The translations under genes were made by a program, and so were the position numbers. A stretch of DNA of 64,000 bases, taken from NCBI GenBank assembly GCA_000146465.1, contig CP001948.1. The stretch is one strand, 5' to 3'. Each line of letters opens with the position of its first letter. The stretch's first letter is position 1. This document shows, one piece after another, positions 1 through 64,000 of this stretch. The notes below the pieces were generated by a model. It was not told the origin of the DNA, did not search any database, and saw only the letters and a program-made list of their open reading frames with translations.

Positions 1-1427
<1,427 letters not shown>

Positions 1428-1554
1428 TTATTTATACATGAAAAGAAGGTTAGATGAAGTTTATTGATAAACAAAATTGATAACCAATTAATTTCCATGA
1501 ATTCATTATCTTGGGAGGGGATTTGTGGAAAGCAATAGACTTCAGATATCCCCA

Positions 1555-2229
1555 ATGAGAATTTCTCTGAAAGACGAGAAGTTTTTTCGAACCATGATAG
1601 GTGTATTTGCCGATAAAGGGAACATCGAATTTGATATAAGGCCGGAGGAAATCACAGCCTCATCGTGTGGTCAAAGTAATTTTTATTTGGTGATAAATAA
1701 CGATGTGTTTACGGCTGATGGAGAATGTTTATCATTTGTTGTGAAAGCTCAGCACCTACTTGAGGGTATAAATGCTCTAGGCCGATATGATCTCGTTATT
1801 GAGGACGATCTTAAGCTTTTAGACGGAGGGAACACTATATTTATTCCTTTTCTACCAGCGCCAAAAAGCGAATACGAGGAGCCTGACACTCCTGTCGCAA
1901 AGCTCGTTGTAAGCCCTGAGCTACTGGAGGCATTTGGGATGCTGAAGGGGGTTGTGACATATGAAATAGAGGGAAACAAGCTATTTATTAGAAAGGCCGG
2001 AAGCGATGTTCTGGAGGAAATTGAATTTTTGACGGGAGGATTCATTATAGCTGGAGATCTTCAATTTAAGTGTAATAACAGATGGACAGATGTGTTGGCC
2101 GGGATCAAGAGTTATGTTGACTCCATAATGCTTACATTTGGCGCAAACACTCTGTGCATTCAATTTCTATTTAAAAAGTATTCTAGAAGTTATTTAGAGT
2201 TGCAGGTCTGGAGATCCCTCGGGGATTGA
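1555..2229 (+). CDS. Hypothetical protein, possibly a PCNA-like clamp fold (very tentative)
   Basis: ORF-track ORF 1525..2229 begins with GTG, so I used the first ATG (MRISLKDEKFF...). A CCCC motif sits directly upstream of that ATG. No confident family match. Confidence 0.45.
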   Translation: MRISLKDEKFFRTMIGVFADKGNIEFDIRPEEITASSCGQSNFYLVINNDVFTADGECLSFVVKAQHLLEGINALGRYDLVIEDDLKLLDGGNTIFIPFLPAPKSEYEEPDTPVAKLVVSPELLEAFGMLKGVVTYEIEGNKLFIRKAGSDVLEEIEFLTGGFIIAGDLQFKCNNRWTDVLAGIKSYVDSIMLTFGANTLCIQFLFKKYSRSYLELQVWRSLGD

Positions 2230-2271
2230 TTTAGGGCCCGGAGATAAAAAGAAACGGCCATAATACCCCAA

Positions 2272-3042
2272 ATGGAAAGCAAAGGGTCGAATTACCACTG
2301 GGCCGAGTCCGACTTGTCTGGCTGGGCAAAGGATAAGATCAAGGAGACCTTAGAACATCGAGGCTACAAAGTGAATGAGATGGATGTGATGGTTAAGATA
2401 TGCCAAAGGATGAATACATTAGGGCTGGTGTATATGATAGGCTTTGAGTGCACGAAGGATGGAAAGTATTGTAGCATAAGAAACTTCTACTCTGTGTCTG
2501 AAAAGGCAGAAGGGATGGAAGACTTCGAATGGTTTCCCGGGTTTTTCTCGGAGCTTGAGGAAGAGGCAATACTCAAGTTTGGAAGCCGAGTTCTGGATAC
2601 TAATAGGCAAGTGGAGGAGAGAAAACCTTGTGTCAGGAGTATAGATGCTGAGGATGCAAAGACTGTAGACATAAGTTACAAGGCAAGCATTAACTGCGAG
2701 ATTAATGAGTTCAAGAATTTCATCCTATCCCAAGAATATATTTCCATGTGGAGTGGGTATAGGGCAACCTTTGATGGAGACGACATCCTAATTGACGGGG
2801 TAATCATCCGGAGACTCCGAGAAGAGAACGGATGTATCAGGATGGAGTGGAAACTCGAGAGATGGAGTCACTTCACAGAAGTTAAGATATCTCTCGAGTC
2901 TTTTCTTAATAGCTCAAAGGTAACAGTGAAACAAAAGGCTGTTCCAATCAAGGAAGAGAAAAGCATTAGAATGTGGTGGCATGAGAAAGTATTTGCCTCG
3001 ATTTCTACTTGCTTTGGATTTATCCTAAAGCCTCTAGAATAA
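2272..3042 (+). CDS. AHA1: Activator of Hsp90 ATPase (Aha1-like)
   Basis: The N-terminus NYHWAESDLSGWAKDKIKETL matches the Aha1 N-domain motif (NWHWTE.D.S.WS.DKLK). The C-terminal GVIIRRL...MEWKLERWSHFTEVKISLE resembles the AHSA1 domain. Confidence 0.6.
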   Translation: MESKGSNYHWAESDLSGWAKDKIKETLEHRGYKVNEMDVMVKICQRMNTLGLVYMIGFECTKDGKYCSIRNFYSVSEKAEGMEDFEWFPGFFSELEEEAILKFGSRVLDTNRQVEERKPCVRSIDAEDAKTVDISYKASINCEINEFKNFILSQEYISMWSGYRATFDGDDILIDGVIIRRLREENGCIRMEWKLERWSHFTEVKISLESFLNSSKVTVKQKAVPIKEEKSIRMWWHEKVFASISTCFGFILKPLE

Positions 3043-3092
3043 TCTGCAGGGCTTGACTACAATAAAACACAAGATTTCTAAATCGAGTATAA

Positions 3093-3524
3093 ATGTGGAC
3101 TCCTGCATCAACAGACATGGTGGCATGGAAAGATGGAAGGGGCGATTGTATCATAAGATGTTTTGGATGTGGCAATGTTGTCTGTAGAAGGGCAAGACGG
3201 GCCATGCTTCTATCCAATGTAAAGATCGAAGTATATTCGGCAAATGTTCCCACAGAATGTGTGAAGTGTGTAAGAGACGGTTACCTGGCATATTCATGTC
3301 AGTGTATTGTTGTTGATGCAGAATGTAGATGTTGCCGAATGATTCTAGGATATCATATTTTACATCCATGCAAGTTATGCGAAGAGATTGGAGGCATCAG
3401 ACATGCATGGATCTTTGATACAAGCTCTGTCATTTCCTCCATCAGAAGGGAAAGATCAGAGGCTTGCTTGAACGTGTCTGCAGCATGGAATGGGGAAGGA
3501 GACAACGAAGTGAAGATAAGATAG
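3093..3524 (+). CDS. Yippee/Mss4-like zinc-binding protein (tentative)
   Basis: The C-x2-C-x51-C-x2-C spacing (CFGC ... CRCCRMILGYH) matches Yippee-family geometry (CxxC...CxxCGxxLGWxYE). The ORF fills the gap between neighbouring genes. Confidence 0.4.
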   Translation: MWTPASTDMVAWKDGRGDCIIRCFGCGNVVCRRARRAMLLSNVKIEVYSANVPTECVKCVRDGYLAYSCQCIVVDAECRCCRMILGYHILHPCKLCEEIGGIRHAWIFDTSSVISSIRRERSEACLNVSAAWNGEGDNEVKIR

Positions 3525-3616
3525 TTTGAGAATTAAACAAAACAGCCTAAATGACTTTATTGCTATTTCTTTAAAGTAAGCACCAAAACATATGCTGAAT
3601 GGCAGAAAAATAGAGC

Positions 3617-4627
3617 TCATGACTTATTCAAGAGCCTGATGTACATTTCTATCATTTGCGATATTATCAAAACAACATTACTTAATATTATAATAATCAG
3701 AACAACCTCGAACTTTTCAATACTGCTCCTATTTGTGTTTTCGTTGAGGATCTCTAGTATTCCGTTAATCACGTCACACCTCCTGTTCAGCAGGTCTGCC
3801 CTTGGCTTGATATCCAAATACCTCTTACATGTTTCATAGAGAGACGAAAATGCAGGGTAGTCCCACACAAACTCAGGCTCATCAAGAATATTGGATCCAA
3901 GATTTAGATTGAACCTTAGTCTATGCAATTTACCTATCATCTTCAATATCTCCTTCTTGCTTTTGCTGACCTTTCCCTCCCTCTCGACCTCTTCAGGGAA
4001 CTCCTTAACTGCATCGATCGTGTTGTCCACAAGATTCTCGAAGTAGTCCAGCTTCACACTCTTGGCTATTGCAATCGAAATCACCATCTTTGTAAAGTGA
4101 TTTTCAGAGTTCAAGTATATTACATCGTTGATAATAAATGGATTATCCGTTATACCATATTTGAAGGACTCAATCTCCACCTCGCTCGGCTCATGTCCGT
4201 TTTCCTCATACTTCTCAACAAGCTTGACTATCATCGATTCCTGCATCTCAGACATTCCCCAACACACTACAACACCGTACTCGTAGAAGAAGCAGTCATG
4301 TCTTTCTCCACTGCCCTTGAAGTTCATCAGAGTGTACAGACATTCCCCAAAGTACATGGAGACTTTGTTGCATAGAGAGTTGCTCTTCAAATACTTGTAC
4401 AGATTCTTGAGGTCGTATCCGTCTGCAGTACAATAGGCTGTTACTCTGAACAGCTTCGTGTCTGGGACCGTGTTTTCCTCTTTTGGCATCATGTCTGTTT
4501 CAATCTTCAGTGCATATGCATCCTTGAGGGCTCGAAGCTCTATCCTGGCCTGCTTCCTGCCTCCAGCATTTGGTTCTCTACTTATATCAGTCAAGTATAC
4601 CTTCTGTTTGTTGTAGTCTTCGGCCAT
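3617..4627 (-). CDS. DUF155 / RMD1-family protein (sporulation/meiotic nuclear division family)
   Basis: Contains the YGVVVCWGMSE motif typical of DUF155 and a C-terminal hydrophobic segment. ATG at 4627 confirmed. Confidence 0.65.
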   Translation of the reverse strand: MAEDYNKQKVYLTDISREPNAGGRKQARIELRALKDAYALKIETDMMPKEENTVPDTKLFRVTAYCTADGYDLKNLYKYLKSNSLCNKVSMYFGECLYTLMNFKGSGERHDCFFYEYGVVVCWGMSEMQESMIVKLVEKYEENGHEPSEVEIESFKYGITDNPFIINDVIYLNSENHFTKMVISIAIAKSVKLDYFENLVDNTIDAVKEFPEEVEREGKVSKSKKEILKMIGKLHRLRFNLNLGSNILDEPEFVWDYPAFSSLYETCKRYLDIKPRADLLNRRCDVINGILEILNENTNRSSIEKFEVVLIIIILSNVVLIISQMIEMYIRLLNKS

Positions 4628-4701
4628 AAATGCTCAGGGATAAAATTTTGGGGTTAGAAATCGGTCTCCTTACTTCAAAAGGAGAAGAGACATAAACGGA
4701 T

Positions 4702-5547
4702 TTATTGATTGGAAAAATATTCACTCACCTCCTTCTTGAACTCAGGGGACCTCTTCCGGTTTCCCTGGGGCCTTGTAAAGTACTTGAAGAGCTCACTTCG
4801 CTTAAAAATCTTTTCGTCCTCAAACATCCTCAGATACTCCTGGATCTTTTTCTTCTCCTTTCCATTCTCAACAATCTCCTCGGCAGAGCTTAAGAGAGCT
4901 TTCGTTGAAATCAGATTCCCTATGCCCTTGCATTTCCTAAGGCCACCATCAAACATTAGAACTTCTTTTCCGATACTTTCGTCGGAAAGTCCATGGCTTC
5001 GAAGTAGATTTACAATATCTTCCGATTTGTCCTCTCCAGACTCCATCAACCTTTTCATCTCGTCCTGGTACTTATCATCTTCTTCATCTCCAGGATTAAA
5101 ATAGGCATCATCCCGTTCCAAGGAATTCCTCTCTACATCCTTGAGAATCATTCCATTTAGTTTGGAGCTTTTGACATCGGATATCTTTCCGCAAGCCAGG
5201 CATTCTAGAGATAACCCGCCATTGTTGATATAGAATGTCTCTGGGTTGTTGCAAAATGGACACATAACATATGCATCGATGAAGTCATATATCAGGTCTT
5301 GAATCCTCGAGGATTCATATCTCCCGTTCACAGCATACCGTCCCTTTCCAATGTCTGTCCTAGTAGCCAGTTCATAACTCATAAACTTTAGAATGTACAA
5401 AGGCGGCCTCTTCAGAGAGGAGCTGATATCCTCCAGATTCACAATCACTGTTCTTGTGTTTCCAGCCTTTCCTTCCTGCTTTACAACTGCTCTAGGCATC
5501 TTGTACCTATAGTAAAAGTCATTATTTGTTCTATTTATGTCGATCAT
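4702..5547 (-). CDS. TIF5: Translation initiation factor eIF5 (N-terminal eIF2beta/eIF5 zinc-ribbon domain plus C-terminal W2-like region)
   Basis: MIDINRTNNDFYYRYKMPRAVVKQEGKAGNTRTVIVNLEDISSSLKRPPLYILKF...CPFCNNPET...CLACG matches the eIF5 N-terminus (FYRYKMP...GNGIKT..VN...CPEC.NPET). The ORF-track start at 5805 overlaps SPB1, so I chose the internal ATG at 5547. The ATG at 5586 is an alternative. Confidence 0.75.
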   Translation of the reverse strand: MIDINRTNNDFYYRYKMPRAVVKQEGKAGNTRTVIVNLEDISSSLKRPPLYILKFMSYELATRTDIGKGRYAVNGRYESSRIQDLIYDFIDAYVMCPFCNNPETFYINNGGLSLECLACGKISDVKSSKLNGMILKDVERNSLERDDAYFNPGDEEDDKYQDEMKRLMESGEDKSEDIVNLLRSHGLSDESIGKEVLMFDGGLRKCKGIGNLISTKALLSSAEEIVENGKEKKKIQEYLRMFEDEKIFKRSELFKYFTRPQGNRKRSPEFKKEVSEYFSNQ

Positions 5548-5625
5548 GCCATAAATGGGAATGTGTATATTGGGGGATTTACCCATAAACACATGGCTTT
5601 GATAAAAAATTGCTAAGGATCCTCC

Positions 5626-7278
5626 ATGGGTAAGAGCAAAAGTACTGGAAGAACAAGGCTGGATAAGTATTATAATCTTGCAAAGGAAAAGGGCTACAGA
5701 GCAAGATCTGCATTCAAACTCCTTCAAATTAATAGGAAGTATGCATTCCTTGAGAAAGCACATGTGCTCATCGACCTGTGTGCAGCTCCGGGGTCGTGGT
5801 GCCAAGTTGCAGCTCAGGAAATGCCTCTAAGAAGGAAGATAGTTGCAGTTGATTTGGAGCCGATAAAGTTCATGGGGGATGTCGACACGATCACAGCAGA
5901 CATAACCTCAGATGAGTGCAGGCTTAGACTACGGGAGATACTTGGAACACACAAGGCAGATGTTGTACTCCACGATGGAGCACCAAATGTGGGAACGTCA
6001 TGGGAAAATGATGCATTTAATCAGAATCTCCTTGTATTGCATTCAGCCAGGCTCACAGCGGAGTTTCTAAAGAAGGGCGGTGTATTTGTTACAAAAGTGT
6101 TCCGATCCCAGGATTACTTTTCATTGCTGAATATATTGTCGCAGCTTTTTGAGACTGTTGAGACCTCGAAGCCGCTCAGCTCTAGAAGCCAAAGTGCAGA
6201 AATATTTCTTGTGTGCCTTGGGTTTATTGGAGAAGAGGAGGTAGACTACTCGATTCTGGATCCTTCTGCAGTCTTTACGGAAATGAAGGAGACAGGAGGG
6301 TATGAGGATTTCAACTTCCACAAGAAACTGAAGCTTACAGAGTTCCTGAAGGAGGAGAATCCCGAAATTTTGTCTGAGATGCTTTTAAAGTATTCGGAGA
6401 TTGTAGTTGATATAGATGAAAAAGACATAGAGAAGATCTTGGAGCCTGAGTTTCTGTATCTGTTTAAGGATCTCCAATTACTAGGAAAGGGAGAAGTCAG
6501 AAAGATTCTAGCCAAGAGGAAGAAGATCATTCGGGCAGTGCGGAAAGGAGATGTTGACATTCCAGCACTGGACTTCCTTGGAAGAAATGAAGAAGAGGAG
6601 ATTGAGATGAAAGAAAAGAGTGTTGAGGAGAAGATAGAGGAGATAGAGATGCTTCTTGAAAAGAAAAAAAAACAGTCCCGCCGTGAAGAGTGCAAGACAA
6701 AGAATGAACAACCAGCCGAGTGTTTTTTTAAGGACTCAGTGTTTGATAAGCTGAATATTATAAGTGATAATGAAGAGGAATTGGAAGAAAGTCCGGAGCA
6801 GGATATTGAAGTGAGCAGTTGTTCGGACAGTCTAGATCTCGATGAAGAAGAGCTTATGTGTATTGCAAAACTTAAGGAGGATCCCGAGGGGTTTGTGGAG
6901 GATACCATTGACAGATACATCCGTGATCCCAATGAAAAGCTTCCAAACTATCTTCGTGAGGACCAAGAAGCCTTTTTTTCAAGGCCTTCAAAAGCCGAGG
7001 AAAGAAGGCTCACAAAAAAGGAAAAAGAGGCACTTAGCAGACGTAAGACAAGGGCTGAGAGGAGAGCTGAAATGTTTATGAAAGATCTGGTAATAGATGA
7101 TTCTGAAGAAGAGGGCAAGGTAGCAAAGAAGATTTATAAGTCATCCTTTAAGAAGACAAAGACTAAGCCGAGAGTTGTGTTCCCTAAGAAGGGAAGATGT
7201 GGAGTCCCGCGAGGGAAGGGGAGAGTTGTGATGCTGGATAGAAGGCTAAAGAAGGACAAAAGAAAAGGAAAGGCCTGA
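5626..7278 (+). CDS. SPB1: AdoMet-dependent rRNA 2'-O-methyltransferase Spb1/FtsJ3
   Basis: MGKSKSTGRTRLDKYYNLAKEKGYRARSAFKLLQINRKY...DLCAAPGSWCQVA is the canonical FtsJ/Spb1 N-terminus. The tail is K/E-rich. Confidence 0.9.
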   Translation: MGKSKSTGRTRLDKYYNLAKEKGYRARSAFKLLQINRKYAFLEKAHVLIDLCAAPGSWCQVAAQEMPLRRKIVAVDLEPIKFMGDVDTITADITSDECRLRLREILGTHKADVVLHDGAPNVGTSWENDAFNQNLLVLHSARLTAEFLKKGGVFVTKVFRSQDYFSLLNILSQLFETVETSKPLSSRSQSAEIFLVCLGFIGEEEVDYSILDPSAVFTEMKETGGYEDFNFHKKLKLTEFLKEENPEILSEMLLKYSEIVVDIDEKDIEKILEPEFLYLFKDLQLLGKGEVRKILAKRKKIIRAVRKGDVDIPALDFLGRNEEEEIEMKEKSVEEKIEEIEMLLEKKKKQSRREECKTKNEQPAECFFKDSVFDKLNIISDNEEELEESPEQDIEVSSCSDSLDLDEEELMCIAKLKEDPEGFVEDTIDRYIRDPNEKLPNYLREDQEAFFSRPSKAEERRLTKKEKEALSRRKTRAERRAEMFMKDLVIDDSEEEGKVAKKIYKSSFKKTKTKPRVVFPKKGRCGVPRGKGRVVMLDRRLKKDKRKGKA

Positions 7279-7375
7279 TGCTATAGCCCGTCCTGAGTAA
7301 TAGAGCATATCATTAAAAGGATTTACTTATTTATGGAATTTAAAGACACCAAAAGATCAAGTTTATTTCAGATTT

Positions 7376-7840
7376 TCATTCATTGCCTATGCTCGATGAT
7401 ATAGCCATTGCACACACAAGCCCGAGAAGGCCAACAACCTCTCCAAAGATTAGTATTAAGAAGAAGATACTGTTGAACTTCTTTTGTTGGGACCTTGTGA
7501 CACATGCAACCTTTGCAGAGTAGCCTATGGAATATCCAGCAACACCTGAGGATACGCCATTAACCACACATGCACTCAGGACCAAAAGGCCATCCTTGAG
7601 AGATTCAATCTTCTTGTCATAAACCATGAAGTATAGAATCACAGAGTACATTGTTGGAGCTGTAATGAAGATGATTGGAACAAGGGAGTAGGTGGTATTA
7701 ACAACATTTTCAGCAGCCTTACAGATGCCCTCCGAGCCTGCTATGAATCCCAGGCCTCCGCCTATGGCAGAAAGAGAAATCATCAGTCCTGGGCCTAGCT
7801 TTGAAATGATTAAACTTAGTGTCTTCTCGTCTAACTCCAT
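7376..7840 (-). CDS. VMA3: V-type ATPase 16 kDa proteolipid subunit c
   Basis: A four-helix hydrophobic protein with GAAYG/GTAKSG-like glycine zipper motifs (GGGLGFIAGSEGICKAAE ... GYSIGYSAKV) and the conserved LILIFGEVVGLLGLV helix 4. Confidence 0.75.
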   Translation of the reverse strand: MELDEKTLSLIISKLGPGLMISLSAIGGGLGFIAGSEGICKAAENVVNTTYSLVPIIFITAPTMYSVILYFMVYDKKIESLKDGLLVLSACVVNGVSSGVAGYSIGYSAKVACVTRSQQKKFNSIFFLILIFGEVVGLLGLVCAMAISSSIGNE

Positions 7841-7940
7841 GTATACCCTTGTTTTATTTTGATAAATATTTTAGAAAACAAAGTTTCCAAATCGAAACAA
7901 CCTGTACTTACCAGATTGGCCAATACAAAATGGGAGGCGT

Positions 7941-8432
7941 ATGGAATGTCCCATGGGGAAGAGCGACTTTCTCGCAAAGTTTGAAGAGATGAAGGATGGG
8001 ACGTTTACGCCTAAGGACCAGTCCCAGAATTGGTGCCGGCATTTTGGAGTGAAGAAGGACAAGAGGCTGCACCTGTACCCCGAAGAGATGCTGTACTTGT
8101 ACGACAGAAATCCTAAAGAAGAATACTCGGTGAGAACAAAGGCATACTTCTTTATCAGAAACAACTGCTACAACCTTCTTCTCGGAGAGGACGGTAGATT
8201 TCTTCTGTACAGGAGGCATAAGAACTTCAATAGAAAGAAGGATAAGCCGATCTGCTTGATGAGATATGTACACAGGGATGAGTGGATGGAAGATTCAACC
8301 AAAGACATTGTCGATGAGTCTTTCTGTGTGCTATCTGATGATGTGTTTACCTTTCTGAGGATCCGAAAAGTCTTAAAGCTTGGGATGGACACTCCTGAAA
8401 ATTTGAGGAAATGGGATGGAGAACCCTTTTGA
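7941..8432 (+). CDS. Hypothetical protein (possible tRNA-splicing endonuclease Sen54/Sen15-like N-domain, weak)
   Basis: ATG confirmed. LHLYPEEMLYLYDR resembles the L.PEEAlyL motif of tRNA endonuclease accessory subunits. This is speculative. Confidence 0.4.
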   Translation: MECPMGKSDFLAKFEEMKDGTFTPKDQSQNWCRHFGVKKDKRLHLYPEEMLYLYDRNPKEEYSVRTKAYFFIRNNCYNLLLGEDGRFLLYRRHKNFNRKKDKPICLMRYVHRDEWMEDSTKDIVDESFCVLSDDVFTFLRIRKVLKLGMDTPENLRKWDGEPF

Positions 8433-8471
8433 ACCCCTCATCTTTTTCCCAAGACTTCTCAAGCCCTTGAA

Positions 8472-9230
8472 ATGAGTAGGAACGGACAAGGAGACCAAGG
8501 ACAACTGACAAAAACAATAATAGCCGTTGGATTCAATGACCAGAAACATCAGGAAGAAGTAAGAGGCAGGGTTGAAAAGCATTTTGATGTAAGAGAAAGC
8601 TACAAAATCCAAAACGACCATAGAGTGCTTTGCATACTCTTTTACGACGAGAGGAGGGCAAGAGAAGCGATTTCTTTCCTCAAGGAAGAGGGTATTTCAT
8701 CCTACCACATAATAAGCAAGTATGAGATTCCCAGGGATATGGACAAATGCGATGAATCCCGAAACCAAAGCACACTGCTATTTACTTTCAAGAACTTAGC
8801 GGGCTCTGTTGACGACAAAGAGTTTGGAGAGCAGGTTGGGCGATTTGGAGAAGTGAAGGACATTCGATACGTTAAGACACATCAAAGATGTGTGGAGTTC
8901 TATGACTCAAGAAGTGCAGTTGCAGCTTTCCATGGAATGAACGAGCTGAAGTTTATGGATGGAATGATGCAGGCAAAGTGGGTGTGGGATCTCTCCACAA
9001 AGACGAGATGGGAGCTTATAAGGTTAACAGACAGTATTTTGAAGGAATGTAAGTTGGAGATAAAGACGCCTACAAAGAGAGAGAGTGAGGAGAGCAAGGA
9101 AGAAATAAAGAGAAAGAAAAAAGTACAGGACAGCGACACGGCACACCCTAGAAATATATTCTTGAAAAGGTTTGATTCCTTCATTGCTTTGAATATTGAC
9201 CATATAACCGAGGGATATGTCAATGACTGA
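8472..9230 (+). CDS. RNA-binding protein with two RRM-like domains
   Basis: RNP1-like segments VLCILFYDERRAREAISFL and CVEFYDSRSAVAAFHGMN. The C-terminus is K/E-rich. Confidence 0.45.
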   Translation: MSRNGQGDQGQLTKTIIAVGFNDQKHQEEVRGRVEKHFDVRESYKIQNDHRVLCILFYDERRAREAISFLKEEGISSYHIISKYEIPRDMDKCDESRNQSTLLFTFKNLAGSVDDKEFGEQVGRFGEVKDIRYVKTHQRCVEFYDSRSAVAAFHGMNELKFMDGMMQAKWVWDLSTKTRWELIRLTDSILKECKLEIKTPTKRESEESKEEIKRKKKVQDSDTAHPRNIFLKRFDSFIALNIDHITEGYVND

Positions 9231-9336
9231 TTAAGCAGGGAATTTCTGGAGCCTTATTTAAGATGCAAGCACTACCTGAACATCCACCTTTAAAGAAGCA
9301 AGTAAAGAACCAGAAGTAAATGTTTAATATAACTTC

Positions 9337-9732
9337 TTATTTCTTCTTCATCGTTTTGAGGGGTTTCTTGGGCCTCAGATCCTTACTGTCGCACTTTCTG
9401 CACTTCTGTGCAGACTTCCCAGACCTCGCATAACATCTTCGACAGATAAGACAGTCGTTTTTTTCCTTCATGGCCATGGCACCGTCGTTTTCAGACATGT
9501 TTCCCCCTCCTCCAAGAAGTCTGGGATACATTGTAATTGTATCGAGATTCCTTATGCCATAGCTTGCCACTGTGTTGGAATCCTCCAATATTCTAGAGTT
9601 GTGCTGCAGAACTACCATTGAAGAACTAAGTCCACAGGCGTTTCCGGCAAGGCCTTTCAAAGACAGAATAGGCTCCGATGGATCGGCCTGAACAAACGAA
9701 GTCTTTCCACAAAACCTCACTACAATCTTCAT
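9337..9732 (-). CDS. RPL40: Ubiquitin-like domain fused to ribosomal protein L40e (UBA52-type fusion with a highly divergent Ub moiety)
   Basis: The C-terminal CLICRRCYARSGKSAQKCRKCDSKDLRPKKP matches L40e (CRKCYAR...NLRPKKK). It is preceded by MKIVVRF...RLLGGGG, a ubiquitin-like fold. The internal ATG at 9732 was chosen; the ORF-track 5' extension has no support. Confidence 0.7.
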   Translation of the reverse strand: MKIVVRFCGKTSFVQADPSEPILSLKGLAGNACGLSSSMVVLQHNSRILEDSNTVASYGIRNLDTITMYPRLLGGGGNMSENDGAMAMKEKNDCLICRRCYARSGKSAQKCRKCDSKDLRPKKPLKTMKKK

Positions 9733-9814
9733 TCTTAAAGGGCAAAAATTTCCAGAGTAAAATCTGTGAAGTTCTCCAGACAGCCTGGGGACAATACAAG
9801 TAAAGACATTTATT

Positions 9815-10069
9815 CTACTCAAACATTCGATGGCAAATCCAGTACACTCGGCACATGGGGCATATTTTCCTCTGCTGGAGCCACAATGCTATGCAATGCG
9901 AATGGAAGGTGTGTTTACACTTGCCTATGCATGGCTTGCACTCGATAGGATGCTTACATTTTATGCACATCTGGTCAAAACTCTGCTGGCATATCCCGCA
10001 TATATCGCTTTCTATGTCCCATTTCCAATTGTAAACAGGATAGACTTTCTTAATCTTTATTTCGACCAT
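9815..10069 (-). CDS. RING-box protein (Rbx1/APC11 family RING-H2)
   Basis: WKWDIESDICGIC...C.KC...C....GKCKHTFHSHCIALWL...ICPMCR is the RING-H2 zinc-finger pattern of APC11/Rbx1. Confidence 0.7.
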   Translation of the reverse strand: MVEIKIKKVYPVYNWKWDIESDICGICQQSFDQMCIKCKHPIECKPCIGKCKHTFHSHCIALWLQQRKICPMCRVYWICHRMFE

Positions 10070-10266
10070 TCTATCGGACAGGTTTTATGATTGTGGGGAG
10101 TCACTTTCGCTCGAAGATAAGCCTGTAGAAAATTCCAGACTTACAGAGAGAGCCTCATGCAATGGAACCAAAAGGCAGTTGAAAAAGACAAGATTGGATC
10201 TCTAGATGATAGAATGAAAAATTTGCAAAGAGTCCCAGAAAGAGGGAGAAAAAACGTAGCCCTGAA

Positions 10267-10818
10267 ATGGGGATAAAGTACAGCTATGAGATACATGATC
10301 CTTCGAAGGCTGTGAAGGGTAAGATCGACAATGCAAAGGTAAGCTTCAAGAAGACTAGAGAGACTTGCTGTACTCTAAGGAAGAGGAAGCTGCTTGACGC
10401 AATTCAGTATCTGAAAAACGTGATTAGCAAGACCGAATGTGTACCGTTTAGAAGATACAACCGTGGATGCGGGCAAACACACCAAGCAAGGAAGTTCAGC
10501 ATACCTAGAAAAGAGATTGTGAAGGCCAATGGAGAGAAAGTGATTAAAAGGGGACATGTCCAAACAAGAGGGAGATGGCCTAAGAAGTCTGCCGAGTTCG
10601 TAATTTCACTTCTTGAAAGCGTCAAGGAATCTGCAGAATCCAAGAGTTTGGATGTGGGAAGTTTGGTGATAACACATATCCAAGTCAGCAAAGCTCCAAA
10701 GATCTTTGGAAGGACCTTCCGAGCACATGGAAGAGTAAATCCATTCAATAAGAGCCCATGCCATATTCAGGTTGTTGCAGAAGTGTTGGAGAGCAACGAT
10801 GTTAGCATCGAGGCCTAA
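10267..10818 (+). CDS. RPL17: 60S ribosomal protein L17e (uL22)
   Basis: FKKTRETC...KYLKNV...[12 protein letters not shown]...[59 protein letters not shown] matches uL22 throughout. Confidence 0.9.
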
Positions 10819-10878
10819 GCTACCTTACGATTAAAGGTTTTCTTCTTATTTTTTATTCCTTCCTAAAGGCCCTACTTG

Positions 10879-11742
10879 ATGCTGAACAATAAGGGAAGGA
10901 TCCATTCTATGAGCGGAGGATTTAATCTAAGAGCACCAAGGGAATATGGATTGTTTGAGGACATTGATTTTCCTATGTCTTTAGATTCCATGGATGAGCT
11001 GGACACTAGAAGTAGCATAGGGGCCATGAATGGAACAGAACTCCGAAAGGATGGCATAGAGAGTTTGTTTATAAGCAAAAAGAATGACTACAAAGAAGTG
11101 AAGGAGGAGGAAAAGTTCAACCCGTACGAAGACAACTCGGGAACAACTGTTTGCTTGAAACAGGATGACTTCATTATTGTTGCTGGAGATACAAGACATT
11201 CGTCGGACATGGTCATTAACTCTCGAGAAATGTCAAAAATATTTCGGATGGGGAACTTTCTTTTGACCGGGACAGGATTTTATGCAGACACCTATGAAGT
11301 CTATAGGAAAATGACAGATGAAATACTCCAATACGAAGTCGATGGGCCCATGAGTATTCATAGCTCGGCAAATTTGCTCTCAAAGATTTTGTACTCAAGA
11401 AGGTTTTTCCCATACTACTCGTTCTGTACTCTAAGCGGATTTGAGAAGGGAAAAGCTTACCTTTATCAATATGATCCTCTAGGATCTTATGATCTTACAA
11501 CATGTGTATGCAAGGGAAGTGGAAGAAGCATGATTCAACCTCTGCTGGACTCGTTTATTGACAAAAAGAATTGGAATAACGCGAGTGATGCACAGATAAG
11601 CCAGGAAGACTGTATAAGACTGGTTGTAAAGGCATTCAATTCGGTAGCAGAGAGGGATATAAAGACTAAGGACAATCTGGAGATCTATGTTGTAAGAGAA
11701 CACGAGCTGACTCACCAAATTCTCCCTCTGAGAAGAGATTAA
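10879..11742 (+). CDS. Proteasome beta-type subunit (beta6/PSMB1-like) with a long propeptide
   Basis: FNPYEDNSGTTVCLKQDDFIIVAGDTR...LLSKILYSRRFFPYYSFCTLSGFE..GKAYLYQYDPLGSY...GSGRSMIQPLLD matches the beta-6 family. ORF-track position 10876 is TTG, and the first ATG is at 10879. The propeptide length is uncertain. Confidence 0.8.
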   Translation: MLNNKGRIHSMSGGFNLRAPREYGLFEDIDFPMSLDSMDELDTRSSIGAMNGTELRKDGIESLFISKKNDYKEVKEEEKFNPYEDNSGTTVCLKQDDFIIVAGDTRHSSDMVINSREMSKIFRMGNFLLTGTGFYADTYEVYRKMTDEILQYEVDGPMSIHSSANLLSKILYSRRFFPYYSFCTLSGFEKGKAYLYQYDPLGSYDLTTCVCKGSGRSMIQPLLDSFIDKKNWNNASDAQISQEDCIRLVVKAFNSVAERDIKTKDNLEIYVVREHELTHQILPLRRD

Positions 11743-11838
11743 AATCGATGTCTTATGCCTTGATTTTTTACCTTGTTGGGAGTCCCTTAATTTTTGGACG
11801 ATTTTTAACCCGGGAAAGATATCCCCAAGCATTTGCAG

Positions 11839-13686
11839 ATGAATTTCTTGTTTCCCATGTTTCTTTCGCTTGTCTGCTCCGAAAACTTGGGGATTCGATA
11901 TGAAGACGTGATCAGCAAGTGGGTCAATTACGAGAAGAGGAGAATGAGGGATGGGCCTCTTGGGGTTTCGCCTTCTTCGTTTACTATCGAGAATGGAATG
12001 CCTAAAAGTAGAAGGCTTCTGGACTCGAAAACAATTTGGAATCCAGTAAGGATGTTTGAAGACGATTTTGAAGGACTAGAATGCAAAGGAGTTTTAAAAA
12101 AGATCTCTAGAGATGGAGACTCGAAATATTTGAGTGAGGGATATGAAACGCTGCTCGATGAATCAGGAATCAACTATTTGTGTCTATCGACGGCAGTTAG
12201 GCCGTTAAGAATCAGCATAGAGGGGATTACAAATGTAGCAATTGGATATAGAGGGTATTTTGATGAACAAAAGGCACAAAAACTAGGGGAATGTCTTTCT
12301 AGAGTTCTGAATGGAATGGAAGTGTGTGTTATTCCGGAATCCCTCTGTGGGTTGGTATCGAAGCTGGAGCATGTGGGAGAAGACGTTTCCTTGCACTGCA
12401 TGGTAATTATGACTTCAGGGAGAAAGACAGTATTTTCACTTTACAAGGTGGAGATAAAGGACAAGGAGAGAAGATTTGAGAATCTGTTCCATGAGAGCCT
12501 TGACGGAATATCTGATTGGAAGATGGAAAGAATAGTATACGATTACATAGAGGAAAAGCTTAAGGAATACATTTCCATCAAAGACGATATTTCGGAGACA
12601 AGCAGAAACGTGGCATTCTATCCCCAGATAGAAGAGGGACGGGACTCTAGTTTGAGAATTGACATGAGGCCTATATACAAGGAGATCAGAAATGCTCTAA
12701 GATATGAGAATCCAAGGGGAGGAGTGAAGATGGTTAATGGGGTCAGTGTTGTTGATGGAGAAGAAAATGTAAGGTTTGTTATTGAGGCACCTATTTTTAA
12801 CATTGAAGAAATTCAGAAAAGACTTGAGGAATTTGTTAAAGAGAACGAAGGGGAATTTGGCAGGATGGTTAAGGAGATAAAGAAGAAAGCGGAGGAGATT
12901 ATTGAGCCAGGGGGTTACAGTGTGATGATGAGGTCTGAATTCTATGGGAATCCGATATTTGACAGGATCTTTGGCAATTTTGGCAAGAGAGACCACATAA
13001 GATCGGAAAGCATTGAGAAGGGAGCAGCAAGGATTATGAGAACAGAATATATGGTGATTGATCCGAAGATTCTACGTGTAAAAGGAAGAAGTGGAAATGG
13101 AGAAGCTTACTTGGATGAAGTCAAGGCAAGAAGGGAGATTGGAGAAATACTTGAGAAAAAGAAAGACAAAAAACTCAGAGATATTTTTGAGCTGGTACCT
13201 GATTCATGTATAGAAGAAGCAGATGAGATCTTTTCGGACGTTAGTGAGCTGGACTCCATCAAGAGGGCAGTGGAGAAGTGGAAAGAATTGGAAGCCAAAG
13301 ACGGAGAGATTAGAGAAGAGAAAAGGTTGAGAGAGCAAGCTCTGAAGGATCTAAAAGAGGCGATAATTTCGGCAGAGAAGTTGGGAAAGAGTAATTTGGA
13401 AGTGTGGGATTCGGGATTGAAGGACGAGGTGACAAAAGCACTGGAGCATCTGAACATCATGAGCGCCGATAGCAAATATAAAAAGAAAGATATTGAAGAG
13501 GTGGAGTTCAACCTGATTATTAGAAGCAAAAGCCTGTTTAATGCATACGAAGAAAAGGCCAGGAAAGAGGCTGAGAAGAAGGAAGAAGAAAAAGCCGAGG
13601 GAGACGGAACTGAAAAGGAAGCTGAGGTAAACAAAGACTCTGAGGAGAAACCGGAGTCGGGAGAGGAGGGTAGATCTGAGCTCTAA
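11839..13686 (+). CDS. Signal-peptide protein with a degenerate Hsp70/actin-like ATPase fold and a charged coiled-coil tail
   Basis: Signal peptide [40 protein letters not shown] resembles [20 protein letters not shown]. [28 protein letters not shown] resembles [32 protein letters not shown]. The core ATP-binding motifs are degenerate. The first ATG is used (ORF-track 11833 is TTG). Confidence 0.35.
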   Translation: [615 protein letters not shown]

Positions 13687-13808
13687 GGAATTAAAATTGA
13701 GTCTTTTATATTCTGTATATGAATGGTCAGGTTTCTAAGTGGGAATTCCTTCTGCAGCACTTTACCTGAATTTTTGTAGGGAAAAACAATAGACCCTTAG
13801 AGATATAC

Positions 13809-16800
13809 ATGGACGAGAGCCGAGAGAGATACGAGGCAGAAATGACAAAGAAGCTGGATGCATTCAAAACAGCAAAGGAATGGTCTGACTTTATTTCCCT
13901 TCTGAGCTCACTGGACAACACGATTAGGAAGTTTTCCATACCAGAAATACCAAAAAAGAAGCTTTTGTTTAAGAGGCTAAACCAGTGTCTAAATCCGGTT
14001 TTGCCTGCAGGAATCCACAACAAGACCTTGGAAACATATTCTTTGGTGTTTGAGAAGATTTCCAGAGAGAACTTCCTCAAGGAGTTTGACTTTTTGACAC
14101 TGGGACTCTTCACGTTTTCGGCACATTGTAGAATTCTTGTGATAAGTTCTTTTCTGGACCTTATAGAGAAGTATATTGTTCCATTGGGGGCGGATGTGGA
14201 AAGATATTCCACAAGCATACTTATAGGGCTTCTTCCACCGATGGAGTTCGAATCTGGAGAACATTACAGCCGAGCACACCTCATAGTAACCGAGTTTAAG
14301 TCTCTGGTTTCTCTAGAAGTATTCTACTCTTCGATGTGGAGCATCCTTCTTAACGACGAAAGACTCAGAACATCTGTGGTGAATTATATGCTAAGCCTAG
14401 GCTGGGAAGAGCAGATATTGGGGAATGAAAGACTTGTGGTAAGAGCTCTGTGTGCAGGCCTTGGAAGCGAATCGACTTTAGTGGTAAGAAACTGTTTAGA
14501 TCTCCTGATTTTTGTATTTCCCGATAAGGATCACGTTTGTAAAGAGGATATGCTGGACGACCTTACGGAGGCGGTGATAAGGTTGTTTGTAAAAAGAGAC
14601 CTTTCTCTCAACAAGAGGATCTACGGATGGATGTGTATGGCAGATAACTTTAACGAGGCCGACGTGGCTTTGTTAAGTAGGGCTCTTAAAAGGTTTTTGG
14701 ACAGAAACAGCGCAGAAGACATCCAACTCTTCTTTAGGATCATGATGACGCTTCAAGACAAGGGAAAGCTCTGCGAGAAGATTATGGAGAACCTTCTTTT
14801 TGATGTTCTATCCTGTCTTCAAAAGCATCAAAGGAAGGGTGTGAAGGAAAATGTAGATTCAGATGCATTTGAAGAAAGACAGGGCGAGAGCATTGATGTT
14901 GAAAAGATTGCAAGGGCATTTTTAACCACAGATCTGGATTCGATATGGAAAATATTCTATCTCCGGCTGAGAAATGTCCTGAAGGAGGCCAAGGAAAAAA
15001 TGCTTTTGGACTTGAATCTAATTGACGACGAAGAGCTTAATGACAGTGTGATGAGAGAGGAGATATATAGTATGCATACGATGTCGTTAATTCTTAATGA
15101 GGGGCAAATAGTTCTATCAGAGGGGTCTTCTCTTAATAACTCTCAGGACCGGAGTTCAAACGAAAAGATTTCAGAAGCAGAGGAAAGAAGTTCTTTCGAA
15201 GAAATAAGCCCGAGGAAAGAAGAGATAGTAGCAAAAGCGTTAAAAGTCGAAAAAAGACACCGAAACAGAAGAGATTCAAGAAGGCCCACCCAGGTTCTTT
15301 CCTTCATAAGGTTTGCCGTGGAAAATTACTCTGTAGTGGACTCGGAAGTCTTCCACTACCATCTTCCGTTTCTGGTCCATTTAGTCCTTTCTGACTTTCT
15401 ACTGTTTGACGCTCAGATTGTTTTTTCGTTTCTGGATTTCAGTGCAAAGATAATGAAGTTTAAGGAAAAACAAGTTGAAGGAGGAAGGAATCTGCAGAAG
15501 CTGATTGGGAGATTTTATCTGGAGGAGGACACCAGCGTACTGGACGATGTCTCGTCAACAATACTTTACAGCATTTCGGACAAGATTGGAATAGCTATTG
15601 AAAGTAATGTTGAATTATCTCTTCCATTAATGTCCACTTTCATTAAGATCTATGGAGAGGATGTTTTCCCCAGTGGTTTTATACCGAATTATCATAACTT
15701 CATACTGAAGTCTTCCAACAGGCTTATAAAGGAGCATCTTGAAGTTTACAAGATAATTGATTGCACTCGACTTGATTCCCAAGCCATGTTCGATGTCCTA
15801 TGGACAAGATTCTGCCACGTGGAGAAAGACCTCTATCTGGAGAATCCAAAGGAGTCTGACACCAACAACGGAATGCAAAGGATATCCAGAAGAAACATAA
15901 CAAGTAGATTCTTTATTACAGGCAAGGGACCTCACCGCAGGGCATTGGTTGAACTTCTATGGAAGTATAACGCGATCTTTGGGCGGAGCTTTGAAAAGTT
16001 TCTTCTAAAAAGAATTGGAGAAGGAGAGGTAGAGGAAATTAGTTACTTTCTCCTTCTTAAGATTGAGAATTTTAAAGGGAACTTCGACTTCTTAGAGCTG
16101 TATTACATCATTAACTGCAAGCTTGATCCTGAAGATCTGGTGTTGAACACATTTCTTTGCTCTCTTACGTGTTTTGATGATCTATTTAAGTTCCTCTTGA
16201 AGAAACTTGAGGATTCAAACATACAGACAAGTGACACCTTCTTTTCGGAGTCCATTGATCTTAATCAGATAGTTGGAGTGTTCAAGTGCATCAAGAATCT
16301 TCTGGAGTATTCCAAAGGATTTAAGTCGATGCTTGTAGACTCTGAAGAGAAGTTGTATTCCAAAGTACTCCCTCTGGAGGAGCCGGTATCATCCAGAGAA
16401 ATCTTGTATAGAATACTAGTGCATTTGCTTGTGAACAGAAAAGAATACGATGGAAGGGATTTCGACTTGGAGATCATCAAGGTTCTCGAGGCTCTAATGA
16501 GAGGGGGGATTCTTGACAGCAGTGTGATGAATGTGGTAGATCTTTCCAAGATTGTGGATGTGGCAAAAGGATACAGAGGAGATCCTGCAATTGTGTTGGG
16601 AATTGCTCCGTTGATTAAGCATAGTGGAAACAGTATGGCAATCCAAGACCTGTGCAGTATACTTGATAGTCAATGCTTCTACTACCATGAATTCCTAGGG
16701 TTTGTCTTTTCATTAACCGATAGACTCCAAAGAAAGGTACTTTCAAACGTGCTCTTTTCACTAGAAAACCAGGACTTTGCACTCATGATAGTCTCGGAAA

Positions 16801-18464
16801 CAATAACTAACATGCTGGTTAAAAGAGGAGTTGAGGGCGAGCTGCCTGGCTTCATAGACAAAAGCATGAAGTTTATTTTTGAGTTCTTTGAGAACCAGTA
16901 CGTCGATGTAAACGAAGCAGAAAGTGAGGGAAATAAGGTTAGGAGTGTAGTTCGGAAAGACAAGTTTGATGAGCAGTCTATTGGTGGCGATGATCTGGTT
17001 GTGTTTGAGGAAAGGATTAACACAAGAATGAATGCTTTGAGATTCTCGACGGCAAAGGAGTTGTCGTCTCTGTTTTTCAAGAAGGTGCCTATTGGGTTTG
17101 TCGAGATGATCCTGGGGAATCCGCCGTGCATTCCGTTTTTGAAGTCTATTGACTTCCGGGAGCAGCTTTACATGTCAATTATGAATCTTTACTCAACAAA
17201 TGCTATGAAGGTGTTCAAGTTTCTGGGCGTGCTGAACAAGGTCATGGATCCTCAGGAAATGATAGGGGTTTTCAATAAGTCAAAGAATCTTCTCGAAAAA
17301 ATCTCTTCCTACAGGATAGGGTCTGACTATTCTCCCTTAAACTTTGTCTTGGACTTTCTACAGTCTCTAGACCTTCAAGAGGATGCAGAGGCTCTTGTTC
17401 AGTCGGCCATCATAAACTCCGTTTACTTCTTACAGAAAAGGTTGGATCTAAAAATAAGGAATGGAGAGAAAGAATTCGAAGATGAAATTGGATTACTTGA
17501 TAGAATAACAAACTTTAAGTTCCAGGGAGTAGTTCTTTCGGCTGTTCCCAGTCTGATCACAGTCATCCTTACCTTGGTTAATTCGAATAGTCCTAATCTC
17601 AAAAATGTCGGAATTGATACTCTTGCAAAGTTGAGCAGCAAGGGTCTTGAGGAGAAGTATTGGAAGAAAGAGTATATAGAGATATTTCATACACTTGACT
17701 TCTTTACATACCGTCTATACAAGAAGTCAGATCTCATGAAAAAAGTTGTGGCTAAAGACCCTTCCATTATTAACGACCTGATTGTCAGGCTGGACAGTGG
17801 ATTTTTTGTCTCGCAGGCATCGGATGCCAACAACAAAACTCTAGTACTGAAAAGGATCTCGTTCATTATATTTTCAGCACCCTACAACTACTTTGCAAGC
17901 TTCTCTTTGAAGCTCATCGAGAAGATAGCGAGTCTGATAAATTATCCTTCTTCAAAGGTCAGAAGGGAGGTGTTTCTGCTTTCTAAGATGCTGGTTCTCA
18001 AGATTTCCCACGACAAGCTAATCAATCTGTATCCCATTCTTCTCTATGATATCGGGATAATAATCGAGAGTTCTGATTTTGAGGACGTGATGCTTCTCGC
18101 CGAGGTGCTGAAGCTATTGGATGTGGTGTTTCTGTTGAACACACCTCAATTTACAGAGACGAGGGTGGTGTTTCTTGGGCCTCGATGCACCACGACGATG
18201 GAAGGAGAAGGAAAGAAGCCTGGCTTAGAGAATCTAAGGGATTTGTTGAATTGCAAGTACGGGAAGGAGATTCCCAGCGAGTTCCGAAGACCTAAGAAGA
18301 AGATCCCGTTTCTGGGGCCAGGGAAAAAGGATATCGACGAGATATTGGACTTTACAAGCAATGCATTGGAGTATTATAACTGGCTCGATGAGAACTGCTC
18401 TGAAATCGACTATGAATACCTATTCAACCTCACTCTGGAAGAGCTGACAGAAACGACCGAGTAA
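13809..18464 (+). CDS. DOP1: Dopey/Dop1 family protein (large Golgi/endosome trafficking scaffold)
   Basis: The N-terminal 300 aa (KEWSDFISLLSSLD...KKLLFKRLNQCLNPVLPAGIHNKTLETYSLVFEKI...LGLFTF...YIVPLG...LIGLLPPMEFESGEHY) match the Dopey_N domain. The 1551-aa size is consistent. Confidence 0.8.
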   Translation: MDESRERYEAEMTKKLDAFKTAKEWSDFISLLSSLDNTIRKFSIPEIPKKKLLFKRLNQCLNPVLPAGIHNKTLETYSLVFEKISRENFLKEFDFLTLGLFTFSAHCRILVISSFLDLIEKYIVPLGADVERYSTSILIGLLPPMEFESGEHYSRAHLIVTEFKSLVSLEVFYSSMWSILLNDERLRTSVVNYMLSLGWEEQILGNERLVVRALCAGLGSESTLVVRNCLDLLIFVFPDKDHVCKEDMLDDLTEAVIRLFVKRDLSLNKRIYGWMCMADNFNEADVALLSRALKRFLDRNSAEDIQLFFRIMMTLQDKGKLCEKIMENLLFDVLSCLQKHQRKGVKENVDSDAFEERQGESIDVEKIARAFLTTDLDSIWKIFYLRLRNVLKEAKEKMLLDLNLIDDEELNDSVMREEIYSMHTMSLILNEGQIVLSEGSSLNNSQDRSSNEKISEAEERSSFEEISPRKEEIVAKALKVEKRHRNRRDSRRPTQVLSFIRFAVENYSVVDSEVFHYHLPFLVHLVLSDFLLFDAQIVFSFLDFSAKIMKFKEKQVEGGRNLQKLIGRFYLEEDTSVLDDVSSTILYSISDKIGIAIESNVELSLPLMSTFIKIYGEDVFPSGFIPNYHNFILKSSNRLIKEHLEVYKIIDCTRLDSQAMFDVLWTRFCHVEKDLYLENPKESDTNNGMQRISRRNITSRFFITGKGPHRRALVELLWKYNAIFGRSFEKFLLKRIGEGEVEEISYFLLLKIENFKGNFDFLELYYIINCKLDPEDLVLNTFLCSLTCFDDLFKFLLKKLEDSNIQTSDTFFSESIDLNQIVGVFKCIKNLLEYSKGFKSMLVDSEEKLYSKVLPLEEPVSSREILYRILVHLLVNRKEYDGRDFDLEIIKVLEALMRGGILDSSVMNVVDLSKIVDVAKGYRGDPAIVLGIAPLIKHSGNSMAIQDLCSILDSQCFYYHEFLGFVFSLTDRLQRKVLSNVLFSLENQDFALMIVSETITNMLVKRGVEGELPGFIDKSMKFIFEFFENQYVDVNEAESEGNKVRSVVRKDKFDEQSIGGDDLVVFEERINTRMNALRFSTAKELSSLFFKKVPIGFVEMILGNPPCIPFLKSIDFREQLYMSIMNLYSTNAMKVFKFLGVLNKVMDPQEMIGVFNKSKNLLEKISSYRIGSDYSPLNFVLDFLQSLDLQEDAEALVQSAIINSVYFLQKRLDLKIRNGEKEFEDEIGLLDRITNFKFQGVVLSAVPSLITVILTLVNSNSPNLKNVGIDTLAKLSSKGLEEKYWKKEYIEIFHTLDFFTYRLYKKSDLMKKVVAKDPSIINDLIVRLDSGFFVSQASDANNKTLVLKRISFIIFSAPYNYFASFSLKLIEKIASLINYPSSKVRREVFLLSKMLVLKISHDKLINLYPILLYDIGIIIESSDFEDVMLLAEVLKLLDVVFLLNTPQFTETRVVFLGPRCTTTMEGEGKKPGLENLRDLLNCKYGKEIPSEFRRPKKKIPFLGPGKKDIDEILDFTSNALEYYNWLDENCSEIDYEYLFNLTLEELTETTE

Positions 18465-18515
18465 ATGTGTTTTTGATATCTCTACTTGTTTTTATTTTTA
18501 GATACAAGAAATAAC

Positions 18516-18881
18516 ATGGGAAAGGCTTCAGGGCCCTGGACAAGCCGGATGAAGGATACCATGGCTATCTTCAAAAAAAATCAGAAAATATATTCTACAG
18601 GCGCCTTTGATCCGCTGATTCTAGATGCAGTGACTGGATTGAGGGAGATGGCCAGGATGGCCTATGGGGATGAGTTACTCTATGTTGAGGCGAGGGGATG
18701 GGTGATCAGCTCTCTTTTCGGAGTAAATGACGTAGTTGTGATCTTAGTAAGCAGGGGACTAGATTCAAAGAAGCTGAAGCATATCTACGAGTCGTACCGT
18801 GTATGTGAAGCTTACAAAGACATTGGACTCATGGATATCCTTCTAAGGATGTATGGCAAAAAGGCAGGAGCAGGGAGATGA
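18516..18881 (+). CDS. Hypothetical small protein (possible roadblock/longin-like alpha-beta fold)
   Basis: ORF-track 18486 is TTG, and the first ATG gives MGKASGPW.... No confident family match. Confidence 0.35.
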   Translation: MGKASGPWTSRMKDTMAIFKKNQKIYSTGAFDPLILDAVTGLREMARMAYGDELLYVEARGWVISSLFGVNDVVVILVSRGLDSKKLKHIYESYRVCEAYKDIGLMDILLRMYGKKAGAGR

Positions 18882-18947
18882 TGTATCCCAGTAGTGCCAG
18901 TGTTCTTTCAAAGGCTAATAAAAATTTTTAGCAAATGGCCCAGAGAA

Positions 18948-19251
18948 ATGGTAAGTCGGCTTTAGACTGGTTAATTTGTAGAGTAAAGGTACAGCCAGCT
19001 TTGGAAAAAAGAACAAGAGGAACACGGAAATGTGTAGAAGATGCGGAAGACAGAGTTATCACAAGCAGAAGAATTCATGCTCATCATGCGGATATCCTAC
19101 TCCGAAGATGAGAAACCCAGGGTCTATCAAGGCAAGACGTAGACGCACTGTCGGAACGGGCAGAATGAGATACATGAAAAGAGAACTGAGGGCTGCAAAG
19201 AACGGACATAGGGGAAATCCAATATTGAGGCCCCTCTGGAGTGGAAATTAA
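18948..19251 (+). CDS. RPL37: 60S ribosomal protein L37e, with exon 1 = ATG only (18948-18950), intron 18951-18981, and exon 2 18982-19251
   Basis: The ORF-track ORF starts MCRRCG, which lacks the conserved L37e N-terminus. The in-frame upstream sequence reads (stop)[22 protein letters not shown], matching [66 protein letters not shown] provides a 31-nt intron with a GTAAGT donor, a TTAAT branch site and a TAG acceptor. Confidence 0.8.
18951..18981 (+). other. Spliceosomal intron (31 nt) directly after the RPL37 start codon
   Basis: GTAAGT...TTAATTTGTAG. Removing it restores the conserved L37e N-terminus. Confidence 0.75.
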
Positions 19252-19318
19252 AGTGGTTTTCTTTCTGTTTTAATCAGTAATGCCTCATACATAAAAGACT
19301 TTGGGCCTAGACCCTGAA

Positions 19319-20017
19319 ATGAACTTGTTGTGGGCGGGATATGTTTTTGGGAAAATGATTACACACGAGGTCGAGAGGGTCTTGGAAAGGCCAAGCGAAA
19401 TGGAGCCATTAAAGACCATCTCCAATGGAATGTCGAGTTTACACCTTTACTTGCAAGAGACCGAGGGAGACGTGTATGAACCGGCTTTTTCCCAGCTTGT
19501 GCAAAGGCTCAAGAACATCCCGGATTTTGTTATGGAGCAGGGAGACAAGATCTATCGCATTGTTCCTTTTGAATCGATTGAGATAGATTCTCCTGGAGGA
19601 AAGAAAAATCATGGGAAGTTCCATGAGATAGCAAGCATGGGAAACGAGGTGGTCATGACATACACAAGCAGTGGACGTGATGGCGAAGAGGGCATGTATA
19701 CAACCATAACAGTTATCTTTACATCCTCTGATGGAGAAGAGAAAATAGAGAAGATTTACAGTGGATGGTCGGAGTCCTGTCTTCTAAGGGTTTCGACACC
19801 AAAGCTCAAGGTTAAGCACAGGAAAAGAATTCTGTCCATGTATCTTGAGGATTTGGAGAGTAAGGATCCAAAGGAGGAGGCCATTGGACACTGGATTGAG
19901 GGGGTTAATTCCGAAGGAAAAGGATTTAACAACGACGCCATTCTTAAAGAGGAGATGATGATATTCGAAGAGGCAGGAAGAAAGGACAGTGGGGACTCTG
20001 TTAAAAAAGCAGACTAG
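19319..20017 (+). CDS. Hypothetical protein
   Basis: ORF-track 19301 is TTG, and the first ATG at 19319 gives MNLLWAGYVF.... A CCC motif lies upstream. No family match. Confidence 0.4.
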   Translation: MNLLWAGYVFGKMITHEVERVLERPSEMEPLKTISNGMSSLHLYLQETEGDVYEPAFSQLVQRLKNIPDFVMEQGDKIYRIVPFESIEIDSPGGKKNHGKFHEIASMGNEVVMTYTSSGRDGEEGMYTTITVIFTSSDGEEKIEKIYSGWSESCLLRVSTPKLKVKHRKRILSMYLEDLESKDPKEEAIGHWIEGVNSEGKGFNNDAILKEEMMIFEEAGRKDSGDSVKKAD

Positions 20018-20092
20018 ATGATGAAAGAGATTAAAGGTTTTGTGGATTTTATCTATGTCGGCGAGTAACGCGAGCCCTTTCCTAATCAGCAA

Positions 20093-20163
20093 GGGCCCTT
20101 AGTATAATGGTAGAACACTTGGCTTCGGACCAAATAGTCCGGGTTCGAATCCCGGAGGGCTCG
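20093..20163 (+). tRNA. tRNA-Arg (anticodon TCG)
   Basis: GGGCCCT acceptor arm pairing with AGGGCTC, T-arm CCGGG-TTCGAAT-CCCGG, anticodon loop CTTCGGA (TCG), and a 4-nt variable loop. 71 nt, no CCA. Confidence 0.7.
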
Positions 20164-20202
20164 GTTTTATGCCATCCTTTTCAATCAGATGAAAACAATC
20201 CT

Positions 20203-20937
20203 TTATTTCTTTCTAATCTTGTTTTTTTCCCTCAGATAAAAAGCCATTTTCTCTCCAAAGCTTCTGTTTTCCCTCACCTTTAAAGCCTCCGCATCCCTGT
20301 TGTATCCCTGCTTCATCTCGAGGACTCTCTTGCTCGGCTCGGGGACTATAGTATCGAAGAGACCCAGGAAGTCATCAATAAATTCGGGGTTCTCAAGAAG
20401 AGATAGGCCTGCCTTCAGGAAAACCTGGCTTTCAAAGGAAGGAGAGTCTTCGATGTCTTGAGGAGCATAACTTACAAAGAAGATAGAGACATCGTATTTC
20501 TTTATGAACTCAAGATGCTTTTCCCCCAGGGCGCCAAATGTCCTATATCCAGGTATATTTCCAAGCAAGCATTTTTTGGTGTATTTCAGACCATAGTGTT
20601 TTGGAGGCAATGTCTTTCTAAACACATACATGCACGGGGTCCTAACTTTCAGCTGTCCCGTTAGGATTAGACTCTCTTTTGGAACAGAGCCGAGAATGTA
20701 GCTCAAGCAGAAGTCTCTTTTGAGAGTGATTATTCCGCAAAGATAATCCAGACTGGGATGTCCTACTAACTTCAATATGGACTGGTGGATGGACGGGAAT
20801 TCTTCAGCACTTCTTTCAAAGTGTTTCTTAAACGGCTCAAGAAGCAAAGTCTTTTTGTCCAAAAGCCTCCTCTTTCGATTCACAAGGAAAAAGCAAAATG
20901 CAAGAGCCAAAGCCACAATAACTACGTCGTGCAGCAT
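20203..20937 (-). CDS. Hypothetical type-II membrane protein (N-terminal signal anchor)
   Basis: ATG confirmed at 20937. The N-terminus VVIVALALAFCFFLV is a TM segment. No family match. Confidence 0.4.
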   Translation of the reverse strand: MLHDVVIVALALAFCFFLVNRKRRLLDKKTLLLEPFKKHFERSAEEFPSIHQSILKLVGHPSLDYLCGIITLKRDFCLSYILGSVPKESLILTGQLKVRTPCMYVFRKTLPPKHYGLKYTKKCLLGNIPGYRTFGALGEKHLEFIKKYDVSIFFVSYAPQDIEDSPSFESQVFLKAGLSLLENPEFIDDFLGLFDTIVPEPSKRVLEMKQGYNRDAEALKVRENRSFGEKMAFYLREKNKIRKK

Positions 20938-21013
20938 CGGGGCAACAATATATTACCCTAAAAACCAACATCGGTTTGCAGAAGCAGATGGGTTCCTTTG
21001 GGGCCTATCTTGA

Positions 21014-21086
21014 ACCCTGTTAGCTCAATAGGTAGAGTGTTGGACTTTTAATCCAACGGTTACGGGTTCGAGTCCCGTGCAGGGTG
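21014..21086 (+). tRNA. tRNA-Lys (anticodon TTT)
   Basis: Cloverleaf with acceptor ACCCTGT/GCAGGGT, D-arm GCTC-AATAGGTA-GAGT, anticodon stem TTGGA/TCCAA with loop CTTTTAA, and T-arm ACGGG-TTCGAGT-CCCGT. Confidence 0.8.
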
Positions 21087-21136
21087 TTCTTTTGCTCTTC
21101 AAAACATTTTTCGAAATAGAAAACATCTTTAATCTC

Positions 21137-21796
21137 CTACCGCAACAGGTATTTACAGTACTCGGCCAGCTCGACCATTTCCCTGCACCTCACTCCAAAA
21201 GCATCTTCCAGCTCATTCAGTCTCTTGCTCAAGTAGGAAACCTTTCTTTTCTCCTCTTCGTACATCCCCTTAGCCTCTTCAACTTGCCCAACCAAAAACT
21301 CTATTCTTTCATTGTTTGCCTTCCGGAGAGACTCCATTTTGTCTTCACTTGCAAACAAATCCCTCTTCAACGCTTGAATGTAACTTTTCAGCCTGTATTC
21401 ATTAGACTTTAACCTTTCTATCTCCTCATTCATGATGGTACTCTCCAAAAGAATCTTCTCCTTTTCGTTTCTTTCCAACGCATACGTAAGAGTTGCGTCG
21501 TAGTTCCTCAGCATTCTATTGCATTCCTCTTCTTTTTTTTTAAGATCCTCTATCATTGTCCTGCTGGAGGCAAGTTCGGAACAGGTCTTCTCATAGTCAG
21601 ACCTCTTCAGAACAATGGTTTCGTTGTCGGGATTGGTAGTCCTTCTGCAGCCCTCTGTCTTTTCATTCATATCTATTGAACTTAGAGGAACTGTGGATTC
21701 TTCAGCAGGAGCATGGGTACTTGAGGAGATGCTCATGACCAGGGAGCTCAGATTTGCAATGGAGTCTGAAAGATACTTCACAAACTTCGATCCCAT
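21137..21796 (-). CDS. Coiled-coil protein, hypothetical
   Basis: ORF-track 21832 is TTG, and the first ATG at 21796 gives MGSKFVKYLSD.... Heptad-rich and E/K/L-rich. Confidence 0.4.
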   Translation of the reverse strand: MGSKFVKYLSDSIANLSSLVMSISSSTHAPAEESTVPLSSIDMNEKTEGCRRTTNPDNETIVLKRSDYEKTCSELASSRTMIEDLKKKEEECNRMLRNYDATLTYALERNEKEKILLESTIMNEEIERLKSNEYRLKSYIQALKRDLFASEDKMESLRKANNERIEFLVGQVEEAKGMYEEEKRKVSYLSKRLNELEDAFGVRCREMVELAEYCKYLLR

Positions 21797-21847
21797 GTGA
21801 TGGGCCTTGGCAACAGTCCCTATTAAATCCAAATGTCCAAAAGAAAA

Positions 21848-21965
21848 AGTTACAGCACCCGGGATTCCCGAGTGGTCTCCCGCCTCAGTACTATCCGGGC
21901 TCGCACAGGCTTAACTGCGGAGATCTGACGAGTTCCGGTGCTTTTCCGTGGATATGGCCGTAACT
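21848..21965 (-). rRNA. 5S ribosomal RNA
   Basis: The reverse complement reads AGTTACGGCCATATCCACGGAAAAGCACCGGAACTCGTCAGATCTCCGCAGTTAAGCCTGTGCGAGCCCGGATAGTACTGAGGCGGGAGACCACTCGGGAATCCCGGGTGCTGTAACT, followed by a T-run. This matches the 5S consensus (CGGCCATACC...GATCTGCGAAGTTAAGC...GTACT.G..GGGAGACC.C.GGGAATaCCGGGTGCTGTA). Helix I closes AGTTAC/GTAACT. Confidence 0.85.
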
Positions 21966-22099
21966 GTCCCAAATCCTAATCAGAGTTAAATACTCTACTC
22001 CACAATCCTCATAGACACTCCACCGGCCAACACTACAAAATCCATCTCTATTCTTAGCAAATTTAATATAGTAGAATAGAATAAGCCCACTTGCCCATT

Positions 22100-25000
22100 C
22101 TATATCTTTTCCTCGGAATCCACAGCTTTACTTTTCCCTATCTTTTTTCCCCCAAGCATCCCACCTATCAGAGGCTGCACAACAAATATCACAACAGTAG
22201 TCAATAATACAGAGATCAAAACTAATCCTACTTCAAACCCATTTGTCTCTACAAACTTGTATTTACTCAGCCACCAGGACGTCCATCTTGGAAATAGATA
22301 CACCGTCATCAGGAGACCCATGGTCACTAGAAGGGAAAGACAGGTAAAGCTTTTGAATAGTAAGTTGTCTCTTAACTCTTGTCTATGTGGAGAACAGTCG
22401 CTCAGATACAACCCGTTGAGGATATAGATAAATGTCATGGCAAAAAACACTAGCTCGGATGCAATGGACTGGTCGTTCATGACAGGGCTAGACTCCCCGT
22501 ATCGGGACAAGACCAGAAGGGTTAAGCTTTCAAATGCTATGGTCAGCCAGAACGGGATGAAATCCTTCTTTGATAAAGGAAATATATCCGGGCGCCTTGG
22601 ATACAGTTTATCGGATGTGTTAAAACATGTCAGCATGTATGCAACAGGGACCGAGACAAACAGCTCTGTGTGCATTGTCTGCAAATCACTCAGAAAGTTT
22701 CTCTTGAAGAGAAGAAAAAGAAGCCCTACATAACCGATCACACAGGAAGAGACAACATATTTGAATGTGGCAGTCGACGTCACAAACGCCGAGCGTCCCT
22801 CCTTTATCAGGTCCAGGACAGATCCTATGTCGGAGGAAGTGAAATTCGCTGCCAGGCTGGCTTCGTTCTGTGCTAGAGCCAGGCCGACATTAGCACTGCT
22901 AAGAGCTCCGCTATCGTTTGCTCCATCTCCACAAAACATTGTGATCTTTCCAATGGCCCTCAGATTCTCTATCAGGGCCTTCTTTTGTCCAGGGTTGAAG
23001 CGTGCAAATATAGCTCCTTTCTCAAGAATAAACTGAAAGTAGTGAGTGTTTCGGAAGAAGTCAAACTCCCTTCCTTCGCATGCAACAACAAACTCGTTGT
23101 TGGATACCCTGTCGTTTCCCCTGTAAAGACTCAACCTCACCTTATCGAAAGTAAATTCCTCCTCATCTCCAACACAAAGCCAGTCGACATCAAAAATGGA
23201 TTTTGCATTCTCCTCAATAACAGGAAATATCACCGGAACAAATCCTTCAACAATCTTACACTCTTTGCCCACCGATATGGCTGTTAGTATGTTGTCCCCT
23301 GTGCACATGATACTTCTAATGCCTGCCTCATTAAGCTCCTCAATAGTTCTTCTGGAATTCTCCTTGAGCTTGTTTGAAAACACTATGAGAGCAAGAAACA
23401 TCATCTCAGACTCATCTGTAGCTCTATCAATGCTTTTGCTTATTTCTTTGTATGCCAATGATATCACCCTGTATCCAGCCAAGGAATACCCCTTAACTTT
23501 CTCTTCATATTCCTTTGGGCTGCTCTTCAGAATCTTCTGGATCGACTCTGGAGATCCTTTTGTAAATACATACCTCTTACTTCCATCGTCTACCACTACA
23601 CTCATTCTTCTAATGTTCGAATCAAACTCGTAAGTCTTCATAATCACCGCATTGATCTTGTCTCCTTTTACTTCTTCAGTACAATTGTTTAAGCCATATC
23701 TGTTGACCTCGTCAGTATCAAGGACTACCGAGGAAAAGTCCTTGTCTTCTTCATAAGTGTTTGTGTCTCCAACAGCAAACTTGCTCCCATAGATCCGATC
23801 TTTCTGATAATACACCATTTCTTCACTGTCGTTGTACTCCTTCAGAATGGGCCCGTAAATCTTACTATCCCCTCCAATAACTACACTCCGTGTGTTCTCA
23901 TTCTGAACAAGTTTTGATGAAGAAAAAATAAACATCTTCAAGTCAAGAGTATCTCCAGAATACCTTCCATCCAACTCATACACTAGATGGCATGTGCTTA
24001 GCCCAATTCTGGTCAGGATGCTAACTTTCTCAACATCATCTACGGCCTCCTCGAGATCGTCGATGCAAAGAAGATCAAGACCCTCGCACGTCAGCGTTCC
24101 TGTCTTGTCAAAAACTGCTGTGTCCACTCTTCCGGCAAGATGAATCTTACTCAGATTGTTGCAGTAGATGTTCTTCTTGATCAGCTTTCTGTAGCATAGC
24201 TGAGCCCCAAGCTTCAGGTACGTTGGAAGAGCAGGATTTGCTAGTGTGAAAAACAGATCAAGATTATATACAAGATTCATGGTCTTGTTGAAGCCCATAA
24301 TGTTGAGCATATAGGCTATACCAATAGAAATAATAATTGCAATCCCGGTTATGCTGAAGATTATCATTTCTGCCTCTCTTATAAATCGGTTTCGAGTAGG
24401 TCTTGAGTCAAGCATATTCTTTAGAATTTGCCCCCGTGCTGTCTGGAAACCCGTTCTAAGTACCATTCCAATAGCAAAATTCTCTGGGATGTTTATAGAC
24501 CCAACCTCCCCAGAGAGCCGAGGTTTATTCTTACCCGTAAGACTTCTAACCCTACAAAGATTTTCATTTCTCAAGCTGTTGAATATCGGCATTGTGTTGA
24601 TACTCTTCAAAACATCTGTTCCCGAGTATACTGTGGAAAGCTGCTCGGCATTCTTGTATATTGGAACCGCCTCTCCCGTAAGGAGACACTCATTCGTTAT
24701 AGCATCCCCAAGAATCACAAGAGCATCACAAGGAAATTCCTTGCACGGCTCAATATACATTATATTTCCAGGATATATTTCTCGGCTGTCTACTTCCATA
24801 AATTTCCCTCCTCGAAGTATTCGGACCATTCTCTTCTTCATAAGCTTTTTCATATTGATCGAATGTAGAATCTCTTCCCAGTTTGTAAACACAAACGAAT
24901 AGACCATAAGCACCCCCATCACCAATGCATAGCTGGTGTATTCAATGAACTTCCATACAAATAGGCATGTCACATTTGACAGAAATGTAATACTGAGTAT

Positions 25001-25525
25001 ATTCTTCAGAATTATGTTTGAAACACTGGGGATAGGGAGGTTTGTGATGTTCTTCCCATAGAATATGTTTCTTTGTACGCCCTCTATCCTTTCGGTCTCC
25101 AGAGACTTTGAAACCTCTGTCCTGTAGAACTCTTCAAAATCCCCTGAAGGATGCTTCTGCTCTGGAGGAACAACAAATTTCCCTAAAACAACGTCATATA
25201 TAAACCGGAAAAACTGAGAGTCTATCACACGAGCCTTTCCCCCCAATGTATATCTCCTAAGCGAGGGAATTCCGGCCGTATCGTAAAAAAGAACATCAAC
25301 AAATTCTTCTTTTCCATTCTGTGATGTTATTATGGCGCAATCTGCATCCAAAAGGCTGCAAGGAGAGCTAAGAAGAAAATGCTTGACCCGGGGTAGATAC
25401 CTACACAACATGTAGAGCCCTCCCAAAGTCAGCATGCAAAGAATGTTGTAAAGACGCACAGACATTCTTCTTCTTCTTCCCTCAATACTTATAAACGGCC
25501 TTTCCTGCTTAATTCCCACAAACAT
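22100..25525 (-). CDS. P5-type cation-transporting P-type ATPase (Spf1/Ypk9-like)
   Basis: DKTGTLT phosphorylation motif (VFDKTGTLTCEGL), TGDN (MCTGDNILTA), GDGANDSGAL, an M4 NPALPT motif (P5-like PP(A/E)LP), about 10 TM segments, and 1141 aa. Confidence 0.8.
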   Translation of the reverse strand: MFVGIKQERPFISIEGRRRRMSVRLYNILCMLTLGGLYMLCRYLPRVKHFLLSSPCSLLDADCAIITSQNGKEEFVDVLFYDTAGIPSLRRYTLGGKARVIDSQFFRFIYDVVLGKFVVPPEQKHPSGDFEEFYRTEVSKSLETERIEGVQRNIFYGKNITNLPIPSVSNIILKNILSITFLSNVTCLFVWKFIEYTSYALVMGVLMVYSFVFTNWEEILHSINMKKLMKKRMVRILRGGKFMEVDSREIYPGNIMYIEPCKEFPCDALVILGDAITNECLLTGEAVPIYKNAEQLSTVYSGTDVLKSINTMPIFNSLRNENLCRVRSLTGKNKPRLSGEVGSINIPENFAIGMVLRTGFQTARGQILKNMLDSRPTRNRFIREAEMIIFSITGIAIIISIGIAYMLNIMGFNKTMNLVYNLDLFFTLANPALPTYLKLGAQLCYRKLIKKNIYCNNLSKIHLAGRVDTAVFDKTGTLTCEGLDLLCIDDLEEAVDDVEKVSILTRIGLSTCHLVYELDGRYSGDTLDLKMFIFSSSKLVQNENTRSVVIGGDSKIYGPILKEYNDSEEMVYYQKDRIYGSKFAVGDTNTYEEDKDFSSVVLDTDEVNRYGLNNCTEEVKGDKINAVIMKTYEFDSNIRRMSVVVDDGSKRYVFTKGSPESIQKILKSSPKEYEEKVKGYSLAGYRVISLAYKEISKSIDRATDESEMMFLALIVFSNKLKENSRRTIEELNEAGIRSIMCTGDNILTAISVGKECKIVEGFVPVIFPVIEENAKSIFDVDWLCVGDEEEFTFDKVRLSLYRGNDRVSNNEFVVACEGREFDFFRNTHYFQFILEKGAIFARFNPGQKKALIENLRAIGKITMFCGDGANDSGALSSANVGLALAQNEASLAANFTSSDIGSVLDLIKEGRSAFVTSTATFKYVVSSCVIGYVGLLFLLFKRNFLSDLQTMHTELFVSVPVAYMLTCFNTSDKLYPRRPDIFPLSKKDFIPFWLTIAFESLTLLVLSRYGESSPVMNDQSIASELVFFAMTFIYILNGLYLSDCSPHRQELRDNLLFKSFTCLSLLVTMGLLMTVYLFPRWTSWWLSKYKFVETNGFEVGLVLISVLLTTVVIFVVQPLIGGMLGGKKIGKSKAVDSEEKI

Positions 25526-25806
25526 TCAGGGGCTTGCCCACCAGGCCGATTTTAGAATGATTATCTCCGGAACATTAAGGAGATTTCCAAAATCGTTATG
25601 TTCAATACCATTTATTGTGGAAAATTAAAATAACTACGCCAGTCTCAATGCACTGCCTGCAAAGGAGACATTCAAAGCACCCCTCGGAGCAAAATCGTCA
25701 TCTCCATAAATTAATGAAGCACTCGATTCTTTTTTGTATGAATAAAAGTATTAACTGTTAATTGGGTAATGAATAAATAAAATTCAATTAAAAAATCCAA
25801 AGTAGG

Positions 25807-26610
25807 ATGACTGATGTAGATAGAACAACTAACATTTTTGATTTCACTGATGCCGTGCATAACATACTTAAACAGAGAGAAAAGCTGTTTGGAACTAGCA
25901 AAGTCCTTTTATTTGTGCTTTTTTCCTGCTCTTCAATCATGATATTTCAAGGAGAAAGCTATAGAAACTTCTGCTTGTCAATAATAGTTGGGTTATGCAT
26001 GATAGCTTCCGACTCAAGAGTGCATGAAAGACTTCTAGGAATGAGCTCCGAGTATGGAGGGGTGCGTGGAGCAATAGGTAGCTTTCTAGGGAAGATTTTT
26101 CTCAACAAACTATTATTTTGCATTCTATGTTTTTTGGTTGCATTAACGATCAACATGTCTATGATTCCAATTACTTGGATGCTTGCAGCCTCTGTAGGAA
26201 TCTCCTTGCTTAAGAAGATCTTCACAGAGGACTTAGAAATAACAAACATGAGCAATATTCTTTTCCATTTGGGATTTTTGGCATTACTTGTCTTTTCCCT
26301 CAACAATCTCAAGAAATCCAAAATAGTCATATATTCAGTTTTCTTTAGCTTCTTTGGATCGACGATTCTATGGATTACTCTCGAGGCGATTCTGAATGAA
26401 AACCTTGGGTTCAGCCGTGCGTGTAATGTGTTTTTCCGTGGGGAGTTTATGGACTTCATCGGAATATCGCAGCTGTATCCTTTTTTACTCTTGATGGCCA
26501 TTGGAGTTTTTACCCAAGTAAGAATCAATACTTTAGTCTTTGCATACGGAAAAAAGCGGTTTGCCTCGATTATTGTTAAGCGAAGTGAAAATAAAGTGAT
26601 AGAAGTCTGA
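25807..26610 (+). CDS. Hypothetical polytopic membrane protein
   Basis: ATG confirmed. There are 6 to 7 hydrophobic segments. No family match. Confidence 0.45.
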   Translation: MTDVDRTTNIFDFTDAVHNILKQREKLFGTSKVLLFVLFSCSSIMIFQGESYRNFCLSIIVGLCMIASDSRVHERLLGMSSEYGGVRGAIGSFLGKIFLNKLLFCILCFLVALTINMSMIPITWMLAASVGISLLKKIFTEDLEITNMSNILFHLGFLALLVFSLNNLKKSKIVIYSVFFSFFGSTILWITLEAILNENLGFSRACNVFFRGEFMDFIGISQLYPFLLLMAIGVFTQVRINTLVFAYGKKRFASIIVKRSENKVIEV

Positions 26611-26709
26611 GTTTTATTGGGCTTATGGATGTTAGTATTCTTGGGTATTTCTAGAAGTAGGGAAGTATTTAGTTAAACAATGGTTGGGCACCTATGGGAG
26701 GGCTTATGA

Positions 26710-26781
26710 GGGGAGTTAGCTCAGCGGTAGAGCGCTTGCTTAGCATGCAAGAGGTCATGGGTTCAATCCCCATACTCTCCA
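26710..26781 (+). tRNA. tRNA-Ala (anticodon AGC)
   Basis: GGGGAGTTAGCTCAGCGGTAGAGCGCTTGCTTAGCATGCAAGAGGTCATGGGTTCAATCCCCATACTCTCCA. It has the diagnostic G3:U70 wobble pair of tRNA-Ala, anticodon loop TTAGCAT, and discriminator A. Confidence 0.9.
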
Positions 26782-26904
26782 TTTTGCATCGACTAACTTC
26801 CATTGGGACTAAGTATATTATGGCCAAAGTCAATCTGAAACCATCAAGATCCTCTTGAAACACAGCTGCATTTAGAAGATTGCAGAGTAAACAAAAAGCC
26901 AATA

Positions 26905-29442
26905 ATGAGAATAAATCTGCTGGCGATGTTTATGATGCCCGCAAGCAATAGAAGGGTTTTTTACGTCAACTTAAAGGATGTTAAGTCGGGTGAGGATTTG
27001 CTGAGTCAGTTGTTTGAAAAAGCCCATCATCTTCCCGACGGGTCAAGCGAGTTGCTTGAAAAAGAAGACGGCTCTTCAACGCATTTGTCCAACCTAGCAC
27101 AAGAGGTACAGGCAAAGGAAGGGGCATCTGGGTCTACAGCCTCTTCTGGACAGAAGGCACCGGCACAGCAATCGGAAAGTGGTAAGAGTGCACAAAAGAA
27201 GCAGCAGAGTGGAGGCCAGGAAAGTAAGGCACAAGGGAGCGCTAAAAAGGAAGAACAGAAGCAGCAGAAGGAGGACAAGCAACAGAAGCAACAAAAGAAA
27301 GAGGAACAGAAGCAGCAGAAGGAAGAGAAGCAAAAGCAACAGAAACAGCAGAAGGAGGAGAAGCAAAAGCAGCAGAAGGATGATAAGCAGAAGGAGCAGA
27401 AGCAGCAAAAGAAGGAGGAACAGAAGCAGCAGAAGGAAGAGAAACAAAAGCAAAAAGAAGCGGGGAACCAGAAGGAAGAAAAGCAAAAACAAAAGGAACA
27501 GAAAAAGTCTGAAAAGGAAGATGGTAAGAAGGAAACAAAAAAAGCAGATAAAGAAAGCAAGGAGACCAAAACTGCCCAAGATAAAGGTTCTAAAGACAAG
27601 ACATCCACCCAGGGAAAGACAAGCACTGATGGTGGGGAAAAAGCCAGTACAGCGAAAGCAGAAGGAAAAAAAGCTTCTGAAAAGGCAACCAGCGTCAAAT
27701 CTTCGGATGCAGAGTCTAAAGGTGCTGAATCTAAAGACAAAGGGAGTGCCTCCAGTGCTCCTTCTTCAAATGCAAGTACCTCTGGAAGTGCTTCAATAGC
27801 TTCATCTTCGGGTAGTTCTTTATCTGGAGCGGCTTCCAGCAATGTCAGCAGTGCAGTGTCTTCAAGATTATCCTCGAGTGCCATCCAATCTTCTAGTGCT
27901 GGATATTCATCTTCAATACCTCTCTTGTCCATCATGTCATCTTCCATGCTATCATCGGCCATATCGTCTTCTGTGCTGTCATCGGCCATGTCATCTTCCA
28001 TGCTATCATCGGCCATATCGTCTTCTGTGCTGTCATCGGCTATGTTGTCTTCTATGTTATCGTCCTCGATGCCGGTGTCTTCCATGTTGTCTAGTGCATC
28101 CCATTCCTCCATAGCTGATGTCTTAAAGAAGGCATCGGAGATAAACAAGGTCAAAAACCTAAGTTCTGTAGATGTCAACGATATGCTGGGGAAGTGCCAA
28201 GAATGTGAAAGGGTTGATCAAGTACTTGTCTATAAGGAAGGAAGTCAGTACAGTGATTATTCTGGAAATATAAATTTCCAGGAAAAAGATGGTAAGTTAG
28301 TTGACAGTTCAGGCTTGTTTGTTGGAAAGGATTGCGGGTGCTCAAAGGAAGAAATACCTCAAATAGGAAAAATAACTGGAACAGGGCTATATCAAGATCA
28401 GAGTGTTAATAGCATGAGCTGCCAGAAACAAGCCAATGCAATTGATAAGTTATATTCTTCTGCCAGCAATATGGCGTTGAACTCCGGAGTATCTGGAAGC
28501 AAAACCGTTTCTGCCGGAGCGTCTCAAGCTGGTGGAGCTGCAAGCGGAGCATCTAAAGCTGCTAGTGCTTCTGCCGGAGTTTCTCAAGCTGGTGGAGCTG
28601 CAAGCGGAGCATCTAAAGCTGCTAGTGCTTCTGCAGGATCCTCACAAGCTGGTGGAGCTGGAGGTGGGGCATCTAAGGCTGCTAGTGCTTCTCAGGCTGG
28701 TAACTCTCAAGGGACTCAAAGCATTCAGCCAAGCTCTTTTCAGAGTGGTGCATCAGGGAATCTTGCACAAGAGACTGGATCCAAACCTCAAATATCATCT
28801 CTTCCTACCCAAAATAATGCCGAGGAAAGCCCTGGAGTTTCGGTAGCTCAATCTATTGAAAGTAGGCCTGAAGATTTCAGCTATATACCTCCTAAGATAT
28901 CTATAAAGGCGGTCAAGGTCAAATACGGGGATACATGTGGGGATAACTCTGGACTCGTTGTTAACACAACACTCACCCAGGAACTCCCTCCGGAAAAAAC
29001 AGTAACATTACCTCCAAAAACAGTTACAAAGACAGAAAAAGTGGAGCTTCCTCCCACTACTATCATAAAGGAGTTAACTATTATTGAACCACCATGCACA
29101 GTGGAAAAAGAGGAGGTAATTGTTCAGGGATCTGAAAACATAGATGAAGAAAGAACTGTTACTCACTCCACTACAGTTGTGGAATATAAAACAGTAAAAG
29201 TTACAGCCACACGAACGATATTGCAAACAACGTCTCCGAGAGACGTAGAGGTTCCGATTTCCACTATTAGCTTTGAAACCATCGATGGTATTAATGGAGA
29301 AAGGCCCCGGGAAGATATTACGACGATTAATACAACTATAGTAGTGGAAGAACCTGAAGATATAGAATGTGAGCAGGAGTGTGAATGCTATGAAGATAAT
29401 TGCGAAAATCCCTGTGATAGGATAAAATGTGTGTCTGGTTGA
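26905..29442 (+). CDS. Secreted-type repeat-rich protein (Lys/Glu/Gln repeats, Ser-rich tract, SQAGGAASGASKAASASAG repeats, Cys-rich C-terminus). Candidate polar-tube/spore-wall-like protein
   Basis: Hydrophobic N-terminus MRINLLAMFMMPAS. K-Q-Q-K-E-E repeats at about aa 100 to 200. A Ser-rich tract with SSMLSSAISSSVLSSAM repeats. Three 20-aa Ala/Gly/Ser repeats. The C-terminal CECYEDNCENPCDRIKC. It shares the motif VLVY..G....DY.G...F....KL.D..G.F.G...........GK.T.TG..Q with the gene at 31313. Confidence 0.6.
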   Translation: MRINLLAMFMMPASNRRVFYVNLKDVKSGEDLLSQLFEKAHHLPDGSSELLEKEDGSSTHLSNLAQEVQAKEGASGSTASSGQKAPAQQSESGKSAQKKQQSGGQESKAQGSAKKEEQKQQKEDKQQKQQKKEEQKQQKEEKQKQQKQQKEEKQKQQKDDKQKEQKQQKKEEQKQQKEEKQKQKEAGNQKEEKQKQKEQKKSEKEDGKKETKKADKESKETKTAQDKGSKDKTSTQGKTSTDGGEKASTAKAEGKKASEKATSVKSSDAESKGAESKDKGSASSAPSSNASTSGSASIASSSGSSLSGAASSNVSSAVSSRLSSSAIQSSSAGYSSSIPLLSIMSSSMLSSAISSSVLSSAMSSSMLSSAISSSVLSSAMLSSMLSSSMPVSSMLSSASHSSIADVLKKASEINKVKNLSSVDVNDMLGKCQECERVDQVLVYKEGSQYSDYSGNINFQEKDGKLVDSSGLFVGKDCGCSKEEIPQIGKITGTGLYQDQSVNSMSCQKQANAIDKLYSSASNMALNSGVSGSKTVSAGASQAGGAASGASKAASASAGVSQAGGAASGASKAASASAGSSQAGGAGGGASKAASASQAGNSQGTQSIQPSSFQSGASGNLAQETGSKPQISSLPTQNNAEESPGVSVAQSIESRPEDFSYIPPKISIKAVKVKYGDTCGDNSGLVVNTTLTQELPPEKTVTLPPKTVTKTEKVELPPTTIIKELTIIEPPCTVEKEEVIVQGSENIDEERTVTHSTTVVEYKTVKVTATRTILQTTSPRDVEVPISTISFETIDGINGERPREDITTINTTIVVEEPEDIECEQECECYEDNCENPCDRIKCVSG
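27240..27520 (+). repeat. Degenerate tandem coding repeats (AAG/CAG/GAA-rich) encoding K-Q-Q-K-E-E units
   Basis: Repeated gaagagaagcaaaagcaacagaaacagcagaaggag-type units are visible in the sequence. Confidence 0.6.
27943..28050 (+). repeat. Two tandem 54-nt direct repeats encoding SSMLSSAISSSVLSSAM
   Basis: tcatcttccatgctatcatcggccatatcgtcttctgtgctgtcatcggccatg occurs twice in tandem. Confidence 0.7.
28507..28690 (+). repeat. Three tandem 60-nt near-perfect direct repeats encoding SQAGGAASGASKAASASAGV
   Basis: tctcaagctggtggagctgcaagcggagcatctaaagctgctagtgcttctgccggagtt appears twice, followed by a third slightly diverged copy. Confidence 0.75.
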
Positions 29443-29620
29443 GTTTTAACTGAATTAAATTAGGATATCTACTTTAGATATTTTGTGATTTTCTTGACAG
29501 GCCTGGAGACTTAGGAAGAAACGGTTACTCAAGTGATTGTAATCTTCAAACACAGTTTTTGATATAAAACAAGTTGAAACATACGGAATATAAAGAAAGC
29601 CAGTATGTATTACAACAAAG

Positions 29621-31174
29621 ATGATATTGGCTTTGCTTTTACTTGGGCATATTATAAGAGCCGATATATTCGATGGGGTGAACTTGGAAAAGGTTCTAAG
29701 TGAAGGCTTGAAAGGCGGAGGCAGCGGGAAGTCGGGGCCCGATAGCGCTTCTCTCTCTCTTTCTTCAAAGAAAGAAGGAATGTCCTCTGCCTCTAGTCCC
29801 GCATCCTTTTCCTCATCTATACCATCCATGAGCCAGGCCTCAAGCTCGACAGTAGCTTCGGTAAAGAAGAGTGGAGAGGAGATGCCAATTGTTATAATAA
29901 CTCAAGAGAGTCCTAAGGACAAAGGAAAAGGCAAGGGAGGAAAAGAACAGGAGGAGGAGATAGCTAGTATTGTGAAGAACGCAATAAAGGGTACCAAGTC
30001 CAATGGACTTTCAACAGAGAAAAGAGAGGAGGAGGACGGCCAAGGAGAATCTAATTACGAAGAATTTAAAGAGGAGTCAGATAAATCGAAAAGAAAAGAT
30101 AAGCCAAGCATGATCAATAATTCCTTTTCTCCCATGATGGCAAAAGCGGTTGGGAACAGCAGTGACTTAGATTCCTATTGGACAACGGTTATAGTCGATA
30201 ATAAGTTGAAGAAAGTCAAAGTAAATGTTAAGGTTATGACTGTTGTCGAGAGCATTGGGGAAGCTGCGCCATGCTCCAAAGATGGAGATGTAAAAGAGAA
30301 ATCGAAATTTTGGAGCAAGCCTGGTGAGAGCTCTAAGAGCAGAGAAATCCCTTCAACGGTCTCTGTCGCCTATAAAAAGGATGAGATGAAAACATCTCAA
30401 GATAGTAAGAGTTCTTCAAAAAGCAACAGCGATGAAAAAACAAAGAAGACTGCAGAGGCTTCAAGGTCTGTTGAGCCTGAAATAATCCCGTCCGTGATCT
30501 CATCTGGAAAAGGCACCGAATCTAAAAAAGAGTCGGAAACCTTAAGTGCATCTAAGCCTCTTTCTTCCAGTATATCTCTAAGCGTTAGTGCGTCTAGGAA
30601 GAGCAACGATAGTGAGTCGGCAAGCTCAAAATATCGAAAGTCAGCAGAGTCCGTGAAGACATCAACAACATCTACTAAGGAGAAATCATCAAGTAAAGAG
30701 ACAGAGAGTAAGAGCACACCGGGAATAAGCACAAAGGAAGACAGTAAGAAGGGGAACTCCAGTACAGTAATGTCCAAGAGCCAGTCTTTAGCAAAAACTT
30801 TTTCTTCCATAGCTACTGTGTCTCCGTCTGTTAAGAGTAAGAAGAAATCCTCGTCTTCCCAAGGCTCGGCATCCAAGGAATCCAGCTCCACCGTATCTAT
30901 CGGACAGAAGAAGTCAAAGGAAATGACCAAGGACGCCAAAAGTATTAGCGTTTCGAAATCCGAGAAGGAAGATAAGGCAGAATCAGGGAAAAAAGAAGTC
31001 AATCCCGAAATGAATGAGCTTTTCTATGTTCTTAAGAATATGCCTGGAAAAGTCAATATAAGTAAGTCAGGAGGGAAAATGTTTGTGGAAGGAAACTTTG
31101 TTGCTCCAAAGGAAGAGAAGTTGAAGGACAAGAAGTTCCAGTTCTCAGGATACATCCAGGCGGCACATGCTTGA
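29621..31174 (+). CDS. Secreted Ser/Lys-rich low-complexity protein, paralog-like member of the tandem secreted cluster
   Basis: Clear signal peptide MILALLLLGHIIRADI. About 40% S/K/E in the body. The C-terminal ...GGKMFVEGNFVAPKEEKLKDKKFQFSGYIQ resembles the shared G.F.EG....E....K..K...F..G.IQ motif of the neighbouring genes. Confidence 0.55.
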   Translation: MILALLLLGHIIRADIFDGVNLEKVLSEGLKGGGSGKSGPDSASLSLSSKKEGMSSASSPASFSSSIPSMSQASSSTVASVKKSGEEMPIVIITQESPKDKGKGKGGKEQEEEIASIVKNAIKGTKSNGLSTEKREEEDGQGESNYEEFKEESDKSKRKDKPSMINNSFSPMMAKAVGNSSDLDSYWTTVIVDNKLKKVKVNVKVMTVVESIGEAAPCSKDGDVKEKSKFWSKPGESSKSREIPSTVSVAYKKDEMKTSQDSKSSSKSNSDEKTKKTAEASRSVEPEIIPSVISSGKGTESKKESETLSASKPLSSSISLSVSASRKSNDSESASSKYRKSAESVKTSTTSTKEKSSSKETESKSTPGISTKEDSKKGNSSTVMSKSQSLAKTFSSIATVSPSVKSKKKSSSSQGSASKESSSTVSIGQKKSKEMTKDAKSISVSKSEKEDKAESGKKEVNPEMNELFYVLKNMPGKVNISKSGGKMFVEGNFVAPKEEKLKDKKFQFSGYIQAAHA

Positions 31175-31312
31175 TGAATTAAACCATTCAATTCTAATTC
31201 CCCTTAATTTACCTGAGTATTTCGGTATGAAAATTCCTGAAACACCCTGAAACAAGTTTCAGAAGAGATTTGGCCGGACTAAAAAGATTAAACCCGCCAT
31301 GTTTCTTTCTTA

Positions 31313-32254
31313 ATGAGGGCTCCTAATAGAATCGGCACGATAAGAGCTCTGTGCCTTCTTGGGATTTACAGCCATAGTGTTGCTTTATGCCAGGAAGATG
31401 AAAGCACTGTTGAGATTGTACTTCTGAGTAATGGAACCGAAAAGACAAGGCCGAGAGAGGATGATAAAAACGATATCAATACTGAAGACAAATCCAAGGC
31501 GCTTAGAAGTCTATTAACAACGTTAGTAAGCCATCTAATGGCGGGTAATAAGTTTCAGAATAGTCTTCTTAAAAGTTATGATGGAGGAGATCGTTCTGAT
31601 TCCCCAAAAGAAAGTGGAGACCGACAGACAGCCTCCCCCTCCCAGAACTCAAAAGCCAACAAATCCCCTGCTCAAGAACCAACTACAGAGATGCTGGAAA
31701 AGATAAAGAGAGTTCCAATGGGATACAGGACATTCTGTTCCTTCCTCCAGAATTTGGACCTTATTAGAGACAAGCTAAAGAACAAACCCGGAACCAGAAG
31801 AATCCGGAATGTTCTGGTTTACGAAGGGTATCACCTCACCGACTATTGGGGAAGACTGAAATTCAGAAAGGAAGGGGATAAGCTTATAGACGAAACGGGA
31901 TATTTTGAGGGAGTTAAAGTCAATACGTTTGAAGACATAATAAAGGAGGGAAAGATGACCAAAACCGGCTTCATTCAGAAAAAGGAGATAGGGGAAACAG
32001 AAGTAAACGAAAACCTGATAACCATGAAGCTTCTTCTAAATGAGATTGCCAAAGAAAAAAACACATCCATCCACGGGGTAATTAACGAGGGATGCAATAT
32101 GTCCATTGTTGAAGAGCTGGTCTTTTACGGGAATAGTCCTTCCGCTCACAACGACGAGATAGTGCATGTTTGCATATGCTCGGATTCATTCTGCAAGGAG
32201 CCATGCAAAGATATCGTTCCAATGAAGATGGAGGAGCTAGAGTTCAGGGGTTAG
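31313..32254 (+). CDS. Secreted Lys-rich, Cys-containing 313-aa protein (PTP2-like profile: signal peptide, basic, about 8 Cys). Carries the family motif shared with 26905
   Basis: Signal peptide MRAPNRIGTIRALCLLGIYSHSVALC. VLVYEGYHLTDYWGRLKFRKEGDKLIDETGYFEGVKVNTFEDIIKEGKMTKTGFIQKKE aligns to VLVYKEGSQYSDYSGNINFQEKDGKLVDSSGLFVGKDCGCSKEEIPQIGKITGTGLYQDQ in the 845-aa protein. Confidence 0.6.
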   Translation: MRAPNRIGTIRALCLLGIYSHSVALCQEDESTVEIVLLSNGTEKTRPREDDKNDINTEDKSKALRSLLTTLVSHLMAGNKFQNSLLKSYDGGDRSDSPKESGDRQTASPSQNSKANKSPAQEPTTEMLEKIKRVPMGYRTFCSFLQNLDLIRDKLKNKPGTRRIRNVLVYEGYHLTDYWGRLKFRKEGDKLIDETGYFEGVKVNTFEDIIKEGKMTKTGFIQKKEIGETEVNENLITMKLLLNEIAKEKNTSIHGVINEGCNMSIVEELVFYGNSPSAHNDEIVHVCICSDSFCKEPCKDIVPMKMEELEFRG

Positions 32255-32302
32255 ATGGATAGAGTTCGTTAGGTACATTGAAATTTAAATGATTAAAGAT
32301 AT

Positions 32303-34243
32303 TTAATTGTTGATTGCAATCTTGTCAATAGGCAATATATCCTCAAGCTCAATCTTCTCATCAACCATTCTATCTAAGATGTCTCTAAGTTCATAAAGGC
32401 CAATATTCTCATTGGATTTTCCTCCCTTCCCTGACTTGCTCAATCTGATATTTATTTCATCTGTTTTTGCCTCTTTTTCCCCAACAACACATACAAGGGA
32501 GTATCCACATGTCTCTGCTGTCCTTATTCTCTTGTTCATGGTGTTTCCATCATCAATTACATCCAAACGGAATTTGGAAAGTACAGATTTTATCTTCTCA
32601 ACATAGTCTAGATTTCCCATGTTTATAATTGCTATCTGCCTTGGCGATATCCAAAACGGTAGTTTTTTCCCAAAGCTTTCGAGGATTATAGCAATCATTC
32701 TTTCGATACTTCCCAGAATCGCCCGATGTATTATCACAGGTGTCTTACATTGCCCATCACTGTCTCGATACTTCAGCTCGAATCTCTGGGGAAGTTGAAA
32801 GTCCAGTTGAATTGTTGCACATTGGATTTTTCTACCAAGGGCATCGTGGAGAGTAATGTCAATCTTAGGTCCATAAAAGGCTCCATCTCCTTCATTAATC
32901 TTAAAAGACATGCCGCTTTCGTCCATTGCTTCTGCAAGAACCTTTTCTGCATTGTTCCATTCATCAATCGATCCCAGATATTTTTCAGGCCTTGTGCTCA
33001 GCACCAACTCAAACTTGAACCCAAAAACCCCATACACAAAACTCAGAAACTCAAGGCATCCCTTGATTTCACCCTTAACCTGGTCCCTGGTACAGAATAT
33101 ATGTGCATCGTCTTGCTGGAACCGTCTCACTCTTGTTAGTCCGGTCAGAGTCCCACTAAGCTCATTCCTGTGCAAAACCCCAAAATCTGCCAATCTCAGG
33201 GGAAGGTCTCGGAAGCTATGATCCTGATGCTTGAACATTACACAGTGCCCAGGACAATTCATAGGCTTCAATGCAAAGTTGTCTCCCTCAATAAGAAACA
33301 TGTTTTCTTTATAGTTCTGAAGATGTCCACTTTCTTCCCAGAGCTTTGTACAAAAGATGTTTGGAGTGATAACCTCTTTAAATCCTCGTTTTCTATATTC
33401 TTCCCTCAAAAACTCGATGAGTGTGTTGTACATAATTGCACCATTTGGCAAAAAGAAACATGATCCCGGGGAATACTTTGAAAAGAAAAAGAGGTCAAGT
33501 TCCGTTCCTATCTTTCTGTGATCTCTTTCCATAGCTTCTTCTTTCCTCTTTAAATATTCTTGTAGCATCTCTTTCGAAGGGAATGTGATGGCGTAGATCC
33601 TTTGCAAAGACTTCAAGCTGGGATCGTTGAGGAAATAAGCTGAGCTATTCTTAAGAACCTTAACTGCCTTGACAACTCCGGTAGACAGAACATGAGGCCC
33701 CAAGCACATGTCGAAGAAATCTCCATTCCGATATACAGAACTCTCCTTGTCTACTCCTTTCTTGATGAAATGTGTTTTGCAAGGGTTATCCTTATAGGCA
33801 TTTAGAAGTTCCTCTTTACTCTTGATTACCTTTTCAAATCTGTAGTTCTTCTTCATTATTTTGAGCATTTCCATCTCGATCTTTTGGTAATCTTCAGATG
33901 AAATGGAGTCTTTTATGTCAACGTCATAAAAAAAACCTTCCTCTGTGGGTGGCCCATGGACTAGCTTTGCATCCGGATATAAATTCACCAACGCATTTCC
34001 CAGTATATGTGCTGAGGAATGCCAAAAAATTTCCCTAGCTCCATTGTCTTCAAACGTTAAGAACTCTAGTTCGCAATCGCCTGGTATTTCCACCACCATG
34101 TCAGAATATATCCCATTGATTTTGCAGGAGATTACATCCTTTCTATCCTTACAATATTCAGAGAGGATATCATAGGGTGTCATCCCTTGGGAAACTTCCA
34201 GCACTCGATTTTCAAATTTCACTTTCAACTTAACTTCGTACAT
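32303..34243 (-). CDS. THS1: Threonyl-tRNA synthetase (cytoplasmic, class II)
   Basis: N-terminal TGS-like domain (MYEVKLKVKFENRVLEVSQGMTPYDIL), then WHSSAHILGNAL and HCVMFKHQDHSFRDLPLR (class II motifs). The C-terminal anticodon-binding domain is present. 646 aa. Confidence 0.9.
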   Translation of the reverse strand: MYEVKLKVKFENRVLEVSQGMTPYDILSEYCKDRKDVISCKINGIYSDMVVEIPGDCELEFLTFEDNGAREIFWHSSAHILGNALVNLYPDAKLVHGPPTEEGFFYDVDIKDSISSEDYQKIEMEMLKIMKKNYRFEKVIKSKEELLNAYKDNPCKTHFIKKGVDKESSVYRNGDFFDMCLGPHVLSTGVVKAVKVLKNSSAYFLNDPSLKSLQRIYAITFPSKEMLQEYLKRKEEAMERDHRKIGTELDLFFFSKYSPGSCFFLPNGAIMYNTLIEFLREEYRKRGFKEVITPNIFCTKLWEESGHLQNYKENMFLIEGDNFALKPMNCPGHCVMFKHQDHSFRDLPLRLADFGVLHRNELSGTLTGLTRVRRFQQDDAHIFCTRDQVKGEIKGCLEFLSFVYGVFGFKFELVLSTRPEKYLGSIDEWNNAEKVLAEAMDESGMSFKINEGDGAFYGPKIDITLHDALGRKIQCATIQLDFQLPQRFELKYRDSDGQCKTPVIIHRAILGSIERMIAIILESFGKKLPFWISPRQIAIINMGNLDYVEKIKSVLSKFRLDVIDDGNTMNKRIRTAETCGYSLVCVVGEKEAKTDEINIRLSKSGKGGKSNENIGLYELRDILDRMVDEKIELEDILPIDKIAINN

Positions 34244-34244
34244 T

Positions 34245-35453
34245 TCAGGGGTAAGCTTGATATTTCAAAAATCCAATTTCAGGTCCAAGAGTCCTCCCAA
34301 GTTCTTCTCCAGTTCTTTTTATGCCTTCTAACACAAAGCACTCAAGTGCTCTTCCAATTACTTTAGGCATCTCATTCCGAGTCCTCTCAAACATAAATCT
34401 GATGCTTCTATGGAGAGAAACGGCCTGATCATAAGATCCTTCTTTAATGATCTTCCGGAAAGCGAAAGTTAGAATAATCTTATGCTTTAAACAGAGTCTT
34501 CCATTGAAGAAATCGTCTATAACATCATCAATAATAAATTTAGATGATTTCTGAAGAAGAGAAGAAATGGCGTCAACTTTGTATTCCTCGCATCCATCGT
34601 AATTCATAAGCACTCCAAAAGCCTCTTTACTTTTGTGCCTAAGTGTTCTTTCTGTTGAACTTTGAACCAGATCTGGAAAGCACTTGAAACTCATCTCAAC
34701 CTTTCCTGCATCCTTCTCATCAGAAATCACCTTGAGAGCCTCCTGAAGGTATTTCGGCTTCCAGTTTGTCTCAAGTACCGAGAGATTATTTTCTACTTTT
34801 CTATAAGAGTTGAAAACATCATTTGGATTGGAAAAGTTTTCCCTTTTCTCTTTTCTCATCACCGAGTCTGGCATATCATCAATCATCCTCTGTGTCTCTC
34901 CCATAGTTTCTACTCCAAATTCACATGTATTCAGCAAAACGCTTGCAACAATTGCTCCATGCTCATAGTACTTTCTGCGCCCATCACTAAAATGATTCCC
35001 AATTCCTGTTATTAAAAGACTCATCCCATTGGAATCTATATTGTGTGTCTTCAGTGCAAGTACAATGCATCTTGTAAAGAAGAAGTCGTCCTCTTCATCA
35101 AGGATGGTGGACAGAAAGCTCATTCCTAGTACCCGAAACAGGATTTCCCCATTACCTACTGTTTTTATGATGCCATAAGACAGTTCCGACTTTTGTCCTA
35201 TACAATATTTCATCAAACATTCTTCCTCAAACTGGTCGCTTCTAATCATCTTTTTCTTGTCCTCATAAAGTAAAACTTGAGATGATACATCCAAGTCATC
35301 GTAGAAGTCTAAAAACTCCAAATGTCTTTTGTTTGGGTTCCTCTTAAGATACAGATTGATAAAACCCGCTGCATCTGGACTCCTCTCAAGAATTTCCTTG
35401 ATGGAAAGAGGATAGCCCTCAGCCCTCTTGACTTCGTTTCTTAAGATGTTCAT
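34245..35453 (-). CDS. Hypothetical protein
   Basis: ATG at 35453 confirmed. Its stop codon lies 1 nt from the ThrRS start codon. No family match. Confidence 0.45.
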   Translation of the reverse strand: MNILRNEVKRAEGYPLSIKEILERSPDAAGFINLYLKRNPNKRHLEFLDFYDDLDVSSQVLLYEDKKKMIRSDQFEEECLMKYCIGQKSELSYGIIKTVGNGEILFRVLGMSFLSTILDEEDDFFFTRCIVLALKTHNIDSNGMSLLITGIGNHFSDGRRKYYEHGAIVASVLLNTCEFGVETMGETQRMIDDMPDSVMRKEKRENFSNPNDVFNSYRKVENNLSVLETNWKPKYLQEALKVISDEKDAGKVEMSFKCFPDLVQSSTERTLRHKSKEAFGVLMNYDGCEEYKVDAISSLLQKSSKFIIDDVIDDFFNGRLCLKHKIILTFAFRKIIKEGSYDQAVSLHRSIRFMFERTRNEMPKVIGRALECFVLEGIKRTGEELGRTLGPEIGFLKYQAYP

Positions 35454-35531
35454 TTCTAGGGATAGGTCCCATCTGTATCAAAGATATTTATTAGTCCTAA
35501 TTGGCCAGGATATATTCATATACCCGACTCC

Positions 35532-38396
35532 TTAAACTACAGATTGTAGAGGCGTTCCTTCTCGACTTCTTGCGGCAGTGCTAAGAGATACAATCTCTAT
35601 ATCACTCACCAATGGCCCCAGCTTCTGGACAATATCGCCTATAACTTCATCATCCGAAACCAACATGCTTTCATTAGGGATTTTCTTTTCCTTTATCTTC
35701 TCTACAATCCTATCGATTTCCCGGCTCTTGCTCTTTTCTCCAACACTCATCGTTTGTGGATATGCCGAGGAAGTCGATGAACTGTAAAAAGTAGTGGTTT
35801 CTTCCTCCAGATCTGATTCCAAAAGCGGCTTCTGTGTGGTAGAACTTTCTATATTTGTTGTTGAAGAAAAGACTTCGCTTGGCTCCACAGTCTTAGTAGA
35901 AACATTATTTCCACTATATATGGCCGATTTTGATACTACAGAGGATATTCTTCCAAGGCTAGATCCATCTTCTTTTGCAAAGCTTTTCCGGGTTTCAGCA
36001 GCTTTGAGGCTCAGTAGCTCGTTTCCTATATGGGCGACCTTACTAGAAAACTCGTTCAGTTTTTCCTCAAGTCTCTTTACATGGTCTTTGACAACGGAGT
36101 TGACAGCACTAAGATGCATGCTACTATCAAACTCTCTTATTACTGTAGTTCTTACCGTATCAGTTACGGTTTTGTACTCTATGTCTTTCCTTCCGTTCCT
36201 TGAAAGTGTGAGAATTTCGTATTTGTAACTTTTCGGGTTGGTGGGTTTTGTAACTATACCATCTTCCTTCTCTATCGATGTTTTTTCCTTCATGAATTTG
36301 TTTCTTGAATTAGTTTTCTCTTTGCTAGAGAACTCCTTGAAAAGTGTGGCTACAGATGGAAGTGAATGTTCTTTGTGATTCTTCTCATTTAAAGGACCAA
36401 AGTCCGAAATCGGCGAAAGAATTGGATCGATTTCATTATCGTTTCCGCTTTCCTCCCCAGAACCTCCAGCCATCCCATCTTGATTGTAAGACAGAGAAGA
36501 AATCTCTTCTATTGTATCCTTTCTATTTGGAGTTCCAAGGTTGCCGGAAGCATTTTCAATCTCATATGCATTATCCTTCCATCTTTTATCCAAGCCTGTA
36601 GTATAAGGCATAGGACCTAGCTTTAAACGCTTTTCAGACATTAAACGAGAGGCAATGCTCTTTTCATAAGAGCTATCATCCTTGTATACTTCATACAGCT
36701 TCTTCAATAATTCAAAAGAGTCATCTTCATCTCTCTCTTTTTTTCTAATAGACAATATTGTATTCATAAGATTCTTGTACTGCTCTTCGTTCGCCACAAT
36801 CCTCTGATACAGATTATCCATCTTTTTTGCATAATCTTCATAAATATATATACTCGGCACTTCCTCTTTCTTGAATGAAGAGATAGAAAGGATATAAGGG
36901 CCTTTTGTCTCCACAGGGGGAACAGCCGAATTAACAATTGTGTAATCCTTAACTTTTGTACTTGTTTTGGTTATGGTGGTTGTGGTCTCCTTGGTTATTG
37001 TATTTCTGCTAGTGCTAGAGGAAAGTCTTTTGGTAAAGGCAGTGGAGTTTCCCCCCTTTAACATATCAAAGATGCTTCTTATTAATTCCTTGGTATGGTC
37101 GTCATAGAATGAACCTCCTGCCTCTTTTACATAAGAATCTACAGACGGCAGCCTACTTGCAGTCGTTGTACGTGTTCTCTCGACAGTAGTAGTTATTGTC
37201 TGAGGATCAACGGATGTTCTTGGCTTTGAAGCTGTAACACTGGTGCTGGAGCTTGTATTTATAGGACTACTTCCCTGTATACTGAGCAAACTCTTGATCT
37301 TCTCAAGAATTTCAATATATGCCGAACTATTTCCCACTTCTCCGAATGCTGTTTTCTCAGAACTTTTTCTTGGGTTCGTAGATAGTACTGTATCCAATTC
37401 TTGATTTTCCATCAATTCCATCTTGCTTCTTCTATTTTTCGAGTTCTCCACAAATACCGTCTTTAAAACGGTTTTTACATCATCACCCGACTCTCGATGC
37501 AAGGAGCTCCATTGCCTTGTGATCGTCCTAGTTATTAGTATGGTCTGTGTTTTAGTCTTTTTTATAGGTTCAATACGTTCCTGATCCCTAATCTTTGTGG
37601 TTGTAGTTGTAGTTGTAGTTGTTACACTAGTCGTCTTTAAGGTAACTACAGAGACAGATCTGCTAGAATCTCTAAAGGGAGTTCCACTTCCACCATTTTG
37701 GCCCTCAGAATCAGGGACAAAATCAAAGGATTCTTTGATGAAAACAGGTACAAGATTGTTTTTCTCCAGAATTATTGGCTCGGGATGGTCGGCAGGGATT
37801 CGAGATGAAATCAAAAGAGGGTCTGTTGAATTCTGGTATCCAATAGGATATTCAGATGAGTTTTTTCCACAGATCTTTTCTATCCTAGGATTTCCCAGAA
37901 CATACTCGTAAAGGGCTTTTATATCATCTCCCATTCCAAGACGTTCTTTTGTTCCATAATTTCTGATGGCCCAACTGTGCAGATCGCAGATTCTATATGT
38001 GGATCCGTTATAAACGATGGTATTGTCATCCCCATCAAAGATTTTCTGAACAGGCTTTCTCGGTATGGAATCGTCTTTTTCCAGAGTCATATTATTTGTA
38101 TTCTTTTCGATATTCTTCTTTACAAACTTGATGAAAGGCCGTTCCTCTCGTTGCAAGATCTTTTTGATTGTCATGGCTGGAGGGCTTTTTACCTCTACGG
38201 TTCCCAGAATCTTGGTCCCTTTATTTTCAGGATTGTATACTTTAAAGCAAGAATCTCGGCACCTTTGATCATCGGATCTGCAGTTGCAGGAGATTCCCGG
38301 GACTGGATTTCCTTCGCTAGCCTGAAGAATCATAGTCTGAGCAATTACATATCCAGCTATAAGAAAACATCTGAGAAACAGCTGGGTGGCAAGCAT
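35532..38396 (-). CDS. Secreted Thr/Ser-rich 954-aa protein (mucin-like, poly-Thr tract)
   Basis: Signal peptide MLATQLFLRCFLIAGYVIAQT. A TTTTTTTTTT run encoded by an (ACA ACT)n repeat near 37600-37625. Multiple T/S-rich tracts. No TM segment. Confidence 0.55.
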   Translation of the reverse strand: MLATQLFLRCFLIAGYVIAQTMILQASEGNPVPGISCNCRSDDQRCRDSCFKVYNPENKGTKILGTVEVKSPPAMTIKKILQREERPFIKFVKKNIEKNTNNMTLEKDDSIPRKPVQKIFDGDDNTIVYNGSTYRICDLHSWAIRNYGTKERLGMGDDIKALYEYVLGNPRIEKICGKNSSEYPIGYQNSTDPLLISSRIPADHPEPIILEKNNLVPVFIKESFDFVPDSEGQNGGSGTPFRDSSRSVSVVTLKTTSVTTTTTTTTTKIRDQERIEPIKKTKTQTILITRTITRQWSSLHRESGDDVKTVLKTVFVENSKNRRSKMELMENQELDTVLSTNPRKSSEKTAFGEVGNSSAYIEILEKIKSLLSIQGSSPINTSSSTSVTASKPRTSVDPQTITTTVERTRTTTASRLPSVDSYVKEAGGSFYDDHTKELIRSIFDMLKGGNSTAFTKRLSSSTSRNTITKETTTTITKTSTKVKDYTIVNSAVPPVETKGPYILSISSFKKEEVPSIYIYEDYAKKMDNLYQRIVANEEQYKNLMNTILSIRKKERDEDDSFELLKKLYEVYKDDSSYEKSIASRLMSEKRLKLGPMPYTTGLDKRWKDNAYEIENASGNLGTPNRKDTIEEISSLSYNQDGMAGGSGEESGNDNEIDPILSPISDFGPLNEKNHKEHSLPSVATLFKEFSSKEKTNSRNKFMKEKTSIEKEDGIVTKPTNPKSYKYEILTLSRNGRKDIEYKTVTDTVRTTVIREFDSSMHLSAVNSVVKDHVKRLEEKLNEFSSKVAHIGNELLSLKAAETRKSFAKEDGSSLGRISSVVSKSAIYSGNNVSTKTVEPSEVFSSTTNIESSTTQKPLLESDLEEETTTFYSSSTSSAYPQTMSVGEKSKSREIDRIVEKIKEKKIPNESMLVSDDEVIGDIVQKLGPLVSDIEIVSLSTAARSREGTPLQSVV
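37598..37626 (-). repeat. (ACAACT)n microsatellite encoding poly-Thr
   Basis: The plus strand reads ggttgtagttgtagttgtagttgtt. Confidence 0.6.
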
Positions 38397-38627
38397 ATAT
38401 ATAGTCTTTTGTTTACTCTGTTCTTCTCATGGTTTTATTTTGTTTCACATGCAATGGATACTTGCAGAAAGTAAACCATGAGTGAATAAATAAAGAAGCT
38501 TTTAATGAGTTGCATTTCTCTGAACACTCTCCTTTAAATTCGGATGGGCCATTCTTCATTGTACCGAAGTCATTGATATATAAATAAAGATAAAACATTG
38601 TTTTGGGTTCTCTATAAAAGTTCAAGT

Positions 38628-39869
38628 ATGTTTATTTATATAATAATGAGGTGTGCTCTACTATTTTTTCTTCTTAAGTACGTCTTTTCATCGGTGGAAA
38701 CTGCTTCTTCCGATCCTAAGAAGGGGGTAATGGAAAGCCCTAATCAAGAGATATCATACCGTCCAGGGGGAAGCAACGAGAAGGTTGGGGTGAAGGGAAC
38801 TCAAGTAGAATCAGATGGACTGTCTCTTCGAAGACACACCGATGAGGGAGGATTGGTTGTATTTTTGGCTCCAAATCCTTACGAAGAATGGAGTTTCTCA
38901 TACACTTTTACCAATGCAAAGCTTAGATTCCCACATATAGGTGGTGTGTATCTATGGTATACCTCCGAAATCCAGGACCAGGGAAGTTACAGAGGAGGCC
39001 ATGACCTGTTTGAGGGAATCATGGCAGGTCTTGAGTTTAGAGGATCCCAGCCCGAGATAGTCATGGCAATAAACGATGGGAAGACCAGTCTTGTGGGTTC
39101 AGAAGAAATGACTTTGTATAGAGATACAGTAAACCCGGAAAGACTTAAGGGAGTAAAAGACATCACGGTTAAGGTGATCTCCACACATAAGAATTTTAAA
39201 GTCGAACTATATGACGGAGACAGACTGCTATACGATAGCTTCAGGTATTACCGTAAAGGAACACTAGCAGGAATTGGATCTGGAAAGTACTTTAACATTA
39301 CGTCGTTCTACGACAAAGCACCTTCTGATAGCGTTTATAAGCTCAAAGAGGCACAGCTATTTGAAAGGACAGAGACAAGTGACTACGAAGTTCATAGTAT
39401 TCATGCACCGTCGGTGGACAAAACCCCAAGATCTCCAGACGGAATCATGCATGAAGATGAAGAAGTAAGACATCTTATCTCAAAGATCGAGTATCTGAAT
39501 GAGTATCTCCACCTGGTAGTCGGAGAGCCTCATAACTCATCGTTTGATAAGGTTGTTCACATTCTTTCTGAACAACTCAAAGCATTTACAAAGAAGTTTG
39601 AAGATACCATCACGCCAATAAGAAGTGTAGGAGGTTCGGAGACAAAGCTTATGAATCTGAATGAAAAAATGAATGGGATTGACATAAAACTTCAGAAGAT
39701 TCAAAAAGCATTTGCAGACTTGGATCATGTGGTAGGTTCTCTCAAAAATGACTACAGCCGAAGCTCGAACTTTCTTGTTTACATAATCCTAGGAGTTGGG
39801 GCTGTAGGACTAGGACTTATGGCAATGAAAGAGTATAATGCATTGAAGTTTAGGCAAAAGGCCCTCTGA
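38628..39869 (+). CDS. L-type (legume-like) lectin domain cargo receptor, ERGIC-53/Emp47-like type-I membrane protein
   Basis: A signal peptide is followed by a beta-sandwich region (GGLVVFLAPNPY...GGVYLWYTSE...FEGIMAGLEFRG...DGKTSLVGS), a coiled-coil stalk, and a C-terminal TM segment VYIILGVGAVGLGLMAM with a short tail. ORF-track 38598 is TTG, and the first ATG at 38628 was used. Confidence 0.5.
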   Translation: MFIYIIMRCALLFFLLKYVFSSVETASSDPKKGVMESPNQEISYRPGGSNEKVGVKGTQVESDGLSLRRHTDEGGLVVFLAPNPYEEWSFSYTFTNAKLRFPHIGGVYLWYTSEIQDQGSYRGGHDLFEGIMAGLEFRGSQPEIVMAINDGKTSLVGSEEMTLYRDTVNPERLKGVKDITVKVISTHKNFKVELYDGDRLLYDSFRYYRKGTLAGIGSGKYFNITSFYDKAPSDSVYKLKEAQLFERTETSDYEVHSIHAPSVDKTPRSPDGIMHEDEEVRHLISKIEYLNEYLHLVVGEPHNSSFDKVVHILSEQLKAFTKKFEDTITPIRSVGGSETKLMNLNEKMNGIDIKLQKIQKAFADLDHVVGSLKNDYSRSSNFLVYIILGVGAVGLGLMAMKEYNALKFRQKAL

Positions 39870-39914
39870 GAAATAAATATTTCCGATCATTTTTACTGCT
39901 TTATTAAATAAATA

Positions 39915-40958
39915 ATGTGCGACTCTATCCATATGAGAAGATTCTGGGAGGAAATACAAAAACCATATCTTGCAGTTGCACCTATGGTTGGAAACTCCGA
40001 AGAGGCTTGGCGCAGATTATCAAAGAGACATGGGGCAAATCTATTTTACACAGAGATGGTACATTGTGAATCTTTTTTACGTGGATCCAGGAACCCCGTG
40101 AAGAATCGATGGTACACAACGTCTGAGAGTGATAGGCCTCTGGTAATTCAGATATGCGGAAATTCGCCAAAGACCATGCTAGAAGCAGCTTTGATAATGC
40201 AGAACCATTGTGATGCAATTGATATCAATTTTGGATGTCCACAAAAAGTGGCTAGAAAGGGAGGTTACGGTGCATATCTGCAAGAGAACTGGGATTTGAC
40301 AGAGAGGATAGTGAAGGTTTTATCTACAGGCCTTAATGTTCCTGTCTCCTGTAAGATAAGGGTGTTTGAATCGATAGAAAAGACAGTGGAATATGCAAAG
40401 ATGATAGAGAAGGCTGGATGCTCTTTACTGGCAGTTCATGGTAGAACAAGAGATCAGAAGGGGCCAGCAATGGGGCTTGCGAGCTGGGATCACATCAAGG
40501 CAGTAAAAGAAAACCTAAAAATTCCTGTCCTTTCAAATGGGAACATAATGACTCATGAGGATGTCTGGAAATGCTTGGAATATACGAAGTGCGATGGAGT
40601 GATGGTTGGAGAAGCTCATCTTTACAATCCTCTTATATTCACAGGAGAAAATAAGTCATGTTTAGAGATAATTAGAGAGTATTTGGACATATGCATGGAG
40701 TCTCCTGGATGTGCAGAAACAGGGCACATCAAATCGCACATGTTTAAATTACTGCATAGTTACTTCACCATCAATCCAGAAAAACAACCTGATCTCGATT
40801 CCTGCAGCACCATAGACCAATTTTATAATCTTTATTTAAATCTCGTGAAGGAAGCGGAGTCTGCAGTAAGCAAAGAAGTATATTTAAGCATCTACAAAAT
40901 GGCACCTCTTTCTATTTCTGGCGCGAGCATACATGAAAACAATAGTAAAAACAAATAA
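39915..40958 (+). CDS. DUS1: tRNA-dihydrouridine synthase (Dus1-like)
   Basis: LAVAPMVGNSEEAWR...INFGCPQKVARKGGYGAYL...CKIRV...AGCSLLAVHGRTRDQKG...ASWDHIKAVKENLKIPVLSNGNI is the Dus family TIM barrel. Confidence 0.85.
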   Translation: MCDSIHMRRFWEEIQKPYLAVAPMVGNSEEAWRRLSKRHGANLFYTEMVHCESFLRGSRNPVKNRWYTTSESDRPLVIQICGNSPKTMLEAALIMQNHCDAIDINFGCPQKVARKGGYGAYLQENWDLTERIVKVLSTGLNVPVSCKIRVFESIEKTVEYAKMIEKAGCSLLAVHGRTRDQKGPAMGLASWDHIKAVKENLKIPVLSNGNIMTHEDVWKCLEYTKCDGVMVGEAHLYNPLIFTGENKSCLEIIREYLDICMESPGCAETGHIKSHMFKLLHSYFTINPEKQPDLDSCSTIDQFYNLYLNLVKEAESAVSKEVYLSIYKMAPLSISGASIHENNSKNK

Positions 40959-40991
40959 GAAGTATTATGTCTCTTTATTTATACCCATCAA

Positions 40992-41576
40992 ATGCTTGAA
41001 GAAGATATTATAGCTTTAATAGAGGAAGAGAAGGCCATCGAAGAAGATTTAAAAGCCTGTGAAGAAAGTCTGGAGAATATAGGAGCTCTGGCCATCCGGA
41101 TACAATCGTTTTCTAGATCTGTTTCCAGTTTGGAAACAAACAACCCTGAAGTGGAACGACTATCTAAGCAAGCCGATTTGTTTAACAAGTCTATTCTGAG
41201 ACTTGGAAGCCAGAGATCTAAGAAAAGAAATGAGGAAAAAGAGGAGATGGCCCGATCCAATATAAATGTAGATAGGGAATACATGGAGAACACAAGTGTG
41301 CCCCAGCCGGTTAGTGATGATGACTTTTTTTCGTCCAGCACAAAAAGGATAAATGATGTTCTTATGAATGCAATGGATGCATTTGAGACTGTCAAGAGGC
41401 AAAATATATATATAAACAGAACGAGCGAAAGGATAAAGACTGCACTTGAACGAATAGGCCTTAGCAAACAATTGGTTGATCAGATCGACAAAAGGTATCT
41501 ATCCGACAGAGTCCTTTTCATGGGAGGAATTGTTTTACTGGTTATTATGTTTTTCCTTCTTAGGTTTTTCTTATAG
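40992..41576 (+). CDS. Tail-anchored SNARE (Qb/Qc type, Bos1/Gos1-like)
   Basis: An N-terminal coiled coil, a SNARE heptad region (NDVLMNAMDAFETVKRQNIYINRTSERIKTALERIGLSKQLVDQIDKR), and a C-terminal TM segment IVLLVIMFFLL. Confidence 0.5.
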   Translation: MLEEDIIALIEEEKAIEEDLKACEESLENIGALAIRIQSFSRSVSSLETNNPEVERLSKQADLFNKSILRLGSQRSKKRNEEKEEMARSNINVDREYMENTSVPQPVSDDDFFSSSTKRINDVLMNAMDAFETVKRQNIYINRTSERIKTALERIGLSKQLVDQIDKRYLSDRVLFMGGIVLLVIMFFLLRFFL

Positions 41577-41631
41577 AAGACCCTTTTGGAGAAAAGATAT
41601 CGAATTTACACATTAAAATTTTCTTTTAGGG

Positions 41632-42351
41632 CTATTCTTGTGTTTTCTTCTGGCCAACGAGTCTGTCAATTCTTTGGGTTATCCTTTTTGTGTTGAATCT
41701 AAACCTGGATTTTCTCATGGCCTCAAGTAGATATGAAGCTCTTTTGAAAGCGGCTGAAACAATAGAATATCCTCTTCTATATTCCCCCTTTGTCAGCTTC
41801 TTTATCGATAACCACTTGATCTCTTCGATTTCTTTTCTCGTCTGGGCTTCAAATGGAAAGGATGGCCTGACATTGAATACAAAGTAAAGGGTAATCTTAT
41901 CGAATATCGTTATTGGGAGATTACATATTTTGTTCTGCACATCGTAACCGGTTTCCTCATAAACTTCTCTGATAGCACAGCTTGTACCATCCTCATCCAT
42001 GCATTTCTTTCCCTTTGGGAAGGAGTAATTCTTTGTTTTCTTCTTTTCCTTAACAGCCAGTACATGAGAAATGTTAGAGTCCACAAGAATCGCTCCATAG
42101 ACCTTTACAGACTGCCTGTATCTAACGAAGCTTTTAAGAGCCTCCTCGATGTTCACCTTGATCCCAACATGATCCAAAAGCTGGCGGCTGAAGTCTCCAA
42201 ACGAGGTGTCCAAAATTTTATAGTTGTCTATCAAGAACCAATGGGCTTCCTCTACTGCAAAGAAGAGCCTCTCGACTGCATTTTTTTCCTGGTCTTCCAG
42301 ACCTAGTAGGAACCTCGAGGCTATACTATCTAAAATATCTGGCGAGATCAT
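41632..42351 (-). CDS. DCP2: mRNA-decapping enzyme Dcp2 (Box A plus Nudix)
   Basis: Box A DILDSIASRFLLGLEDQEKNAVERLFFAVEEAHWFLIDNY. Nudix box FPKGKKCMDEDGTSCAIREVYEETGYD. The internal ATG at 42351 was chosen because the ORF-track start at 42438 overlaps the Rpt2 start. Confidence 0.75.
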   Translation of the reverse strand: MISPDILDSIASRFLLGLEDQEKNAVERLFFAVEEAHWFLIDNYKILDTSFGDFSRQLLDHVGIKVNIEEALKSFVRYRQSVKVYGAILVDSNISHVLAVKEKKKTKNYSFPKGKKCMDEDGTSCAIREVYEETGYDVQNKICNLPITIFDKITLYFVFNVRPSFPFEAQTRKEIEEIKWLSIKKLTKGEYRRGYSIVSAAFKRASYLLEAMRKSRFRFNTKRITQRIDRLVGQKKTQE

Positions 42352-42395
42352 TTGGGGCTCTGTGAATTCTATTTTGACACAATACAAGCCCTTGG

Positions 42396-43670
42396 ATGAG
42401 TAGAGACAAATCAGAGCAGGATAATCTTCAAGACACAACTACAATAAACTTGAAGAGACGTAAAAGAGTGAAGGAAAGTAAGGCAGCTTCTAAACCTCCA
42501 CAGGTATATCCTCAGATGAAGTGTAAACTAAGGTACTTGAAATTGAAGAAACTAGCTCATTTGTTGTCATTGGAGGACAGTATATTGAGCTTGTGCGAGC
42601 CTGACAAGTCCTCCGAAGGATCCAACAGCCAAAAGCATGTTGTCGAGCAACTTCGTGGGAGTCCTCTCTCTGTTGGGACACTTGAAGAGTTTATTGACGA
42701 CCATCATGGAATAATTACTACTGGTGTTGGCTTGGAGTACTATGTCAATATAATGTCCTTTGTTGACAAAGACTTGCTTGAGCCTGGATGTACTGTTCTT
42801 TTGAACTATAAAGACAACAGTGTTGTGGGAGTTCTGGAAGGAGAAATGGATCCTATGGTTAATGTAATGAAATTAGAAAAGGCACCTTCTGAGACTTACG
42901 CAGATATAGGAGGTCTTGAGGAGCAAATCCAGGAAATTAAGGAGAGTGTTGAACTTCCGCTTATTAATCCAGAGCTTTACCAGGAAATGGGGATAAAGCC
43001 CCCAAAGGGGGTAATTTTATATGGGCTTCCTGGAACAGGAAAGACTCTTCTAGCTAAGGCTGTGGCAAACCAGACGTCTGCAACCTTCCTTAGGGTTGTT
43101 GGAACAGAACTGATACAGGAGTACCTTGGAGAGGGGCCAAAGCTTGTTCGAGAACTTTTTAGGGTTGCCGACATGCATGCTCCATCGATAATCTTCATCG
43201 ACGAGATAGATGCAATTGGAGGAAGAAGATACAACACATCCTCTGGGGGTAGAAGAGAGGTTCAGAGGACAATGTTAGAGCTCCTGAATCAGCTGGACGG
43301 ATTTGATACTAGGAATGATATCAAGGTGATAATGGCTACTAATAAGATAGAGGCTCTTGATCCGGCTTTGATCAGGCCTGGAAGAATCGACAGAAAGATC
43401 GAATTTGGAATGCCAGACGCAGCTACAAAGAAGAAAATCTTCGATATTCACACTTCAAGAATGACTTTGGATGAAAGTGTAAATATCGAATCTTTGATAA
43501 CAAGTAAGGAGGATTTGAGTGGTGCTGACATAAAGGCTATATGCACGGAAGCTGGGATGATAGCATTAAGAGAAAGAAGAAAAACTGTTACAATGAAAGA
43601 TTTTATTTCTGCAAGAGAAAAGGTATTCTTTTCAAAACAGAAAATGGTCTCAGCCGGGCTTTATTCTTGA
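42396..43670 (+). CDS. RPT2: 26S proteasome regulatory subunit Rpt2 (PSMC1/S4 AAA-ATPase)
   Basis: [91 protein letters not shown] is near-identical to Rpt2 orthologues. The C-terminal GLYS-type tail is present. Confidence 0.9.
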
Positions 43671-43722
43671 ATAAATTGTTCCTTACCACACTCGTATTTC
43701 TCTTCTTAAGGTTGAGCTATTT

Positions 43723-43941
43723 TCAGCCGGAGCTATTCCTCTGAAACTTCTCTATTTGTTTCAGCAATAGATTGATCCTATTCCCAGTCACCGGCTGGTT
43801 TCTTCTAGTTTTCTGCATGTACAATCTCCTTTGAACGGCTTTTTGTGCTCGAATTCTTTCTATCTCTTCCTCAGTTTTTCTATTTTCTCTTTTCCGAATG
43901 GATTTGTCTTGTTTTTTTCCATCTTCTTTTCTATACTTCAT
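43723..43941 (-). CDS. Small basic protein (72 aa), hypothetical
   Basis: ATG confirmed. Very K/R/E-rich. It fits the 17-bp gap before the next gene. Its function is unknown, and it could be a spurious ORF. Confidence 0.3.
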   Translation of the reverse strand: MKYRKEDGKKQDKSIRKRENRKTEEEIERIRAQKAVQRRLYMQKTRRNQPVTGNRINLLLKQIEKFQRNSSG

Positions 43942-43957
43942 CGAGGCTAAGAGACTA

Positions 43958-44419
43958 TTATTTTTTTATGAACCGATTAGCTTTCATTTTGGATCCAATA
44001 AATATGTACTCTATTCCATTATGAGGAATTATGAAATCAGTTGTTCCCTTTAAGTAAGTTTTTACCGAGTTATTTTCCAGGACAACAACTATCGAATTGG
44101 CTCTTTCTTCGACTATTATTCCATGCGTTCCTCCCACAACCTTGATCTTTGCACCTGTTAGCTCACACATGTACATTTTGTTTACAAAAGTTGATGGGCT
44201 CATTCCTCCCTTTAACTCGGATAGATACTCAGTAAACTTTTTACTTATCTCCACGAAGTCCTTATATCTTATTTTTTGTCTTTCAACACTTGGAATCCCT
44301 GCGGTCTGTTTCCTTTTGGAAGTTTTGACGCTTTTGTTTGCCAACGAAAATCTTTGGGAAAGAGCTCGAATGGTTTCCTTCCTCATGTACGAGCCATAAT
44401 GATCCTCTACGCTAAACAT
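43958..44419 (-). CDS. POP4: RNase P/MRP protein subunit Pop4/Rpp29
   Basis: The C-terminal LTGAKIKVVGGTHGIIVEERANSIVVVLENNSVKTYLKGTTDFIIP matches the Rpp29 beta-barrel signature. The ORF-track 5' extension (aa 1 to 83) is hydrophobic junk lying antisense to a coiled-coil gene, so I used an internal ATG. Confidence 0.55.
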   Translation of the reverse strand: MFSVEDHYGSYMRKETIRALSQRFSLANKSVKTSKRKQTAGIPSVERQKIRYKDFVEISKKFTEYLSELKGGMSPSTFVNKMYMCELTGAKIKVVGGTHGIIVEERANSIVVVLENNSVKTYLKGTTDFIIPHNGIEYIFIGSKMKANRFIKK

Positions 44420-44468
44420 CTCGCCTTTGCCTGGGGATAGAAAATGCATCAATGTTGCATTAAGTTCC

Positions 44469-44738
44469 ATGGAGAAGAAGAACAGAGAGCTGGCTAGAGA
44501 AAACACAGAACTCAAAAAAAAGATTACATCTATGAAGAGGATCGAGGGAGACTTACTGAAGGACAAGATAAAAAAGGAGTACTTTGGATTTAGGGTATGG
44601 AAGAGGATTTCTGGAGAGCTTGAAAAAAACATTAATATGGTTGAGAATGTACTGTCCAGTCTTAAGAACCTTAAGATGGATATTCCCAAGAACGGGCCAG
44701 AAGAGGTTTTAGGGGACAAGTCGAATCAGAAGGAATAA
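44469..44738 (+). CDS. Small coiled-coil protein, hypothetical
   Basis: ORF-track 44427 is TTG, and the first ATG gives MEKKNRELARENTELKKKITSMKRIEG.... The composition is protein-like, unlike the antisense frame. Confidence 0.4.
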   Translation: MEKKNRELARENTELKKKITSMKRIEGDLLKDKIKKEYFGFRVWKRISGELEKNINMVENVLSSLKNLKMDIPKNGPEEVLGDKSNQKE

Positions 44739-44801
44739 GTCTTCCCAATGCATCTTATTGCTGGGAGTAGTAGATTTCCAACTTATTATTTCAAGCCCTA
44801 G

Positions 44802-46229
44802 ATGGTGCCAATAACACAAAGGATAGTGGAAGCTTTGAAGGTACAGGATGAAGTAAGATCTTCTGATATTGAAGGGCTTTATTCGGAGGTACATGGAGCA
44901 TTGATAAGCCTTGAGAGCAAAGGGATATGCAACTTGAGAAAGGAGGAATCGTATGAGGAAGTGTTGACTTCTGAAGGAGAAAAAATAGAGAAGAATGGAA
45001 GCCAAGAGTATTTGCTCTTTCAATCGATAGGAGAAGATGGAATAAGTACCGACAAACTGTCAGGACATGAGGTGGGAAAGATGAATGCATTCAAGAATAA
45101 ATGGATAAGAAAAGAGGGAGACAAAATTTTTCGAAATAGAGAAGATGTTGAAGACATGGTTCGGAATATGGTTTTAAGCATGAAAAAAGGTACAGCTTCT
45201 GCAGAGGAGATAGAGTTATTGAGGAAAAGGAAGCTAGTGGCAGTGAAGAAAAACATTACGTTCATAGTAACGAAGGGTCCTATGTTCTTTGATAGTACTT
45301 CATATGCAGCTGAGCTAACATCGGAAATGATTCTAGACGGGACCTATAAAAACCTTAGTTTCAAACACTACAATTTCAATACCACAGGAAACATTCCTCG
45401 ATGTGGATCGATTCATCCTCTTATGAAGATAAAAGAAGATTTCAAAAGAATATTCATTGAGTTAGGATTTAGTGAGATGTCGACAAACCAATATGTCGAA
45501 TCGTCTTTTTGGAATTTTGACGCATTGTTTCAGCCGCAGAACCATCCATCCAGAGATGCACATGATACTTTTTTCCTTTCGGACCCCGAACTAAGCTCTA
45601 GATTTCCAGAAAACTATCTTGAAGAGGTTAAGGAAACACACTGTGGAGGAAGGCATGGATCCTTAGGATATATGAACAGCTGGGACATTAAAGAGGCGCA
45701 AAAAAACATATTAAGAACACATACAACATCGGTCAGCGCTAGAAACCTATATCAACTTGCAAAAAAAGAATTCAAGCCTGTGAAGCTCTTTTCGATTGAC
45801 AAGGTTTTTCGAAATGAGAGTGTGGATGCAACGCATCTTGCTGAATTCCACCAAGTAGAGGGTCTGATTGCAGGAAAGGGTTTAAACATAACTCATCTCA
45901 TGGGAATTCTTCAAGAGTTTTTCAACCGACTTGGGATGAGCGACATCCGATTCAAGCCCGCATTCAATCCGTATACAGAGCCCTCGATGGAGGTGTTTGG
46001 GTACCATAAAGGGATGAACCGATGGATGGAAGTTGGAAACTCGGGGATGTTTCGGCCGGAAATGCTAGGGCCCATGGGATTTGATCCTGATATAAATGTC
46101 ATTGCATGGGGATTGTCTTTGGAAAGACCTGCCATGATAAAATATGGACTAAAGAATATCAGGGAGCTTGTTGGGCATAAGGTCGACATCGAATTCTCCA
46201 GAAAAAGCAAAATATGTTTCTTTGATTAA
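44802..46229 (+). CDS. FRS2: Phenylalanyl-tRNA synthetase alpha subunit (cytoplasmic)
   Basis: HPLMKIKEDFKRIFIELGFSEM...FDALFQPQNHPSRDAHDTFFL...FRPEMLGPMG...FNPYTEPSMEV are class II PheRS-alpha motifs. Confidence 0.9.
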   Translation: MVPITQRIVEALKVQDEVRSSDIEGLYSEVHGALISLESKGICNLRKEESYEEVLTSEGEKIEKNGSQEYLLFQSIGEDGISTDKLSGHEVGKMNAFKNKWIRKEGDKIFRNREDVEDMVRNMVLSMKKGTASAEEIELLRKRKLVAVKKNITFIVTKGPMFFDSTSYAAELTSEMILDGTYKNLSFKHYNFNTTGNIPRCGSIHPLMKIKEDFKRIFIELGFSEMSTNQYVESSFWNFDALFQPQNHPSRDAHDTFFLSDPELSSRFPENYLEEVKETHCGGRHGSLGYMNSWDIKEAQKNILRTHTTSVSARNLYQLAKKEFKPVKLFSIDKVFRNESVDATHLAEFHQVEGLIAGKGLNITHLMGILQEFFNRLGMSDIRFKPAFNPYTEPSMEVFGYHKGMNRWMEVGNSGMFRPEMLGPMGFDPDINVIAWGLSLERPAMIKYGLKNIRELVGHKVDIEFSRKSKICFFD

Positions 46230-46267
46230 ACACTATCTATATTATCAATGCAGGTTCCCCCTTCCGA

Positions 46268-49075
46268 ATGTTTTACTTAAGTCGAGCTGTTGTGAACATG
46301 GATCTCTATATGAAAGTATTATGCAACTCGTCAGACATATACTTAGTGCAATCTTCGTCGATAGCTATTTATACAATTAAGCATGGAAAGCTAATATATG
46401 TAAGGAAGACAGAATTTTTTGATGTGATCAAGTCGGCAGTCATTATTGGAAACGAGCTTCTTGTAGTCTTCAACGGATACATTGTATTTCTGGACAGATT
46501 TCTTGATGAAAGGACCCGGTACAGACTTGGAAGAAGCTCCGTAGACTATAGACACGTTGGAGCATACATTGCATGTGGAAAATCCAGTATCTGTCTTACA
46601 TCTTTTTTTGGGAACATGACTTTCTGTACCCTTGGAAGTGGCTTGGAGAGTCCTATCGAATACTCTGCTGACAAGAGTGTAATTATCGACTTCAAGAGCG
46701 TGGAAGGGACAGGACAGTACATTTCATTAGAAAAGAACCCAAAGGGAACATTTGCCAAGATTTATGAGCATAGTCCGGAAATTATAGAAGTATTAAGGGA
46801 AATAAGTGTTCCTGGAGGATACATGATTGTTCCATTAAAAGATAGATTTGCAGTATTTTCAACGAATAGGGTATTCCTTTTTAGAAGAAATGAAGAAGTT
46901 GAAATCTATAAGGTTTCGAAAGGACGAGTTGGAAGCTTAGACTTGGCCCTTGATGAGGGAAATGGAGAATGCAGATGCTCAGATACTTTGGAAGAGAAGA
47001 TGTTTACATGTTATACGTCATATTGTGATGAAAAATGTTTGTTGACGTTGATTGTGGATGAAGATGGAGAGCTTTTCAATCTTAATACCACCTATGGTCT
47101 AAAGATGGAACATGTAGGAAAGATCAATCCTTCAAAGGATATAGCAATCCATTCTTCTGGACTCTTAGTTTCAATAGGCTATAATTCCGATAACTGTATA
47201 TATTATATAGAGAGAAAAGAGGGGAAAATTAGTCTTAAGCTGGTTGCCATGATTGAGACGATAAGAAGATTCAATACTTCTACAATGGTTTTCGATGGAG
47301 TATATCATACCTATGTCTCTGATGGAAAGTACATAGGAGAGATAGTTGAGAAAACACCTATTTCTTTTCGGAGCGAATTGAACCTTTTTGAAAATGGGAA
47401 GGAAAAGATAGTAAGAGGTTTGTTCAATTGTGGAGCGTTTGTATGTGCCCAATACGAAGATGAAGTCCATTGCCTCTACTTAGAAGGAGAAGAGTTAACA
47501 AGTATATATAAGTTTGTGTCTGATGACGAGATAATTGGATATTTCAGGTTGGGAAGGATTGACTTTTACATGTCTGGAGGGTTAGTTAGGGCATACGAGA
47601 TGAATGGGGAAGGAGAGTTAGACACAAAGGAATATAAAATCGATTACACCTCATTTTCATCAAACTCTCATTGTATATTTCTTGGACAGAGAAATAAAAT
47701 AATCAAGCTAGGATCTGAGGGGCTAGAAACTATTGAAATAGAGTTTGCTATCAAAGAAATGGAATCTGACGAGAGATATTTATTCATACTGACTGGAAAA
47801 AGAGTCCTTAGAGTATACAGTATAGATGGTAGGAAATTTGTATTTATCCAGTCGTTCCGTTTTGATGTGATATTTCTGTCGGTGTTTGATGGATACCTAT
47901 ATACGATCGGATCGGATATATATAAGTTTCAAATAAAAGAGGATGGATCTCTCTCTCTTCCTATAAGAATGAAAGAGGCAGGAAGGCCCATAGGGAAGAA
48001 GGAAAGATTGATAATATTTGATTCGCAAGTTATGGATCTAAAGTACGAAGGAATTTTAAACATTGATGGATGGAAGAGTATCTTTTCAAGAGATATGATA
48101 TTGGCTTCAAATGAGCATGGGATAAAAGTTTATGAGTACAGGAAACATAAAGTAGTCCTTGTCGATGAGATTAGCAAAGAAAAAGATTGTAAAATTTTGG
48201 GTAAGGAGCAGATGTATATCGATAACAACCTAGATGGATTTGTAATAAGAAGATTTAACGGATCTTCCGTAATAGAAGGACATGGCGAGGCCATTGGATT
48301 TTCCTCTTCTGAATACCAAATTGTTTCCATGCGCAGGATCATACCAGGTCTTGAAAAACCCGAAAGTAAATGCTTCTTAAAGATATACAAAGAAGGAAGT
48401 TTCATGTACGATTTTGAAACACCTTACAGGATTGATATAACTTACACAAGCAGAGGAGAAGTTTATTGTAGTGAGGAAAACAGACTTTATTGCTATGAAG
48501 TAGGAGTGAAGTCATTGCTCAGAAAGTTTAAGTTAAAGTTTCCATCAAAAATAAGCGGAATATGCTCTGACAGGGACAAACTATTTGTCGGAACAGAAAA
48601 GGACTCTGTATTCATGGTAAAGGACAGAAGAATTGTTTGTAGAGATAAGTTTCCAAGACGAGTGGTAGCCTTGGAGAGAATGAATGATGGGAATTTAGTG
48701 GTTGGAGATTGGGCAGGAAATATAATTGTCATGGAGGTTAAGGACGATTCCTTAATCTCGGGAGCATCAATATTCGTCAATGACATGGTTGTTCAATTTA
48801 TTTCTCAGGACAAAGTCTTTGGAATATGCATGAGCGGAAAAGTAGTCGAGATAGTGGAGATTGGAGAGGAGTTGTTTGAGTTTCTTGAGACTATCGGGGA
48901 GAAGATAACTGAGGCCTTAAATAGGCCATTTTTTCAGGCTTTTAGGAGAAATAGATTTATCAACTCGGAGTACATCAAAGAGTTCAGTAAACTGAGTGAG
49001 CAGCAAATCAAGGAAGTACTGGAAAAAACGAATGTAGATATCGAAAAGATATTTGAAGTGGTTAATGCAATATAA
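46268..49075 (+). CDS. CPSF-A/DDB1/SF3b130 (Rse1) family triple beta-propeller protein, reduced to 935 aa
   Basis: The N-terminal strand pattern YLVQSSSIAIYTIKHGKLIYVRK matches the family. The C-terminal EYIKEFSKLSEQQIKEVLEKTNVDIEKIFEVVNAI matches the CPSF_A C-terminal helical motif. The subtype is unresolved. Confidence 0.5.
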   Translation: MFYLSRAVVNMDLYMKVLCNSSDIYLVQSSSIAIYTIKHGKLIYVRKTEFFDVIKSAVIIGNELLVVFNGYIVFLDRFLDERTRYRLGRSSVDYRHVGAYIACGKSSICLTSFFGNMTFCTLGSGLESPIEYSADKSVIIDFKSVEGTGQYISLEKNPKGTFAKIYEHSPEIIEVLREISVPGGYMIVPLKDRFAVFSTNRVFLFRRNEEVEIYKVSKGRVGSLDLALDEGNGECRCSDTLEEKMFTCYTSYCDEKCLLTLIVDEDGELFNLNTTYGLKMEHVGKINPSKDIAIHSSGLLVSIGYNSDNCIYYIERKEGKISLKLVAMIETIRRFNTSTMVFDGVYHTYVSDGKYIGEIVEKTPISFRSELNLFENGKEKIVRGLFNCGAFVCAQYEDEVHCLYLEGEELTSIYKFVSDDEIIGYFRLGRIDFYMSGGLVRAYEMNGEGELDTKEYKIDYTSFSSNSHCIFLGQRNKIIKLGSEGLETIEIEFAIKEMESDERYLFILTGKRVLRVYSIDGRKFVFIQSFRFDVIFLSVFDGYLYTIGSDIYKFQIKEDGSLSLPIRMKEAGRPIGKKERLIIFDSQVMDLKYEGILNIDGWKSIFSRDMILASNEHGIKVYEYRKHKVVLVDEISKEKDCKILGKEQMYIDNNLDGFVIRRFNGSSVIEGHGEAIGFSSSEYQIVSMRRIIPGLEKPESKCFLKIYKEGSFMYDFETPYRIDITYTSRGEVYCSEENRLYCYEVGVKSLLRKFKLKFPSKISGICSDRDKLFVGTEKDSVFMVKDRRIVCRDKFPRRVVALERMNDGNLVVGDWAGNIIVMEVKDDSLISGASIFVNDMVVQFISQDKVFGICMSGKVVEIVEIGEELFEFLETIGEKITEALNRPFFQAFRRNRFINSEYIKEFSKLSEQQIKEVLEKTNVDIEKIFEVVNAI

Positions 49076-49119
49076 AATTTATTTCTTAAAAATTTACATC
49101 AGGAAAATACCCATTTAAA

Positions 49120-49665
49120 ATGTACAAGGCTGAGCCTATGCTCCCCAGTGATGTCTTCTCGTTGGACTGGGTGAATCTTGACGAGAAATCTGAAAGCTTT
49201 CCCTTAAGTTATTATCTTTATTACTTAATCAACCACGGGGAAGATTGTATTGTTATTCCTTCTCTAGAAGAAAGAGTGACTTCTTTTGCATATAAGAGGG
49301 TCTCCTATGCATACATGATAGGAAAGTTAGAAGAGAAAGACAGAGTTATATGTATACATATTTCAGCGGTTTCGGTTGCTCCTTCTTTCAGAAGAAATTG
49401 CTTTGGAAAGCTATGCATGGACATAGCTGAAGAGAGCGGTAATGTTTATAATGCACATTTTTCCGATTTGTATGTAAGGGAAGGAAATAGAATTGCAATT
49501 GAATTTTACAAAAAATTAGGTTATGTTGTTTATAGAAAAGTATTCGATTACTATATCGATGGGGGTGGCGAAGACGCGCTCGACATGAGAAAGTCATTAA
49601 AAGCAGATAAGGGGAAAATATACATGGCGAGAGGTACAGACATTCCAGCCTCGGAGTTAAAATGA
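49120..49665 (+). CDS. NAT3: N-terminal acetyltransferase NatB catalytic subunit (NAA20/Nat3, GNAT fold)
   Basis: VFSLDWVNLD...FPLSYYLYYL...HISAVSVAPSFRRNCFGKLCMD...LYVREGNRIAIEFYKKLGYVVYRKVFDYY...EDALDMRKSL aligns along its full length to NAA20. Confidence 0.85.
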   Translation: MYKAEPMLPSDVFSLDWVNLDEKSESFPLSYYLYYLINHGEDCIVIPSLEERVTSFAYKRVSYAYMIGKLEEKDRVICIHISAVSVAPSFRRNCFGKLCMDIAEESGNVYNAHFSDLYVREGNRIAIEFYKKLGYVVYRKVFDYYIDGGGEDALDMRKSLKADKGKIYMARGTDIPASELK

Positions 49666-49763
49666 CTGGAAATAAAATATAGCCAAATTCTTTTTAGGTT
49701 TCTTATAATTCAAATGTTACTTTGGAGGAAGTCTTGCTTTGAAATGGATAGGGTTATGATGCG

Positions 49764-52394
49764 TTACAAAGACTTCCTATATTTTATGAACTCATCAAGA
49801 TTTTCAAAGCTTTTTCCTTCGTACACTAAGTTATCATCCACTGTAATATATTCCTTATAGTTGCGTCCATTGCGATACATCATGCAAAGTTTCCCAGGAT
49901 ATTTCTCACTGAAGAAAAACCCATATCTTATGTAGCTTCCTCCTTGATTAAGATAATCCAGAAGTTTTTCCTCATCCTCGAAGTAGTACTTGTGATTCTT
50001 TATGTTCTTAACGTTCGTAAGCATCTTCTTGGCTACTCTGGATATGAGTTCATCTAAATCGTCGTACGAATTTCCTTTGTAGTAGTATTTCTCTGCTTCT
50101 TGTATTTTTATATGGACATATATGGAGTCTGTAACCCTTAAAACCACCACGGGAGTACCATCTTTCCTGCTTCTCCTTAGAAGTATGGAAGAAGAATTCT
50201 TCTTAAGATATTTTTCAGACTCCTCACTATTGAGGTCCTTAAACAACGGATGTGTCATGAACCGGGAATGATGTGGCTTCTTCGGCCCAGAAATGGTGAA
50301 ACTGGCGGTATACGATAGCAGGTAATCGTTCATATACTCAATTTTCACAGTAACCAACTGATTTAAAAAAAACTCTTCCTGTCCTTTGGTCTTTCTTACG
50401 TATATTGACGCAGGAGTGGAGTCGGAACTTACAAGATAGTATGTATTTCCACACTTTGAAATCCTTCCTTCAATTACTTTACCAACTAGGCTCCCGTTGG
50501 ATCCGGTTAGTTCTTCGAAGATAAGGTGGTCTGGAAAGCCTGAATATATTGGTCTTTCCCCATCCTCCAAAGCTCTATAAACATCCATGGCCAGGGGATC
50601 CGAACATTCCGGGATCGAAGGAGCAGAGGCTTTTTCGTTATCCAATTCCCTCTTCCATGTATTTCCACATAGTTTTCTTGCAACGCTATAGTTTTTTGGA
50701 TGTACAGGAGTAGAGTCTAACGGTTCTCCTCCTGAGACCCCAGAAAATACTCCAGGATAGATCCTAAGATATGTTGTTAGATTGTCATATTCCACTTCAT
50801 TTTCGCACAGACTTTTGAGATCTTCTAGCTTTGCTACATTCTTTAAACTAAACAAGTTGTTCTTCGAAGCGTTGCTCACAGGGATAAGTGATATCAATCC
50901 TTCTTTTCTCTTGTTGTTGAGCAGGTAATTGGCATCAACTCCAACTACCGATATTGCCGTTAGGATTCCTCTCTTTATTGTCTCTATTATTACATTTCTT
51001 GGCAATAGACCTTGTATGTAGATGATATTCTTGTTTAACATATCACTATACTCAATCTCCGGGCACTGAATAATTCTTGCGATGTTACAACAAAAGGAAT
51101 AGGTGTCCTGGGACTTCATCTGAGCAATTCGGCCTTCTACGTACAAAGGATTCCATGAAGAAAGAGTCTTCATTAAATATCTGATAGATGTAGTAAATCC
51201 GCTAACTGCTATGCAACATGGATTGAACTTTTCAATGAACCCCAAGAGTTCATTTTCTTCATCCTCCTTGACCGTTATTGAATCTACAAGGTCTCCTTCA
51301 AAGTCCACTGCAACAGCCTTAAGATACTTTTTTTCCTTTGTAACTCCACATACATATGTGCCATCTCCTTTGATTCCAATCGATCCATTTACTATTCTGT
51401 CGATTGTCTCGAGAAAAATCTCTTTCTTCATAGCCTCTGCCTCCATTTTCTTAAGGATAGATGGAATAACCACTTCTTTTGATACTTTTTCTACAGAAGA
51501 ACGAACGATACTTTCTCGATATCTATTCCATGGGTCTTCAGATGAAATATCGCTCAAATAAAAGTCTATCAGGTCCCTTTTTATAATTTCATCTCTAACC
51601 TCAAGCTCGTTCCTTTCATTCCGTACTCCATAGCTTTTGAATATCACTTCCAAAGCACTTCTAAAGATAGGATGCAAGGAGATTCTCTGGATTAGTTCGC
51701 CTTCCTCTTCAAACCTTGGAAAAGAAGATGAATCCAGAGGCTCATGTATTTTTTTCTTTGTTCTTATATTTTCACAAAACTCTTCGGCTGAAAGGAGTTC
51801 TCCGGGAAGATCGAGGTTCTTTCCAAGATGTTTCTTGTATCCATAGTACCATCGAAGAGCACGAATGTCTTTAATACTCTGAAAGAGTGGGTCGCTTCCG
51901 TATCTTTCTTCCACCCTTTTCTTTGAATTGGCAAACTCCTTATACTCATCGAAAATGTCGACAATTTTGTACCCTTCCTCAATACTAATCCCTTCGATCC
52001 CGTTGTGCAATAACACAAAATGGATACTGTATCCTTTTCCTAGTAATTCAATAACCTTCCTGAGAGATTCTGGCTTAATTTCCATATTATTCATAGCATA
52101 TTCACATACCCCGTCCAAGTCGATTGGATCATATTCCAATGCATTTACATTGCCGCTGTTTGTCTCTTCAGTTGACTCGGAGTTCTCGTCTTCGAGAATG
52201 TATCTGTATTCATCTCCAGTGCCAAAGATTTCGTAAAACAGGGAATTCCTATCTTCATAATCGATGGAAGAGATACTTTCTGAGGAAGCCTCGTGCTGAT
52301 CTTCCTCAAATAAATCCTCAAGAATACGTTTTCTTACTGTCTGGTTTCCCCTTCTGTTGATATTTATCATTTCTTCCGAGCTAGAGTCATTCAT
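49764..52394 (-). CDS. SPT6: Transcription elongation factor Spt6 (reduced form: YqgF/HhH/S1/SH2 regions)
   Basis: The C-terminal SH2-like region (HPLFKDLNSEESEKYLKKNSSSILLRRSRKDGTPVVVLRV...YYYKG) and the central YqgF/HhH-like region fit Spt6 architecture. ORF-track 52409 is TTG, and the first ATG is at 52394. Confidence 0.7.
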   Translation of the reverse strand: MNDSSSEEMININRRGNQTVRKRILEDLFEEDQHEASSESISSIDYEDRNSLFYEIFGTGDEYRYILEDENSESTEETNSGNVNALEYDPIDLDGVCEYAMNNMEIKPESLRKVIELLGKGYSIHFVLLHNGIEGISIEEGYKIVDIFDEYKEFANSKKRVEERYGSDPLFQSIKDIRALRWYYGYKKHLGKNLDLPGELLSAEEFCENIRTKKKIHEPLDSSSFPRFEEEGELIQRISLHPIFRSALEVIFKSYGVRNERNELEVRDEIIKRDLIDFYLSDISSEDPWNRYRESIVRSSVEKVSKEVVIPSILKKMEAEAMKKEIFLETIDRIVNGSIGIKGDGTYVCGVTKEKKYLKAVAVDFEGDLVDSITVKEDEENELLGFIEKFNPCCIAVSGFTTSIRYLMKTLSSWNPLYVEGRIAQMKSQDTYSFCCNIARIIQCPEIEYSDMLNKNIIYIQGLLPRNVIIETIKRGILTAISVVGVDANYLLNNKRKEGLISLIPVSNASKNNLFSLKNVAKLEDLKSLCENEVEYDNLTTYLRIYPGVFSGVSGGEPLDSTPVHPKNYSVARKLCGNTWKRELDNEKASAPSIPECSDPLAMDVYRALEDGERPIYSGFPDHLIFEELTGSNGSLVGKVIEGRISKCGNTYYLVSSDSTPASIYVRKTKGQEEFFLNQLVTVKIEYMNDYLLSYTASFTISGPKKPHHSRFMTHPLFKDLNSEESEKYLKKNSSSILLRRSRKDGTPVVVLRVTDSIYVHIKIQEAEKYYYKGNSYDDLDELISRVAKKMLTNVKNIKNHKYYFEDEEKLLDYLNQGGSYIRYGFFFSEKYPGKLCMMYRNGRNYKEYITVDDNLVYEGKSFENLDEFIKYRKSL

Positions 52395-52491
52395 TTCAAG
52401 GACTTCCAAAAAATGAGTTTAACAACAAAATATTCCAAGACAGCCACAATGGCAAGAAGATCCCTATAGGAAATAAATCCGCTTTTATTGT

Positions 52492-53220
52492 TCAAATACG
52501 GCTTTTATCGAGTTGATTAAGAATATCGGCAAACTCCAGCAATGGATTCAATGTCCTTGGCTTCTCCTCCCACTGATCCGGAAGAATCATCGAGGAGGTT
52601 GCTTCTAGAGCTGCAATGGAAGCCTTAGCAAAATTTTCTGTTGTTGAAGTGGCACCGGAAGATATCGTGTAGAGATCTTTAATACCTGCCAGCTCAAATA
52701 TCTTCTTGTTGATCCCTCCAGATACAATTCCTGTTCCTCTTGGTGCTGGAACCACCCGGACAATCGAAGTTCCGCACTTTCCAGATCCCTTGCAGGACAC
52801 TGTGTGTGGCTTTCCTTGGGCTCCATCCCAAAGCCCTAACCTTACTGGTCTTATTGCACACTTAGCTCTAGATATAGCTCCTCGGATTGCAGATGCTGCT
52901 TCCTTCGAGGCCTTGGTTCCAAGGCCAACGTGCCCATTTCCATCTCCAACTACAACCACTGCCTTTATTCTGGTCTTCTGGCCTGCTCTTGTCTGCTTTT
53001 GAACAGATTTAATCGATAAAACTTCTTCCTTTATCGAATTGCCGCATAGCATATCAACTATTTCCGGTTCACGGATCACATGGGAGAATTTGAAGATCTG
53101 ATCAAGAGACGTTATCTTGAACATCTTGACGAGCCTTCCAACAGCAGTCTTGGGTACCCACTCGTTTTCTTCTCTCTTCGGAAACGGCCTACCTGTATTT
53201 CTTTTCTCGGTATGTTCCAT
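52492..53220 (-). CDS. RPS2: 40S ribosomal protein S2 (uS5)
   Basis: [68 protein letters not shown]...[29 protein letters not shown] matches uS5 closely. Confidence 0.9.
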
Positions 53221-53356
53221 TTTAAGGGCCTATGAGAGATCAAAAAATTTGCTTCTCCAATCCGGCACAAGAATATAAAGGTCTCTTCTTAAACACAAAG
53301 TGTTATTTACGGATCAGTATTTCAAAATATCGAAAACTTTTAATAAACAACAGAAC

Positions 53357-54155
53357 ATGAAGTGTAGAAAGGTTTGTTCAAAAACTCTCTTATCTATTTC
53401 TCTAACACCTGTTGGAAGAACCATAGACAACTTTACTAGGGACATGAGCCTGGTTAAAAGTAATCCGACACTTCTACAAACATTCTATGACTATATTTCG
53501 ATAAAGTACGGAGTTAAATGTGAGACAGGAATCGACTTGGTGGAAAGAGTGGTGATGGCCGATGGTTTCAAGCAGTAAGTGGAAAAGACCTAATTTTAGT
53601 CTTCTAGATGCGAAGGATCCTACTAATGAACTTATAAATAAGAAGATTCTTCTATATAGATGGATTAGTCCAGAACACTTGGAACTTAAGAATACAGAGA
53701 GAAGTGTGCTGGAAGATATCTCTAGGGAGTTTAGAGGTATCACCTCCCTGCAAACACCGACTGAAAAGATAACTCATATGATGGGGATAATGGAAAAGTT
53801 GTGTGATGTAGTTGGAAGAACCGAAGGCCAGGACATAATCCTACCATCTATCATATATTGCATTATAAAGTCGTCTCTTCCCAATATATATTTGGAAGTT
53901 AGGTTCATGGCTCTTTATAGAAGGAAGAGCATGGAAAAGTGCAAAGAAAGATGCAATCACGGATTTAGTATCGATGCCAGCTGTGAGTGTTTCTCCAGCA
54001 GGCCATACGATGAGAAGGAGGTAAACTATTATTTAACATCAATGCAGGCGGCAGTAGAATTCATAAGAAAAATGGAATTTTATGATCTAAAAATCAGTGA
54101 AGGAGAATTCTATGAAAACATGATGGATGCGGTAAAGCTCGTAAAAGATATTTGA
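53357..54155 (+). CDS. VPS9-domain protein (Rab5-family GEF), with exon 1 ending at 53574, a 25-nt intron 53575-53599, and exon 2 from 53600 to 54155
   Basis: ORF 53300..53578 (frame 2) and ORF 53562..54155 (frame 0) overlap at CAGTAAGTGG. Removing GTAAGTGGAAAAGACCTAATTTTAG (GTAAGT donor, CTAAT branch site, TTTTAG acceptor) joins ...VVMADGFK-H-LLDAKDPTNELINKK... in frame. The downstream part carries the VPS9 signature (ILPSIIYCIIKSSLPNIYLEVRFM...NYYLTSMQAAVEFI). The first ATG in exon 1 is at 53357, since ORF-track 53300 is GTG. Confidence 0.65.
53575..53599 (+). other. Spliceosomal intron (25 nt) in the VPS9-domain gene
   Basis: GTAAGTGGAAAAGACCTAATTTTAG. Removing it restores the frame between the two ORFs. 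Confidence 0.65.
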
Positions 54156-54190
54156 CCGGGGCTTTTTATCGGTATCTAAAGCCTCCCCTG

Positions 54191-54652
54191 ATGAAGGAGA
54201 GAATACTTAATGGGCTACACAAACTTTTTATCACCAATATTCCAAGGAAGGCAAGAAGACAATTGGTTTATGAACTTCTCACACAAGTGTCAAAAATTGG
54301 CCACCTCTATTACAACCAAGATAGGGGATATTGCTTTGTAGACTATGAGACATATGAGGAATTAGAATACACTTATAACGTTCTTCGGGGTGTTAAGCTG
54401 TATGGAAAAAGACTGTACTTCAGTAAAGTCGAAAAACAAGTGAGAATTGTTGTCAGGAATATAGGACAGGAAGTAGATGGGGTTTTCCTCTGGGACGTTT
54501 TCAGTAAATTCGGGCCGTGCCATATTGAGATGAATGAGGGCGGACTAGGTGTTGTTATATATAGACGAGAAGACTCTGCTATTAAAGCTGTAGAAGTGGT
54601 GAACGGAAAAGTTATAGGAGGCTCAGAAGTATCTGTGGAAATTGATAAATAG
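54191..54652 (+). CDS. Two-RRM splicing factor, SF3b4/Hsh49-like
   Basis: RRM1 LFITNIPRKA...GYCFVDYETYEELEYTYNVLRGVKLYGKRLYFSKVEK resembles SF3b4 (...NMIKLYGKPIRVNKA). RRM2 IVVRNIGQEVDGVFLWDVFSKFG. ORF-track 54152 is TTG, and the first ATG is at 54191. Confidence 0.5.
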   Translation: MKERILNGLHKLFITNIPRKARRQLVYELLTQVSKIGHLYYNQDRGYCFVDYETYEELEYTYNVLRGVKLYGKRLYFSKVEKQVRIVVRNIGQEVDGVFLWDVFSKFGPCHIEMNEGGLGVVIYRREDSAIKAVEVVNGKVIGGSEVSVEIDK

Positions 54653-54696
54653 TATCACCTATGCAACCTTGATTTGTAGTCTTAGAATATAATAAC

Positions 54697-57030
54697 TCAT
54701 TCGTATGCATCCTCATTTACCACGTTCAAGCCAAAGGCTTCTTCTTTCTTTTTTCTTTCGGAAAACGCCTTTACAGCATTCATAAGACATTCTCCATAAT
54801 TTATATCTCCTGTTTTCATCGTAATTGATTTCAAATCATGGCTCATATCAACAGTTAAGGATTTTATCTGGTCTATGAAGTTGTCCGCACTACGCGCCTT
54901 CAGAAAGTAGGCTCCATATTTGAGATATTCTTCTTGCTTTTCAAACAGATTCTTAATTACTTCATACTTCTGGAGAAGCTCGGAATTGGGAAAGGATTCC
55001 TTGAAAGCATTATATATCTTTTGAGACTTCTCCAATACTCCCGCACCTTCCTTTAATCTGGATTTCAAATCTAACAGCTCTTGGTAGTCTAAGGAAATCT
55101 TTTCCATTTCGTTCTCCTTAAAGAAAGAATTCACCTCGCTTGGGAAGTCGGAGTATTGGATAGGAGCCGAGATATGGCCTTCTTCCTGAGGCGCTTCTCT
55201 AGAGCCAATCCGATGTTGAATCTCGGAATCTTTACTGTTATAGTTAATGTCTTTCTCTGTTTCATATACATTATAAGCTTCTCGGGAGTTTTCTGGCTGA
55301 TTCTCTGCCAAAGTAGGTCCCGGAGCTCTAGCGTGGAGAATTCCATCTTTGAACCATGGAGAGTTACCCATTCTTCTTTGAGAAGAAGCTGCGTCCGAAG
55401 AATACGGGAAGCCACCTTCCGGGAAGAAGTTTCTAAATCCACTCTGGAACCATGGAGCAGGACTTGAGTAGCCCCTGTATTCCCCAGTGTTTACAGAAAA
55501 GCCCCTTTCCTCCTTCTTGGTGTTGGGAAAATACTCTATGTTTTTTTTTGTATTCTCATGCCTTCGTAGAAACTCTTCATATGGAATCCTCGGATCTTCA
55601 TCCGCAGACCCAAATATCCACTGGTTGAAGTTTTGGGTGCTCAAAAAAGCTTGTTTTCCATCTGTTGTTGGGCCTGTTTGCTCAGGGTTCCGTGGAGCAT
55701 GAAAATAGGGTTGATGATGCATCTGCTGGTTAAAAAAGATCGGCAAAGGTTTTGTTGTTTCCTTCCCTGTATTTGGATAGTGCCTGTTAAATGCCAAAGA
55801 GTTGTCCATCCACCCGGCACTAGTTTTAGTTTGAGGAGGGCCCATTGGAAACATGTTCATAGATCGGTCCTGGGGGTCTGAATGAGGAAAGCTGTCCATG
55901 ATTTCGGAAGACGAAGCCATGGGAAAGCTTTGCATATCCGGCATTCTAGAAGGATATTTGTGTGAGGGGATTGAATGACTAGGGGAAGCAAAAGGCCTTT
56001 GATTTCCATACATTGGTTTTCCTGAAAACTGAAACATATTCATACTTCTTGGATTGGAATAGGATGAAGAAGAATTACGATTAAATTGCCGAGGATTCTG
56101 AAGGGGGACAAAGCCTCTCCCATTGAATGGAGCAACTCCCGGAGATTTACCTTGCTGCATTTCATCGAAATTCATATCAATAGAAGGCTTCGACATGTTT
56201 TCATCCTTTGGAACTTCCCTTCCATAGTCGTAATGGCCAAATCTAGTGCCAAATCCCTGATTTACATATCCAAAAGGTTGCGATGGCACTTCCTGATGCT
56301 GCCCCTCCCTTTGCATAAAAAAAGGCCTTTGATCAGGAGTGTTCTGAAAGTTTTTCCTGCTGTTCAAGCCGTAGGGATCCACCTCAGGCTGAGACCTCCT
56401 AAAAAACATAGGGTTTCCAGGACTATTAGAGAAGCTTTCTTCGTTTACAATGTGATCAGACTCATGATGAGAATTTTGAATGTTACATGAGTTGGACCTT
56501 CCTCTAGTACTGCTTTCCATACCTCGGTCATTGAATCTGGAAATGCCATCTGATTCATAGAGGTCATGCTTCCGACTTATCCTCATGATTTCAGGTGGAA
56601 CAAATCCATCTTGCTTTCCAAAAAGTTGTTTATTTTCTGTAAATAGCTGCTCAGACAATCTCCTTTCTCCTCTTTCAAAATTAGGATTTCCATAGGAATA
56701 ATTTTGTTTTGCAGAAGCCAGAGGTTCTCCAGAGATGCTTCCGAATTCTTGGTCCTTAGTACATGTGTAAGGCCCCACTTGCTCTTGGGTGGCTTTTCCT
56801 CTTCCATCATTTCTACTTCTATTGCTTACGACTCTCTCGATTCTCTGGAATCTTTCATTCATTCCTCTCAGGTATTCCTCTTCGGAATTACTTTCTTCAT
56901 ATATCCTCTGCTCGGCTCTTATAGCTGCTTCTTTAATCTGCACCGGTGTATATCCAGGAAAGATGTTGGACTCCTTCAATGCGATAAACAACTTGAAAAT
57001 TATCTGCTTCCTTTCTTCTTGAGATAACAT
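54697..57030 (-). CDS. Mediator Med15/Gal11-like protein: N-terminal KIX-like domain, long N/Q/P/F/S/M-rich low-complexity region, conserved C-terminal helical domain
   Basis: N-terminus QIIFKLFIALKESNIFPGYTPVQIKEAAIRAEQRIYEESNSEEEYLRGMNERFQRI resembles KIX (IFPtPDPaAl.D.R..nL..yAkkvE.dmYEsAnSrdEYy.Ll.eki). Roughly 450 aa are prion-like low-complexity. Confidence 0.35.
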   Translation of the reverse strand: MLSQEERKQIIFKLFIALKESNIFPGYTPVQIKEAAIRAEQRIYEESNSEEEYLRGMNERFQRIERVVSNRSRNDGRGKATQEQVGPYTCTKDQEFGSISGEPLASAKQNYSYGNPNFERGERRLSEQLFTENKQLFGKQDGFVPPEIMRISRKHDLYESDGISRFNDRGMESSTRGRSNSCNIQNSHHESDHIVNEESFSNSPGNPMFFRRSQPEVDPYGLNSRKNFQNTPDQRPFFMQREGQHQEVPSQPFGYVNQGFGTRFGHYDYGREVPKDENMSKPSIDMNFDEMQQGKSPGVAPFNGRGFVPLQNPRQFNRNSSSSYSNPRSMNMFQFSGKPMYGNQRPFASPSHSIPSHKYPSRMPDMQSFPMASSSEIMDSFPHSDPQDRSMNMFPMGPPQTKTSAGWMDNSLAFNRHYPNTGKETTKPLPIFFNQQMHHQPYFHAPRNPEQTGPTTDGKQAFLSTQNFNQWIFGSADEDPRIPYEEFLRRHENTKKNIEYFPNTKKEERGFSVNTGEYRGYSSPAPWFQSGFRNFFPEGGFPYSSDAASSQRRMGNSPWFKDGILHARAPGPTLAENQPENSREAYNVYETEKDINYNSKDSEIQHRIGSREAPQEEGHISAPIQYSDFPSEVNSFFKENEMEKISLDYQELLDLKSRLKEGAGVLEKSQKIYNAFKESFPNSELLQKYEVIKNLFEKQEEYLKYGAYFLKARSADNFIDQIKSLTVDMSHDLKSITMKTGDINYGECLMNAVKAFSERKKKEEAFGLNVVNEDAYE

Positions 57031-57234
57031 AGGCTAAAAATATTCCTTTTTTTTATGGTGGAAATTCGCCTTGGCGTTGTATCCCATTGGGCATAACCTC
57101 TATTCATAAATTAACAAGAGCTTCATACTGCTAGAGTATCTATCGAAGATGGATGTAAAGCTCTATACAGCTTGGGATAAGGTTATTTTATTTAACATAA
57201 AATCATCAAATGTCCGGCAATATATCTAATAAAT

Positions 57235-57858
57235 TCATTGTCTCTCCCTAAACTCGTTGGGTGCCTCAGCTTTGGGATATCCCTTGTCTTCGGGATTCGG
57301 TCTCTCCTTGGGAAAATTAGGTTTGTAGGGCATTCCTTCTGGTCTATTCAGGCAGTTTTGTATAATATCTTCATGCTCCGTTATAATAGGCTTCAACTTG
57401 TCTGTGGCAAAGGTAAATACATGGCCACTTTCGCTGGCTACCAGCAAGAGAATCTCGGTCCCAGTAAGAATATTTAGTTCGTACGCTTTCTTCATTATGC
57501 CCCTCTTTCTCTTACTGAAGCAAACACTTCTCTTGTTTTTTCCAGATATGTATTCAAGCTTTATCTTCTTTTTCCCATGGCTCTTCCCCCTAGGCTTTTC
57601 AAACATAATCGGATGTGTTTGATCCTGCACGAACCCTTGGGGTATCATCCCAGTGTTGTGAAACTGAGGAACATGACTATAATAGTTATATTGCTGATCA
57701 AATGCATAGTTCATATTTTGAGGCATCCAGTGTGGATAGGTAAATCCCTCTGGTACATTCTCATTGATTCCATATGGAGGAAGATTATATTCAGTCTCTC
57801 CTCGGATCTGGGGGTTTCTCGTCTCTTCTTTCTTTCCATATTTCCTATTTTCATCCAT
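57235..57858 (-). CDS. MADS-box transcription factor (SRF/MEF2-type) with an N-terminal extension of about 90 aa
   Basis: GKKKIKLEYISGKNKRSVCFSKRKRGIMKKAYELNILTGTEILLLVASESGHVFTFATDKLKPII is a canonical MADS box, located at residues about 95 to 160. Confidence 0.8.
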   Translation of the reverse strand: MDENRKYGKKEETRNPQIRGETEYNLPPYGINENVPEGFTYPHWMPQNMNYAFDQQYNYYSHVPQFHNTGMIPQGFVQDQTHPIMFEKPRGKSHGKKKIKLEYISGKNKRSVCFSKRKRGIMKKAYELNILTGTEILLLVASESGHVFTFATDKLKPIITEHEDIIQNCLNRPEGMPYKPNFPKERPNPEDKGYPKAEAPNEFRERQ

Positions 57859-58122
57859 TTCCTTAAAGGGTCAAAATTCATCTTTCTAAAGAAAGACCAG
57901 TCCAATCAAGATTTGCAGGGAGGAATAAAAGGATAACTTCGGCTGATACTGTAATAAAAGGAGTATCCAAAGAACATAATCCGAATATGTACACCAACTG
58001 TCCAATTCTACAGGGACATCTCAATGCTACAGACTCTCATCAACGGATGGACTTCAGATCTATTTAAACATAAGATTTTTCCGAACTTCCCCACTTATTT
58101 CTTACATTTTTCCAGCTTTTTA

Positions 58123-58590
58123 TCAGCAGATTATGCCCAGAGAATCATCATTTAAAGTCCCAACTGCATATATCTTGGTAGAGTCTATCTTAGTTCCAAT
58201 GATCTTTAATCTAATCATCACATCCTTTGTTATCTCATTTTCCAATAGAAAGTTAGGTATTTGATGGTTAGATATAAACACCGTAAGAGGCCCAACAGAC
58301 GCAAACACCCCCATTTTGTTTGTTTCAACAACATTCGCATCCACTATTTCCCCTTTCAGTGGCTTTAGCGTAAGCGCTTTGTACTTAACAGTAAATATGG
58401 TCTCTCCCGTCAAAATGATTCTGCTTTCACTTATTTCATCTATACTAAGAACCATAATTACATATCCACTGGAGCTGCATGACCCTTCGACTTTGCTCAG
58501 CAAGTATTCTTCTATAAGAGTCTGTATATTTGGGCCTAGATAGCTTGGACTCAAGTGAATGTTTTGTGTAAAGTCTCTCACGAAAAACAT
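58123..58590 (-). CDS. RPB7: RNA polymerase II subunit Rpb7
   Basis: MFFVRDFTQNIHLSPSYLGPNIQ...VEGSCSSSGYVIMVLSIDEIS...FTVKYKALTLKPLKGEIVDANV....GVFASVGPLTVFIS aligns to Rpb7 (MFFIKDLSLNITLHPSFFGP...VEGSCTGKFGYILCVL...FKPFKGEVVDG.V). ORF-track 58614 is TTG, so I used the internal ATG 8 codons downstream. Confidence 0.8.
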   Translation of the reverse strand: MFFVRDFTQNIHLSPSYLGPNIQTLIEEYLLSKVEGSCSSSGYVIMVLSIDEISESRIILTGETIFTVKYKALTLKPLKGEIVDANVVETNKMGVFASVGPLTVFISNHQIPNFLLENEITKDVMIRLKIIGTKIDSTKIYAVGTLNDDSLGIIC

Positions 58591-58701
58591 TTTTGCAAGG
58601 GCTTTCTTAATCAATCCCTTAAACGGGCTCTGCTTATAAATGAAATACTTAATATGCTTTCTAAGTTGTTTATAATTTCTAAAACTATCAAGTAATAAGA
58701 T

Positions 58702-59313
58702 TTAATGATATATCACCATTTCTCTTTCTTTCTCTTTCATTCCACATCTTCTGTAGAACTCAAGATTCTTTAAGTCGCAAACTAGTGCAGTTTTGTAGCA
58801 CCCCATATTTTTGGAAATCTCTATCAGCTTTTCTACTATATCCTTTCCAATCCCTTCTCCTCTGTACTCACTAGAAACAACCACGTCTTCTATGTGACCT
58901 TTGGAAACACATCCTCTGATAAACTTTTTTTCGACAAACAAAGTTCCACTTCCAATAATCTTATCTTTATGTGGATTATATGCAACCACTATCTTATAAC
59001 ATCCGTCTTTGCAAAGTGATAGATACCTTTCCTTAAACTGTTCCTTGGTAACTTTACCAGGAATAGTTAGTTCATTCAGGCATTCAACAAATCCTCTTTC
59101 ATAATCATTTATATCAAGACCTTTCAGTATATAGTTCTCTCTCTTTAAAATCGGAATGTCACACATACTCAAACTTGGGGAGCCTGAAGAGATAACATTT
59201 GAATTGGAATTCCCGAGATCTCCTTTACCAAACAAACTATCTGACAGAACCAGCACAACGATAAGGGTACCGATGCATCCAATGGTACATAAGACTTGAT
59301 CTCTTTTTCTCAT
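58702..59313 (-). CDS. GNA1: Glucosamine-6-phosphate N-acetyltransferase (GNA1, GNAT fold) with an unusual N-terminal hydrophobic anchor
   Basis: KIVVAYNPHKDKIIGSGTLFVEKKFIRGCVSKGHIEDVVVSSEYRGEGIGKDIVEKLIEISKNMGCYKTALVCDLKNLEFYRRCGMK matches GNA1 (GcGsLfiEkKFih.cgkvGHIEDivVd..yRGkglGk.li..L...ak.lGCYKviLdC...N..FYekCGf). ATG at 59313 confirmed. The first 30 aa contain the TM-like CTIGCIGTLIVVLVLS. An alternative internal ATG lies at about 59166. Confidence 0.75.
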   Translation of the reverse strand: MRKRDQVLCTIGCIGTLIVVLVLSDSLFGKGDLGNSNSNVISSGSPSLSMCDIPILKRENYILKGLDINDYERGFVECLNELTIPGKVTKEQFKERYLSLCKDGCYKIVVAYNPHKDKIIGSGTLFVEKKFIRGCVSKGHIEDVVVSSEYRGEGIGKDIVEKLIEISKNMGCYKTALVCDLKNLEFYRRCGMKEKEREMVIYH

Positions 59314-59405
59314 TTTGGGATTATGGGAAATTTACTTCCAAACCTTTATCTTGATTGGACAACATATAGGAGGGTCCATATAAATGCTTCAAAATTTTTA
59401 AGGAC

Positions 59406-59819
59406 ATGAAATTTTTACAACTATTTGTTATGATAGCCACTATACTTCTAATAGTATTGATTATAGTGGCTTCCGAGATGCTTTGGCAGAAGAGAAATGA
59501 CTTGAAGAAGGAAGATTTACAAAAGAACGATGGCAAGAAGATTCCAAAGATCAAAGAGGAAAATGCAGCTAGGGTTATATTTAGGATAATTGCTGGAATA
59601 GCATTGATAAAGATTATAAAGAACTTTTTCTTTCAAAAAAAAGATGGAGAGGGAAAGCCAAAACCACAAGATAAAGGACTTACTCCAAGCGCTCCACCAC
59701 TACCGTACCCCTATTATCCAGGGGAATATTATCATCACACTCTCCAATCCAATTTCCCTCCTTCATCAGACTACCAAGATATCACAAAACATCCATACAT
59801 AAATCCCAGTAGAACATAG
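59406..59819 (+). CDS. Small single-pass membrane protein, hypothetical (K-rich, Pro/Tyr-rich tail)
   Basis: ATG confirmed. TM segment FVMIATILLIVLIIVASEMLW. Confidence 0.4.
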   Translation: MKFLQLFVMIATILLIVLIIVASEMLWQKRNDLKKEDLQKNDGKKIPKIKEENAARVIFRIIAGIALIKIIKNFFFQKKDGEGKPKPQDKGLTPSAPPLPYPYYPGEYYHHTLQSNFPPSSDYQDITKHPYINPSRT

Positions 59820-59928
59820 AAGTAACATTAAGTTGATAAAACACTGTGGTATACTCTCTTTTTAAAATTTTTCTGTTCGTTACAAAAATTTAAAAGAAAA
59901 ATACAAGTACCGCCATACATGAGATACC

Positions 59929-60066
59929 ATGCGGGTTTTACTAGTAATATTGATGTTAGCCACTGCAATTGTCCTCACAGTAACCCTGACAATTATACTG
60001 GAAAATATGGACAGGAAGGGAGATGATGATCCCTCGGATTCATTTGATGGCAATTCTTCGGGCTAG
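59929..60066 (+). CDS. Short unannotated ORF (45 aa) encoding a single-TM peptide paralogous to the N-terminus of the 59406 gene
   Basis: atgcgggttttactagtaatattgatgttagccactgcaattgtcctcacagtaaccctgacaattatactggaaaatatggacaggaag... translates to MRVLLVILMLATAIVLTVTLTIILENMDRKGDDDPSDSFDGNSSG*. Its TM segment resembles VMIATILLIVLIIVASEMLWQKR of the upstream gene. It falls below the ORF-track length cutoff. Confidence 0.3.
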   Translation: MRVLLVILMLATAIVLTVTLTIILENMDRKGDDDPSDSFDGNSSG

Positions 60067-60278
60067 AGTTAAAGACAAGAAGAATTTTAAGGAAGCTAAG
60101 CCGATCTTGCATCAACCAGACTGATAGAGAAGGATAGTTACATTGGAGCTTTACAGTTTTCAAGATTCCAATCCTAATTAATGCAGGGAATAAGAAGACC
60201 AAAAGTTCTAATAATAAATCTATCTCGAAGTTAATTCAAAAGCTTTTCAGAAACACCAAAATAAAATCATAATCCAAG

Positions 60279-60785
60279 CTAGAACAGAATTATCTCGTTT
60301 TTCTTCAGAAGATCCATTACATCATCTAAGGGAGCAACAAAGAAGTCTCCTTTAAACATTTCCACCATTTCCCCATCGATTACTATTCCATGGATATCGG
60401 CACAGCAGTAAAATCCAACAAATTCGTGGGTTTGATAGAACTTTTTCTCTGTAACATATATATCTCTTTTTTTTAACAAAGAAATATATTTCTCGTAAAA
60501 AACGGCCTCTCTCGGAGACAAGAACGATCTGTCTTCATATAGGTTTGTAACCAACTTTTTCAATCTAACTTTCACGTACTCCTTGGCAAAAAACTTTATT
60601 CTCTCCAATTCCAACTCGTATATATTCTTCAGTATCGATTTGTCTAATGATTTCATGCCTTCAGTCCTTCTTGAAACTGCATCGAGGAAGTAGTTCATTA
60701 CCTGGGAAGCATAAGGAAGTAGCCTTTTCGCCGACTTTTCATTCTGGTATGCAAGAATAAGATCATTTAACGTAGGAGAGCGCAT
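60279..60785 (-). CDS. GINS complex subunit (Sld5/GINS4-like)
   Basis: LNDLILAYQNEKSAKRLLPYASQVMNYFLDAV resembles the GINS A-domain motif (L..AW.NEk.APELL.y). The C-terminal B-domain ...FVAPLDDVMDLLKKNEIILF is present. ORF-track 60821 is TTG, and the first ATG is at 60785. Confidence 0.5.
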   Translation of the reverse strand: MRSPTLNDLILAYQNEKSAKRLLPYASQVMNYFLDAVSRRTEGMKSLDKSILKNIYELELERIKFFAKEYVKVRLKKLVTNLYEDRSFLSPREAVFYEKYISLLKKRDIYVTEKKFYQTHEFVGFYCCADIHGIVIDGEMVEMFKGDFFVAPLDDVMDLLKKNEIILF

Positions 60786-60829
60786 GGAAAGGGCTTGGAA
60801 ATCAAAATAGTTTGTCTCCAACCCTCAGA

Positions 60830-61786
60830 ATGATCCTTGTGACACACGATGGAAAATTTCACCTGGATGAGGTGATGGCTACAGCCGTACTGCTTAAGAT
60901 ATATCCGGATTCCGAAATAATCAGGACGAGAAATATGAGCGTTATGCGGAGTGGAGATATAGTTTACGATGTTGGAGGTACATTTAACCCCGAGACCAAT
61001 AGATATGACCATCATCAGGAGTCATTCAATGAAACCTTTAGCTCGAAATATAAGATAAAACTAAGTAGCTCAGGATTAATCTATAAATATTATGGCGAAA
61101 AGCTTCTAGAGAAATACGGAGTTACCAAAACAGATGAGCACTTCCAAAGACTACTAGAAGAGATTTATGCAACTTACTTTTTATCTGCAGATGCAATAGA
61201 CAACGGATACGAAATTTTCGGTGAAATAGTCCCAAGATCCCTCTCACATATTGTTGAATCATTCAATGTCTTGAACTTTTCAGGAGGCTCAAACAACGAG
61301 CAGGACAGAAGATTTCTTGAAGCAGTACGATTCGTTTCCATGGATTTAGATAATTTCATGCATACTATAATCAACGGATGGATGCCAAACTATAAATATC
61401 TGAGTGAGTTAATTAGCAAAGTTGATGGAGACATTCTGTGTGTCGACAGATATTGTTTCATAGACGTAATTCCTGAGATAGAAAGAAAGTACAAAAAAGA
61501 TATCAACTTTGTACTAAAAAAGGGAGAAAGTTCTGTGAGTATACTGGCTGTTCCAAAAAAAAGAAAACATTTCGAGTCGAAAATTCCTTTAAAGAAAGAA
61601 TGGAGGGGCCTTTCTGGAGGAAAACTGGATGCCATCTCTGGAATTGAAGGTTGCAATTTTGTTCATTTGTCTGGATTTGTAGGGTCCAATAAAACTATTG
61701 AAGGCGCCATCGAAATGTGCAAAGAATCTATCAAAGCTTATCTTAAGGAAATCAAAAATGCTGATAATCTGGACAAATATTTATAA
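60830..61786 (+). CDS. MYG1/UPF0160 family metal-dependent hydrolase
   Basis: THDGKFHLDEVMATAVLL...IIRTR.......DIVYDVGGTFNPETNRYDHHQESFNETFSSKYKIKLSSSGLIYKYYGEKLL aligns closely to MYG1 (THdG.FHcDEalA...L......aeIvRTRd......DIVvDVGG.yDp..hRYDHHQrsF.eT......tKLSSAGLiY.hfG). Confidence 0.85.
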   Translation: MILVTHDGKFHLDEVMATAVLLKIYPDSEIIRTRNMSVMRSGDIVYDVGGTFNPETNRYDHHQESFNETFSSKYKIKLSSSGLIYKYYGEKLLEKYGVTKTDEHFQRLLEEIYATYFLSADAIDNGYEIFGEIVPRSLSHIVESFNVLNFSGGSNNEQDRRFLEAVRFVSMDLDNFMHTIINGWMPNYKYLSELISKVDGDILCVDRYCFIDVIPEIERKYKKDINFVLKKGESSVSILAVPKKRKHFESKIPLKKEWRGLSGGKLDAISGIEGCNFVHLSGFVGSNKTIEGAIEMCKESIKAYLKEIKNADNLDKYL

Positions 61787-61887
61787 AAGCTTATGATAAC
61801 TAACATCAAACGATTTAATATAAAAATTGTGGAAATTATAAATTTATAATAAATATATAACAACGTCCTTGTATTTAGAAGCATTAA

Positions 61888-62394
61888 ATGGAAAACTTAA
61901 ACGATGAGGATATCAAACTCAAAAGTTCCCTAGAAAACACATTTAAAGAAATAGATCAATTTTTTAGTGATGCTGGGATTATCTTTTCTAAATCGGAACA
62001 CTTTAATCTTGTGAAAGAAATTAATGCCACAATGAATAGCTTTCTTGGCCCTCGAAAAGAAATTTATAATAGGAACGTTCAAACTAATGCTAAAAACTTT
62101 TTGGAGAGTGCTAAAGAAGTTGCAAAGGCATTTAAAGAAGTTTTCAATTCTTTAAAAAAAGAATCCATCGAAAGTTTCAAAGAGGCTTACAAAAAATATA
62201 ACAGAAAAGTAGAAAATTCTAAAAATATTTATAGTGAATTGGAAAAATGTCTTTCTGAGTATGGAAGTCATACCTCCAGTGCCTGTTCGGGAGTTTCTTC
62301 TAGTATTCCAGGGAAAGAAACTTCATGCAAACATTTAAAATCAGAAAGAGCTAATAGGGCTTTAAGTCAAGCTTTGAGCTTTAAAAAAAAATAA
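61888..62394 (+). CDS. Hypothetical helical/coiled-coil protein. Likely the N-terminal part of a larger gene continuing in ORF 62400..63935
   Basis: ATG start. It ends ...ALSQALSFKKK* inside an A9 homopolymer. Confidence 0.4.
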   Translation: MENLNDEDIKLKSSLENTFKEIDQFFSDAGIIFSKSEHFNLVKEINATMNSFLGPRKEIYNRNVQTNAKNFLESAKEVAKAFKEVFNSLKKESIESFKEAYKKYNRKVENSKNIYSELEKCLSEYGSHTSSACSGVSSSIPGKETSCKHLKSERANRALSQALSFKKK

Positions 62395-62399
62395 TTCCA

Positions 62400-63935
62400 G
62401 TGAACAGGAATTTATTAGAAAAAGTAGAAGGATTAGAAAATTCAATCAATCAATCTATCAAAAATATAGAAAAAAAACTATCCCATATTGAGAGTGTTCG
62501 AAAGTGTCTAGAGAAGGCGAAGAGTGAAAGTTCGAGAGATTTTAACATTTTAGAAATCTTGAAAAATAAGATGTCTGCCTTGGATACAGGTAAAATGGAA
62601 TCCTACCTAAAGTGGAAAAAGGATCAAGTTCAATTATATGATGACATTCTAAAAGAAAATCAAGAGAAAATTGAAGTTTTCTTAAACAACTATAGAGAAT
62701 ATTTGAGACATAAAAAAGAGAAAAGAACTTCTTCTGTTGTCAGGGAGGCTTTTGGAGTAGTAGAAAGCTTTCAGGACGTAAATAGCTCCTACAATAGATT
62801 TCTCTCCCTTCTAAAAGACCATTGGAAGTTTTGGAAAGATATCTTTCGCCATCTAAGAAACAATGATGATGGAAACTGGTTATCAGAAGTAACAGGAAAT
62901 GAAGAAAGAATCTCACCGACAAGCGATATCGAGACTTTTTTAGATACCCCTGTCTCCCAAGACTTGCTTTTTGATCCTCAAAAGTTGGAAGAATTGTTCT
63001 CTGGAGAAGAAAGCCAAGTTCTGGAACCCATCCAATCAGCTATCGAATTTCTTAATCAAATTCAACATTACGATAAAGACACCACAGAGATTCGTGAATA
63101 TGCTCAGTCTATTATTCGTACCGATATCTACAGAGTTTTCGTATTGAAATATTTATTAAGGGAAAGCCCAGTACCGGAATTCTCTTTGGAATCTTCTCAG
63201 CAGGATGCCCTCGTCTCTGAGATCTTAGAAAGTGATTATTTCCTCTTTTTTTGCCTTCTTGTGTGTTCTGGATTGATTGCTCTTCAAAGTATCTTTAGAA
63301 AGACTAGTACATCCAAAGAGACAATGAATGCCTTGGGAAAGATATCATATGCAGTATCTATTCTTGGCCCAATTCTACATGGGATGTGGATACTATCAAA
63401 TGAAAATTATAGTGAAGGGATTATTAAAGTAATAAGCAGTAACTGGAATGTGATTGCAAGTATGGCTCCTATGTTTCTTGTTCTTAGAGATATTAAATAC
63501 ATAAAGAATGGAGAACTAATGACATCAGAAGGGGCAACAGCCATAGGAGGCCATGGCGTAATTGTGGCCATGAGCATGATCATGATGTGTGCACAAACAC
63601 TTGGAAAGAAACATGAGGGAGAATATAGTAGACAAACAATGGTATTTATGGCTGGAAACATCATAATGACAACAATGTATGGTGCGAAGTTATTTGGGCC
63701 ATGGACTAAGAGCAGGAATCATTTTATTATACTCGGATACATTGTGTTTGCACTTATACTTTTCTTAATGGTTATGATGAGTGAAAAGAAAAAGATAAAG
63801 AATCGAACTAATGACAAAACAGAATGGATGGGGGTGCTCCAGTGGATTATAATATGCACGTTTCTTATACTTGGACTACAAAAACCTGAGTTTCACTGTC
63901 TTCAGTATGCTAAAAATGAAATTATAGTTTCATGA
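62400..63935 (+). CDS. Coiled-coil region followed by a 6-TM membrane domain, hypothetical. The ORF-track start is GTG and the first ATG is at 62571. Probably the C-terminal continuation of 61888..62394
   Basis: The reading frame stays open and protein-like (LEKVEGLENSINQSIKNIEKKLSHIESVRKCLEKAKSES) from 62400, immediately after the upstream ORF's stop. The C-terminal half has 6 hydrophobic helices. Confidence 0.4.
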   Translation: MNRNLLEKVEGLENSINQSIKNIEKKLSHIESVRKCLEKAKSESSRDFNILEILKNKMSALDTGKMESYLKWKKDQVQLYDDILKENQEKIEVFLNNYREYLRHKKEKRTSSVVREAFGVVESFQDVNSSYNRFLSLLKDHWKFWKDIFRHLRNNDDGNWLSEVTGNEERISPTSDIETFLDTPVSQDLLFDPQKLEELFSGEESQVLEPIQSAIEFLNQIQHYDKDTTEIREYAQSIIRTDIYRVFVLKYLLRESPVPEFSLESSQQDALVSEILESDYFLFFCLLVCSGLIALQSIFRKTSTSKETMNALGKISYAVSILGPILHGMWILSNENYSEGIIKVISSNWNVIASMAPMFLVLRDIKYIKNGELMTSEGATAIGGHGVIVAMSMIMMCAQTLGKKHEGEYSRQTMVFMAGNIIMTTMYGAKLFGPWTKSRNHFIILGYIVFALILFLMVMMSEKKKIKNRTNDKTEWMGVLQWIIICTFLILGLQKPEFHCLQYAKNEIIVS

Positions 63936-64000
63936 AAGGTACTTTATAAATAGCCATTAAATAAATTTCAAAACCAAATACCATAATATAGACAATAGAA

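Follow-up and report, generated by a model that had tools for sequence, protein, structure and literature searches.

The large-subunit ribosomal protein eL40 is encoded in human UBA52 and in yeast Ubi1 and Ubi2 as part of a fusion, in which one ubiquitin-fold unit is followed by Gly-Gly and then by the zinc-ribbon eL40. Yeast uses the ubiquitin of Ubi1/2 as a cis chaperone for eL40 and that of Ubi3 for eS31, a task in which SUMO partly substitutes for the fused ubiquitin while free ubiquitin in trans cannot, and cleavage of the fusion is essential for the function of the subunit (PMC8122580). Ribosomal fusion genes with a divergent ubiquitin are already known. The eL40/eS31 fusions of Giardia contain a ubiquitin that is strongly diverged while keeping the fold, and a chaperone-only role has been proposed for them (Catic & Ploegh 2005; Catic et al. 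2007, as cited in PMC10457151). A divergent UbL40 also occurs in the Plasmodium vivax and P. ovale lineages, where canonical ubiquitin is obtained from another gene (Dalhuisen et al. 2023, PMC10457151). Divergent eL40-linked ubiquitin is called extremely rare in the latter paper, with Giardia and these two Plasmodium lineages as the cases. Two further systems are alike in part, namely the degenerate ubiquitin on a ribosomal protein in C. elegans UBL-1-eS31 (PDB 9bh5_Af, 'Ubiquitin-like protein 1-ribosomal protein eS31 fusion') and FUBI-eS30 (FAU), where a Gly-Gly-ended leader without chain-forming lysines precedes a small basic ribosomal protein. Prior to maturation of the subunit, a USP enzyme removes FUBI from eS30 (PMC8354635; PMC8122580).

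The gene analyzed here lies in a window of 64,000 nucleotides (the whole stretch of DNA considered) and has the same layout as UBA52, Ubi1, and Ubi2; its placement in ribosome structures (chain P0 of 7QEP) marks it as their orthologue. However, the ubiquitin unit of those genes is about 96-100% identical to ubiquitin, while the leader of Encephalitozoon intestinalis is 30% identical. Giardia, whose eL40 fusions from G. muris and G. duodenalis (P0128 and P0130) were among the divergent representatives found, is an independent lineage; its eS31 fusion is reported to be uncleaved owing to a G-A-G junction (PMC8122580), whereas the G-G of E. intestinalis is intact, and its eS31-linked ubiquitin has diverged, whereas the microsporidian one appears near-canonical, as judged from a bit-score bound for E. 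cuniculi. The divergence of Plasmodium UbL40 is recent and mild, with ~15% of the sites changed, compared to ~70% in the E. intestinalis leader, and the microsporidian divergence is common to all genera sampled. In C. elegans and other organisms with a divergent UbS27a, it is the eS31 fusion that diverges and the eL40 fusion that stays canonical, a pattern that is reversed in microsporidia (by bit score for the eS31 side). FUBI-eS30 has a different partner (eS30 is lost in E. cuniculi) and a different origin, making it an analogy rather than a member of the same group. The microsporidian eL40 case appears to be undescribed in searchable papers: our literature searches found no paper discussing the leader, the review of ubiquitin and the ribosome (PMC8122580) does not mention microsporidia, and the paper on the E. 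cuniculi ribosome with its supplements does not mention ubiquitin. It adds a far more extreme example to those listed in PMC10457151.

Gene, product, and flanking signals

The gene is already annotated and encodes the precursor of eL40. It corresponds to the minus-strand ORF 9337..9732, whose 131-aa product (MKIVVRF...KTMKKK) is 100% identical to ADM11897.1, the 'putative ubiquitin/L40 ribosomal protein fusion' of E. intestinalis ATCC 50506; KAL7345445.1 and others are further accessions of this protein from the same species. The E. cuniculi orthologue, which is chain P0 of the ribosome structure 7QEP (E = 1e-68), shares 80% identity across the whole protein. The identity to ADM11897.1 and the presence of both Pfam domains agree with the initial annotation of the locus as a ubiquitin-L40e fusion. 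A 161-aa ORF opening with TTG at 9822 is an artefact of the ORF listing, the true start being the ATG at 9732. The features of the locus are as follows.

9508..9732, minus strand: ubiquitin-like (Ubl) domain, residues 1-75 (Pfam, AlphaFold2, Foldseek, dN/dS)
9508..9513, minus strand: Gly74-Gly75, predicted cleavage site (alignment of microsporidian sequences)
9340..9507, minus strand: eL40 moiety, residues 76-131 (Pfam PF01020, 7QEP orthologue, dN/dS)
9337-9339, minus strand: stop codon (end of the 131-aa ORF)
9391..9444, minus strand: zinc-ribbon cysteines C97, C100, C111, and C114, CRRC...CRKC (alignments)
9733..9753, minus strand: promoter / transcription-start signals (cross-species identity and the published E. 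cuniculi signal)
9323..9328, minus strand: ATTAAA, putative polyadenylation signal (8 nt past the stop codon)

The C-terminal part had been described as a good L40e, and Pfam Ribosomal_L40e (PF01020) indeed matches residues 85-123 (window 9364-9480) with 31.7 bits (cut-off 23). This moiety consists of a short flexible N-terminus (GGNMSEND...), a helix, and the zinc ribbon, the four cysteines of which are invariant in both alignments (A1 and A2). Its single-sequence structure model is poor, with a pLDDT of 61 and the wrong secondary structure; presence in the large subunit is shown for the orthologue, by the E. cuniculi protein in 7QEP.

Immediately 5' of the ATG, minus-strand positions 9733..9753 read GGAAATTTTTGCCCTTTAAGA, with an AAATTT-like signal at 9744-9751 and a CCC-like motif at 9740-9742. 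E. intestinalis, E. cuniculi, E. hellem, E. romaleae, and an Encephalitozoon-like contig from Logan share these 21 nt without a single difference, and the sequences diverge further upstream. The identical string is given for the E. cuniculi 'L40 ribosomal protein fusion' by Peyretaillade et al. 2009, where the measured 5'UTRs are <7 nt (PMC2803860). At the other end of the gene, the ATTAAA recurs at this position in all four Encephalitozoon species and in the Logan contig (L004), and it is among the AAUAAA-like signals of E. cuniculi genes (PMC2803860), suggesting that it acts as the polyadenylation signal.

Fold and selection of the leader

The leader is confidently predicted to adopt the ubiquitin beta-grasp fold, with a deviation of 1.2-1.9 Å from ubiquitin. 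In the AlphaFold2 model, residues 1-72 have a pLDDT of 88-94 and the order of strands and helix is that of ubiquitin, while the linker residues 75-80 fall below 50. When the full model was searched against the PDB with Foldseek, the best 50 matches were all ubiquitin chains, variants, or fusions, and the single-domain ubiquitin matches had rmsd values of 1.1-2.3 Å and target TM-scores of 0.81-0.91. The Pfam ubiquitin family (PF00240) is matched over residues 4-69 with 32.2 bits (cut-off 25.4). The beta-grasp outline that had been recognized in the N-terminal part is thus upheld by modelling, Foldseek, and Pfam alike.

Between Encephalitozoon species, the leader has a dN/dS of 0.15-0.31 and the eL40 moiety one of 0.02-0.07, figures that are approximate because several of the comparisons approach saturation of dS. 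Non-synonymous changes in the leader codons occur 3-6 times less often than synonymous ones (Fisher p 3e-4 to 5e-10). A second, overlapping constraint was considered as the cause of the low synonymous divergence of the Ubl codons and rejected, as the V-ATPase c gene gives similar values.

Across 18 aligned microsporidian sequences, hydrophobic residues occupy the 14 ubiquitin core positions in 91% of the cases, compared to 33% elsewhere. L43 and L50 are each retained in 17/18 leaders, and K27 and the Asp at ubiquitin position 52 each in most of them, while I44, L8, V70, H68, K48, K63, K29, and K33 are free to vary. The leaders of other genera share 18-32% identity with that of E. intestinalis, which is about its distance from human ubiquitin, and the divergence is common to every microsporidian genus sampled. 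In the Vairimorpha apis-type leaders, ~10 residues are deleted and the Pfam ubiquitin match is lost. These patterns indicate that selection retains a folded, cleavable domain rather than the surfaces of ubiquitin and that the evolution of the leader is not neutral. The proposal of the initial annotation that the ubiquitin moiety had been released from constraint holds only for its being ubiquitin; selection still acts on the fold, on the pair K27-D52, and on the Gly-Gly.

The same data bear on whether the leader is translated at all. The Ubl codons could be a decaying relic upstream of an internal start at Met79, as the eL40 of Entamoeba is devoid of ubiquitin and begins with Met-Gly-Ile-Glu-Pro (supplement of PMC10457151), and in Encephalitozoon a Met likewise follows the glycines, whose codons provide a G-rich run before it. 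However, all ~25 microsporidian sequences seen have an open frame of retained length, Met79 has no conserved counterpart in V. apis or Hamiltosporidium, and both the rarity of non-synonymous changes and the core/surface pattern are those of a folded protein, so we consider an internal start very unlikely. The conserved promoter signals, moreover, abut ATG 9732 rather than Met79. A transcription start downstream of the N-terminal region, which the initial annotation had raised against its own reading, is at odds with both these signals and the purifying selection on the Ubl codons, and expression of the N-terminal region from ATG 9732 is supported by the sequence comparisons.

Divergence from ubiquitin and ubiquitin supply

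Alignment with human ubiquitin gives 23 identical residues out of 76 (30%), instead of the 20-25% estimated in the initial annotation. K48 of ubiquitin is replaced by Arg, K63 by Asn, I44 by Gln, V70 by Tyr, and L8 by Phe; K29 and K33 are likewise missing, while K11 and K27 are retained. The absence of K48 and K63 had been noticed before, with Asn correctly placed at position 63, but the Ser assigned to position 48 belongs to position 47. With Lys at position 48 in the orthologues from E. hellem and E. romaleae and Arg in E. intestinalis, the site is no conserved acceptor but just a basic one. The similarity to human FUBI is weaker than that to ubiquitin, with 27% identity over 56 residues in BLASTP. 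The identity of 30% is well below that of ubiquitin proper (more than about 90%), and with neither K48, K63, K29, and K33 nor the L8/I44/V70 patch the leader cannot count as a ubiquitin source.

Canonical ubiquitin is encoded elsewhere in the genome. A 77-aa mono-ubiquitin (P0171) equals human ubiquitin with T22S and a C-terminal Tyr, that is, 75/76 residues are identical, which confirms the earlier remark that ubiquitin itself hardly varies, microsporidia included. It is represented by CAD25104.1 / UBIQ_ENCCU (E. cuniculi) and by ADM11068.1, KAL7346248.1, and KAL7348189.1, the last three belonging to the accession series that also contains the Ubl-eL40 protein of E. intestinalis. The second source is the ubiquitin-eS31 fusion. 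A comparison with ubiquitin plus yeast S27a gives 197 bits for the E. cuniculi protein (7qep_E1) and <70 bits for its S27a part alone; its ubiquitin moiety thus appears near-canonical, as a bound obtained by bit-score subtraction rather than from an aligned sequence. The mono-ubiquitin gene and the ubiquitin-eS31 fusion are the ubiquitin supply found for Encephalitozoon, so that the lack of any other source, which would have forced the leader to be the functional ubiquitin, does not apply. Microsporidian labels of the type 'ubiquitin/L40 fusion' should accordingly not be taken to denote a ubiquitin source. Within the window itself, TBLASTN with human ubiquitin, yeast/human S27a, Smt3, Rub1, Hub1, and Urm1 matched only the Ubl-eL40 ORF; a weak Rub1 match at 62228-62323 (E = 0.22) has no Pfam support and was discarded.

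The leader might nevertheless be a functional ubiquitin, or one of several, that has diverged because microsporidia evolve fast, and the neighbouring proteins do differ by 3-40% between Encephalitozoon species. General rate, which had also been offered as an alternative in the initial annotation, is insufficient as an explanation. Between E. cuniculi and another Encephalitozoon genome, the mono-ubiquitin has 0 amino-acid changes while 30/52 synonymous sites differ (pS 0.58), whereas the leader, compared between the same kinds of genomes, has 19 changes in 77 residues at a pS of 0.54. Considering also the loss of the I44 patch, K48, and K63, a role as ubiquitin is extremely improbable.

Junction, predicted cleavage, and proposed role of the leader

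Gly74-Gly75 of the leader correspond to G75-G76 of ubiquitin, and the next residue is Gly, not Pro. The GG-like junction pointed out in the initial annotation is intact and, beyond that, invariant in 18/18 aligned microsporidian sequences; it is present in the further fetched sequences as well. Most of the 18 sequences have R or K at position 72, and L, V, or C occupies position 73. The E. intestinalis tail, P-R-L-L-G-G, retains R72, L73, G75, and G76 of ubiquitin, with Leu in place of R74. For chain P0 of 7QEP, the PDB sequence record covers the full 131 aa. The I44 patch is bound by many deubiquitinases, and with Gln at position 44 cleavage by a standard deubiquitinase is therefore not assured; five USP-family proteases are encoded in E. 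hellem (PMC12324444). By analogy with the described fusions, the leader would be cleaved off eL40 after the Gly-Gly.

On the basis of these results, the leader is likely to be a cleavable in-cis aid for eL40 and not a source of ubiquitin. In the proposed mechanism, transcription would start from the ribosomal-gene signals just before ATG 9732, and translation would yield a single 131-residue chain, in which the leader would act in cis to aid the production, folding, and solubility of the small, very basic eL40. A ubiquitin-specific protease would then cut behind the conserved Gly-Gly, and eL40 alone would enter the 60S subunit. The freed leader would not be used as ubiquitin, the supply being provided by the two genes described above, and is presumably not conjugated to proteins. 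The cis-chaperone role is suggested by analogy to the known systems, and it should be mentioned that in yeast the chaperone effect is described as minor for eL40 (PMC8122580), which weighs against the proposal. The initial annotation had arrived at a similar reading, an in-cis chaperone-type leader rather than a ubiquitin source, which is probably correct in view of the other ubiquitin genes and the expression of the Ubl, with its chaperone part resting on analogy.

We have also considered that the leader stays on the ribosomal eL40, near the factor-binding site and the P stalk, where it would regulate translation or hibernation. The ubiquitin-like-eS31 protein of Giardia is reported to be uncleaved (PMC8122580), a possible function of eL40 and eS31 as hibernation signalling hubs is a speculation of McLaren et al. 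(PMC10522483), and deubiquitinases could recognize the leader less well because of the Gln at position 44. However, the Giardia case is ascribed to the Ala between the glycines, while the microsporidian G-G is intact and invariant, and uncleaved ubiquitin-eL40 impairs the function of the yeast 60S subunit (PMC8122580). The available text of two microsporidian ribosome structure papers mentions no ubiquitin-fold density on eL40, which is an absence of report only. Overall, retention of the leader is unlikely.

Another scenario is that the leader, once cut from eL40, is activated and conjugated as a working microsporidia-specific modifier. The R/K-L-x-G-G C-terminus is retained across microsporidia, the fold is intact, and the domain is under purifying selection; the R-L-L-G-G tail of E. 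intestinalis still resembles an E1-activatable C-terminus, which weighs against the absence of conjugation. On the other hand, a surface that varies between genera to the point of 18-32% identity does not fit conserved enzymes and readers, conservation does not extend to I44, R42, K48, and K63, and the V. apis-type leaders have undergone the deletion described above. FUBI has a similar tail, yet FUBI conjugates are unreported (PMC8122580). A role as modifier thus seems quite unlikely.

More generally, the eL40-linked ubiquitin may have become, phylum-wide, a distinct ubiquitin-like protein with a function of its own, either released or ribosome-bound, while the eS31-linked ubiquitin is still canonical. 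We regard this as improbable; if true, it would be the reverse of the pattern in other protists. The jobs that can be imagined for such a protein are a lineage-specific modifier or a ribosome assembly/hibernation switch near the P stalk.

Returning to the cleavable in-cis aid, microsporidia provide a natural experiment, in which under extreme genome shrinkage the leader kept only the fold, the core, the K27/Asp52 pair, and the Gly-Gly. This is the pattern predicted for a cis-acting, cleavable folding or expression aid, which argues that such a role, rather than ubiquitin supply, preserves the eL40 fusion. The protease that would cut this unusual leader-eL40 substrate is a possible drug target, acting at a parasite-specific step in ribosome production. 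Finally, one sequence (P0092), carried by short metagenome contigs only, combines a canonical ubiquitin with a microsporidian-like eL40 linker.

The Ubl-eL40 gene and its fused leader

The gene is a 131-codon open reading frame whose product, MKIVVRF...LRPKKPLKTMKKK, carries a ubiquitin-like leader (Ubl leader, residues 1-75) in front of an eL40 part (residues 76-131). Both Pfam domains score above the curated thresholds.

Ubl-eL40 gene and Pfam domains of its product
9337-9732, minus strand: Ubl-eL40 open reading frame
Residues 4-69: ubiquitin (PF00240), 32.2 bits (cut-off 25.4)
Residues 85-123: Ribosomal_L40e (PF01020), 31.7 bits (cut-off 23)

The product is identical to ADM11897.1, the "putative ubiquitin/L40 ribosomal protein fusion" of Encephalitozoon intestinalis ATCC 50506, which identifies this microsporidian as the source of the window. 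The orthologous E. cuniculi protein shares 80% identity with it and forms chain P0 in the ribosome structure 7QEP. A mechanical list of open reading frames also contains a longer one of 161 aa, starting at TTG 9822, which is not the gene.

The alignment with human ubiquitin gives 23 identities across all 76 residues (30%), somewhat more than the 20-25% stated in the initial annotation. The absence of K48 and K63 noted there holds, these positions being Arg and Asn, while the Ser assigned to position 48 is in fact at 47. The E. hellem and E. romaleae leaders carry Lys at position 48, which makes it simply a basic site. K6 is replaced by Arg, K29 and K33 are absent, and K11 and K27 are retained. 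In the recognition patch, I44, V70, and L8 are replaced by Gln, Tyr, and Phe, respectively. The leader ends in P-R-L-L-G-G, followed by two further glycines. Ubiquitin, ubiquitin-like, and S27a sequences were otherwise absent from the 64-kb window.

An AlphaFold2 model built on an 11-sequence alignment bears out the suspected beta-grasp fold: residues 1-72 have pLDDT values of 88-94 with the strand and helix order of ubiquitin, residues 75-80 form a disordered linker, and the eL40 part has values of 80-89. Every one of the best 50 Foldseek matches in the PDB is a ubiquitin chain, variant, or fusion, the single-domain matches covering 72-76 columns with rmsd of 1.1-2.3 Å, target TM-scores of 0.81-0.91, and 25-32% identity.

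The 21 nt immediately 5' of the ATG at 9732 (GGAAATTTTTGCCCTTTAAGA) precede the gene as the same string in E. cuniculi, E. hellem, E. romaleae, and a Logan Encephalitozoon-like contig. Further upstream, the Encephalitozoon loci compared diverge, and a more distant relative has GTAAAATTTTTACCCTCAAA at the position of the string. Peyretaillade et al. (2009, PMC2803860) give AAATTTTTGCCCTTTAAGA for the gene listed as "L40 ribosomal protein fusion" in E. cuniculi. In the same study, ribosomal protein genes of five microsporidia are preceded by an AAATTT-like signal and then a CCC-like motif, and the 5'UTRs mapped in E. cuniculi are shorter than 7 nt. The conserved signal, together with these short 5'UTRs, indicates that transcription begins just before the ATG of the leader. 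Downstream of the stop codon, an ATTAAA motif occurs in the Encephalitozoon species as well as in the Logan contig L004.

Conservation of and selection on the leader

The comparison with other Ub-L40 genes, suggested in the initial annotation for microsporidia and Rozella, was made with 18 microsporidian leaders (Encephalitozoon, Vairimorpha, Hamiltosporidium, a Paranosema-like sequence, and further Logan/ENA sequences) and human ubiquitin. All 18 leaders are divergent and retain G75 and G76. The 14 ubiquitin core positions are 91% hydrophobic vs 33% at the remaining positions, 17 of the 18 leaders retain L43 and L50, and K27 and an Asp at position 52, which in ubiquitin are joined by a buried salt bridge, are each present in most. 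The recognition patch varies freely, as do the chain-forming lysines. The E. intestinalis leader shares 18-32% identity with those of other genera, and is thus no closer to them than to human ubiquitin; the corresponding values for the eL40 part are 45-58%. In the V. apis group about 10 leader residues are deleted and ubiquitin falls below Pfam detection. Judged from these alignments, the pattern is what would be expected under selection for a folded, cleavable domain alone.

A profile search added divergent leaders with the G-G retained from Nosema bombycis, N. granulosis, V. necatrix, Pancytospora philotis, and Glugoides intestinalis, and the PDB chains 6rm3_LMM (V. necatrix) and 6zu5_LMM (Paranosema locustae) are of the same kind. 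The match to Spraguea 7qca_LMM is limited to the C-terminal part (approximately residues 41-128), which would fit a divergent leader there too.

Orthologous loci were compared in E. cuniculi, E. hellem, E. romaleae, and two further relatives, all with the gene order Spb1/FtsJ, V-ATPase c, 160-aa protein, RRM protein, Ubl-eL40, RING-H2, uL22, and proteasome subunit.

Nei-Gojobori estimates between Encephalitozoon species (dS is near saturation and the ratios are approximate)
Ubl leader: dN 0.14-0.18; dN/dS 0.15-0.31
eL40 part: dN 0.01-0.06; dN/dS 0.02-0.07
uL22: dN 0.02-0.08; dN/dS 0.03-0.07
Neighbouring proteasome subunit: dN 0.15-0.23; dN/dS 0.06-0.19

The E. intestinalis and E. cuniculi leaders differ at 19 of 77 residues. 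In the leader, non-synonymous changes are significantly depleted relative to synonymous changes (Fisher p 3e-4 to 5e-10). The leader evolves as an ordinary, fairly fast Encephalitozoon protein, unlike neutral DNA. The Ubl codons (9508-9732) have a pS of 0.37-0.58, similar to V-ATPase c and below most neighbours (0.5-0.85); in every species pair but one, the codons of the eL40 part also have the higher pS. The low value is probably codon bias or small-sample noise.

Directly upstream of Ubl-eL40 lies a small gene:
9815-10069, minus strand: RING-H2 protein, 84 aa
It matches Pfam zf-rbx1 (63 bits) and zf-ANAPC11 (54 bits), is found at about 2137-2391 in the loci L001-L004, and is 87-96% identical across five Encephalitozoon-type genomes (pN/pS 0.02-0.09). 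It is absent from the gene calls of the E. cuniculi, E. hellem, and E. romaleae loci and of Logan L005, where the position is blank or holds an opposite-strand open reading frame.

Sources of canonical ubiquitin

The search for a canonical ubiquitin gene elsewhere in the genome led to a mono-ubiquitin. E. cuniculi ECU02_0740i, annotated as UBIQUITIN, adjoins the L7A gene, and its mRNA ends have been mapped by RACE (PMC2803860). VEPSDSIE, encoded by a primer that lies within this gene, matches ubiquitin residues 17-24 except for T22S. Exact-sequence look-up of guesses combining T22S with one extra residue matched P0171 (MQIF...RGGY, 77 aa; "UBIQUITIN [Encephalitozoon cuniculi GB-M1]", CAD25104.1 / UBIQ_ENCCU), which is identical to human ubiquitin at 75 of 76 residues. 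The exact protein is also recorded under ADM11068.1 and KAL7346248.1/KAL7348189.1. Since the E. intestinalis Ubl-eL40 accessions (ADM11897.1, KAL7345445.1/KAL7347347.1/KAL7349354.1) belong to the same series, we infer that both proteins come from the same E. intestinalis genomes. In E. cuniculi and a second Encephalitozoon assembly, the mono-ubiquitin gene lies between the L7Ae and poly(A) polymerase genes, and 30 of 52 synonymous sites differ while the protein is identical. Exact copies of this 77-aa ubiquitin (T22S, C-terminal Tyr) also occur on metagenome contigs of 33-71 kb (L007, JGI 3300001589; L012, ENA ERZ27249100; L013, JGI 3300025138), where its neighbours are almost without Pfam matches, apart from one weak U-box match.

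A second, probable source is the eS31 (S27a) fusion. The 152-aa E. cuniculi chain 7qep_E1 scores 197.3 bits over residues 1-146 against a query of Encephalitozoon ubiquitin plus the yeast S27a domain, and is outside the best 60 matches with the S27a domain alone, the 60th having 70.3 bits; its ubiquitin part is therefore worth at least about 127 bits.

Ubiquitin share of eS31 fusions, obtained by subtracting scores rather than comparing the sequences themselves, and a bound unless marked exact (identical ubiquitin, 152 bits on the same scale)
Spraguea 7qca_SFF: >148 bits
V. necatrix 6rm3_SFF: >118 bits
C. elegans UBL-1-eS31: ~66 bits (exact)
eS31 chain 5xxu_f: ~74 bits (exact)

These score bounds suggest that in microsporidia the eS31-linked ubiquitin is near-canonical whereas the eL40-linked one is degenerate, an unusual feature in that ubiquitin identity is lost in the eL40 fusion and not in the eS31 fusion. 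The window also encodes two proteasome components, so the organism has machinery that requires canonical ubiquitin:
10876-11742, plus strand: 20S proteasome subunit (PF00227)
42396-43670, plus strand: Rpt-type AAA ATPase with proteasomal OB domain

Proposed role and known cases

In yeast, eL40 or eS31 runs short when Ubi1/2 or Ubi3 lacks its ubiquitin, except under overexpression of the genes; SUMO partially substitutes for the ubiquitin of Ubi1, ubiquitin supplied free in trans gives no rescue, and subunit function requires cleavage of both precursors (Martín-Villanueva et al., PMC8122580). The leader of FUBI-eS30 is likewise ubiquitin-like, lacks the lysines of ubiquitin, and is removed by USP36 (PMC8122580, PMC8354635). 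E. hellem encodes five USP-family enzymes as well as one otubain and Rpn11 (PMC12324444). The conservation pattern fits a leader that would act in cis and be cut after Gly75; this cleavage, the protease behind it, and what becomes of the leader afterwards are all inferred.

Divergent ubiquitin in ribosomal fusion genes is an established phenomenon, and the present gene, already annotated and with orthologues in four ribosome structures, belongs to this known class. Catic and Ploegh (2005) report divergent ubiquitin in the S27a fusion of 13 of 18 species. According to Dalhuisen et al. (2023, PMC10457151), divergent eL40-linked ubiquitin was until then known only from Giardia; they add two Plasmodium lineages with ~15% of sites changed. 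Neither survey includes a microsporidian, and no discussion of the microsporidian leader was found in the literature searchable here. The microsporidian leader is an extreme case, common to every genus sampled.

A full HMMER scan across 1.84 billion representatives returned divergent eL40 fusions outside microsporidia in Giardia muris and G. duodenalis (the case already known), Barthelona, the nematodes Meloidogyne hapla (41% identical to ubiquitin) and Mesorhabditis belari (29%), and the scale insect Parthenolecanium corni (59%); the profile search added the tick Ornithodoros turicata. The animal genes are presumably extra copies, and escape of eL40-linked ubiquitin from conservation may be commoner than the literature states. 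The divergent animal proteins, which lie outside the window, are the representatives P0037, P0080, P0083, and P0220. A metagenomic ubiquitin-eL40 protein (P0092, 136 aa; L015 and L016), with 96% canonical ubiquitin, has a linker (GGAGDKKMDP...) resembling the Paranosema type of microsporidia, on contigs of only ~600-700 bp, and could represent a lineage predating the divergence of the leader.

Elsewhere in the window, the GC content drops from ~0.42 to 0.35 toward the end (56000 to 64000), which, with the DUF1686 protein, may in our reading mark the approach to a subtelomeric region. This protein and three tRNA genes are located as follows:
62400-63935, plus strand: DUF1686 protein, 511 aa, 122 bits
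20093-20163, plus strand: tRNA Arg(TCG)
21014-21086, plus strand: tRNA Lys(TTT)
26710-26781, plus strand: tRNA Ala(AGC)

Follow-up and report, generated by a model that had tools for sequence, protein, structure and literature searches.

The intron of the RPL37 gene of Encephalitozoon cuniculi was reportedly first described in the 2001 genome paper. The E. cuniculi ribosomal protein (RP) genes with reported introns are L19, L27a, L37a, L37, L39, and S26, and Octosporea bayeri carries a homologue of the L37 intron (PMC2784321). Short, 5'-biased RP introns of microsporidia are of the GT-AG type, with a strict GTAAGT 5' splice site and a branch site near the 3' AG; they have a published length range of 22 to 76 nt, can lie right after the initiator ATG, and bring in a premature stop if retained (PMC6349667, PMC3629993, PMC2784321). 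By RNA-seq, every E. cuniculi intron annotated up to then was confirmed to be spliced, and these introns cover the same length range (PMC3629993). A U1 snRNA with an ACUUACC 5' motif is present in all four Encephalitozoon species, including E. intestinalis (PMC5499648).

The window analyzed here is a 64,000-nt stretch of one strand. Around its eL37 gene, 6,304 of 6,304 nt are identical to positions 159701 to 166004 of CM119895.1 (GCA_051312775.1), which places the window on E. intestinalis chromosome VII. The spliced 90-aa product of the gene matches, residue for residue, the entries ADM11904.1 and UTX45660.1 (60S ribosomal protein L37 of E. intestinalis ATCC 50506), whereas the unspliced 73-aa open reading frame (ORF) had no entry in the protein collection searched. 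The neighboring genes are Eint_071400 and Eint_071420, and the eL37 gene (RPL37) between them is therefore presumably Eint_071410. Deposited gene models in four Encephalitozoon genomes have spans that exceed the need of 90 codons (Table 1); thus, the intron is already annotated in all four. GenBank has carried the E. intestinalis model, with its ATG-only exon and 31-nt intron, from the time of the 2010 genome. The feature is already known, and its value as a discovery is small: the RPL37 intron is ordinary, since it is publicly annotated and its E. cuniculi counterpart was reported in 2001.

Plain ORF calling does not recover this gene structure. The sole eL37 ORF in the ORF list is 73 codons long (19030 to 19251, beginning MCRRCG) and shares its frame with the start of exon 2. 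The in-frame TAG that ends the intron shuts this frame on the 5' side; therefore, unless splicing occurs, the ORF cannot reach back to any ATG further upstream. Read without splicing, the frame from the ATG at 18948 gives MVSRL and stops after five codons. Joining that ATG to position 18982 yields a 90-aa protein that ends at the TAA stop. Exon 2 opens with AGT AAA GGT ACA GCC AGC TTT GGA AAA AAG AAC AAG AGG AAC ACG GAA, which encodes 16 residues. Retention of the intron breaks the frame, and its excision gives back a conserved eL37 identical to ADM11904.1. The original prediction had described an ATG-only first exon followed by a 31-nt GTAAGT...TAG intron overlooked by the ORF track, and both the sequence and the ORF list agree with it, as does the 304-nt span of the deposited model. 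The spliced protein start that it proposed gives the deposited product exactly. Its start coordinate, 18935, needs correction: the ATG there is out of frame and lies 13 nt ahead of the initiator, which is the ATG at 18948.

Table 1. Features of the RPL37 5' end in the window and of L37 genes in related genomes
Feature	Source	Position	Strand	Span (nt)	Product (aa)	Intron (nt)	Basis or remark
AAATTT-like promoter signal AAAAATTTTT, microsporidian RP-gene type	Window	18920-18929	+				Sequence, kept in all orthologues; putative function after PMC2803860
Out-of-frame ATG	Window	18935-18937	+				Start of the 58-aa ORF 18935-19111 in the ORF list
CCC-like motif (within GGCCC)	Window	18939-18941	+				Sequence, GGCCCAGAGAA directly before ATG; kept in 6/6 intron-bearing orthologues
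Exon 1 of eL37 (RPL37), initiator ATG only	Window	18948-18950	+				Sequence; matches start of deposited Eint_071410/ADM11904.1 model
Spliceosomal GT-AG intron, phase 0, GTAAGTCGGCTTTAGACTGGTTAATTTGTAG	Window	18951-18981	+			31	Sequence, motif scan, orthologue alignment
5' splice site GTAAGT	Window	18951-18956	+				Sequence
Branch-point-like TTAATTT	Window	18971-18977	+				Motif alone
3' splice site TAG	Window	18979-18981	+				Sequence
Exon 2 of eL37, codons 2-90 plus TAA stop (19249-19251)	Window	18982-19251	+				Sequence, Pfam, structure alignment
eL37 model	E. intestinalis			304	90	31	Intron implied by span
eL37 model	E. cuniculi			304	90	31	Intron implied by span
eL37 model	E. romaleae			304	90	31	Intron implied by span
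eL37 model	E. hellem			302	90	29	Intron implied by span
Intronless L37	L008 (Logan SRR29713748; Encephalitozoon/Ordospora-like relative)	3001-3273					
Intronless L37	L014 (Binucleata daphniae)	501-806					
L37 annotated short	L007 (O. colligata GCA_052575955.1)	2926-3228			75		Start-codon intron missed
L37 annotated short	L015 (V. ceranae GCA_000988165.1)	About 399-710			69		Start-codon intron missed
L37 called short	L010 (Logan SRR21633403)	2919-3222			73		Start-codon intron missed; spliced start MSNGT...

The 5' end of the E. intestinalis eL37 gene is almost certainly composed, judging from its sequence, of a one-codon exon 1, a 31-nt U2-type GT-AG phase-0 intron, and exon 2. By every defining sequence property tested, the intron can be classed as a microsporidian short spliceosomal intron, from which it shows no difference of substance: the GT-AG borders, the strict GTAAGT, the branch motif near the 3' AG, the site right after the initiator ATG, the length, and the premature stop on retention are all alike. 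Its closest described counterpart, in the E. cuniculi RPL37 gene (CAD25678.1/NP_586074.1, chromosome VII, AL590447), likewise follows the ATG directly and is also 31 nt long; its 5' splice site and its TAATTTGTAG 3' end agree with those of E. intestinalis, as does the AAATTT/CCC promoter string. The two introns are identical at 27 of 31 bases. The E. cuniculi sequence and that of E. intestinalis differ by four substitutions at intron positions 19 to 22 (CTGGTTAAT against CTCAATAAT), which take in the final three of the variable interior bases and the base that opens the branch motif. The deposited E. intestinalis gene (ADM11904.1/Eint_071410) is identical to the window gene, with no difference. 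Yeast introns are about ten times longer and have the branch site UACUAAC. Start-codon-proximal introns also occur in RP genes of Saccharomyces cerevisiae and of cryptomonad nucleomorphs, a comparison drawn previously (PMC2784321). The original prediction had called an ATG-only exon 1 characteristic of microsporidian RP genes, and the literature, in which L37 is listed (PMC2784321), bears this out.

These features suggest how the gene would be expressed. Transcription would start a few nucleotides before the ATG at 18948, past the AAATTT-like and CCC-like signals. U1 snRNA could then pair with G/GUAAGU at the 5' splice site (slashes mark exon-intron borders), and U2 with the UUAAUUU branch region, where the motif predicts a branch A about 7 nt from the 3' AG. 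Splicing would join AUG to AGU to give the mRNA of the 90-aa eL37. Unspliced RNA would not yield full-length eL37, because the frame from the ATG ends after five codons. The case for splicing in E. intestinalis is drawn from conservation and from the E. cuniculi RNA-seq. Every contig found to code for exactly this 90-aa protein was genomic, and none was a spliced-transcript contig.

How efficiently the intron is removed bears on the alternative that survives best, namely, that the intron is real but mostly retained, acting as a brake on eL37 output, and that the retained mRNA might give a truncated eL37 from the AUG at 19030. Of 37 E. cuniculi introns, 30 are spliced out of less than 50% of transcripts, and 22 out of less than 20% (PMC3629993); therefore, many eL37 transcripts may keep the intron. 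The position of AUG 19030, as the next in-frame AUG after the very short MVSRL reading frame, would also suit such a use. However, the same E. cuniculi study found no strong evidence for regulatory splicing of ribosomal genes (PMC3629993), and residues 2 to 17 are strongly conserved, which argues that full-length eL37 is the functional form. The expression of ECU07_1410, which by synteny is probably the E. cuniculi L37 orthologue, was about 1300 to 2500 FPKM (PMC3629993 supplement). We consider retention as the predominant outcome unlikely; this reading refines the explanation by a spliced start-codon intron and does not replace it. A more elaborate version, to which we give somewhat less credence again, would combine inefficient splicing with use of the retained mRNA, either as an eL37 throttle or for an eL37 starting at Met18, with the conserved upstream ATG/CCC block adding control. 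If true, intron retention would have a functional role in a genome that ranks among the most reduced known for eukaryotes.

That exon 2 begins well upstream of MCRRCG is supported at the protein level. The Pfam Ribosomal_L37e profile (PF01907; cut-off, 27.6 bits) scored the 73-aa ORF at 45.9 bits, and addition of the 17 extra N-terminal residues raised the score to 65.1 bits. In the spliced protein, residues 2 to 46 align with profile positions 1 to 45, whereas the match of the 73-aa ORF begins only at position 17. The claim that the segment before MCRRCG is the L37e N-terminus, in frame and directly after a TAG, thus agrees with the sequence, and the Pfam match now runs from the first profile position. 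The zinc ribbon cysteines of the spliced protein (C19-R-R-C22 and C34-S-S-C37) align with those in the eL37 chains of solved ribosomes. Against the E. cuniculi orthologue, which is a chain of ribosome structure 7qep (7qep_O7), the alignment was end to end (E = 8e-54), and identity was 92% (83 of 90 residues). The spliced protein also aligned over its full length with the eL37 of V. necatrix (6rm3) and of P. locustae (6zu5), and an (M)SKGT(A/S)... N-terminus is common to 7qep, 6rm3, and 6zu5. On these alignments, the E. intestinalis protein is classed as a member of the ribosomal protein eL37 family.

The locus was aligned for four Encephalitozoon species (E. cuniculi, E. hellem, E. intestinalis, and E. 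romaleae), for Ordospora colligata, and for two relatives represented by public read assemblies. Six of the aligned loci carry the intron, and one (L008, SRR29713748) is intronless. ATG/GTAAGT is unchanged in all six intron-bearing sequences, and TAATTTGTAG/AG is unchanged in five of the six, with TAACTTGTAG in the sixth. The intron interior varies by substitutions and by 1- to 2-nt indels, and the length is 29, 30, or 31 nt in Encephalitozoon and Ordospora, so that it is free of any multiple-of-three constraint. Every orthologous intron contains an in-frame stop, and all of the unspliced readings end. Across codons 2 to 17, comparison of the window with the six other sequences gave, in sum, 31 synonymous and 4 nonsynonymous codon changes, and 34 of 37 nucleotide differences fell at third positions. 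This pattern indicates that codons 2 to 17 are under clear purifying selection.

Relatives in which the intron is absent serve as natural controls for the exon junction. On a 79-kb genomic contig from SRR29713748, the eL37 gene has no intron and begins ATG AGT AAG GGA..., with a syntenic Dopey gene upstream. In this relative and in B. daphniae, the ATG is followed directly by the Ser2 codon, and the N-terminus is the same. Introns at the identical site also occur in more distant relatives, with a length of 19 nt in Tubulinosema ratisbonensis (L013) and 30 nt in Vairimorpha ceranae. The presence of same-site introns in distant relatives, together with precisely intronless genes, points to an intron that is old within microsporidia and that would have been precisely lost in some lineages.

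These comparisons bear directly on the possibility that no splicing takes place, in which case the gene would be the 73-aa ORF at 19030 to 19251, starting at MCRRCG, and the upstream L37e similarity would be a decaying remnant. The 73-aa ORF is alone in the ORF track, it scores above the Pfam cut-off, and it keeps all four zinc-binding cysteines; short proteins of this kind also appear in public annotations, such as those of O. colligata (75 aa) and V. ceranae (69 aa). Against this stand the excess of synonymous changes in codons 2 to 17 and splice signals that stay constant beside an intron interior that has drifted in both sequence and length, and the same 17 residues are contiguous in the intronless relatives. 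The curated records of E. intestinalis, E. cuniculi, E. hellem, and E. romaleae all carry the spliced model. The short annotations themselves have ATG/GTAAGT...AG/AGTAAAGG just upstream of each shortened L37 and are therefore annotation misses. Splicing in O. colligata, V. ceranae, and L010 restores the full L37 N-terminus. We regard the absence of splicing as highly improbable. Prokaryote-style ORF calling shortens microsporidian RP genes, and GCA_052575955.1 and GCA_000988165.1 have both missed this same intron.

The preferred model, a spliced start-codon intron, is also favored by the statistics of its signals. By itself, GTAAGT is uninformative, with 17 copies in the 64-kb window against 21 expected. 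For the composite motif GTAAGT-N5-35-TAATTT-N0-6-AG, the window has two copies where 0.10 would be expected, and at both of them removal restores a conserved reading frame. The donor of the RPL37 intron, G/GTAAGT at 18950 to 18956, is invariant in all six aligned intron-bearing orthologues and also in Tubulinosema and V. ceranae. As RNA, it is complementary at every base to ACUUACC, the 5' motif of the Encephalitozoon U1 snRNA (PMC5499648). The branch and 3' region of the intron reads TTAATTTGTAG at 18971 to 18981. An ATG/GTAAGT...YTAATTT..AG pattern, with 0.1 expected per 64 kb, is rare enough to serve as a reliable intron flag.

Other candidate signals in the window were rejected. As an intron signal, ATGGTAAGT occurs twice against 0.39 expected, and the second copy, at 28289, lies within a long ORF and has no branch motif. 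A scan with the relaxed pattern GT[AG][AT]G[TA]...NTAAYT...AG returned candidates at 15046 to 15101 (+), 57100 to 57128 (-), and 19236 to 19290 (-). These have non-canonical donors, are located within a long ORF or between genes, and are absent from the public gene models; for these reasons, all three were treated as chance matches.

Upstream of the initiator, the promoter signals are of the kind described for microsporidian RP genes. In E. cuniculi, CCC-like motifs lie immediately upstream of coding starts, and 5' untranslated regions (5'UTRs) are shorter than 7 nt (PMC2803860). The E. cuniculi L37 upstream string is given there in Additional file 3 as "AAAAAATTTTAGCAGATGGCCCAGAGAA (intron)" (PMC2803860). 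The same string is found in the aligned E. cuniculi locus, and it is one or two bases off that of the window. At the CCC position, the intronless L008 has GGG, which has been described as an alternative to the CCC-like motif (PMC2803860).

The ATG at 18935 falls in a conserved block, 18935 to 18947 (GATGGCCCAGAGAA), which includes the CCC-like promoter motif. If 5'UTRs shorter than 7 nt (PMC2803860) are valid here, this ATG would lie outside the mRNA, and it is probably part of the promoter, upstream of the transcription start. Were it transcribed, it would disturb eL37 translation. Most orthologues have an ATG at or near this position; E. romaleae, however, has ATT, which fits the ATG being dispensable, and in E. 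hellem, O. colligata, and L010 the distance to the true ATG is not the same. Translation from this ATG, as the listed 58-aa ORF that it opens or through a longer first exon, is scarcely credible, since its frame differs from that of eL37, it reads MAQRNE and then a stop when the GTAAGT donor is used, and it lies upstream of the CCC-like motif past which E. cuniculi transcripts begin.

A second intron of the same type as that of RPL37 was found in the window. It is 25 nt long (GTAAGTGGAAAAGACCTAATTTTAG; 53575 to 53599, +) and interrupts a VPS9-domain gene (53357 to 54155); its branch and 3' motif is CTAATTTTAG. A plain ORF call cuts this gene into pieces of 73 aa and 197 aa. The spliced 257-aa product is ADM11927.2 (Eint_071680), and the intron is already annotated. 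Among the four RP genes in the window, one (RPL37) has such an intron, and the uS5, ubiquitin-eL40, and uL22 genes are uninterrupted ORFs.

The original prediction had gone on to propose that the genome retains a working spliceosome, in keeping with SF3b4-like and SF3b130-like genes in the window. The window by itself is insufficient for this claim, which fits the published RNA-seq results for E. cuniculi and the presence of U1 snRNA in all four Encephalitozoon species (PMC3629993, PMC5499648). More direct support for an active splicing system than that from the putative spliceosome genes comes from the 25-nt intron of the VPS9-domain gene. An Rfam scan of the whole window returned no snRNA above thresholds, and its matches were a 5S rRNA gene and three tRNA genes only.

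The two putative spliceosome genes were assigned at the level of protein family. The SF3b4-like ORF (54191 to 54652, +; 153 aa) encodes a protein with two RRM_1 domains, deposited as "putative RNA-binding protein." Its best match among solved structures was yeast PABP (5.8e-12), followed by human SF3B4 (2.7e-7, over both RRMs) and yeast Hsh49 (1e-3). The assignment as a two-RRM protein stood, and the specific SF3b4 label was neither established nor refuted. The SF3b130-like ORF (46268 to 49075, +; 935 aa) gave weak matches to CPSF_A (26.7 bits; cut-off, 27) and to Beta-prop_RSE1_1st (E = 0.011), and by sequence it matched no solved structure. Its homologues (six matches) were found only in Encephalitozoon-like genomes, under the names "hypothetical" or "DNA damage-binding protein 1"; the protein is therefore highly diverged. 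Membership in the RSE1/DDB1/CPSF1 propeller family is weakly supported, and here, too, the specific label (SF3b130) was neither established nor refuted.

Several further features of the window were recorded. Within 8 kb downstream of RPL37 lie the 5S rRNA gene (21847 to 21965, -; 95.6 bits) and the three tRNA genes, all on the plus strand (20093 to 20163, 21014 to 21086, and 26710 to 26781). Over the final 4 kb (60001 to 64000), the GC content drops to 0.35. The 208-kb chromosome VII record extends about 460 bp past the end of the window, so this segment represents the approach to the subtelomere.

Follow-up and report, generated by a model that had tools for sequence, protein, structure and literature searches.

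Which proteins do three consecutive, repeat-rich genes of a microsporidian chromosome encode, and might these be parts of the spore invasion apparatus? The window analyzed here, a stretch of 64,000 nucleotides, derives from chromosome VII of the human parasite Encephalitozoon intestinalis ATCC 50506, as indicated by the 100% identities of genes B and C. The original prediction proposed that a tandem cluster in this window encodes a secreted family of polar-tube or spore-wall proteins resembling PTP1 and PTP2.

The gene cluster and its parts

Three consecutive open reading frames on the + strand, A (845 aa), B (517 aa) and C (313 aa), matched exactly the three same-strand genes originally predicted at 26905-29442, 29621-31174 and 31313-32254. 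Genes B and C are 100% identical to Eint_071520 and Eint_071530, and gene A was assigned to Eint_071510 by adjacency. All three are annotated as hypothetical in the database. The features are as follows (coordinates, strand, description, basis).

26905..29442, +, gene A (Eint_071510), long "A-type" member of the domain family, 845 aa (ORF; synteny)
26905..27024, +, A: short hydrophobic N-terminus MRINLLAMFMMPASN, then conserved motif RRVFYVNLKDVKSGEDLLSQLFEKA (alignment to distant A-type homologs)
27187..27549, +, A: K/Q/E array of KQQKEE type, length-polymorphic (TRF periods 57, 39 and 81 bp; 38-aa indel)
27712..28104, +, A: Ser-rich tract with SSMLSSAISSSVLSSAM repeats, Ser+Thr about 50% (Ser+Thr per 50-aa window)
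28132..28479, +, A: shared alpha/beta domain, residues 410-525 (BLASTP, hhalign, AF2 pLDDT ~93, invariant columns)
28492..28704, +, A: G/A/S/Q repeats GASQAGGAASGASKAASASA, about 3 copies (TRF 60-bp array, 3.1 copies, 90% matches)
28852..29439, +, A: conserved Thr/Val-rich C-terminal region (family alignment, Cys positions)
29356-29439, +, A: motif of the terminal Cys cluster IECEQECECYEDNCENPCDRIKCVSG (Cys positions)
29621..31174, +, gene B (Eint_071520), assigned to a separate "B-type" family, 517 aa (identity)
30173..30256, +, B: conserved central motif SYWTTVIVDNKLKKVKVNVKVMTVVESI (present in all B orthologs)
31001..31171, +, B: conserved C-terminal motif LFYVLKNMP...GGKMFVEGNF...KKFQFSGYIQ (alignments of B orthologs)
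31313..32254, +, gene C (Eint_071530), short "C-type" member of the domain family, 313 aa (identity; AF2 model)
31673..32251, +, C: conserved C-terminal domain, residues 121-313 (alignment; pLDDT 85-95; profile search)
~31790-31987, +, C: core of the block in common with A (within the C-terminal domain)
32165-32212, +, C: Cys motif VCICSDSFCKEPCK (within the C-terminal domain)

The predicted low complexity was evident in A, which contains K/E/Q-rich, Ser-rich and G/A/S repeats detected by TRF, and in B, a basic protein (pI 9.4) composed of 22% Ser and 16% Lys. The Cys-rich ends that had been ascribed to all three proteins applied to the C-terminal portions of proteins A and C only (13 Cys in A, a single Cys in B and 8 in C). 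No transmembrane segment or hydrophobic tail was found in A, B or C.

Protein A (Ser 17.8%, Pro 3.1%, pI 6.3) varies in length. In other E. intestinalis assemblies it comprises 883 aa, and alignment with the 845-aa form placed the 38-aa indel in the KQQKEE repeats. The syntenic counterparts are 901 aa in E. cuniculi, 851 or 871 aa in E. hellem and 882 aa in Ordospora. The Ser-rich tract, which encloses a TRF 27/54-bp array at 27933-28061, is a candidate region for O-glycosylation. The conserved C-terminal region was modeled by AF2 with low confidence.

Protein C (35.4 kDa; pI 6.36, or 5.74 when mature; Lys 9-10%) begins with a signal peptide; its N-terminal half is disordered and is followed by a C-terminal domain (AF2 model). 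Two of its eight Cys lie in the signal peptide and six thereafter, and an earlier recount to 13-14 Cys was erroneous. These six (C142, C261, C287, C289, C294 and C298) are invariant across the family, as are D177 Y178 W179 and T195-G200 in the family alignment.

The domain common to A and C, and the status of B

The block that A and C had been predicted to share proved genuine and was not a product of compositional bias. Composition-adjusted BLASTP aligned A and C over 104 aa (E 2e-10), and hhalign of the ortholog profiles yielded a probability of 98.5% (E 2.8e-15, 95 columns), rising to 99.8% against the wider family. Further, the AF2 models of both domains (pLDDT ~93) displayed an identical order of helices and strands, forming an alpha/beta fold with a small sheet flanked by helices. 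The domain spans approximately 100-120 aa, and its core motif in A is DYSGNINF...DGKLVDSSGLFVGKDCGC...GKITGTGLYQ. A second common element, overlooked in the original prediction, is a C-terminal CxCx(3-6)CxxPC motif, which reads CECYEDNCENPC in A and CICSDSFCKEPC in C.

When a profile of the domain was searched, 78 cluster representatives were retrieved at E<=1e-3, of which 72 also passed E<=1e-10. The named matches, ranging from Nematocida to Encephalitozoon, were all uncharacterized microsporidian proteins designated hypothetical, and belonged to genera including Ordospora, Gurleya, Hamiltosporidium, Edhazardia, Astathelohania and Nematocida. The block of about 60 aa first noticed thus defines a family. 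Its profile pattern, DYxG..F...DG.LVD.[ST]G.F.G...G..T.TG..Q, was matched by A, C and the homologs of N. displodere, Hamiltosporidium and Astathelohania. The CxCx(3-6)CxxPC motif, scored within the last 40 residues, was present in 41 of 70 family representatives, and a hydrophobic N-terminus in 41 of the 68 representatives that start with Met. No relatives of the domain were detected in Pfam (E<=1) or by sequence in the PDB. The domain therefore appears to be undescribed and specific to microsporidia. A text search for DYWG and GYFE in polar-tube proteomics of A. algerae found neither motif, and divergent homologs would escape such a string search.

The order A-B-C also occurs in E. cuniculi, E. 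hellem and Ordospora, and in three assemblies made from public sequencing runs. In Nematocida displodere, an A-type gene is followed by a B-like gene and a C-type gene, and in Hamiltosporidium a B-type gene adjoins a C-type gene. Since both domain types and the gene order are already present in N. displodere, the duplication that produced A and C is ancient, which contradicts the recent tandem duplication suggested originally. Judged by sequence, A and C are true, old paralogs, and the B gene would have stayed between them or immediately upstream of C.

Gene B had been thought to end with a related block. However, the similarity of its C-terminal block to the A/C domain was not significant by BLASTP (E 7.8 and 1.0) or hhalign (P 0.001 to 0.06, probability 1-21%), the HMM of the A/C family did not match B, and the CxCx(3-6)CxxPC motif was absent from B. 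B is thus not demonstrably a paralog of A and C and belongs to a separate family kept alongside them. The central motif of B reappears as KHWTTIYGKDGLEKVLMDVKTITIVESI in a 1150-aa protein of Hamiltosporidium, which was also matched by an HMM of the B C-terminus (E 2.7e-5). As a side observation, the B C-terminal block aligned with the A/C domain in the same register every time.

Signal peptides, expression timing and proteomics

Published SignalP-6.0 probabilities support the predicted signal peptides of B (0.9994) and C (0.984), whereas A is missing from the list, which has a cutoff of 0.05 (PMC11972355). The hydrophobic stretch at the N-terminus of A comprises only 9 residues. Distant A-type homologs possess clear signal peptides, and A may likewise be secreted.

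Expression values were taken from the supplement of a scRNA-seq study (bioRxiv 10.1101/2024.05.30.596468, published as PMC11972355), in which the table of mean expression has five columns, presumed to be P0 to P4. In this order, the values were 3.7, 3.0, 3.1, 6.6 and 26.4 for A; 0.67, 0.68, 0.67, 0.49 and 22.3 for B; and 0.50, 0.57, 0.73, 0.54 and 3.96 for C. All three genes therefore reach their maximum in P4, the late-sporoblast cluster in which PTP1-4 and the proposed PTP6 ortholog are also highest; SWP1 and EnP1 peak earlier, in P3 (PMC11972355). The fold change in P4 was 14.35 for B, the 10th most induced gene, and 3.13 for C, compared with 40.6, 29.6 and 8.0 for PTP1, PTP2 and PTP3 (PMC11972355). 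P4 also holds proteases, chitinase and other spore-maturation genes (PMC11972355), and co-expression thus fails to single out the polar tube.

The E. hellem ortholog of B, EHEL_071530, was detected by LC-MS/MS in a polar-tube preparation that had been DSP-cross-linked, washed with SDS and urea and solubilized with DTT (PMC6703431, Table S1). It is listed there among signal-peptide proteins at 55.01 kDa, in agreement with the 55.0 kDa computed for the 525-aa ortholog. The orthologs of A and C are not in this table. The DTT extract also contained PTP2, PTP3, PTP4, EnP1, which is a protein of the spore wall and anchoring disk, and SSP1, a sporoplasm-surface protein (PMC6703431, Table S1), with about 300 hypothetical proteins in total (PMC6703431). 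Given these contents, the presence of B is weak evidence for the tube itself. Further, B has a single Cys, and DTT may have liberated it only through the thiol-cleavable cross-linker.

Possible destinations of A, B and C

The original prediction likened A to PTP1 and C to a basic, Lys-rich PTP2. The PTP1/PTP2 pair indeed resembles A-B-C: both comprise adjacent same-strand genes for Cys-containing secretory proteins, both are induced in P4, and both include one member with long, putatively O-glycosylated low-complexity sequence. In addition, A carries Ser-rich repeats and C-terminal Cys, and C has about 35 kDa and 8 Cys. However, in this species PTP1 corresponds to Eint_060150 and PTP2 to Eint_060140, both located on chromosome VI (PMC10468886, Table 1), whereas A-B-C lie on chromosome VII. 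Encephalitozoon PTP1s are acidic with about 15-19 Cys, and three of four, including that of E. intestinalis, have Pro as their major residue (PMC10468886). A is Ser-rich, with 3.1% Pro and 13 Cys as against 17 in PTP1. With respect to the O-mannosylation and reductant-dependent solubility of PTP1, A displayed Ser-rich tracts only. PTP2 has a pI of about 8.6-8.8, Lys as its major residue, about 30 kDa and eight conserved Cys (PMC10468886), whereas C is acidic (pI 5.7-6.4), with about 10% Lys and 35.4 kDa. Identity of A with PTP1 and of C with PTP2 was accordingly ruled out. Moreover, the published descriptions of PTPs that were consulted do not mention the domain common to A and C, and PTP1 and PTP2 are not reported to share one. 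A reading of A as a divergent PTP1-like and of C as a divergent PTP2-like paralog is most improbable. It is also scarcely credible that C is an enzyme. Two deposited records name its ortholog "putative guanylyltransferase" or "geranyltransferase"; yet C had no Pfam match at E<=1 and no sequence relative in the PDB, and no nucleotidyl or prenyl transferase fold or sequence family was recognized in these searches. The signal peptide and six conserved Cys rather indicate an extracellular protein.

A location in the spore wall is possible, although we consider it rather unlikely. In SWP1 and SWP2 of E. intestinalis, as in SWP1a/b of E. hellem, a signal peptide is followed by a conserved Cys-containing domain and by long Ser/Gly-rich repeats, the length of which differs between paralogs and isolates. 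The cluster resembles them in its conserved Cys domain and length-variable repeats, and A, B and C might be secreted to the surface of the sporoblast and incorporated into the exospore or endospore, where their repeats would be exposed like those of SWP1 and SWP2. The Ser-rich and Gly/Ala/Ser-rich repeats of A vary (845 vs 883 aa; in E. hellem, 851 vs 871), its expression already increases in P3, the spore-wall cluster in which SWP1 and EnP1 are highest, and EnP1 occurs in the same DTT extract as the B ortholog. One deposited E. hellem genome labels the C ortholog "spore wall protein", but the same protein bears the enzyme names in other records. SWP1 (Eint_101630) peaks in P3 and has an N-terminal conserved domain, whereas expression of B and C hardly changes up to P3 and increases, along with that of the PTPs, only in P4. 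The search of Pfam revealed neither a chitin-binding domain nor any other domain associated with walls. Less probable still is another late secretory destination, such as the sporoplasm surface, the polaroplast or posterior vacuole, the lumen of the parasitophorous vacuole or, for effectors, exposure to the host. SSP1 (Eint_111090, 8.3-fold in P4) shares both the cluster and the DTT extract, C is small, soluble and folded without repeats, and variable low-complexity regions evolve rapidly, as do host-exposed proteins. However, both the folded domain and the gene order persist from Nematocida to Encephalitozoon, in parasites of very different hosts, and a core structural role would account for this better than that of a host-specific effector. 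Further, structural proteins outside the cell typically carry conserved Cys motifs and mucin-like tracts.

We tentatively favor, with slightly less than even confidence, the explanation that A, B and C are anciently linked structural proteins of the secretory pathway that are built into or onto the polar tube or attached structures. The co-peak in P4, the SignalP scores of B and C and the B ortholog in the DTT extract uphold to this extent the proposed polar-tube or spore-wall family, from which PTP1/PTP2 identity and the paralogy of B have to be removed. Co-induction with polar-tube genes and the microsporidia-wide A/C domain make the three proteins promising, though unproven, candidates for new components of the invasion apparatus. 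They would be made in the mid-to-late sporoblast, during polar-tube assembly, A and C each with one copy of the alpha/beta domain and the C-terminal four-Cys motif, and B as their unrelated basic, Ser/Lys-rich partner. The proteins would enter the ER via N-terminal signal peptides, after which the conserved cysteines would be oxidized and the Ser-rich tracts O-glycosylated. They would then become part of, or be added onto, the SDS-insoluble and DTT-releasable polymer that forms the polar tube or structures joined to it. The folded domains may provide protein-protein or protein-glycan contacts, and the repeat tracts may serve as extended, length-variable spacers.

A gene family and a single gene induced in P4 are also comparable. 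The PTP4/PTP6-like ricin-B-lectin proteins, with 12 paralogs in E. intestinalis, are small and secreted with one folded domain, are likewise co-induced in P4, and some are tied to the polar tube (PMC11972355). Their fold is a beta-trefoil, in contrast to the mixed alpha/beta fold of the A/C domain in AF2 models, and no Pfam match to a ricin-B domain was found. Eint_070340 is, like A-B-C, uncharacterized and strongly induced in P4, and has a signal peptide; unlike the candidates A, B and C, its localization to the polar tube was demonstrated by immunofluorescence (PMC11972355). Uncharacterized signal-peptide genes of P4 thus include genuine polar-tube components.

Three neighbouring genes on chromosome VII

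Three consecutive open reading frames (ORFs) on one strand were present exactly where the original prediction had placed them, and are called A, B and C here:

26905-29442, + strand: A, ORF of 845 aa
29621-31174, + strand: B, ORF of 517 aa
31313-32254, + strand: C, ORF of 313 aa

They are flanked by genes for a P5-type ATPase and a 267-aa membrane protein upstream and for threonyl-tRNA synthetase downstream. B matched Eint_071520 and C matched Eint_071530 of Encephalitozoon intestinalis ATCC 50506 with 100% identity. The window was therefore assigned to chromosome VII of this microsporidian and A, from its position next to B, to Eint_071510. In the annotation each of the three is a hypothetical protein. 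The exact 845-aa sequence of A had no identical entry in the protein collection; A of other E. intestinalis assemblies has 883 aa and differs by a 38-aa indel of KQQKEE repeats and one substitution. This length polymorphism lies near window position about 27400 (A residues about 165; compare locus L010, 3171-5822, and loci L002/L003). Further, A of E. hellem has 851 or 871 aa in two strains, and the repeats of A interrupt contigs assembled from public sequencing runs. The variable-length repeats are a possible strain-typing marker. Long antisense or alternative-frame ORFs overlapping A and B arise from the low-complexity repeats and are not genes:

27027-28178, - strand: long ORF within A
27179-27799, + strand: long ORF within A
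30397-31002, - strand: long ORF within B

Composition of the three proteins
A: 13 Cys, all in the C-terminal half; pI 6.4; Ser 17.6%, Lys 11.2%, Pro 3.1% (mature form)
B: 1 Cys; pI 9.4; Ser 22%, Lys 16%
C: 8 Cys (2 in the signal peptide, 6 invariant across the family); pI 6.4 (5.7 mature); Glu 9.6%, Lys 9.3%

The count of about 8 Cys first given for C was therefore right, and its later revision to 13-14 was mistaken. The description of C as basic and Lys-rich, like the polar tube protein PTP2, does not agree with its pI and Lys content.

A domain shared by A and C

The block common to A and C reflects true similarity, as indicated by BLASTP with composition adjustment (E = 2e-10 over 104 residues). 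Alignment of the ortholog profiles of A and C gave a probability of 98.5% (E = 2.8e-15, 95 columns), which rose to 99.8% against the enlarged family. AlphaFold2 modelled the shared region of both proteins with a pLDDT of about 93 and an identical order of elements, namely two to three helices, five short strands, a helix, two strands and a long helix; the model of the C-terminal region of A was of low confidence and uninformative. Further, A and C have a second common element, a C-terminal motif that had been overlooked (CECYEDNCENPC in A and CICSDSFCKEPC in C).

The C-terminal block of B (FVEGNFVAPKEEKLKDKKFQFSGYIQ), originally regarded as related, aligned in a constant register with the second half of the A/C domain, but never significantly (BLASTP E = 7.8 and 1.0; hhalign P = 0.001 to 0.06, probability 1-21%). 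The family HMM did not match B, even with filters off, and an N-terminal motif common to A, B and C, sought by hhalign, was not significant. Five ways of placing B as a third paralog were tried and none was significant; B is thus not demonstrably related to A and C.

A homology search with A was dominated by low-complexity candidates and returned one match. A family profile, for which the last 190 residues of C orthologs were combined with two A blocks, was searched against 1.84 billion cluster representatives. It matched 78 proteins at E<=1e-3, 72 of them at E<=1e-10. Among those looked up, the named matches were almost all uncharacterised microsporidian proteins; their sources were Ordospora, Gurleya vavrai, Hamiltosporidium, Edhazardia aedis, Astathelohania contejeani, Nematocida displodere and Nematocida sp. 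AWRm80. The HMM recognised the domain from Encephalitozoon to Nematocida (E = 1e-17 to 1e-57). Two architectures recur. In the short C-type members (52 of 70 representatives) the domain is at the C-terminus with the Cys motif at its end. In the long A-type members (11 of 70) it lies in the middle of the protein, preceded by a conserved N-terminal motif and then low-complexity tracts, and followed by a Thr/Val-rich region and lastly the Cys motif. The A/C duplication thus took place before the canonical microsporidia radiated. One match carried a non-microsporidian label, a transcriptome entry of Pompholyxophrys. This protein (P0053, EukProt, Pompholyxophrys punicea) is of the C-type, has both a signal peptide and the Cys motif, and is ascribed to a rotosphaerid amoeba; either it is a microsporidian or rozellid contaminant or the family reaches beyond Microsporidia.

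The fold of the A/C domain is confidently predicted and, as modelled, has no known relative. A Pfam scan of the three proteins and of the 267-aa membrane protein encoded upstream gave nothing at E<=1, a profile search of PDB sequences gave no match, and the best Foldseek hit to the C model had E = 1.6. Deposited orthologs bear the names 'putative guanylyltransferase', 'geranyltransferase' or 'spore wall protein', for which these comparisons gave no support. No mention of the locus tags or accessions was found in main-text literature or in the supplements of the PTP4 paper and a 2026 cross-linking mass-spectrometry preprint. Three described proteins were considered and set aside. The AlocSWP2/EnP2 family comprises different proteins (its E. 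cuniculi homolog is Q8SWG8, whereas ECU07_1560 is Q8SUV8); NcSWP8 has 189 aa and no signal peptide, and is not of the A/C family; the printed sequence of A. algerae PTP7 lacks the domain motifs and looks ricin-B-like.

Expression, secretion and likely location

Single-cell RNA sequencing of E. intestinalis resolved five parasite clusters (PMC11972355; supplement data taken from the bioRxiv version). P3 expresses SWP1 and EnP1 and was interpreted as sporonts; P4 expresses PTP1, PTP2, PTP3, PTP4 and the proposed PTP6 ortholog and was taken to represent mid-to-late sporoblasts in which the polar tube is assembled (PMC11972355).

Mean expression in five columns, presumed to be P0 / P1 / P2 / P3 / P4 (PMC11972355)
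A (Eint_071510): 3.67 / 3.03 / 3.11 / 6.62 / 26.37
B (Eint_071520): 0.67 / 0.68 / 0.67 / 0.49 / 22.27
C (Eint_071530): 0.50 / 0.57 / 0.73 / 0.54 / 3.96

B ranked 10 among P4-induced genes (14.35-fold; PMC11972355). Of the signal peptides proposed for all three proteins, those of B and C were borne out by SignalP-6.0 (0.9994 and 0.984), and A was absent from the list, which has a cutoff of 0.05 (PMC11972355). PTP3 and PTP4 scored only 0.34 and 0.15 in the same list (PMC11972355). In spores of E. hellem, a polar-tube preparation that was DSP-cross-linked, washed with SDS and urea, and solubilised with DTT contained EHEL_071530 (55.01 kDa) together with PTP2, PTP3, PTP4, EnP1 and SSP1 among the signal-peptide proteins (Han et al., 2019; PMC6703431). 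The C ortholog of E. hellem is EHEL_071540, and the gene that immediately precedes it has a 525-aa product whose computed mass is 55.0 kDa; from this match we identified EHEL_071530 as the B ortholog.

The published PTP1, PTP2, PTP3 and PTP4 of E. intestinalis are Eint_060150, Eint_060140, Eint_111330 and Eint_071050. Unlike PTP1, A is Ser-rich rather than Pro-rich, and unlike PTP2, C is acidic rather than basic and Lys-rich. Given these compositions and the separate loci of the PTPs, the reading of A as PTP1-like and C as PTP2-like fails; the broader proposal of candidate polar-tube or spore-wall proteins gained real support.

A, B and C are most likely structural proteins of the secretory pathway for the maturing spore. 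Their sequence features and the behaviour of PTPs and SWPs suggest that, after entry by the signal peptide, the proteins would form disulfide bonds, be O-glycosylated and be assembled. We tentatively favour a location at the polar tube or structures attached to it, because B and C are induced in P4, the B ortholog was detected by proteomics and the Cys motifs are conserved. A place in the spore wall is less likely, and some other late secretory destination less likely still. If A, B or C is a component of the tube or its anchoring structures, these proteins would provide conserved markers and antigens and a domain tractable for structural work; if none is, three misleading database names are still removed and the PTP1/PTP2 analogy is corrected.

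Gene order and the wider neighbourhood

The order A-B-C is retained in E. cuniculi (a 901-aa gene, ECU07_1550 and ECU07_1560), E. hellem and Ordospora colligata, and in three related assemblies from public sequencing runs. Nematocida displodere has, on one strand and in this order, an A-type gene (774 aa, HMM E = 3.6e-17), a gene for a 768-aa Lys/Ser/Asp-rich protein with a signal peptide and FWGYISS at its end, and a C-type gene (394 aa, E = 1.7e-57). In Hamiltosporidium magnivora, an 1150-aa protein encoded directly upstream of a C-type gene contains both B motifs (KHWTTIY...TITIVESI and ILKNMP...FVTG...FKFWGFISSA) and matched the HMM of the B C-terminus (E = 2.7e-5). B thus belongs to a separate family co-inherited with A and C. 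The B ortholog of O. colligata has long EKEK/KEKE repeats in place of the Ser-rich body (L004, 6253-7743, versus L005, 6205-7890). Its gene model in GCA_000803265.1 ends before the conserved C-terminal motif, which the second assembly has; the short model is probably a repeat collapse or frameshift. On a JGI metagenome contig (L009, 3805-7822, - strand, and 8001-9116, + strand), a C-type gene lies beside tandem membrane genes and not A/B; these are four multi-pass paralogs of about 300 aa, which do not resemble the 267-aa membrane protein encoded ahead of A in the window.

The new elements here are a domain family that spans the phylum and had not been described before, and its conserved gene neighbourhood; the functional class is already known. 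Known polar-tube and spore-wall proteins diverge rapidly and their orthologs are hard to find between genera, which limits comparative work on the invasion machinery. The A/C domain combines expression at the time of polar-tube assembly with a neighbourhood conserved across the phylum. More speculatively, and with considerable doubt, the A/C domain and B-type families and a nearby L-type-lectin-like membrane protein could be relics of an ancestral invasion-apparatus gene cluster pre-dating the split of Nematocida from other microsporidia, with A and C serving the polar tube or its anchoring structures as universal core subunits. A and C would then be the first invasion components traceable by sequence across the phylum, on a fold without known relative.

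Three further ORFs lie downstream of C:

34245-35453, - strand: 402-aa ORF
35532-38396, - strand: 954-aa Thr-rich ORF with a signal-peptide-like N-terminus
38598-39869, + strand: membrane protein

The membrane protein is presumably Eint_071570 (SignalP 0.9997, P4 fold change 4.3), has a sub-threshold match to Pfam Lectin_leg-like (E = 0.007), and may be a cargo receptor of the ERGIC-53/Emp47 type. It was 35% identical over 307 aa (E = 4e-56) to the product of an N. displodere gene about 2 kb downstream of A-B-C (compare L013, 11226-12410); as this homolog also lies near the cluster, its linkage is likewise ancient. The 954-aa ORF is presumably Eint_071560 (SignalP 0.9967, P4 fold change 1.67). 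It had no BLASTP similarity to a 526-aa Thr/Val-rich protein with a signal-peptide-like N-terminus that N. displodere encodes at the equivalent minus-strand position. The 402-aa ORF matched Pfam Telomere_reg-2 (Tel2-like) just above the curated cutoff (E = 2.6e-5).

What the first reader, a model, noticed from the sequence alone, without database searches (positions are those of the whole stretch)
53300..54155. A 25-nt intron joins two out-of-frame ORFs into one VPS9-domain (Rab5 GEF) gene
ORF 53300-53578 and ORF 53562-54155 are in different frames and overlap at ...AAGCAGTAAGTGGAAAAGACCTAATTTTAGTCTTCTAGAT. Removing GTAAGTGGAAAAGACCTAATTTTAG (GTAAGT donor, CTAAT branch-like site, TTTTAG acceptor) fuses them in frame as ...ERVVMADGFK-H-LLDAKDPTNELINKK.... 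The intron has the same architecture as the RPL37 intron. The downstream part carries the VPS9 catalytic signature. The upstream part would be the helical bundle that normally precedes VPS9. Without the intron the VPS9 domain would start at an internal Met with no N-terminal helical region. An intron in a non-ribosomal gene is uncommon in very reduced genomes.
Basis: partly seen in the sequence, partly recalled or inferred. Interest (0 to 1): 0.55.

Follow-up and report, generated by a model that had tools for sequence, protein, structure and literature searches.

The report
Known 25-nt intron in microsporidian VPS9 gene
The two out-of-frame reading frames are joined by a real 25-base spliceosomal intron into one small Rab5-activator (VPS9) gene of the parasite Encephalitozoon intestinalis, and this gene model is already in the public annotation, so the finding is correct but ordinary.

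Summary
Confirmed, and already known. The window is Encephalitozoon intestinalis chromosome VII. Removing 53575-53599 (GTAAGTGGAAAAGACCTAATTTTAG) joins 53357-53574 to 53600-54155 in frame. The 257-aa product is letter-for-letter GenBank ADM11927.2 (Eint_071680). It is annotated in five E. intestinalis assemblies as a 799-nt gene, which is 774 nt of coding sequence plus 25 nt.

Nine orthologous loci carry an intron at the same codon and phase. Lengths are 20, 24, 25, 26 and 27 nt. GTAAGTG at the 5' end and TAA[C/T]...TTAG at the 3' end are invariant, and the middle is variable. Splicing restores the frame in every case. One related species has a precisely intronless ORF. Exon 1 changes mainly at third codon positions.

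A high-confidence structure model (pLDDT 91) matches the helical-bundle + Vps9 cores of Rabex-5 and AtVps9a over its full length. The exon junction aligns to the linker between those two domains. The four Rabex-5 catalytic determinants are conserved in exon 2.

The start is ATG 53357, not GTG 53300. Introns in non-ribosomal genes are not unusual in this genus.

Minor extras: the gene is annotated without exon 1 in E. cuniculi GB-M1 and Ordospora; one relative has a 20-nt intron here; and a Cys/His motif is conserved across microsporidian orthologs.

The parts
53357..53574 (+). Exon 1 of Eint_071680 (VPS9-domain protein). It encodes residues 1-72 plus the first two bases of codon 73, and forms the helical-bundle (HB) domain, including conserved C3-x3-C7 and C55.
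   Evidence: First in-frame ATG. The product is identical to ADM11927.2. The annotated gene span of 799 nt equals 53357-54155. Mismatch fractions at codon positions 1/2/3 are 0.23/0.19/0.56 across 8 species. It aligns to the Rabex-5 HB. The model is helical here: H3-15, H18-27, H31-35, H38-51, H56-66, H70-74.
53575..53599 (+). 25-nt GT-AG spliceosomal intron in phase 2. The 5' splice site GTAAGTG is at 53575-53581, the branch-like CTAAT at 53590-53594, and the TTTTAG acceptor ends at 53599. If the intron is retained, the TAA at 53576-53578 stops translation after 73 aa.
   Evidence: Sequence. An intron at the same position and phase is present in 8 other loci, with lengths 20-27 nt and invariant ends. 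It is annotated in E. intestinalis and E. hellem.
53600..54155 (+). Exon 2: the last base of codon 73, residues 74-257 and the TGA stop. It encodes the HB-Vps9 linker, the Vps9 domain and a C-terminal helix.
53712..54077 (+). Pfam VPS9 (PF02204) match, residues 111-232. It contains the catalytic determinants D151 (53832-53834), P155, E213 and Y216.
   Evidence: E = 1.1e-17, 64.8 bits. Residue-by-residue alignment to Rabex-5. Roles of Asp313, Pro317, Glu351 and Tyr354 from PMC4379102.
53940..53990 (+). Cys/His motif C187-x3-C191-x-H193...C201-x-C203. It lies inside an insertion of about 30 residues between the last two Vps9 helices. Rabex-5 has no equivalent.
   Evidence: Invariant or nearly invariant in alignments A1, A2 and A4. 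The region is unaligned to Rabex-5. In the model it is a loop with pLDDT 71-87.
53300..53356 (+). Not coding. This is the 5' extension of the ORF from a GTG, produced by bacterial-style ORF listing. It is 5' leader or promoter sequence.
   Evidence: The annotated product starts at M(53357). Orthologs all start at the equivalent MKC/MRC.
53562..53600 (+). Spurious N-terminus of 'ORF2' (MVSSSKWKRPNFS). It is read out of frame across the end of exon 1 and through the intron.
   Evidence: The ORF2 'starts' differ in every ortholog, whereas the spliced junction is conserved.

Best explanation
The locus is one gene, Eint_071680 of Encephalitozoon intestinalis chromosome VII: join(53357..53574, 53600..54155).

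It is interrupted by a canonical microsporidian mini-intron of 25 nt, of the U2 type with GT-AG ends. By inference from the standard mechanism, the 5' end GUAAGU is recognised by U1/U6 and the CUAAU near the 3' end by U2. The branch A lies only 6 nt from the AG. Lariat formation and exon ligation fuse codon 73 (CA|T = His).

The mRNA encodes a 257-aa protein that is nothing more than the minimal catalytic core of a Rab5-family exchange factor. Exon 1 encodes a four/five-helix bundle. Exon 2 encodes the Vps9 domain with its aspartate finger (D151) and Y216, plus a C-terminal helix. The intron sits at the linker between the two domains.

Unspliced transcripts stop at the TAA inside the 5' splice site and would give only a 73-aa bundle fragment.

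Shown here: the sequence, frame restoration, conservation, fold and identity to the annotation. Inferred: actual splicing in this species, GEF activity and Rab5 as the substrate.
For: 1. Identity with annotation. The fused 257-aa protein is an exact match to ADM11927.2 / Eint_071680. In five NCBI assemblies the gene spans 799 nt, which is 774 + 25. The locus DNA is identical to the window.

2. The E. hellem ortholog is annotated as 257 aa with a 25-nt intron at the same place.

3. Introns at the same codon and phase occur in 9 lineages: the window, L001, L002, L003, L004/5, L006, L007/8, L009 and L011. Lengths are 25, 25, 26, 24, 27, 25, 27, 25 and 20 nt, which covers all three residues mod 3. 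Splicing always yields one long ORF: 254-272 aa in eight loci, and 183 aa up to the contig end in L011. Without splicing, translation always stops after 71-88 aa (72-88 aa; 71 aa for L011). GTAAGTG and TAAY..TTAG are invariant and the middle is variable.

4. Exon 1 is under coding selection: position-3 mismatch is 0.56 against 0.23 and 0.19. Exon 1 has 29 invariant columns among its 72 residues.

5. A related species has a contiguous, intronless ORF that is collinear at the junction with no indel. About 15 more distant proteins of 250-330 aa match residues 1-252 in one stretch.

6. Function. Pfam VPS9. PDB profile hits to Rabex-5 at E = 3e-12 and 8e-24 and to AtVps9a, spanning the junction. 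AlphaFold pLDDT 91.2 and pTM 0.89. All of the top 8 Foldseek hits are HB-Vps9 tandems, with TM 0.65-0.75 for the best five and about 260-277 aligned columns.

7. Context. Most Eumicrosporea keep Rab5 together with a VPS9 protein (PMC13393502). The E. cuniculi ortholog ECU07_1710 is transcribed at FPKM 49-64.
Against: No RNA evidence for this junction in E. intestinalis could be examined here. The exact 257-aa product was found only as genome annotation, not on a contiguous transcript contig.

Within the window, the motif statistics alone are not significant.

Short Encephalitozoon introns are spliced inefficiently: most E. cuniculi short introns show less than 20% spliced transcripts (PMC3629993, PMC6349667). 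The full-length protein may therefore come from a minority of transcripts.

I could not confirm from the held literature that the E. cuniculi ortholog's intron is among the 37 verified by RNA-seq.

The aspartate finger is not strictly invariant in the clade. It is Gly in Ordospora, which has an Asp two residues earlier, and Glu in L006.
Confidence: 0.93

Rival explanations
1. There are two independent genes and no splicing: a 73-aa ORF (53357-53578) and a 197-aa VPS9 protein that starts at ATG 53562 and lacks the helical bundle.
For: Gene callers without intron models list the two ORFs separately (P0002 and P0016). The E. cuniculi GB-M1 and Ordospora records annotate only a truncated downstream protein.
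Against: The ORF2 start is not conserved. Its first residues differ in every species and derive from out-of-frame or intronic sequence. This model does not explain why the splice signals are invariant while the intron length varies, with the frame always restored. An intronless ortholog and distant orthologs encode both parts in one ORF. The model folds as a single HB-Vps9 unit.
Confidence: 0.03
2. The frame break is an assembly or sequencing error, or a pseudogenising indel, or it is bypassed by ribosomal frameshifting rather than by splicing.
For: Two overlapping ORFs in different frames are also what an indel or a frameshift site would produce.
Against: The same 2,799 nt are identical in an independent assembly, and the gene model occurs in five assemblies. 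The interruption is present in 9 lineages with canonical GT-AG signals. Both exons are under purifying selection. A 25-nt skip is not a known frameshifting mechanism, and the TAA at 53576 blocks read-through.
Confidence: 0.01
3. The intron is real but mostly retained. Splicing efficiency then limits how much full-length GEF is made, and the main translation product of the locus is a free 73-aa helical-bundle peptide that may have a role of its own. This is a refinement of the best explanation, not an exclusive alternative.
For: In E. cuniculi, 30 of 37 introns are less than 50% spliced and 22 are less than 20% spliced (PMC3629993). The phase-2 GTAAGT gives an in-frame TAA in all nine lineages, so retention always yields a clean exon-1 peptide. 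The intron lies at a domain boundary (PMC4102244). The intron has been kept across deep divergence, down to 26% protein identity.
Against: There is no expression or proteomic data for this locus. At least one lineage lost the intron precisely and evidently does without it. Low splicing is a genome-wide property attributed to a reduced spliceosome, not a feature of this gene (PMC3629993).
Confidence: 0.1

Closest known systems
Eint_071680 (ADM11927.2), E. intestinalis ATCC 50506, and its E. hellem ortholog (257 aa, 'vacuolar sorting protein 9 domain-containing protein')
   Same: It is the same gene. The product is identical over all 257 residues, and the annotated gene span of 799 nt implies the same 25-nt intron. 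E. hellem has a 25-nt intron at the same codon.
   Different: Nothing differs for E. intestinalis.
Short spliceosomal introns of Encephalitozoon cuniculi (37 known; Lee et al. 2010 and Grisdale et al. 2013, PMC3629993; Whelan et al. 2019, PMC6349667)
   Same: GT-AG ends, a strict GTAAGT 5' site, a branch motif a few nt from the AG, a length of about 25 nt (reported range 22-76), and ORF disruption if retained. Like the 2010 set, it is not at the extreme 5' end and is in a non-ribosomal gene.
   Different: I could not verify that the ECU07_1710 intron is on the published list. The nr record for E. cuniculi GB-M1 still gives a 149-aa truncated protein.
RPL37 intron in the same window (18951-18981)
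   Same: GTAAGT donor, a TAAT branch-like motif and an AG 4-6 nt later. It is the only other ORF-joining candidate in the 64 kb.
   Different: It is 31 nt, phase 0, and lies directly after the ATG, which is the classical 5'-biased ribosomal-protein type. The VPS9 intron is 218 nt into the CDS, in phase 2.
HB-Vps9 catalytic cores of Rabex-5 (1TXU, 2OT3) and Arabidopsis Vps9a (2EFC, 4G01)
   Same: An N-terminal helical bundle, then the Vps9 domain, then a C-terminal helix. The match is full-length with TM 0.65-0.75. D313, P317, E351 and Y354 are conserved as D151, P155, E213 and Y216 (PMC4379102).
   Different: At 257 aa the protein has no ubiquitin-binding, membrane-binding or coiled-coil regions. 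The bundle is shorter: 72 residues against about 98. There is a Cys/His-rich insertion of about 30 residues between the last two Vps9 helices, and an N-terminal CxxxC. Both are absent from Rabex-5.

Membership tests
Microsporidian (Encephalitozoon-type) U2 GT-AG mini-intron | GT...AG boundaries with the strict 5' splice site GTAAGT | tested here: met
   53575-53580 GTAAGT and 53598-53599 AG. GTAAGTG is invariant in 9 lineages.
Microsporidian (Encephalitozoon-type) U2 GT-AG mini-intron | Branch-point motif (yeast-like ..CTAAC / TAAY) a few nt upstream of the 3' AG | tested here: met
   CTAAT at 53590-53594, with the AG 4 nt later. TAA[C/T] followed by T2-4AG is present in all orthologs. The branch usage itself is not demonstrated.
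Microsporidian (Encephalitozoon-type) U2 GT-AG mini-intron | Length in the reported range (22-76 nt, mostly ~25) | tested here: met
   25 nt. The range is from PMC3629993.
Microsporidian (Encephalitozoon-type) U2 GT-AG mini-intron | Retention breaks the ORF; removal restores a conserved protein | tested here: met
   Unspliced 73 aa against spliced 257 aa. The same holds in every ortholog despite lengths of 20-27 nt.
Microsporidian (Encephalitozoon-type) U2 GT-AG mini-intron | Positional conservation in orthologs, with intronless orthologs collinear at the junction | tested here: met
Microsporidian (Encephalitozoon-type) U2 GT-AG mini-intron | Spliced transcripts observed | not testable with these tools
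   No RNA-seq access. The exact product was found only as genome annotation. Published E. cuniculi RNA-seq confirms all annotated introns in that species (PMC3629993), but the per-gene list is not held as text.
VPS9-domain Rab5-family GEF (HB-Vps9 tandem) | Pfam PF02204 above the gathering score | tested here: met
   64.8 bits against a cut-off of 27, E = 1.1e-17, residues 111-232.
VPS9-domain Rab5-family GEF (HB-Vps9 tandem) | N-terminal helical bundle packed against the Vps9 domain | tested here: met
   The profile alignment to the Rabex-5 HB starts at residue ~27. AF2 pLDDT is 91. Full-length Foldseek matches to 2OT3, 1TXU, 4G01 and 2EFC.
VPS9-domain Rab5-family GEF (HB-Vps9 tandem) | Catalytic determinants Asp313 (aspartate finger), Pro317, Glu351, Tyr354 (Rabex-5 numbering) | tested here: met
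   D151, P155, E213 and Y216 align to them (residue roles from PMC4379102). E213 and Y216 are invariant in the clade. D151 is replaced in Ordospora and L006.
VPS9-domain Rab5-family GEF (HB-Vps9 tandem) | Nucleotide-exchange activity on Rab5 | not testable with these tools
   Needs biochemistry. The only support is co-occurrence of Rab5 and VPS9 in most Eumicrosporea (PMC13393502).

The most novel reading that the evidence does not exclude
The conserved Cys/His residues form one or two structural zinc sites specific to microsporidian VPS9 proteins. The residues are C3, C7 and C55 in exon 1, and C187, C191, H193, C201 and C203 in the Vps9 insertion. Such sites would clamp the exon-1 helical bundle to the catalytic domain.

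In addition, the deeply conserved, inefficiently spliced intron at the domain boundary could set the ratio of a free bundle peptide to full-length GEF.

Neither idea is excluded by my data, and neither is shown.
Probability: 0.2. Interest if true: 0.4.

Novelty: already known. Interest (0 to 1): 0.15.

Why it matters
For this genome it changes nothing, because the gene model with this intron is already public.

Its modest value lies elsewhere:
- It shows that a reader without tools can recover a genuine mini-intron from sequence alone.
- The same intron is missing from the public models of E. cuniculi GB-M1 (149 aa) and two Ordospora species (182 aa). Those models therefore lack the helical bundle.
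- The intron is old. It is shared by lineages whose proteins are only 26% identical. It sits at a domain boundary, and in one lineage it has shrunk to 20 nt. This makes it a useful data point for studies of minimal intron size and of intron retention in reduced genomes.

Tried and rejected
1. Within-window statistics as proof. The loose intron motif is at chance level. The ORF-joining scan with permuted donors is not significant either: 18 of 89 decoys give 2 or more sites. I therefore relied on comparative data instead.

2. First AlphaFold run with a shallow alignment (12 rows, only 2 with exon 1). It gave pLDDT 55 and was unusable. It was replaced by a 29-row alignment.

4. A second word-indexed homolog search with the profile added only close relatives. 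The exhaustive HMMER search was needed to reach distant orthologs.

5. Literature. Lee et al. 2010 and Pombert et al. 2012 are not held. No paper mentions ECU07_1710 or Eint_071680. The intron table of Grisdale et al. 2013 is not held as text. There are no supplements for PMC13393502. I therefore could not establish who first described this intron.

6. The alternative acceptor at 53607 (33-nt intron) is rejected as the main site. It shifts the frame and stops after 6 codons (reading).

7. I first thought the junction lay inside the helical bundle. Mapping the alignment onto Rabex-5 numbering (HB 132-229, PMC4102244) showed that it lies at the HB-Vps9 linker.

8. The E. cuniculi DNA could not be fetched.

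Full report
**Observation.** ORF 53300-53578 and ORF 53562-54155 lie in different frames. The 25 nt at 53575-53599 read GTAAGTGGAAAAGACCTAATTTTAG. Removing them joins the frames: the exon lengths sum to a multiple of three, and codon 73 becomes CA|T = His. The result is ...ADGFK-H-LLDAKDPTNELINKK.... The listed start at 53300 is a GTG produced by bacterial-style ORF listing. The first in-frame ATG is 53357, and from there the spliced product is 257 aa.

**Source and annotation status.** An exact-sequence look-up identifies the neighbours as Encephalitozoon intestinalis ATCC 50506 genes. They are 40S ribosomal protein S2 (52492-53220, minus strand) and Eint_071700 (54697-57030, minus strand). 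The fused 257-aa protein is itself in GenBank as ADM11927.2, 'uncharacterized protein Eint_071680', and in UniRef as 'VPS9 domain-containing protein'. It is carried by five NCBI assemblies. In these the gene spans 799 nt, which is 774 nt of coding sequence plus 25 nt. The locus DNA (2,799 nt) is identical to the window.

**Is it more than chance?** Within the window alone the answer is no.
- A loose donor/branch/acceptor pattern occurs 5 times, against 4.2 +/- 2.1 in shuffled sequence.
- A stricter scan also requires that removal join an ATG-initiated ORF to at least 50 further codons. It finds exactly two sites on both strands: this one and the RPL37 intron at 18951-18981.
- Permuted donor hexamers give 0.7 such sites on average, and 18 of 89 decoys give two or more.

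The decisive evidence is comparative.

**Comparative evidence.** Orthologous loci were fetched from E. hellem (L001), an E. romaleae-like genome (L002), Ordospora pajunii (L004/L005) and several unnamed relatives (L003, L006, L007/L008, L009). All share the same gene order: Spt6-like gene, RPS2, VPS9, RRM protein, Med15-like gene.
- Every locus has an intron-like element at the same codon and in phase 2. Lengths are 25, 26, 24, 27, 25, 27 and 25 nt.
- The first seven bases, GTAAGTG, are invariant. So is the 3' end, TAA[C/T] followed by T-rich sequence and AG. The middle differs in sequence and length.
- The lengths cover all three residues mod 3, so the relative frame of the two ORFs differs between species. 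Splicing nevertheless gives a single ORF of 254-272 aa in each, and the unspliced reading stops after 72-88 aa.
- A much more divergent ortholog (L011, 26% identity) has a 20-nt element, GTAAGTGAAGTTTAATTTAG, at the same position and phase. Removing it again restores a VPS9-homologous frame.
- A relative at 45% identity (L010) has a contiguous 256-aa ORF with no intron and no indel at the junction.
- About 15 proteins of 250-330 aa from more distant microsporidia match residues 1-252 in one stretch.
- Exon 1 is coding. Pairwise mismatch fractions at codon positions 1, 2 and 3 are 0.23, 0.19 and 0.56, similar to the start of exon 2. Of its 72 residues, 29 are invariant across eight species.

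**The protein.** Pfam VPS9 matches residues 111-232 at 64.8 bits, against a cut-off of 27.

Profiles of the family hit the helical-bundle + Vps9 cores of Rabex-5 (1TXU, 2OT3, 4N3Z, 4Q9U) at E = 3e-12 with 8 sequences and 8e-24 with 29 sequences. They also hit Arabidopsis Vps9a. The alignment starts at about residue 27-33 and runs across the exon junction without a break.

I mapped the printed alignment onto Rabex-5 numbering, using Asp313 and Pro317 in SADDFLP as anchors. This puts K72|H73 opposite residues 221|222. That is the start of the 220-230 loop that ends the HB domain (132-229) before the Vps9 domain (230-368) (PMC4102244).

The four residues reported as important for Rabex-5 activity are Asp313, Pro317, Glu351 and Tyr354 (PMC4379102). 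They align to D151, P155, E213 and Y216, all in exon 2.

A first AlphaFold run with a shallow alignment failed (pLDDT 55). With a 29-sequence alignment the model reached pLDDT 91.2 and pTM 0.89 and is all-helical. Its eight significant Foldseek matches in the PDB are all HB-Vps9 tandems. TM-scores are 0.65-0.75 for the best five, over about 260-277 columns, which is the full length.

The protein is thus a bare catalytic core without the regulatory regions of Rabex-5. Most Eumicrosporea retain Rab5 together with a VPS9 protein (PMC13393502), which supplies the likely substrate. This is context, not a test.

**Mechanism.** The features match the published description of Encephalitozoon introns: GT-AG ends, strict 5' site and branch motifs, and lengths of 22-76 nt (PMC3629993).

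Standard U1/U6 recognition of GUAAGU and U2 recognition of CUAAU is inferred, not shown.

The intron is in phase 2, so the TAA inside GTAAGT is in frame. Unspliced mRNA would encode only a 73-aa bundle fragment. In E. cuniculi, 30 of 37 introns are spliced in fewer than half of transcripts (PMC3629993), so this may be the fate of many transcripts. The E. cuniculi ortholog is transcribed at FPKM 49-64.

**Rivals.**
- Two separate genes. This is contradicted by the non-conserved ORF2 'starts', the invariant splice signals with variable length, the intronless and single-ORF orthologs and the single-unit fold.
- Sequencing error, pseudogene or frameshifting. This is contradicted by identity between assemblies, conservation in nine lineages and purifying selection.

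**What I could not do.** I could not examine RNA reads. I could not obtain the papers that list the E. cuniculi introns gene by gene. No held paper mentions ECU07_1710 or Eint_071680.

**Verdict.** The novelty class is 'already known' and the interest is low. By-products worth recording:
- truncated public models in E. cuniculi GB-M1 and Ordospora;
- a 20-nt intron in one relative;
- a precise intron loss in another;
- a Cys/His motif conserved across microsporidian orthologs and of untested function.

Noticed in passing
window 18948-19252 (+): RPL37 gene. The ATG is at 18948-18950, followed at once by a 31-nt intron at 18951-18981 (GTAAGTCGGCTTTAGACTGGTTAATTTGTAG). Exon 2 starts at 18982, giving [14 protein letters not shown]... 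(90 aa). It is the only other ORF-joining intron candidate in the window.
   Followed up: partly
window 53363-53377, 53519-53521 and 53940-53990 (+): A conserved Cys/His set: C3-x3-C7 and C55 in exon 1, and C187-x3-C191-x-H193...C201-x-C203 in an insertion of about 30 residues in the Vps9 domain that Rabex-5 lacks. It is present in nearly all microsporidian orthologs. One ortholog (P0032) lacks both the second N-terminal Cys and C191/H193/C201. This may be one or more zinc sites linking the bundle to the catalytic domain. It could not be tested because the tools did not give me the model's coordinates.
   Followed up: partly
L011 944-963: A 20-nt intron, GTAAGTGAAGTTTAATTTAG, at the same codon and phase in an ortholog of only 26% identity. 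Removing it restores the VPS9 frame, whereas the next AG (28 nt) does not. This is shorter than the 22-nt minimum quoted for E. cuniculi (PMC3629993).
   Followed up: partly
L010 777-1547: An intronless ortholog: a contiguous 256-aa ORF, 45% identical, with the same downstream RRM neighbour, collinear at the junction with no indel. This looks like a precise intron loss.
   Followed up: partly
P0005 (E. cuniculi ECU07_1710, 149 aa); P0007 (O. pajunii, 182 aa; L004 2755-3549); P0019 (O. colligata OCOL_000901, 182 aa): The public protein models of these orthologs lack exon 1 and start at internal Met residues. L004 shows the unannotated exon-1 ORF plus a 27-nt intron directly upstream.
   Followed up: partly
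window, both strands: GTAAGT occurs 17 times, against a mean of 38.6 for the other 89 permutations of its letters. This could be depletion of cryptic 5' splice sites or a composition effect. It was not examined further.
   Followed up: no
window 53600-53607 (+): A second AG lies 8 nt downstream of the acceptor (TCTTCTAG). Using it would give a 33-nt intron, a frameshift and a stop after 6 codons. Minor use of downstream acceptors is reported for three E. cuniculi genes (PMC3629993). L006 has a similar second AG.
   Followed up: no
window 53221-53356; L001-L009 upstream of the ATG: The 136-nt divergent spacer between RPS2 and the VPS9 gene contains a short element 20-40 nt upstream of the ATG that recurs in the orthologs: TTCAAAAT..CGAAA in the Encephalitozoon loci and CTGAAACAT in the others. 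It may be a promoter or start-site signal. The downstream RRM-protein gene starts at 54191, only 35 nt after the VPS9 stop.
   Followed up: no
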